Of a DNA stretch of 20,000 bases, positions 1-20,000 are shown piece after piece. The number at the start of each line of letters is the position of its first letter. Position 1 is the first letter of the stretch. Made by a program: the position numbers and the translations under genes. This stretch comes from an uncultured virus (IMG/VR IMGVR_UViG_3300004093_000014). Its lineage: Duplodnaviria > Heunggongvirae > Uroviricota > Caudoviricetes. Under the pieces are notes generated by a model, which saw nothing but the letters and a program-made list of their open reading frames with translations, was not told where the DNA came from and ran no database searches. The stretch is taken from IMG/VR virus record IMGVR_UViG_3300004093_000014, one strand, 5' to 3'.

Positions 1-587
1 ATCTGCTCGCGCGGATCGGCATCGCGAGCTGCGATGACTGCTTCCACCGCCGTCAGCAGTGGCGCCACGTCTGCGTGTTTGATCTTCGGGCGCTGGTTGA
101 GCGTCTGCTCGCGCGGCGTAGCCCACCGGCAGTTGCTCGGCTCGTAGTTCCCCTGCGGGTCCTTCCGATCGAGCGTCATATTCGCGGGGCGCTCGCCCAT
201 ATCGGTGAGGAAGTTGCTAAACTCGGCCCAGCGCTCGCAGATGGTGATGCCTCGCCCGCCATAGTCAGCATACTGCTTGTGACTCGGACGCTCACACCGA
301 TTGCGCATCGCGCACCAAGATCCATAGGTGGAGCTGGCGAAGCCCACCCGCGTGTGACCGTGCTTGTGGCGGTGTTTCTGACGGAACGTCTCTGTCGCGC
401 AGCCGCAGGATTTCGACTTGCCGGCGACGAGAGCTTCAGCAGGCACGACCTTTTCGCTGCCGCAGTCGCAGGCGCACAGCCATCGCGCGCCACGTTTTGC
501 GGTGCTTCCGGCGATCTGAACGGCGACAAGCAGGCCGAACCGCTTGCCCGTGTGGTCGGCGCAACGACCGAGCGTAGGGGCTGGCAT
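1..587 (-). CDS. Phage HNH-type homing-endonuclease-like protein (3' end outside window; absent from ORF track)
   Basis: Manual translation from ATG at 587 (TGATG overlap with the upstream gene): MPAPTLGRCADHTGKRFGLLVAV...WLCACDCG...SKSCGC...YGSWCAMRNRC...YADYGGRGITICERWAEFSNFLTDMGERPANMTLDRKDPQGNYEPSNCRWATPREQTLNQR. This is the typical YGGRGI...DR.D..G.Y.P.NCRWAT family signature. Confidence 0.85.
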   Translation of the reverse strand, partial: MPAPTLGRCADHTGKRFGLLVAVQIAGSTAKRGARWLCACDCGSEKVVPAEALVAGKSKSCGCATETFRQKHRHKHGHTRVGFASSTYGSWCAMRNRCERPSHKQYADYGGRGITICERWAEFSNFLTDMGERPANMTLDRKDPQGNYEPSNCRWATPREQTLNQRPKIKHADVAPLLTAVEAVIAARDADPREQ

Positions 588-1555
588 CAGCATGGCTCGA
601 ACGCCCTCCCTTGGTCACCATCGACCCACGTCGAGCCGTCGTTCATCCGGTAGGTGACGGTCGCTGTCTCAGGGTCGCAATCAATCTGCTCCCCAGGCAC
701 GCACCCGGGCACGAAACGATGGTCGCCGCAGCCGGCTTGTTGGTCGGCGTAGCTCAGGAATTTGTCGTGATACTCGCAGAGCCACCGCGGGCCATCGAGG
801 GGCGTCGCGTGCATGCACGAGCGGCACGTCGTCCGCGGGAACTCGCCTTCATGACAGATGGCGAGAGACGGGCAGAACCGGCAGGAAAAGGCCGCCTTGC
901 TGGTCGGGTCATCGAACAGCCGCTCCGGCGGTTGCGGGGAGGCGACGATCCGCTCAATCCGTGCGACGAGGGCCAAGCAAAAGGCCGGATCGTACTCGAC
1001 GCGCTCAAAATATAGCTCGTCATCGTTCTTGCAGGCGGCCGCATAGAGGCCACGCCGCAGACCGGTGCCGTGGAGGTAGAGTTGAAGCTGGGCGAAGTGA
1101 TCTGGCTTCGCCTCACGCACGGAGCCGGCCTTCACGAGCGCCTTGAAGACCTTCTCGTTCATGCTCTTAGCCTCGACGACGTGCTCGGTCGTAGGCGCCT
1201 CAGGCAATCCCAGGACACGGCCATCGACCTTGCCGCGGATGTGGCCGCCAGCGAGTTCGACGCGGAGCTGAGAGCCAGTCGCCTCGTCGATCTCGCGCAC
1301 GTCGCAGCCGATCATGCGGAGCATGTCGAGGATCCGACGCTCATAGACGTTGCCGGTCTCGAAGATGCGCTCGCGCTTGGCGGTCGGCGCCTCCGGCGGC
1401 GCGCACCAGCGGTATGCATACCAGAGCTTACGCGCGCATTCCTCGGCGACACCGGACATGGGCACGCCCATGCTGTCGCCGGTCCGCGCGCCCTTGACGT
1501 AGGCGGCGTCGATCGCCGCGACGGTGTGGGAGATGGGTTGCGGGAGCGCGGCCAT
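587..1555 (-). CDS. Cas4-like / PD-(D/E)xK phage exonuclease with Fe-S-type cysteines
   Basis: N-terminal C-x-R-x-LWY, GKVDG...VVEAKS, QLQLY, then CxxCxxxxxC and an extra C-terminal Cys cluster (CRSC...C...C). Lies next to Sak4 and SSB-like genes. Confidence 0.85.
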   Translation of the reverse strand: MAALPQPISHTVAAIDAAYVKGARTGDSMGVPMSGVAEECARKLWYAYRWCAPPEAPTAKRERIFETGNVYERRILDMLRMIGCDVREIDEATGSQLRVELAGGHIRGKVDGRVLGLPEAPTTEHVVEAKSMNEKVFKALVKAGSVREAKPDHFAQLQLYLHGTGLRRGLYAAACKNDDELYFERVEYDPAFCLALVARIERIVASPQPPERLFDDPTSKAAFSCRFCPSLAICHEGEFPRTTCRSCMHATPLDGPRWLCEYHDKFLSYADQQAGCGDHRFVPGCVPGEQIDCDPETATVTYRMNDGSTWVDGDQGRAFEPC

Positions 1556-1593
1556 CAGGCGGCTCCCTTGTCAGGCAAAGGGATAGCGGTCAT
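1555..1593 (-). CDS. Possible micro-ORF (MTAIPLPDKGAA) translationally coupled to the Cas4-like gene
   Basis: ATG at 1593 with GGAG upstream; its TGA overlaps the ATG at 1555. Confidence 0.3.
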   Translation of the reverse strand: MTAIPLPDKGAA

Positions 1594-1635
1594 CGAACAC
1601 GGGCTCCGTGCGATGTGAAATCGGATGGGGCGGAA

Positions 1636-1675
1636 GGGCGGCCGGTACGATCTTGGCGGAGAGGACCGGCCGCCC
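1636..1675. terminator. 11-bp perfect inverted repeat (terminator or processing hairpin candidate)
   Basis: GGGCGGCCGGT (1636-1646) pairs with ACCGGCCGCCC (1665-1675), just downstream of the NUMOD4-HNH stop. No strong U-tract. Confidence 0.45.
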
Positions 1676-1682
1676 GGCTTAG

Positions 1683-2132
1683 CTACAAATGGCTGAGTAC
1701 GATGCCGTGTGTCTCTTCCAATTCCCGGAGAACGGCGCGCCTCACCCCCTTAATCAAGGGGTTGTCTTTTCCCATTCGCGCCGAACAATACGAAAGGAAG
1801 CCGGGGGCATTCATGTTTTCTTTTTGTGTGCCCCACGCCAAATTATCCGCCTTGTTAACCGAAGAGTCCTCATTGAGATGCATAACGACTGCTCCGTCGA
1901 AAGGGCTCGCGCCGTGAAAAGCCTCGCAGATCAAGCGATGGACCTTGTGGGTACGATTTCGATATCTCAGCAGGAAACGGGTGCCATCCCACTGCCCCCG
2001 CACCGGCACGCCGCCGCGGGCAACAGTTCCGCCGTGAGGCATCTTAACGAGGTGTGGAACCCTCATCAGACGCCCCTCGGAAGAGGCTAGGTACTCAGGG
2101 ACAGACGGGATCGGACGCCACGTCTCAGTCAT
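1683..2132 (-). CDS. NUMOD4-HNH homing endonuclease
   Basis: ETWRPIPSVPEYLASSEGRL (NUMOD4 motif) and VHRLICEAFHG...VMHLNEDSSVNKADNLAWGTQKENM (HNH_3). Visibly more AT-rich than its neighbours. Confidence 0.9.
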   Translation of the reverse strand: MTETWRPIPSVPEYLASSEGRLMRVPHLVKMPHGGTVARGGVPVRGQWDGTRFLLRYRNRTHKVHRLICEAFHGASPFDGAVVMHLNEDSSVNKADNLAWGTQKENMNAPGFLSYCSARMGKDNPLIKGVRRAVLRELEETHGIVLSHL

Positions 2133-2141
2133 GGCGTCACC

Positions 2142-2696
2142 TCAAAATGGAATGTTGTCGTCGGTCGCCGCGGGCTGGTTGCGGTTAGCCCAGGGCCGCG
2201 ACGGCGCCGCTGCGGCCGGACGGGCGGCCTGCGGAGCCGGACGCGCCGCGGGCTGGGCCGGAGCCTTGCCGACGGGCGGCTGACCGCCGCGAGCCTTGTA
2301 GCGCTTCACCCCGTTGCGAGCATCGTAGGTGCGGTCGCCGACCGTGCGCTCGGGCTCGATCTTGATGGCGGCGACGAACGGCTTGAAGTGCAGTTCCTCG
2401 CTGTCGGCGATCGCCCCGGCGCCGCAGGCGGCGCAGAGATCCGCGAGCGTGCGGTGCGCGATGGATTGCGCGGTCGCGTTGCTGTTGCGGATGTTGAGGT
2501 TGTCCCAGATCTTCCGGTTGGCGTAGGGGCCGTCGATCACCTCCAGGGTGAGCTTCAGCATCTCGCCGCCGGTGCGGGTCTCGACGATCTCGCTCTCGGT
2601 GATCTGGCAGTTGTAGTCGCCCTGCGGGATCGGCTCGAAGGAGCGCTCGTCCTGCGGGACATCGTTCGGGTTGAAGGTGGTGCCGAGGCTGGCCAT
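2142..2696 (-). CDS. DUF669-family single-stranded DNA-binding protein
   Basis: FEPIPQGDY...MLKLTLEVIDGPYANRKIWDNLN, an Ala/Pro-rich linker and an acidic DDNIPF C-terminal tail. Confidence 0.85.
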   Translation of the reverse strand: MASLGTTFNPNDVPQDERSFEPIPQGDYNCQITESEIVETRTGGEMLKLTLEVIDGPYANRKIWDNLNIRNSNATAQSIAHRTLADLCAACGAGAIADSEELHFKPFVAAIKIEPERTVGDRTYDARNGVKRYKARGGQPPVGKAPAQPAARPAPQAARPAAAAPSRPWANRNQPAATDDNIPF

Positions 2697-2702
2697 GGTC
2701 GG

Positions 2703-3503
2703 TTACTCCGCTGCGATGCGAGCGGCCGCGGCCGCGCTGTGGGGGAAGTGGGCGGCAAGGGCGTCGTAGCCCCGGCCGGGCTCGTAGAGGGTCTTCTCGG
2801 GGAGGCCGTAGCGGTTGCCGGCGGCGTAGGCCGGGCGGCTGGTCGCGTGCATCCAGACGGAACGGCCACCGTCGGCGCGGGCGCGGGTCTTGTTGAAGCC
2901 GCTGTCCTCGGTCTTGATCGTGACGTCGGGCTTCAGCAGCAGGACGACGTCGACCTCGCGCTTGAGGAAGTCGCGCGCCTTGTCGTGCAGATCGATGTCG
3001 TAGCGGGAGTAGCCGACCGTCTCCGGGTCGTCGAAGCGCTCGATCTTGGAATGCGCGATCAAGATGATCGTCATGCCCTTGTCGCGGCGCAGGGCGTTAA
3101 GCCCGTCGAGCACTTCCTGCCAGACGCCGAGGGCGTAGACGTAGCCCTTGCCGTAGCCGAAGTCCTCGATCCGCTTCTTCTTGTTGCCCTTGTCGTCGCC
3201 GCGCTCGCCGGTCTCGGCCCAGATCAGCGGCTGCAAAGCAGTGACGCTGTCGAGCACGACGGTCTGGAAGTCGTGGTCACGCTCGTAGAGCATGCCGATC
3301 GCTTCCATGAGGTCGCCGAAGCTCTCGATCTTGCCCATGCTGGCCAGATCCAGAATGCCGTCGCCCTCTTCGGTCTGAAGGAAGACCGGGTTGACGAACT
3401 CGGAGGCCAGCGTGGTCTTGCCGGCTTTCTCGGGGCCGTAGAGCAGGATGGCCGGCGGCCTGGGCCGCTTCTTCTGTGTGAGGGTATCCCAAGAGACTGC
3501 CAT
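2703..3503 (-). CDS. Sak4-like AAA_24 ATPase (phage single-strand annealing recombinase)
   Basis: Start reassigned to MAVSWD (ATG 3503, GGGGAG RBS). Walker A YGPEKAGKTT, Walker B TVVLDS, FGYGKGY, ILIAH, AGNRYGLP. Confidence 0.88.
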   Translation of the reverse strand: MAVSWDTLTQKKRPRPPAILLYGPEKAGKTTLASEFVNPVFLQTEEGDGILDLASMGKIESFGDLMEAIGMLYERDHDFQTVVLDSVTALQPLIWAETGERGDDKGNKKKRIEDFGYGKGYVYALGVWQEVLDGLNALRRDKGMTIILIAHSKIERFDDPETVGYSRYDIDLHDKARDFLKREVDVVLLLKPDVTIKTEDSGFNKTRARADGGRSVWMHATSRPAYAAGNRYGLPEKTLYEPGRGYDALAAHFPHSAAAAARIAAE

Positions 3504-3504
3504 C

Positions 3505-4047
3505 TTAAGCTCCCCGATTGCTGCCGGCGAAGGCGCCGTAGTGTTGGACCTCTGCCGCGCGACGCGCAGCAGCCGCTTCTTCAGCCGCAGCGAACAGGCC
3601 GAGATGGAGCTTCTTCCCCGCCACCCTGATCTGGGCGGCGTACTTCTGCTTCTGTGCGTTGAAATGCACGCCCGCAAAGCCGCTGCGATTGGCTTTGCTG
3701 ATCGACCGATTTTGCTGATTGGAGAGCGCGTTGGCCTCCCGCAGGTTGTCGATCCGGTTGTCGGTTGCGTCACCGTTGCGGTGGTCGATCAGCGCCGGCG
3801 GCTCGACCCCGTAATGCATCTTCCAAGCGATACGGTGCGCCAGCATACGACGACCGGCGACGCTGACCGCAATGCTTCGATACCCATCAGGCGCCGTGTA
3901 GACGGTGCCAGCCTGGTCACCGACCTTGAAGTTCCGACCAATCGCTTGCGCGTAGGTCAGCGCGCCAGTGGCGGGGTCGTATTGGAAGCGCTGTCGTAGC
4001 TCTTCCAGTGGCGGCAGCAGCTTTGCCGCCGATGAACACGTTGCCAT
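3505..4047 (-). CDS. HNH endonuclease with C-terminal AP2 domain
   Basis: AHRIAWKMHYG...IDHRNGDATDNRIDNLREA (HNH) followed by SGFAGVHF...YAAQI...LHLGLF...EEAAAARRAAE..HYGAFA (AP2). AAGGAG RBS. Confidence 0.92.
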   Translation of the reverse strand: MATCSSAAKLLPPLEELRQRFQYDPATGALTYAQAIGRNFKVGDQAGTVYTAPDGYRSIAVSVAGRRMLAHRIAWKMHYGVEPPALIDHRNGDATDNRIDNLREANALSNQQNRSISKANRSGFAGVHFNAQKQKYAAQIRVAGKKLHLGLFAAAEEAAAARRAAEVQHYGAFAGSNRGA

Positions 4048-4062
4048 TCTACTTCTCCTTTT

Positions 4063-4162
4063 CAGTCGCCACTGTCACCGCCGAAAGGCGGGCCCGGGGG
4101 CACCCGAGAGCAAGACAGGAATGGCGACTGTGACCGCCCGTCGGCGGTGCTTCGGGTGCCCC
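4063..4162 (-). ncRNA. Candidate structured cis-regulatory RNA (interleaved helices, pseudoknot or switch)
   Basis: 4063-4071 pairs with 4122-4130, 4072-4076 with 4114-4118, and 4097-4107 with 4152-4162. Two CCGCC/GGCGG hairpins at 4078-4091 and 4134-4147. Confidence 0.5.
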
Positions 4163-4172
4163 TCGGCATTCG

Positions 4173-4637
4173 TTAGGCGTCCAGCTCGGAGGGGAGCGCG
4201 GCGGCGCCCCCCTCTTTGCCGGCGCATCCCGACCGCGCCGCGGCTCGGGAACTGGTACGGGGCCGAGCGATCGGCTCCACGAAACGGGTCTGCATCAGGC
4301 GGACGAAGACGCCTTCGACGTCGGTCGACCAAGAGGCGTCGATCCGCTGGCAGTGGTGGTCATCCTCGACCGCGCCGGCCAGCACGAGCACGTCGCCCAC
4401 GGGCTTCAGCGTGTTGTCGAGGTCGCGACGCCGCCGGTCGGGCCGGCCAACCATGACGGTCATGGCGTAGGGGCCGTCCAAGCGGCCGCCACCGGTCGCG
4501 CGCCGGATGATGAGGCTGCACTGGACGCGCCAGGCCTCGTACTCGCGGGAGCGGAGCACCTTCCGACCGACATGCCGCCACATCGCGTTGGCGGACGGCG
4601 GGTACGGCAGGGTGACGGCGACCATGGGGAGGGTCAT
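4173..4637 (-). CDS. rusA: RusA-family Holliday junction resolvase
   Basis: LPYPPSANAMWR...PDRRRRDLDNTLKPVGDVL...VEDD, matching the catalytic Asp/Lys pattern. Confidence 0.93.
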   Translation of the reverse strand: MTLPMVAVTLPYPPSANAMWRHVGRKVLRSREYEAWRVQCSLIIRRATGGGRLDGPYAMTVMVGRPDRRRRDLDNTLKPVGDVLVLAGAVEDDHHCQRIDASWSTDVEGVFVRLMQTRFVEPIARPRTSSRAAARSGCAGKEGGAAALPSELDA

Positions 4638-4643
4638 GGCTCG

Positions 4644-5069
4644 TCACGCTCCTCTTTGATCGACTGGAGCCAGAGCGCGCCGCGTAGCTGCCTGAGCGAT
4701 CCCGATTTGATCAGCCGCTTCGCCATAGCCTCGCGCCTGGAGGGCGACAGCCACTTCGCCGAGAGCGTCCACCAGCGCCGCCAGTGTCTGATCGTCGACG
4801 GCGTCACGCCGTTGCGCAGCGCGATCTGCTCGACGCTTGGCAATGGCACGTCCGGCCGCAAGCTCGTCGGCTCGGACGGCGCAGCGCGCGTCGCCGTAGT
4901 AGAGGTCTCTCGTTCGGCTGAAGCCGAGTTTGAGTTCACGGGCGGCACGATTGATCCTTTCCTTGATCGACCCGCTGTCGCCCGCGATGGTGCGGACGTA
5001 GCCCTGCATTTCTGCGAGTGGTGAGAGGCTGATCGCGCTCACGCGACGCTCCGACGACTTTTCCCGCAT
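4644..5069 (-). CDS. Phage early protein, possible HTH regulator
   Basis: Start reassigned to MREKSS (5069). SIKERINRAARELKLGFSRTRDLYYGDAR is HTH-like; stop lies 6 nt before the rusA start. Confidence 0.6.
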   Translation of the reverse strand: MREKSSERRVSAISLSPLAEMQGYVRTIAGDSGSIKERINRAARELKLGFSRTRDLYYGDARCAVRADELAAGRAIAKRRADRAAQRRDAVDDQTLAALVDALGEVAVALQARGYGEAADQIGIAQAATRRALAPVDQRGA

Positions 5070-5295
5070 TTCCGACGCGCCCTGATGTTCATTGCGAACA
5101 TCGGACGCGGGGAGCCGGCGGCATGCGAAAGGAGAGGCGGGAAGGTACGCAACACACGATGATCGCGAACGCCGGAGCCTGGCAGCACAGGGCGGACGCG
5201 AAGATTGAGAGCAGCCCCAGCGGATCCCCTGGCAGGGATCACGCGGGGTGCCTCGGCCTCGACGCAAGACAACACGAGGCGAGCTGGTGATGGAG

Positions 5296-5637
5296 CTAGC
5301 GCCACGACGCGCACTCCCCGTTCTTGAAGGCGCGAAGGCGACGAGCGGTCGCCAAAGTCACGCCGAGAGAGTTGCCGTTGGCGTAGCCGAGATCGCAGGC
5401 CAGAACGCCGAGCGGCCGATTAGACCTCTCCGCAATTTCGAGAACCGCGAGCATGCGGTTGCCCGGTCCGCTGCGGACCAGGAGACCCTTTACGTGCTTG
5501 TTCACGAGGTTCTTCGATCGGCCGACCAATCTGGCGATCTCGCGCACGGAATGACCCGACCGAGCGAGTTCCTGCATCCGAACGACCTCGGAGCGCATGA
5601 CCGGCTTCACGATGCCTTTGCTTGGCGTCGCCATCAT
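5296..5637 (-). CDS. HTH DNA-binding protein
   Basis: ELARSGHSVREIARLVGRSKNLVNKHV; start overlaps the upstream stop. Confidence 0.7.
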   Translation of the reverse strand: MMATPSKGIVKPVMRSEVVRMQELARSGHSVREIARLVGRSKNLVNKHVKGLLVRSGPGNRMLAVLEIAERSNRPLGVLACDLGYANGNSLGVTLATARRLRAFKNGECASWR

Positions 5638-5855
5638 CAGCCTCCGAACGACCCGACAGCCGGCAGATCGCGGTCGCGGCTTACCGCGCGCTTCTCGGCG
5701 TTCACGGCCATCTCGCAGGCGAGGCGCGACACGTGACGCAACTCGGGCGCGTCGAGGTCTGCGGCAGCGTCGATGCGCGCGCCGGTCTCGGTCTCGACCA
5801 TGTCGACGACCGCACGACCGTCGCGCTCAATGCCAAAGGCAGTCAGAGTGCTCAT
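5637..5855 (-). CDS. Hypothetical phage protein (72 aa)
   Basis: MSTLTAFGIERDG...; start/stop overlaps on both sides. Confidence 0.6.
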   Translation of the reverse strand: MSTLTAFGIERDGRAVVDMVETETGARIDAAADLDAPELRHVSRLACEMAVNAEKRAVSRDRDLPAVGSFGG

Positions 5856-5980
5856 GCGAACACCCAGCAGCCGCCGACGACCGCCGGGAGGCAGCACGCC
5901 GCGATGACGGGTCGGAAGCCGATAAAGCTGCAAGCCAGCACCGCGGCCGAGCAGGCGAAGGGAAGAGCGAGGACGGTCAT
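5852..5980 (-). CDS. Small hydrophobic protein (42 aa)
   Basis: MTVLALPFACSAAVLACSFIGFRPVIAACCLPAVVGGCWVFA; ATGA overlaps with cro and with the next gene. Confidence 0.5.
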   Translation of the reverse strand: MTVLALPFACSAAVLACSFIGFRPVIAACCLPAVVGGCWVFA

Positions 5981-6222
5981 GCCGGGATGGCCTCAAGCGT
6001 CGGGCGCTCGATACCGGCGGGCCAGCTGAGATGAGCGGGCCAGTTTTGCGAGAAGAACAGCATCGCGCTCTCGTACCGACCGAGGAAAAGGTCTCGGCCG
6101 CCTTCGAGCGCGTCCAGCTTGTTCGTGTCCTGGAAGAGCCGCCAGCTAACGGTGGTGCGCTCCAATCCGAGCGCATCGCCGTACAAGCCGGCAAGTCTGA
6201 GGATCTTTTCGCGTCCAGTCAT
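5977..6222 (-). CDS. Cro-like transcriptional regulator
   Basis: 81 aa, divergent from the cI-like gene; TTVSWRLFQD...FFSQNWP...WP..I.RP pattern typical of alphaproteobacterial phage Cro-like proteins. Confidence 0.8.
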   Translation of the reverse strand: MTGREKILRLAGLYGDALGLERTTVSWRLFQDTNKLDALEGGRDLFLGRYESAMLFFSQNWPAHLSWPAGIERPTLEAIPA

Positions 6223-6248
6223 CGGGACCCTGAGGGTTCGGTCCCGTC

Positions 6249-6325
6249 TTTATCGGTATTTCTACCGCGACTGTCAACGGCCTTTTTACCGCTCGTAGCT
6301 GGTCACGGCCGCGGGCATTCTACCG
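6249..6325. promoter_or_regulatory. OR region: three 14-bp operators, PR and PRM-like promoters
   Basis: CGGTATTTCTACCG (6254-6267), CGGCCTTTTTACCG (6278-6291), CGGGCATTCTACCG (6312-6325). Minus-strand TTGACA (6277-6272)-N17-GATAAA (6254-6249) points toward cro. Confidence 0.8.
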
Positions 6326-6327
6326 GT

Positions 6328-7113
6328 ATGGAATTGCAAGAGATTTTGGCGCGCATCGCGCACAGGCTGGAAGTGGTGGGCCTGACCGAAAGCGCCGCCT
6401 CGAAGCTGGCCGGCAAACCGGATGCCATACGCAATCTTCGCCGGGCGCTCGAAAAAACCGGTCGCCAGGGCGTGAGCACCGCGACGCTTAATGCTCTAGC
6501 GCCGGTTCTGCGCACCACCACAGAGTGGCTTCTTGCAGGCGCTGGGACGGAGGAAAGAGGAGCTACCAGCTCGGGCCCTGGTACCGAACATCGCCTAGCC
6601 GGCACAGCCTCAACGCATTCAGACGCTTCAGTCGTGCTGTCCACTCGTCGGCTCGTGAGAGCGACTTACGCCGGCTTGGTTGAGGCCGGATCGTTCCGGG
6701 AGGTGGCCGACTACGACGATCTGATCCACGAGGCTATCTACGAGCCCTGTGATCCGGAGTATCCAAACTGCCCGCTGCTGGTGTTCGAGGTGCGCGGAGA
6801 AAGCATGAACGCCCTACAGCCGCGGGCAATTCTGGAGGGCGACCGCGTCATCGCGCTTGACTTTGAAGGTCTTAGGGGACGCGTTCCGCTGCGGACTGGT
6901 ATGATCGTCGTCGTGCAGCAGTCGAAGGACGGCGGCCACCTGGTGGAGCGATCGGTGAAGCAGCTGGAGGTCTACGAGGACCGGTATGAATTCCACCCGC
7001 GGTCGACGAAGAAGAAGTACAAGCCGATCGTCGTGGCTCACAACATGGACCCGGACGACGGGCAGGAAGTCCGCATTCTCGGATGGGCGCGGCGCTTTTC
7101 CAACACCCTTTAG
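6328..7113 (+). CDS. CI-like repressor with S24 autopeptidase domain
   Basis: Start reassigned to MELQEI (6328). N-terminal HTH, Ala-Gly cleavage site (VEAG), catalytic Ser (VRGESM) and Lys (SVKQL). Confidence 0.9.
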   Translation: MELQEILARIAHRLEVVGLTESAASKLAGKPDAIRNLRRALEKTGRQGVSTATLNALAPVLRTTTEWLLAGAGTEERGATSSGPGTEHRLAGTASTHSDASVVLSTRRLVRATYAGLVEAGSFREVADYDDLIHEAIYEPCDPEYPNCPLLVFEVRGESMNALQPRAILEGDRVIALDFEGLRGRVPLRTGMIVVVQQSKDGGHLVERSVKQLEVYEDRYEFHPRSTKKKYKPIVVAHNMDPDDGQEVRILGWARRFSNTL

Positions 7114-7346
7114 GCGGCCGCCTCCGCAAAAAAGGCCACGAGGCTGGCCCGCTCGCCGGCACAGCGCTCGCACTCGTAGGGGATGAATGTGAGCATCGTG
7201 CGGATGGTGCGCTCGATCTCGTAAGGGCTGGCCCTGGCGGCCGGCACCTCTACCCGCGGGCAGCTCTCGCTGTAGCAGGACACGCAGCGTAGGCGCAGCT
7301 TGTAGGGCTGGTGCGTTCCGTTCCTGTTTGCGAAATGCACGGCCAC
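7110..7346 (-). CDS. Small Zn-ribbon-like protein convergent on cI
   Basis: CVSC...CERC; GAG before a GTG start; stop overlaps the cI stop. Confidence 0.55.
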   Translation of the reverse strand: MAVHFANRNGTHQPYKLRLRCVSCYSESCPRVEVPAARASPYEIERTIRTMLTFIPYECERCAGERASLVAFFAEAAA

Positions 7347-7454
7347 CTCACAGCTGAGCCGTCAGCTTCAACCAGAGATGGAGAGTCGGCAAGCGATCAT
7401 TTTGAGCCACTTCACTCCTGTGGACAGAGGTGGATAGCGCTTGGCGCACGGATG

Positions 7455-7504
7455 CGGTTTTTCTACCGCTTGCAGTTGACGCGGTAAAAGTACCGCGGTA
7501 CGGT
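7455..7504 (+). promoter_or_regulatory. OL region and PL promoter
   Basis: Operators CGGTTTTTCTACCG (7455-7468) and CGGTAAAAGTACCG (7482-7495); TTGACG (7476-7481)-N17-TACGGT (7499-7504). Confidence 0.8.
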
Positions 7505-7536
7505 CACTCATCGAAGCCGCCCTGACGGAGCGCACG

Positions 7537-7638
7537 ATGACCGCCTCACAGATCGTATTCCTCGCTGCCTTCGCCCCGATCTTCGGCGGCTCGCTCTTCT
7601 GGCTCGGCGGTCACGTCGCTTTCGCGATGGAGGTCTGA
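7537..7638 (+). CDS. Small hydrophobic protein (33 aa), first gene of the PL operon
   Basis: GGAG RBS; MTASQIVFLAAFAPIFGGSLFWLGGHVAFAMEV. Confidence 0.5.
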   Translation: MTASQIVFLAAFAPIFGGSLFWLGGHVAFAMEV

Positions 7639-7641
7639 GCC

Positions 7642-8001
7642 ATGGCCGCCGACACCTTCTTCTTCCGCCGCAACGGGTTGTTTTACGACGTCGTTTGCGA
7701 GCGCACCGGCGAGGTCGTTGAGGAGCTGCTCGACTGCGTGGCCGAGGCTCGCAACTACGCCCAGATCCACACCGAGCGCGCCGCAGAGGCCGAAGCCGCC
7801 GAGCAGGCCGAGCTGGCCTCCCAGGATGCCGATTACCGCGCCGAGAGCGACATGCTCGACCGGATCTACCGCGAGGTGGCGCACAAGTACGACGCCGGCA
7901 TGCCGGAGACCGCGCCGGCCAATCGGGCGGTGAAGTTGGTCCTTGAGGCGATCGACGGCATCAGCAAGCCGGCCGCCGGCGAGATGGCGGAGGCGGCGTG
8001 A
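7642..8001 (+). CDS. Hypothetical phage protein
   Basis: GGAGG RBS, GC3-biased codons, overlap with the next ORF. Confidence 0.75.
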   Translation: MAADTFFFRRNGLFYDVVCERTGEVVEELLDCVAEARNYAQIHTERAAEAEAAEQAELASQDADYRAESDMLDRIYREVAHKYDAGMPETAPANRAVKLVLEAIDGISKPAAGEMAEAA

Positions 8002-8249
8002 TGGTCTCGCTCCCCTCTCAGTCCGGCCTCTCGCCGAACCTCAGCCACCTCTTCGCCCTTCCGGCTAAGTTCTTGGCGCGCCACGAAAGCCCGGCGGCCA
8101 TTGCTATCCTGTGCGAGGGCATCGCGTCGGGTCTGCTACTCGCCTCGCAGAGCGCACCTGAGGGCGACCTGTGCGGCGCCGAGGACCTAGCCGACGCTGC
8201 GGTCTGGTTCGCCAAGGTGTCCACGAAGCTGCGCGGGGCGGTGCAGTGA
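7998..8249 (+). CDS. Hypothetical phage protein
   Basis: GTGA overlaps at both ends; GGAGG RBS. Confidence 0.65.
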   Translation: MMVSLPSQSGLSPNLSHLFALPAKFLARHESPAAIAILCEGIASGLLLASQSAPEGDLCGAEDLADAAVWFAKVSTKLRGAVQ

Positions 8250-8371
8250 CCTGCGTCGACCTCCTTAACGGCATCGCGCTCGGCATCGTCTCCGCGATCG
8301 CGACCGCCCTCGCCATCCTCGCCGAGCCGGCCGTGCGCCAGGCTCGCGCCGCGCGCCGGAAGATCCGATGA
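8246..8371 (+). CDS. Small membrane protein (41 aa)
   Basis: GTG start overlapping the previous stop; hydrophobic segment followed by a basic tail. Confidence 0.55.
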   Translation: MTCVDLLNGIALGIVSAIATALAILAEPAVRQARAARRKIR

Positions 8372-8586
8372 ACCAGTACACCTTCCTGCGCGCCCGCGGG
8401 TTCGCGCCCCCATTCCAGGCTGACGAGCGCTGCCGCGGGTCCGTGACGGACGCTGCCGGCAAGCTCGTGCCGATCCTCGTGCTGCCCAGCGTCGAGAGCG
8501 AGAACTGCCGCCTGACCTTGGCGCGATCAATCGCCGACAACCTCAACCGCGAGGCCGCCGAGCGCCAGAACCGGGGAGCCGCCTGA
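8368..8586 (+). CDS. Hypothetical phage protein
   Basis: ATGA overlap; in operon frame. Confidence 0.65.
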   Translation: MNQYTFLRARGFAPPFQADERCRGSVTDAAGKLVPILVLPSVESENCRLTLARSIADNLNREAAERQNRGAA

Positions 8587-8756
8587 TGTCCTGGCTCAAC
8601 TGGCCGAGCCTATTCATCGGCATCGGCATTGGCGTCGTCCTCTCGCTCGTCGGCGCCTTCTGCATCGGCATCCGGATCGCTCGCGAAGACCTCCGAGAGG
8701 AGGACAAGGAGCGGGAGGCGTATCGCAGGCTTGATGGTGAGGGCCGCGATGACTGA
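8586..8756 (+). CDS. Small membrane protein (56 aa)
   Basis: MSWLNWPSLFIGIGIGVVLSLVGAFCIGIRIAREDLREED...; TGATG overlap; not in the ORF track. Confidence 0.6.
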   Translation: MSWLNWPSLFIGIGIGVVLSLVGAFCIGIRIAREDLREEDKEREAYRRLDGEGRDD

Positions 8757-9249
8757 CTGGCCTCGCTACCTCATGGGCTTTGCCCAGCACGCCGCCACCA
8801 AGTCCAAGGACAGCACGCAAGTCGGTGCCGTCCTCGTCGCCCCGAATGGCCGAACGGTGCTGCTGACGGCCTACAACGGCCCGCCGGCTGGCGTGGACGA
8901 TCTGCCCGAGCGCCGCGATCGGCCGGCGAAGTACCTCTTTGCCAGCCATGCGGAGGCGAACCTTTCGGCGTTCGCCGCTCAGCACGGCATCCGGACGGAC
9001 GGCTGCTCTGTCTACGTCACACATCACCCGTGCGCTGCCTGCGCCCGCACGCTGATCCAGGCCGGCATCCGCTCTGTCGTCTACGGCGATGGCACCACTT
9101 CGATGCCCCCGGAAGAGTTCTCAGCCGCAGCGAAGATGTTCGCCGAGGCCGGCGTGGAAGCGAGCGCTCTCCCCAGTCTTCCCGCTCTCCCCGCCACCGA
9201 TGCCCTGGCCGCCGGGAAGGCGGGTGAGGACGAGAGGACCTGCGCATGA
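8749..9249 (+). CDS. dCMP deaminase family protein
   Basis: Start reassigned to MTDWPRYLM. SKDSTQVGAVL, GYNG-like AYNG, HAEAN and PCAAC zinc motifs, LIQAGI. Confidence 0.92.
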   Translation: MTDWPRYLMGFAQHAATKSKDSTQVGAVLVAPNGRTVLLTAYNGPPAGVDDLPERRDRPAKYLFASHAEANLSAFAAQHGIRTDGCSVYVTHHPCAACARTLIQAGIRSVVYGDGTTSMPPEEFSAAAKMFAEAGVEASALPSLPALPATDALAAGKAGEDERTCA

Positions 9250-9998
9250 GCCGCACGATCATGTGGTGGTCCACCGGGGCCGCCAGCGCCATTGCAGCCC
9301 GTCTGATCCTCCGCGAGAAGCCGAACGCGATCATCGCCCGCTGCGAGACCAACAACGAGGATCCAGACAACTACCGCTTCGAGGCGGACGTGATGCGCTG
9401 GCTCAACGCCTCAGTCACGGTGCTCCGATCCGACAAGTTCGAGAGCGTCCCTGAGGTGTGGCGCCGCGAGCGCTACATGGCCGGCATCGCTGGCGCGTCC
9501 TGCACCAGGGCGATGAAGGTCGAGCCCCGTCTCGCCTTCCAGCGGCCCGATGACGTCCACGTGTTCGGCTACACGGCCGACCGCGGTGACGTGGAGCGGT
9601 TCGAGCGCCTGAAGGCGACCTATTTCGAGCTGACGGTGCGCGCGCCGCTGATCGAGCAGGGGCTTACCAAAGCCGCGACGCTCGCCATGGTCGAGCGCGC
9701 CGGGCTCAGGCTACCGCGCACCTACGGTCTGGGCTTCCCGAACGCGAACTGCCTGCGCACGGGGTGCGTGAAGGCTCAGTCGCCCGGCTACTGGGCGCTG
9801 TTCCGCCACCACTTCCCGGCCGAGTTCGCGGCTACCGCCGCCCAGGCGCGCGATCTCGGCGTTCGGCTGGCAAAGCTCCAGGGCGAGCGCGTCTTCATCG
9901 ACGAGATCCCGGCTGACCAGCCGATGACCGAGGCGGTCGCTCCAGCCTGCGATTTTCTCTGCGTGCTCGCCGAAGATGGTCTGGAGAGTGCTGCATGA
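9246..9998 (+). CDS. PAPS-reductase-like / PP-loop (adenine nucleotide alpha-hydrolase) phage enzyme
   Basis: Variant PP-loop WWSTGAASA, EDPDNYRF, GASCTRAMK, VFGYT, APLI, YGLGFPNANC..GCVK...GYW, C-terminal CDFLC. Confidence 0.75.
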   Translation: MSRTIMWWSTGAASAIAARLILREKPNAIIARCETNNEDPDNYRFEADVMRWLNASVTVLRSDKFESVPEVWRRERYMAGIAGASCTRAMKVEPRLAFQRPDDVHVFGYTADRGDVERFERLKATYFELTVRAPLIEQGLTKAATLAMVERAGLRLPRTYGLGFPNANCLRTGCVKAQSPGYWALFRHHFPAEFAATAAQARDLGVRLAKLQGERVFIDEIPADQPMTEAVAPACDFLCVLAEDGLESAA

Positions 9999-10318
9999 CC
10001 AGCTGCACCGAACCTACCTTCACGGCAACGATCTACCTCGCGGGCGATCTCGCGACGGCTCGGCAGGTCTGCCGCGAGTTCTGCATGTCGGGGCTCTGCG
10101 TCACGGTCGAGCCGACCGAGTTCATCTACACGGGCGGCGCCGAGGCTGGCGTGCGCGTCGGGCTGCTGAACTACCCGCGCTTCCCGGCCGAGCCCGATCT
10201 GATCTTCGCAAAGGCCATCGCGCTCGCGAACCGGCTGCGGGAGCGGCTGTGCCAGCACTCCTGGCTGATCGTGACCCCGTCCGAAACGATCTGGGACAGC
10301 ACGCGGGAGGCCGTATGA
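9995..10318 (+). CDS. Hypothetical phage protein
   Basis: ATGA-coupled; LCVTVEPTEFIYTGGAEAGVRVGLLNYPRFP resembles a recurrent phage family of unknown function. Confidence 0.75.
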   Translation: MTSCTEPTFTATIYLAGDLATARQVCREFCMSGLCVTVEPTEFIYTGGAEAGVRVGLLNYPRFPAEPDLIFAKAIALANRLRERLCQHSWLIVTPSETIWDSTREAV

Positions 10319-10383
10319 CCTCCGTCCTCCTCCCCCTCGCCCTAGCCGGCGCCATCGCGATCACCGCGGGAGATGACGCATGA
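10315..10383 (+). CDS. Hydrophobic micro-ORF (22 aa)
   Basis: MTSVLLPLALAGAIAITAGDDA; ATGA overlaps on both sides. Confidence 0.5.
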   Translation: MTSVLLPLALAGAIAITAGDDA

Positions 10384-10634
10384 GCGAGCCCTTCAAGATC
10401 GACCGCAAGGCCGAGTGGGAGCGGATCGAGCGCGACGTCGCTCGGCTCGTGCCGGACCCGCAACTCGCCCTGCGCGTCTTCCGCGGCGCTCGACGCACCT
10501 GTGCCCGCCAGTGGCAGCGCTCGCCCAACTGGGTGCTCGCCATGGAGCTGTACACCACCGGCAGCACCTACGCGCACGTCATCTGCCGGCGGATGGGCAT
10601 CGACCCTGATGCGCGCACTGCGGAGGCCGCATGA
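10380..10634 (+). CDS. Hypothetical phage protein
   Basis: GGAG RBS; PNWVLAMELYTTGSTYAHVICRRMGIDPD. Confidence 0.75.
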   Translation: MSEPFKIDRKAEWERIERDVARLVPDPQLALRVFRGARRTCARQWQRSPNWVLAMELYTTGSTYAHVICRRMGIDPDARTAEAA

Positions 10635-10690
10635 CCTCCCTCGCCCTGGCCGCCGGTCTGCTCGCCTACACCGCAGGAGAAGCCGCATGA
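10631..10690 (+). CDS. Hydrophobic micro-ORF (19 aa), similar to 10315-10383
   Basis: MTSLALAAGLLAYTAGEAA; ATGA overlaps on both sides. Confidence 0.5.
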   Translation: MTSLALAAGLLAYTAGEAA

Positions 10691-11106
10691 GCACAACGCC
10701 TGTCCGCATCCAGCTCAGCCGGCGCAAGGGCTTCAACCTCCAGGAGGTGAGCCAATCGCTCAACGGCCTGCCGGCGGTGAAGGTCTGCCGCCCCGGCGTG
10801 TTCGGAAATCCGTTCACTCTAGAGGACGCGGTTGACGTTCACGATTGCTCTCGTGATGCGGCCCGTCGCTACGCGGTCGGCTGGTTTGAGGAGTGGATCA
10901 CTCAGCCGGCGGACCACCACGATCAGACCGAGATGGGCGCATACGGCTACCTCAAGCCGTGGCGTGAACGGCTGCTCGCCCGACTGGACGAGTTGCGAGG
11001 GAAGAACCTCGCCTGCTTCTGCCCGCTGCCTCGCCACGGCGAACCAGACCACTGCCACGCCGCGGTCCTCCTGCGCCTCGCGAACGTCCGGTGCGAGGCC
11101 GCATGA
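10687..11106 (+). CDS. DUF4326-family protein
   Basis: Start reassigned to MSTTPVRIQLSRRKGF. RPGVFGNPF...ELRGKNLACFC...CHAAVLLRLAN. Confidence 0.9.
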   Translation: MSTTPVRIQLSRRKGFNLQEVSQSLNGLPAVKVCRPGVFGNPFTLEDAVDVHDCSRDAARRYAVGWFEEWITQPADHHDQTEMGAYGYLKPWRERLLARLDELRGKNLACFCPLPRHGEPDHCHAAVLLRLANVRCEAA

Positions 11107-11246
11107 CCGCCTCCGACGCCTACTGGCTCACCGTCGCCATGGTTGGCGCCATCGCAGCGTCCTCTGCCTTCGTTGGCTACCGGCTGGGACGGATTGTCCG
11201 CTCAGCAGGAGCTAAGCATCCCCTAGCCCATAAGAGCGAGGTTTAG
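11103..11246 (+). CDS. Small membrane protein, probably altered at the 3' end by the tnpB insertion
   Basis: MTASDAYWLTVAMVGAIAASSAFVGYRLGRIVRSAGA then reads into the tnpB right end. Confidence 0.5.
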   Translation: MTASDAYWLTVAMVGAIAASSAFVGYRLGRIVRSAGAKHPLAHKSEV

Positions 11247-11340
11247 GCCATGCTCGCGCATAGCCATAGTTCGCGCTTTAACGGGCCCGGAACCGGGACC
11301 CTCCACACGCAGCAACGAGGTGCTTCCCCGCCGAAGTATC
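11193..11340 (-). ncRNA. Putative TnpB omega/reRNA (scaffold overlapping the tnpB 3' end plus flanking guide)
   Basis: Minus strand ...CGTGTGGAGGGTCCCGGTTCCGGGCCCGTTAAAGCGCGAAC...AAACCTCGCTCTTATGGGCTAGGGGATGCTTA|GCTCCTGCTGAGCGGACAAT, with a degenerate IS605 right-end hairpin. Boundaries inferred from known TnpB biology. Confidence 0.55.
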
Positions 11341-12461
11341 TCAATCGCAGCGTTTCTGTCGGCGTGGTCGCGGTGTCCGCAGGAGACGCATTCGAACACC
11401 GCTTGGTTCTTGCGGGATCGCGCGTCGATGGCACCGCAGGCCGAGCAGGTCTGCGAGCTGTAAGCGGCCGGCACGGTGATAACCCGCCCGCCACGTTCCT
11501 CCATTTTGTAGGTCAGGATCGTTTGAAATTGGCGCCAGCTGGCGTTGAGGATCGATCGGTTCAGTCCGGCTTTCTGCCTGACATTATGGCCTGGCTCGGC
11601 GACTGTGCCCCGAGCACTGGTCGTCATGCCGCGCGTGTCCAGGTCCTCCAGAACGGCAACGCCGAAGCGGTCGGCGATGCTGAGCGCGGCCCGGTGGTGG
11701 AAGTCGCGCCGGATACGCGCCTGCCGGCCCTGAAGACGAGCAACACGCTGCTGAGCCTTCCGGCGGCGACGGGATCCACGCTTGCGGCGAGAGACAACGC
11801 GCTGCGCTTTTCGCCGCTGAAGCTCAATCTTGCCCAGGCTGGCCGGCAGCGTCAGCATCTCACCGTTGGAAAGAGCGAGCGTTGTCGCGACACCGCGGTC
11901 AATTCCAACGCTGTCGGCGTGTGGCTCTATCTCGTCCTGCTCAATTTCGCAGACGAAGGAAATGTGCCAGCCAAGGTCACTGAGGCTGACAGTGACGTTT
12001 TTTATGTCGCCTTTGATCTTGCGCGTGTCTCGGAACTTAATCCAACCAATCTTCTGAAGCTTAACCTCAGACCATTTATCATTGAGCTGTCTGACAATGG
12101 CCTCTCTCCCCTGATAGCGGAAGCTATCGTTGACCCCCTTTTTCCGAGGAGTGGGGAAAGAAGCTCTGCCGCTGAAGAAGGCAGAGAAAGCTTCTTCCAA
12201 GTCTCTAAGAGCTTGTTCGAGGCAGGAGCGCTGCACCCCCGCAACCCAAGGATACTCCTTTCTGATCTGGGTTACTTCGATGGATTGGGACGATGCGCTG
12301 ATATTCTTCTTGTGAATGCGCTTGTAATGGCGCCACCAGTCGCGCCTCTGTTCAAGCGCTATGTTATAAATGAAGCGACAAGTCCCGGCGAACTGCCTGA
12401 ACAAGCTTTCCTGCTCGGCGCTCGGGCTCAGTCGAAACCGATATCCACGGTTGATCTTCAT
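11223..12461 (-). CDS. tnpB: IS200/IS605-family RNA-guided nuclease TnpB (412 aa), no tnpA
   Basis: Start reassigned to MKINRGYRFRLSP. GTCRFIYNIAL, RuvC-I GIDRG, RuvC-II LEDL, Zn finger CSAC...CVSC, RuvC-III ADRNAA. Confidence 0.95.
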   Translation of the reverse strand: MKINRGYRFRLSPSAEQESLFRQFAGTCRFIYNIALEQRRDWWRHYKRIHKKNISASSQSIEVTQIRKEYPWVAGVQRSCLEQALRDLEEAFSAFFSGRASFPTPRKKGVNDSFRYQGREAIVRQLNDKWSEVKLQKIGWIKFRDTRKIKGDIKNVTVSLSDLGWHISFVCEIEQDEIEPHADSVGIDRGVATTLALSNGEMLTLPASLGKIELQRRKAQRVVSRRKRGSRRRRKAQQRVARLQGRQARIRRDFHHRAALSIADRFGVAVLEDLDTRGMTTSARGTVAEPGHNVRQKAGLNRSILNASWRQFQTILTYKMEERGGRVITVPAAYSSQTCSACGAIDARSRKNQAVFECVSCGHRDHADRNAAIEILRRGSTSLLRVEGPGSGPVKARTMAMREHGLNLALMG

Positions 12462-12468
12462 GCGGTCA

Positions 12469-12497
12469 ACAATAGCACGCCGCTGGCAGGCCGGCAA
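12469..12497 (-). promoter_or_regulatory. Sigma70-like promoter for leaderless tnpB
   Basis: TTGCCG-N17-TATTGT with an extended -10 TG, 7 nt before the ATG; no Shine-Dalgarno. Confidence 0.6.
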
Positions 12498-12584
12498 AAC
12501 CTCATCACGCATCCGAGGGCCGCCGCAGGAGCGAGGCGGACTTGGCTGCGCTGCCTCATTCGAACTCACCGATAGGAGACTGAG

Positions 12585-13061
12585 ATGACGCTCAACATCC
12601 CGAACCTCGACAAGCTCATCGCGCATCTGGAGGCGCAGCCGGCGGAGCGGATCAATATGGGTTGGTGCCAAGTCAGAACTCGTCACGAGTGCGGCACTGC
12701 GGGCTGCATCATCGGTCACGCTCAACTACTGTTCGGCCTTGAGGGCTTCTTGGATGATCAGTTTGAGGCGATCCTTGGACTAAGTGTCCACCAGCGCCGG
12801 GCGCTCACCATGCCAAGTGGGTGGGATGACGAAAAGACTGGCGTGAAGCGCTACCCCGCCCACCGCGTCATCGCCACCCTCAAGCGCCTCCGCGACCACT
12901 ACCTCGCCACGGGCGAGATCGTCGTGGACTGGGGACCGGAGCCGACCGCTGGCGAGCCCTGGGCCGCCCCGCAGGCTGTCGAACTGAAGGAGCCGGCTCT
13001 CCCGGCAGAGATCACCCAGCTTCTGTCCCTCGCCCCCGCGACCGAAACGTCGGGAGCGTGA
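12585..13061 (+). CDS. Hypothetical phage protein with CGTxxCxxG motif
   Basis: AGGAG RBS; HECGTAGCIIGHA. Confidence 0.8.
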   Translation: MTLNIPNLDKLIAHLEAQPAERINMGWCQVRTRHECGTAGCIIGHAQLLFGLEGFLDDQFEAILGLSVHQRRALTMPSGWDDEKTGVKRYPAHRVIATLKRLRDHYLATGEIVVDWGPEPTAGEPWAAPQAVELKEPALPAEITQLLSLAPATETSGA

Positions 13062-13064
13062 GGG

Positions 13065-13298
13065 ATGGACCGCGCCTTCGTCATGCCTGAGGACGAGTGG
13101 TTCAAGCTCTGCACTCGCGCGTGCCGCGTCCGCCGCAAGGAGCACGGCAACGACCGCGGCTACTGCGAGGAGCACGACGGCATCTGTCCTGAGTGCGCTA
13201 GCGACGCCGCTCGCGCCGTACCCGCGAAATACCGCACCACCGAACAGCGGGCGGCCACCTTCGACCTCCTGCCTGGATTGGAGCCCTCCCATGTCTAA
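13065..13298 (+). CDS. Small Cys-rich protein
   Basis: C-x3-C...C-x6-CPEC; GAGG RBS. Confidence 0.65.
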   Translation: MDRAFVMPEDEWFKLCTRACRVRRKEHGNDRGYCEEHDGICPECASDAARAVPAKYRTTEQRAATFDLLPGLEPSHV

Positions 13299-14502
13299 CC
13301 CGATCACCACCGCTTCCGACCCGCGTGTCGGAGAAGATGTCGGGCGGGAGTGCTGCGTCCCCGATGCTGGCGAACCGTCTTTCGTTCTGCTCGGCCGCGA
13401 TCCGCAGGCGCCGGGCCTCGTCGAGCTATGGGCGCACGAGCGCTCGCGGCTTGAGCCCAACAGCCCGAAACCGGCCATGGCCTGCGAGATTGCCGACCGG
13501 ATGCGGGCCTACAAGCTGGCGAACCCCGATCGTGGGCTTCAAGTCCCCTCTACAGGATCGGAGGAAAAGACGAACGGCGCGGACTGGCTTGATCAGCCTA
13601 TCGGCGGTGAACTGGTCTTCGACGGCATGCGGTTCGGCAAGGGCGTGCCGTTGCGGACCGTGATCAAGGCCGCTCAGCGCTGGCGCAGGGACGCGGTAGC
13701 GGCGTTCAACGAGAAGGTCGAGGCCCGCAGGCCGGCCGAGCACGATCACGTCGTCAGCGCCCGCCGGATCCCCTGGGAGCCCGGCAGTCTCGGCGGCGTG
13801 GATCTGACGTTCGATAGCGGGCTTCGGGTCGCGTTGCCGCTCAGCGCGAGTGAGGCCGCCCCATCCCCTGAAGCAGGAGCGGGTGGGGATCTGGGGGAAC
13901 TGGTCTCGTCGGCCTGGGGTCTACTCCGCGCCTGCGAAGCGGATATGGAGACGCACGACCCGACTGACGCGGATGATGAGCCGGTAGGCGCAAGCGAGAG
14001 CGGACCAACCGCTGTCCAGTTCGGGCACATGCGCCGGCTGCGCAAAGCCTTGCTCGCCTTCAGGGACGGCAAGCTCGTCGCGTCTACAGGATCGGGGGAA
14101 GAGACGAAGGGCGAGCCCTCCGGGCCGGGCTACTCATCAGAGACCACGCCCTCCGGTCGTGGCGCTTCGCGTGAGTATCCCTCTCGCACGGAGCTTGATC
14201 GGCTGAGCGAGGCAGCGTCTCAAGGCGAGTGGACCGTCGAGCGGATGGAGAACGAGGGCGCGTCGCCGGCCGACAAGTTCTTCAGCTACGGCATTGAATG
14301 CGGACCGCACACGATCCTCGACACGCTGAACAGCAGCGGTGGGATGCTGGAGCAGGAGAACCATGAGGACGGCTGCACCGTGTGGGATGAGCAGGCGCGG
14401 CGCGATCTCACGTATCTTGCCGCGCTCGTCAACACTCATCGATCCGGCAAGCTCATTCTCGCCCCGAACGAGGCACTCGACATCGCGAGGGCGGCAGAAT
14501 GA
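13291..14502 (+). CDS. Mosaic multi-module phage protein (C-terminal Ea22/Ead-like module)
   Basis: EPSFVLLGRDPQAPGLVELWA module; repeated STGS.E.T.G linkers; LDRLSEAASQGEW...ARRDLTYLAALVN resembles Ea22-like modules. Confidence 0.75.
   Translation: MSNPITTASDPRVGEDVGRECCVPDAGEPSFVLLGRDPQAPGLVELWAHERSRLEPNSPKPAMACEIADRMRAYKLANPDRGLQVPSTGSEEKTNGADWLDQPIGGELVFDGMRFGKGVPLRTVIKAAQRWRRDAVAAFNEKVEARRPAEHDHVVSARRIPWEPGSLGGVDLTFDSGLRVALPLSASEAAPSPEAGAGGDLGELVSSAWGLLRACEADMETHDPTDADDEPVGASESGPTAVQFGHMRRLRKALLAFRDGKLVASTGSGEETKGEPSGPGYSSETTPSGRGASREYPSRTELDRLSEAASQGEWTVERMENEGASPADKFFSYGIECGPHTILDTLNSSGGMLEQENHEDGCTVWDEQARRDLTYLAALVNTHRSGKLILAPNEALDIARAAE
13549..14113 (+). repeat. 31-bp direct repeat pair (13549-13579 and 14083-14113)
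   Basis: TCTACAGGATCGG[A/G]GGAA[A/G]AGACGAA[C/G]GGCG, 28/31 identical, same reading frame. Confidence 0.9.
14109..14187 (-). repeat. Multi-hairpin intragenic element, copy A (divergent)
   Basis: Minus strand GCGAG AGGGA TACTCA CGC-GAA-GCG CCACG...CGTGG...TGAGTA GCCCGG CCC-GGA-GGG CTCGC CC. Confidence 0.6.
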
Positions 14503-15005
14503 CCGAACATGTTCGGCAGATTGACCGCTGCGGGTGCGCCGTCGCCTGCATGGCGATGATCCGCGGCGTGCCCTATGAGGTCGTGCGCGCCGATGTCGGG
14601 GAGGTTGGGCGCGGTCATGATTTCATGGCCTGGCAAGACTACCTCGCACGGCACGGCTTTGCTGCGCAGATGGCGTGGCACACGGACCAGATTGCTGGGA
14701 AACGGCGAGACCCATGGCCTTTGGCGCCGTGGGCCGATGTACACCTGTGTTGCGTCGATGGCGGACTGGGGGCCGCGTCGCATCTCGTTGTGATGCTCGC
14801 AGACGGCACCGTGCTTGACCCAGCAGCCGACACCGCCCGCAACCTCAAGGACTATCCCAGTGTCGCTTACATGGCTGGCGTCTTCCGCGTCGGCACACAG
14901 CCGCTCAGATCGCCGCCGTCGGGCGCGTTAGCGGGCGAAGCCGAAGGCCGAGACCGTCAGGGCTCGGTTCACGAGCACGCGGCCCCGCAAGGGGCAACGC
15001 CATGA
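14499..15005 (+). CDS. Peptidase C39-like (papain-fold) protein
   Basis: RQIDRCGCAVACMAMI...SHLVVM...VLDP (Cys-His-Asp arrangement); the C-terminal tail is encoded by repeat copy B. Confidence 0.7.
   Translation: MTEHVRQIDRCGCAVACMAMIRGVPYEVVRADVGEVGRGHDFMAWQDYLARHGFAAQMAWHTDQIAGKRRDPWPLAPWADVHLCCVDGGLGAASHLVVMLADGTVLDPAADTARNLKDYPSVAYMAGVFRVGTQPLRSPPSGALAGEAEGRDRQGSVHEHAAPQGATP
14921..15001 (+). repeat. Multi-hairpin intragenic element, copy B
   Basis: GCGTT...CGAA GCC-GAA-GGC CGAGAC...GGCTCG GTTCACGAGCACGCG GCCCC-GCAA-GGGGC AACGC. Confidence 0.75.
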
Positions 15006-15232
15006 CTTCCCCCGCCCCCGATACCGGCCGGACGGCCGCTAGCATCCCCGAGCGCGCTGCTATGCTCTCTCGGGAACACCTGATCCTGCAGATCGGCAAG
15101 GTCATCCAGGATGAGATCCTAGGAGGCTCGGCCTCCGGCAATGTCAGCATGGTCGCCAGGCGCACGGCCGAGCGGATCTTGGACGGCCCCTTCGCTGGCT
15201 GGTCCGCAACTGCGCTGGAGTCCTCGCGATGA
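15002..15232 (+). CDS. Hypothetical phage protein
   Basis: ATGA-coupled; shares N-terminal PD.GRTA and A..IL.GP.A with the next ORF. Confidence 0.65.
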   Translation: MTSPAPDTGRTAASIPERAAMLSREHLILQIGKVIQDEILGGSASGNVSMVARRTAERILDGPFAGWSATALESSR

Positions 15233-15999
15233 ATGGGCCCGATGCCGGCCGGACGGCCGAGGAGATGCGGGAGCAGGTTGCCCGCTTCTGGTGGGATCGG
15301 GTCTGCCCGACCTCCTATGTCGGCCGGTGGAATGAAGCAAAGGAGCACTCAGGCTTCTTCAAGCAACTCGTCAGCGAGACCTACGAGGATGCCGACGCGA
15401 TCCTCTCCGGCCCGCTTGCCCCGATCCTCCAAGAAGCCGCCCACCTCCGCGCCGAGAACGCCAACCTCCGGGATAGGGTGAGGGAAGCAGAGGGAGCAGG
15501 GCGCGACCCTTACGGGTCAGGCTCTCGTCCTTCGGATCAGGCTGCTTCGCATCCTGCCCCTGCGGGCTTCGATCCTTCGCGCTGGGAGCTTAGCGAGGAA
15601 GCGCGCGCCTTCATTCGAGAGATAGATCTAGCGACGGTCCGGCCGGGCGACCCGCGCCTGAGCCAAACCCTTATCGGCCCTGCCGGCCCCGCTGTCGGGC
15701 TGGACGGCTACGGCTCTCAGGCCCGGCCACTCGCGCCGTCCTACGATCCGCCACGCTGCACGGCCACGGGCAACCCCTGCGGGACGGACACGTGCATCGT
15801 CGGGCATGAGTGCCCCGACAGCCGCTGGGGCGGCCGGTGTGCGCACCGCATCGCCAAGCGAGTGGCCGCATTAGGGATCGAAGCCCGTCAGGGCCGAGAC
15901 GAAGGCTCGGCTTGCGAGAGCCCGACCCCGCAAGGGGGGATGCCCATCCCTCTCCCCGACTCCCGATCCGAGAATACAGGAGGACGAGGTGCCCCGTAG
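15229..15999 (+). CDS. Mosaic phage protein containing three multi-hairpin elements
   Basis: Open frame through copies C, D and E; coiled-coil LRAENANLRDRVRE; Cys-rich module CTATGNPCGTDTCIVGHEC. Confidence 0.65.
   Translation: MNGPDAGRTAEEMREQVARFWWDRVCPTSYVGRWNEAKEHSGFFKQLVSETYEDADAILSGPLAPILQEAAHLRAENANLRDRVREAEGAGRDPYGSGSRPSDQAASHPAPAGFDPSRWELSEEARAFIREIDLATVRPGDPRLSQTLIGPAGPAVGLDGYGSQARPLAPSYDPPRCTATGNPCGTDTCIVGHECPDSRWGGRCAHRIAKRVAALGIEARQGRDEGSACESPTPQGGMPIPLPDSRSENTGGRGAP
15499..15582 (-). repeat. Multi-hairpin intragenic element, copy C
   Basis: Minus strand GCGCGA AGGATCGAA GCCC-GCAG-GGGC AGGA TGC-GAA-GCA GCCTGA TCC-GAA-GGA CGAGAGCCTGA CCC-GTAA-GGG TCGCGC CC. Confidence 0.8.
15679..15750 (-). 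repeat. Multi-hairpin intragenic element, copy D (degenerate)
   Basis: Minus strand GGATCGTA GGACGGC...GCCGTCC AGCCCGA; keeps the GGATCG.AG and AGCCCGA blocks. Confidence 0.45.
15874..15945 (+). repeat. Multi-hairpin intragenic element, copy E
   Basis: GGGATCGAA GCCC-GTCA-GGGC CGAGAC GAA GGCTCG GCTT-GCGA-GAGC CCGA CCCC-GCAA-GGGG GGATGCCC. Confidence 0.8.
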
Positions 16000-16177
16000 A
16001 GGTGCGAGCGTCACTCAGGCCGACATCGCGCGCGCGGCGCGGGCACTGCGCTCGGCCGGCGTCGAGAAGGTGCGGATCGTGTTCCGGCCGGAGGGCGTCA
16101 GCGTCGAGGCCGACGACGGCCAACCCAGCGAGCGTGAAAATCGGCTTGCGCAGCGGACTCGGGTGATCGCCCTATGA
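15989..16177 (+). CDS. Probable excisionase / recombination directionality factor
   Basis: MPRRGASVTQADIARAARAL; small basic ORF coupled directly upstream of the integrase. Confidence 0.6.
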   Translation: MPRRGASVTQADIARAARALRSAGVEKVRIVFRPEGVSVEADDGQPSERENRLAQRTRVIAL

Positions 16178-17280
16178 ACGCCATGCCTCGCCCGCGCCCG
16201 CTCCACCTCCGCCACGAGACCACCCGCCACGGCGAGAAGGTCTGGTACGTCCGGCGCGGCGAAGGCCCGCGGATCCGGCTGCGGGAACCGTTCGGCAGCA
16301 AGGCGTTCTGGGCGGAGTACGAGAAGGCCGTCCGCGGTCATGCGCCGGACGCCGAGGCGCGCAAGGCGCAGACGACCGGCTCGCTGGGCTGGCTGATCGA
16401 CAGCTACATGGCGAGCGCCCAGTGGACGACCGAGCTGTCCGCCGCGACCAGGGCGCAGCGTGCCGGCATCCTGAAGGAGACGAAGAAGGCTGCCGGGCAC
16501 GAGGCCGCGGATAGCATCAACAAGCTCTCGATCCAGAAGGGCATGGACAAGCGGGCCGCGCAGCCCCACGGCGCCAACAACTGGCTGAAGACCATGCGGG
16601 GGCTGTTCGGCTGGGCGGTGGCGCTCGACATCGTGCCGGCGGATCCGACGCGGAGCGTGAAGCTCCTGGCCGGCGCCAACGACCGCAACGGTTTCCACAC
16701 GTGGACCGAGGAGGAGGTCGCCCAGTTCGAGGCCCGACACAAGGTCGGCACGCGCGAGCGGCTTGCGCTCGACATCCTGCTCTACACCGGCCTGCGACGC
16801 GGCGATGCCGCCCGCCTCGGGCGGCCGCATGTCCGCAACGGCCTCATCCGCATCATGACCGAGAAGACCGAGCAGGAGGTCACGATCCGGATCCTGCCGC
16901 CGCTGGCCGCATCCATCGCCGCCGCGCCGATCGGCGAGCTGACCTTCATCGCGACCGAGAAGGGGCGGCCGTACACGAAGGAGAGCTTCGGCAACTGGTT
17001 CCGGGACGTGTGCGCCGAGATGGGGCTACCGGGCCGAGCCCATGGGCTGCGCAAGGCCGGCGCGCGCCGAGCCGCCGAGAACGGCGCCACGGAGGCCGAG
17101 CTGAACGCCTGGTTCGGATGGGCGGAAGGTAGCCGGGAGAGCGCGACTTACGTGCGCGGAGCCAACAGAACGAAGCTGGCCGCACGCATTGCCGACCGCT
17201 ATTCTGAGACTTCTGACGCCGCACCACCTATCCCGGTGCGGCGGCGACAGGCAATTTCTTCAACGAAATCAGAGGCTTGA
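16174..17280 (+). CDS. int: Phage tyrosine integrase
   Basis: LLYTGLRRGD (R), TEKT (K), HGLRK (HxxR), FGW, SATY (Y); N-terminal TRHGEKVWYVRR arm-binding region. Confidence 0.95.
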   Translation: MNAMPRPRPLHLRHETTRHGEKVWYVRRGEGPRIRLREPFGSKAFWAEYEKAVRGHAPDAEARKAQTTGSLGWLIDSYMASAQWTTELSAATRAQRAGILKETKKAAGHEAADSINKLSIQKGMDKRAAQPHGANNWLKTMRGLFGWAVALDIVPADPTRSVKLLAGANDRNGFHTWTEEEVAQFEARHKVGTRERLALDILLYTGLRRGDAARLGRPHVRNGLIRIMTEKTEQEVTIRILPPLAASIAAAPIGELTFIATEKGRPYTKESFGNWFRDVCAEMGLPGRAHGLRKAGARRAAENGATEAELNAWFGWAEGSRESATYVRGANRTKLAARIADRYSETSDAAPPIPVRRRQAISSTKSEA

Positions 17281-17288
17281 TTTTGTGA

Positions 17289-17364
17289 TGGCTCCCCGAG
17301 CAGGACTCGAACCTGCGACAAGGCGATTAACAGTCGCCTGCTCTACCAACTGAGCTATCGGGGA
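17289..17364 (-). tRNA. tRNA-Asn (GTT)
   Basis: TCCCCGA TAGCTCAGTTGGTAGAGC AGGCGA CT GTT AA TCGCCT TGTC GCAGG TTCGAGT CCTGC TCGGGGA GCCA; 76 nt with encoded CCA. Confidence 0.98.
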
Positions 17365-17656
17365 TCACGAGGGGGTCTCTACACACCGGGATCGCGGGGC
17401 GCAAGGGCCTCGTTGCAGGATCCGCGTTCAAACCGACGCGCGGCGCCCTGCGCCACGGGGCAGGCGCCCTCCCCGGGGCGTTCGCGAGGCCCGGACTGTG
17501 ACTGATCGGCAACATTCGGGTCGACCCCATGCGTCGCTCCCGCCCGAGTCCGGCTGCGATCGCCTCGTTCGCGGGCGACGGAAGTCATCCGTCTGTCGTG
17601 ACAAGCCCCTACGCGAGCCACCTCGCCGGCGCGCCGGTGTGAAGACCCTGACACCC

Positions 17657-17893
17657 ATGCTGACCCATCGCTGCCTCGACCCGCAGGACCCCTACGCCGA
17701 GCGCGAGGTGCGCGTCGCCTTCGAGTGGGCCGCCGATCATCCCTGCCTGATCGCGGCCCTGGACGAGCACGAGGCCGATATCCTGCCCGACCTCGTCGAG
17801 GCGCAGCGCGACGATCTCCGTCGCGAGATCGTCGCCGCCTTTCTGCTGCCGGAGCCGCGCATCCCCGGCCGGGCCGAGATCCGGTTGCCCTGA
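17657..17893 (+). CDS. Small hypothetical host protein (78 aa)
   Basis: MLTHRCLDPQDPYAEREVRVAFEW...; strong GC3 bias from ATG 17657. Confidence 0.65.
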   Translation: MLTHRCLDPQDPYAEREVRVAFEWAADHPCLIAALDEHEADILPDLVEAQRDDLRREIVAAFLLPEPRIPGRAEIRLP

Positions 17894-18212
17894 TCGCCGA
17901 GCGGATGTGTCGCCGACGCTCGGGGCGCGGCGCTCCGGTGCGGTCCGCGCGAATTCAACCTCGCGCCCGTCCCAGAGCCAACTGTTGGCGCGCGCGAGAC
18001 CGCACTGACAGTCCCGCGCGGCACGAGATCTGGATCGGCGCGGCGTATTGATCCCGTATATCGTCCGAATATTCCGGTATTTTGTCGGCCATCTATGCGC
18101 TTTTGCGCAGTGTAATAGGGTCGAATTTGCCGGCTATATTCATTTTTCCGAAAAGATTGGCTTGGATATAGCTGCGGCAGCGCGATCCTCCGGTCACAGC
18201 GGCCCTCCTGCC

Positions 18213-19892
18213 ATGCGTATCTCACTCGGCCTGAAGCTCTCTGCGGTGATCGGGCTGCTCGCCCTTGTGGCGAGCGGCATCGCGGCCTTCGCGATTCGCC
18301 AATCGAACTGGGAGCAGGAGCGCGCGGCCGCCACGGACCGGATCTGGAACGCCGGCCTGCAGGCCGGCGCTCTGGGCCAGGCGATCGAGCACGCGGTGGT
18401 GCAGGCCACGGCCCTCTACACCGCGGACGACACGACCGAGGCGCGCACCCGCCTGTCGGCGCTCCACGACGCCCTCGCCACGGTGGAGCAGGTGCGGGGG
18501 CCTTTCCTGGAGGCCATGGAGGATCAACTTCCCGCCGACCGTCGGCGCCGGTTCGACCTCTTCGTCAAGGAATTCATCGCCTACCAGACCGATACCGCCG
18601 AACTCGGCCTCACGGTCTCGCCGAAGGCCGCCCTGATCCAGGCGACCGACGAGGCGACCGTGAAGAACCGCGAGCGCATGGTGGCCGAGATCGGCATTCT
18701 CGGGCGGGAGGTGCTGAGCCGCCTGAACGCCCGTCGCGCCGCGGACGCGGCCGACCGCCGCCGGTCGCGGATCACCCTGGTGGTCGTGCCGGCCGTCGCG
18801 CTGGCGCTCGGCCTGCTCGCGGCGATCTGGATCATCCTGACTCAGGTGCGGCGGCCGCTGCATCGGCTCAAGGACGGCATGACGGCGCTCGCCGCCAACG
18901 ATCTCGACCGCGCGATCCCGTTCACGCATCGCCGCGACGAGATCGGCGAGATGGCCGCCGCCATCGCGGCGTTCCGCACGGCGCTGATCGAGAAGCGCGA
19001 CCTCGACGCGGAGGCGCAGGCGCGCCGCGACCGCGACCGCAGCCGGGCCGAGGCCCTGGCCGCGGCGACGCGCGCCTTCGAGGCCGAGACGCATCGCGCC
19101 GTCACCGATCTCGCCGACTCGGCCGAGGCGATGCAGGCGGCGGCCGACACCCTCTCGGGCAATGCGGGCGCGATGACCGCCGAGGCGGCCGTCGTGGCCG
19201 GAGCGTCGGAACAGAGCGCGGGCCTCGTCGACAGCATCGCCAGCGCCGCCGAGGAACTCTCGGCCTCGGCGCGGGAGATCGAGGCGCGGGTCCGGCACAC
19301 GAGCGCGATCGCCACCTCCGCCCTCTCCGACACGCAGGGGCTCAAGGAGACGGTGATGAGCCTCTCGCAGGCGGCCGAGGAGATCGGCGCCGTGGTCACG
19401 CTGATCCGCGAGGTCGCCGAGCAGACGAACCTTCTCGCGCTCAACGCGACGATCGAGGCGGCCCGCGCGGGGGCTGCCGGGCGGGGCTTCGCGGTGGTCG
19501 CCGCGGAGGTGAAGGCGCTGGCCGGCCAGACGGCGCTCGCCACGGACCGCATCACCGGGCAGGTCGGGTCGATCCAGGGGGCCGCCGGGCGCACGGTCGG
19601 CGCCATCGGCACGATCGGCGAGACGATCGCCCGGATGAGCCTGATCGCGTCCGAGGTGGCCGACGCCACCGACCAGCAGGGCCGCGCCAGCCAGGAGATC
19701 GCCCGGGCGATCTCCGGCGCGGCTGCGGAGGCCCGGCATGTCTCGGAGAGCGTGGCCGGCGTTCAGGCCGCGGCCGCGTCCAACGAGGCGCAGGCCGGCC
19801 AGGTGCGCGGCAGTGCCGCCCGGGTCAATGCCGGGACGCACAGCCTGCAGCGGGCGATCGAGACCTTCATGGTGGAGGTCCACGGCGCCTGA
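18213..19892 (+). CDS. Methyl-accepting chemotaxis protein
   Basis: Start reassigned to MRISLGLKL. Two TM segments, HAMP (RRDEIGEMA), signalling hairpin [40 protein letters not shown]. Confidence 0.96.
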
Positions 19893-19941
19893 GGGGCGCC
19901 GCATCGGCGCGGCGCGGCCGGTTCAGTCTGTCGGGGAAGGA

Positions 19942-20000
19942 TGGAGGCCTCGCCCGGAATCGAACCGGGGTGCAAGGATTTGCAGTCCTCTGCGTAACCA
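19942..20000 (-). tRNA. tRNA-Cys (GCA), 5' end outside window
   Basis: Minus strand ...TGGTTACGCA GAGGA CT GCA AA TCCTT GCAC CCCGG TTCGATT CCGGG CGAGGCC TCCA. Confidence 0.95.

Follow-up and report, generated by a model that had tools for sequence, protein, structure and literature searches.

The described systems that come closest to the element reported here are single-strand initiation (ssi) signals such as phiX174 pas, ColE1 ssiA/ssiB, and the G4 origin, with which it shares a length of approximately 80 to 100 nt, a hairpin-based structure, strand specificity, and an intergenic position on the virion strand. The complementary-strand signals of phiX174 and G4 sit after the capsid gene (PMC9865509), and a copy of the element lies directly after the capsid gene in a microvirus (L399). 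ColE1 has one initiation signal per strand (PMC3167613). Among repeated sequences, REP-type repeats are described as short and structured, sometimes in frame in genes, and arranged as dimers with a CCA-like 3′ tail (PMC3733652), and the CUP repeats of the IncN plasmids R46/pKM101 are described as recombining (PMC5371602).

Here, we analyzed a 20,000-nucleotide stretch of DNA from an uncultured Caudoviricetes virus (IMG/VR IMGVR_UViG_3300004093_000014), referred to as the window, for which a preliminary description had listed five related elements, A to E. Two covariance models were used, one seeded with E, B, and 44 IMG/VR copies (C and A being unseeded) and one whose seeds excluded every copy in the window. 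With the first model, A, B, C, and E scored 38, 62.8, 55, and 72.8 bits, the best background in the window being 20 bits, and with the second, 57.9, 58.3, 65.6, and 69.8 bits against a background of ≤17. Four of the five elements are thus members of one family of approximately 80 nt, at the positions first noted, while the fifth, D (15679-15750), was rejected by both models (8.2 bits, E=3.8 with the first; absent at E≤1.5 with the second) and is at most a decayed remnant. A partial match at 6034-6122 (20 and 15 bits) had no closing stem, and a loose downstream pattern was discarded as a family marker, its matches being mostly chance. The family, which had not been recognised as a named one, is real but outside Rfam, with no match in the window or in F; the best overlap, to Hammerhead_II (19.8 bits, E=1.9), was far under the gathering score of 37. 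No published description was found in the literature searched, although older subscription-only papers could mention the element.

The covarying fold consists of a closing stem, an arm with an A·G mismatch and tandem G·A, a four-way junction, a second arm with an A·G mismatch, an optional fourth hairpin, and an unpaired 3′ CC. The covariation claimed earlier was substantiated: 13 of 26 pairs changed on both sides in a MAFFT alignment of 46 copies, a value as high being reached in 0 of 500 shuffles, and two-sided change was seen in 23 of 26 pairs among 104 distinct copies in a model-fitted alignment, which leans toward the model. Single-copy folding energies were unremarkable (20 foldings, z between +0.63 and −1.92); the signal is comparative. 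In A, B, C, and E, the stem feet were directly followed by an unpaired CC or CA, and the near absence of G at positions −1 and −2 (0% and 5% of 170 viral copies) indicates that the 3′ CC stays unpaired.

The loops, first described as GAA/GNRA-type, were mostly GNA triloops and not GNRA tetraloops. Among 1643 hairpins from 195 copies, 281 GNA triloops were counted versus 18 of the complement (background, 96 versus 63 of 4767); GNNA and two-base loops were also seen, together with 11 UNCG and 103 GNRA loops. G-T pairs were rare (32/2598 cells of the 104-copy alignment), and the element strand was stabler than its complement in 70/80 cases with DNA parameters and in 52/80 with RNA parameters. The loop types and fixed G·A mismatches point to ssDNA and not RNA, so that of the structured ssDNA/RNA element originally proposed only the ssDNA half is kept; we infer that the element folds as single-stranded DNA.

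The four copies in the window form two inward-facing pairs, A with B and C with E (Table 1), and the host reading frames stay open through all of them, as reported before. The picture of independent coding palindromes in random orientation that goes with the earlier REP/RPE analogy is not supported; the copies are ordered pairs facing inward around genes. The suggested position at module boundaries was confirmed, in that pairs bracket small genes that vary among related phages. The first cassette involves ORF 13291-14502, which is phrog_34459-like, and ORF 14499-15005, three homologues of which (P0002-P0004) have no element-coded tail; the tail of element B contains the stop codon of ORF 14499 and the start of ORF 15002. 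Inward pairing is the usual layout in tailed phages: of 71 inward neighbours, 67 were ≤1 kb apart, mostly spanning one small gene. The 135 viral neighbour pairs comprised these 71 inward pairs (67 within 1 kb), 39 outward pairs (14), and 25 same-strand pairs (10), while neighbours were on the same strand in 16/16 pairs from bacterial genomes and 9/9 from plasmids. Of 191 viral copies, 65 lacked a 5′-side neighbour within 1 kb. The left copy of a phage cassette does not include the start codon, and the right copy is in antisense orientation. The two ends of a cassette were 67.5% alike (n=53) versus 68.5% between cassettes, and were discarded as terminal inverted repeats since they are no more alike than unrelated copies.

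Table 1. Element copies, cassettes, and adjoining features in the window
Feature	Position	Strand	Description
Outer tail of A	14068..14108	+	Common to L574, where a different left element follows
Element A	14109..14187	-	Left end of cassette 1; stem feet 14187-14111; unpaired CC 14110-14109
Cargo of cassette 1	14188..14924	+	Most of ORF 14499-15005, preceded by the C-terminal domain of ORF 13291-14502
Element B	14925..15002	+	Right end of cassette 1; stem feet 14925-15000
Outer tail of C	15438..15497	+	Last stretch shared with L574 before cassette replacement
Element C	15499..15582	-	Left end of cassette 2; stem feet 15582-15501
Cargo of cassette 2	15583..15867	+	In frame within ORF 15229-15999; contains unsupported segment D
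Element E	15868..15945	+	Right end of cassette 2; stem feet 15868-15943
Putative xis (from its position) and tyrosine integrase	15989..17280	+	Place the region at the end of the early accessory operon

Comparison with one close relative, L574, the single genome used for boundary mapping, showed that the C–E unit is replaced there by 929 bp of element-free DNA. The edges of the unit, 15497 and 15944, are the two CC feet, homology resumes at 15944, and no target duplication was found at the L574 junctions. The outer tail of A is repeated at 13543-13579 with no element after it. Relative to element-free homologues, the native tail of cargo genes is missing at the 5′ foot (L227 versus L025, L201 versus L047), which also holds for the window ORF 14499 relative to P0002-P0004. 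Contigs of four runs over 12600-16600, a form of data that drops rare forms, contained no excision or inversion joints at the cassettes; one run had a joint from 13348 to 14068, with edges as in L574. No cultured relatives of 13000-16200 were found.

The F plasmid, integrative elements, and some single-stranded phages also contain the element, and outside tailed phages its copies occur without a partner, for the most part between genes, and on the strand found in single-stranded form. All 11 element-bearing microvirus records (8 distinct genomes, approximately 4 capsid lineages) had a single copy, located on the strand of the capsid gene; the copies in microviruses, like those in Bradyrhizobium, are not independent, and with approximately 4 lineages p is about 0.125. 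MT839809, a leading-region fragment and not a microvirus, was left out of this count. The element was rejected as the standard gokushovirus or microvirus origin, since none of 79 gokushovirus-like genomes chosen by their capsid protein had it; nor did these genomes have a mini-hairpin cluster in common. F and R100 have two copies each, which precede ssb and the oriT-proximal operon by approximately 470 bp and lie on the strand with ssiD/Frpo, in F the transferred strand. In F, the copies lie just outside Frpo/ssiD (compared by eye, the deposited ssiD ends approximately 90 nt short of the element), and these two Frpo-adjacent sites were the only model matches at 35-70 kb. At loci with ardC, the element was on the ardC template strand in 37/37 cases and within 600 bp upstream in 30; in ICEs, this is presumably the transferred strand. 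Like ssi signals, the copies in microviruses, F, and ardC loci are on the strand that becomes single-stranded, the identity of that strand in ICEs being putative. Microviruses have the element in sense and leading regions have it in antisense orientation, so what these settings share is the strand of single-stranded DNA. Five genomes yielded at least 3 to 14 copies each, beside relaxase, ardC, and other mobile genes.

We give a probability of roughly 0.45 to the reading that the element represents a novel class of single-strand initiation signals, pairs of which delimit swappable cassettes in phages. According to this reading, folds of approximately 80 bases on one strand would mark where copying of exposed single-stranded DNA starts; priming would occur at the 3′ CC foot, and the new strand would be extended across the element in the direction of its 5′ side, in the manner of the G4 origin. 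With two copies facing each other, both strands of the gene between them would be primed, which would mark this gene as a swap unit, new cargo would join at the 5′ foot, and the copies could be inserted at short shared tails by the phage exonuclease and annealing protein (Cas4-like, Sak4). The reader would be a host primase or primosome, no linked enzyme being common to plasmids, ICEs, microviruses, and tailed phages. The phage itself encodes a prim-pol (L573:15486-17930). Strand choice in microviruses, F, and ardC loci, the inward pairing in phages, the replacement of the pair-bounded unit in L574 with edges at the two CC feet, the DNA-like loops and pairs, and the unpaired 3′ CC all speak for priming. 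Rifampicin abolishes early conversion near Frpo1/2 of F (bioRxiv 10.64898/2026.01.09.698686), evidence against a strong primase or PriA site at this place in Escherichia coli. It also counts against priming that a site 3′ of Frpo should shorten the single-stranded life of Frpo, as do the 79 gokushovirus-like genomes without the element, the lack of a model match to the proven signals compared, and the 65 viral copies with no near 5′-side neighbour. A pyrimidine-rich tail was discarded as a general part of the mechanism: it is most pronounced in N-terminal copies, in which it complements the RBS, and the 5 plasmid copies parsed had a purine-rich tail. A bolder version remains doubtful, namely that one undescribed folded-DNA signal read by a conserved bacterial factor would be the complementary-strand origin of some microviruses and of leading regions, including that of F, and that facing pairs in temperate phages would be a PCR-like device for copying out, capturing, and swapping accessory genes, with in-frame start and stop, so that replication origins would make up a gene-cassette system that has no dedicated recombinase.

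The same sharp junctions at both feet, with cargo tails lost at the 5′ foot and outer edges at the CC feet, could be left by a structure-specific nuclease or recombinase acting in trans (of the HUH, tyrosine recombinase, or junction resolvase type) and using the fold as its cut-and-join site, the facing pairs then being cassette ends moved by the enzyme, and the four-way junction flanked by two mismatches would suit such a site in a phage that encodes RusA. The fold would insert into ssDNA or be cleaved there, and strand-specific insertion would yield the same strand rule. Both cutting and joining at the CC foot and strand-specific insertion predict this rule together with the edges, a point against priming. 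The preliminary description had seen no cognate mobilising enzyme, and we found none linked in neighbour clusters or genomic flanks: there was no transposase or HUH among the 13 commonest annotated neighbour clusters (of 22 listed, from 49 loci), no RAYT in these 13 or in 73 genes of the fetched flanks of genomic copies, and the neighbouring integrase is an ordinary phage integrase. In addition, the two ends fold on opposite strands and show no excess of likeness within cassettes (67.5% versus 68.5%), and the fixed place upstream of ssb and ardC suggests function over random insertion. Target duplication was not seen, nor, with less weight, was an excision or inversion joint in the contigs of the four runs. 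We consider such a site rather unlikely.

Distinctly unlikely is a barrier or shield that stalls complementary-strand synthesis or exonucleases, by which leading-region promoters would stay single-stranded and phage resection would be limited, with repair between two facing barriers swapping the cargo in phages. The F copy, approximately 90 nt 3′ of Frpo, would be the first point met by incoming synthesis, the leading region of F has an established stem-loop roadblock, and the 5′-foot junctions fit the stop of a 5′-3′ exonuclease. However, the roadblock that has been mapped, ssp2, lies upstream of yfgB and is matched by neither model, a barrier would be costly on the microvirus virion strand, and the stems are short. 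The template-strand position, 180 to 500 bp upstream of ssb or ardC, and the three Frpo* candidate windows (Samuel et al. 2024) that hold the element whole or partly would fit a single-strand promoter module, either an Frpo helper or a new promoter class, driving early transcription of the 5′-side gene. This is improbable given that the core has approximately 70% G+C and no AT-rich box, that microvirus copies are on the sense strand, and that in phage cassettes the start codon is outside the left copy and the right copy is antisense. Action as RNA (ribozyme, processing signal, or antisense RNA) is the least credible, since some GNRA loops (103/1643), tandem G·A known in RNA too, and the mRNA-strand position in microviruses are set against copies that are sense in some settings and antisense in others, a predominance of GNA triloops and GNYA loops, few G-U pairs, and no Rfam match.

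If the element is an initiation signal, it would link priming of the transferred plasmid strand in the recipient, the second-strand start of microviruses, and the reshuffling of phage accessory genes at precise boundaries. The two copies in F have apparently gone unrecognised. Element-coded peptides explain why low-complexity ends recur in many hypothetical proteins of phages, and they will mislead protein clustering.

Among proven signals, none of those in phiX174, G4, ColE1, or ColIb-P9 (15-55 kb) matched. For ssi signals of the primosome-assembly type, there was no model match in phiX174 or ColE1 (E≤1, E≤2) and the partial likeness in motifs is by eye only; the phiX174 F-G hairpin appears to have a GAA mini-hairpin and a comparable arm, in which a short stem is followed by a purine-G mismatch, two pairs, and tandem GA. 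Unlike these signals, the element has a four-way junction and facing pairs inside coding sequence. It also differs from the G4-type primase site, in that the CTG start is absent and its tails read CCA, CCG, or CCT. With Frpo/ssiD of F it shares the strand and the repeated leading-region block in F and R100, but it lies outside the five known sequences, including the listed ssiD, and is not a long stem with −10/−35 boxes. The element is absent from the ColIb-P9 region (15-55 kb) compared for ssi1-3. In R46, three copies lie in the leading region, opposite to the genes; CUP is by description an ArdK-controlled promoter repeat, whereas the element occurs far outside IncN.

The analogy to REP/RPE palindromes drawn earlier had to be abandoned, as two alignments contained no GTAG/CGTC tag and the copies pair around genes. 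In contrast to REP, RPE, and REPIN sequences, the element is multi-branched and not a single stem, has no RAYT nearby, and is present in few copies per genome, and its partners enclose genes and are not near-identical. MITEs and other transposons with terminal inverted repeats differ in their near-identical ends (here 67.5% alike) and in target duplication, which the L574 junctions do not show. Integron cassettes have one folded attC site each, in direct orientation and served by IntI, whereas here the pairs are inverted and the integrase is an ordinary phage one. Lambdoid boundary sequences and T4 PeSL cassettes mark exchangeable accessory genes, as the element pairs do. Those boundaries are direct repeats or promoters that act by homology, whereas the element is inverted, conserved in structure, and common to plasmids and ssDNA phages.

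The preliminary description had reported five related copies (A to E) of a folded element of about 80 nt. A search pattern derived from E matched 50 IMG/VR loci, nearly all of which contain the complete element, and a covariance model (CM) seeded with E, B, and 44 IMG/VR copies also picked up C (55 bits) and A (38 bits), neither of which had been seeded (background, ≤20). A second CM, built without the window copies, scored A, B, C, and E at 58 to 70 bits. Both models thus support these four as one family; D failed both and was dropped. Single-copy folding energies were ordinary. Rfam gave no match, and no description of the element was found in the literature searched. We conclude that this is a real, widespread single-stranded DNA (ssDNA) element, apparently not previously described and a member of none of the tested families.

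Positions of the element copies and neighboring features (window coordinates unless a locus is named)
Feature	Position	Strand	Remarks
Partial match	6034-6122	-	Core only, 20 and 15 bits, closing stem absent; near the repressor's divergent control region; relic or chance
TnpB gene	11223-12593	-	IS200/IS605 type (phrog_506), inserted opposite to the accessory operon
Tail copy	13543-13579		Copy of A's outer tail, unrelated DNA directly after; possible scar or empty site
A	14109-14187	-	Cassette 1, left
B	14925-15002	+	Cassette 1, right
Shared opening block	15018-15050		33 nt
Shared opening block	15239-15271		33 nt, succeeding gene
C	15499-15582	-	Cassette 2, left
D	15679-15750		Dropped
E	15868-15945	+	Cassette 2, right
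Integrase	16174-17280
tRNA (anticodon GTT)	17292-17364	-	Adjoins integrase; likely attachment site
Unpaired left copy	L574:1296-1390	-	Close relative phage; there the window carries a similar but element-free tail, beside the TnpB insertion
ColE1 blocks	L404:1500-1620	-	By eye, short blocks resembling the first hairpin and second arm, order changed; no model match

A 5-bp stem closes the fold. The first arm consists of three pairs, then an A·G mismatch, then two further pairs and a tandem G·A. The four-way junction carries two small hairpins as well as a second arm, which is interrupted four pairs out by an A·G mismatch. A fourth hairpin is optional, and the 3' CC is unpaired. The covariation suspected earlier was borne out: 13 of the 26 pairs covary in a MAFFT alignment, several columns of which were fixed by the search pattern, and 23 do so when the copies are aligned by model fitting. 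Some copies, including A, have Watson-Crick pairs in place of the tandem G·A. In DNA, GNA loops, two-base loops, and tandem G·A have particularly high stability. Among 1643 perfect hairpins from 195 copies, with overlapping registers counted, GNA triloops outnumbered their complement 281 to 18 (background, 96 to 63); GNRA loops numbered 103, GNYA loops 59, and UNCG loops 11. G-T pairs were rare (32 of 2598 cells), and G is almost absent immediately 5' of the stem, so that the 3' CC stays free.

The window is the rightmost part of a prophage record of 70.7 kb and encodes a Cas4-like exonuclease, SSB, Sak4, RusA, and a repressor, followed by the accessory operon; a primase-helicase with a polymerase/primase domain is encoded to its left, and a chemotaxis gene lies beyond the tRNA at its right end. 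The host is probably an alphaproteobacterium, since one of the accessory proteins has a homologue assigned by name to Methylobacterium. The TnpB insertion was not seen in the corresponding region of L574, which, at the gene start carrying the 33-nt block, resembles a recombinant hybrid of both window versions.

Both window cassettes are inward-facing pairs. Across 130 viral loci, 71 of 135 distinct neighbor pairs faced inward, 67 of them ≤1 kb apart (median gap, 325); of the remainder, 39 faced outward and 25 shared a strand (14 and 10, respectively, within 1 kb). Additional loci gave 21, 11, and 11 pairs, respectively (13, 5, and 3 within 1 kb). In a sample chosen by integrase only, 4 of 80 loci carried the element, every one with an inward pair (one on a contig already counted), and in two cultured phages the paired layout likewise adjoined xis/int. 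Of the 71 inward pairs, 51 had a single ORF covering both copies, and 54 were crossed by a stop-free frame (24 expected). A start codon was often found close to the outer side of the left copy (39 within 80 nt), and a stop codon close to the outer side of the right copy (56 within 60 nt). Of 40 cassettes that could be parsed in full, 33 had left and right copies in complementary codon phases, which suggests that the ends come in two subtypes and that these can serve genes of either direction. The cargo was diverse, and paired copies resembled one another no more closely than unrelated copies did. Two AT-rich phage fragments (L179 and L237) carried a single copy upstream of the terminase small subunit gene.

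Element-free homologues of cargo genes have their own tails, which in carriers are replaced at the element's 5' foot, the stem end bordering the cargo. In locus L176 one slot held an element-bracketed gene; in L194 and L222 the genes in that slot were unrelated and element-free. In L574, whose integrase is 99% identical to that of the window, similarity ended at 15497 and began again at 15944. These positions are the outer feet of C and E, and L574 has 929 bp of element-free DNA in between. The tail of A was retained there, but after it came another left copy and a cargo of 235 bp, both different from those in the window. This comparison concerns one relative and carries no information on which arrangement came first. 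The foremost alternative reading of the element, as a site that is cut and joined, is rather unlikely.

Scanning bacterial genomes with a pattern yielded 122 loci (estimated total, about 560), and BLAST matched 582 plasmid records, 398 of them conjugative. Here neighboring copies always shared a strand (16/16 genomic and 9/9 plasmid pairs), and genes flanking non-phage copies included those for relaxases, VirB10, ParB, and ardC. At ardC loci, many of them related Bradyrhizobium elements, the element lay on the template strand in 37/37 and ≤600 bp upstream in 30. R46 had three copies; F and R100 had two each, placed upstream of ssb and the oriT-proximal operon at a distance of about 470 bp. Compared by eye, the F ssiD sequence (Supplementary file 7 of PMC11541004) shares the element's strand, and about 90 nt separate its end from the element, which follows it; three low-certainty candidates in that paper contain the element, unrecognized there.

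Eleven microvirus records (4 GenBank and 7 IMG/VR; 8 distinct genomes, about four capsid lineages) each had one copy in the sequence examined, always on the capsid-gene strand, which by phiX174 biology is the packaged strand. An ORF of 60 codons across the element was absent in 7 of the 11; four had one of 65 to 71 codons. The element is an optional module here, because 0/79 genomes chosen by capsid protein carried it. Five gokushovirus-like loci (L421, L423, L430, L491, and L493) have a conserved intergenic block upstream of a small gene, possibly a common origin or promoter; L400, an element carrier, has it downstream of the element.

Microviruses carry the element in sense orientation, leading regions carry it in antisense, and tailed phages have both; what they share is its place on an exposed DNA strand. 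Comparison of flanking genes found no linked enzyme common to these replicons, so the reader would be a host factor. A barrier function is a poorer explanation than cutting and joining, help to a promoter is poorer again, and function as RNA is highly improbable.

Incoming ssDNA requires priming. In the G4 record annotation, the primer begins at the 3' foot and extends into the hairpins; by analogy, facing copies would prime toward each other, and the product would extend between the two CC feet, which bound the unit exchanged in L574. We tentatively favor, at a probability of about 0.45, an element that acts like a single-strand initiation signal primed from its CC foot, with facing pairs delimiting the swapped unit. 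Two points count against priming: the CM found no copy among proven signals (phiX174, G4, ColE1, and ColIb-P9 15-55 kb), and early conversion near the Frpo sites of F is rifampicin-sensitive, according to 10.64898/2026.01.09.698686. No published parallel was found for use as facing cassette ends. Of the readings considered, action in the manner of a single-strand initiation signal is the likeliest, with a further use as facing cassette ends.
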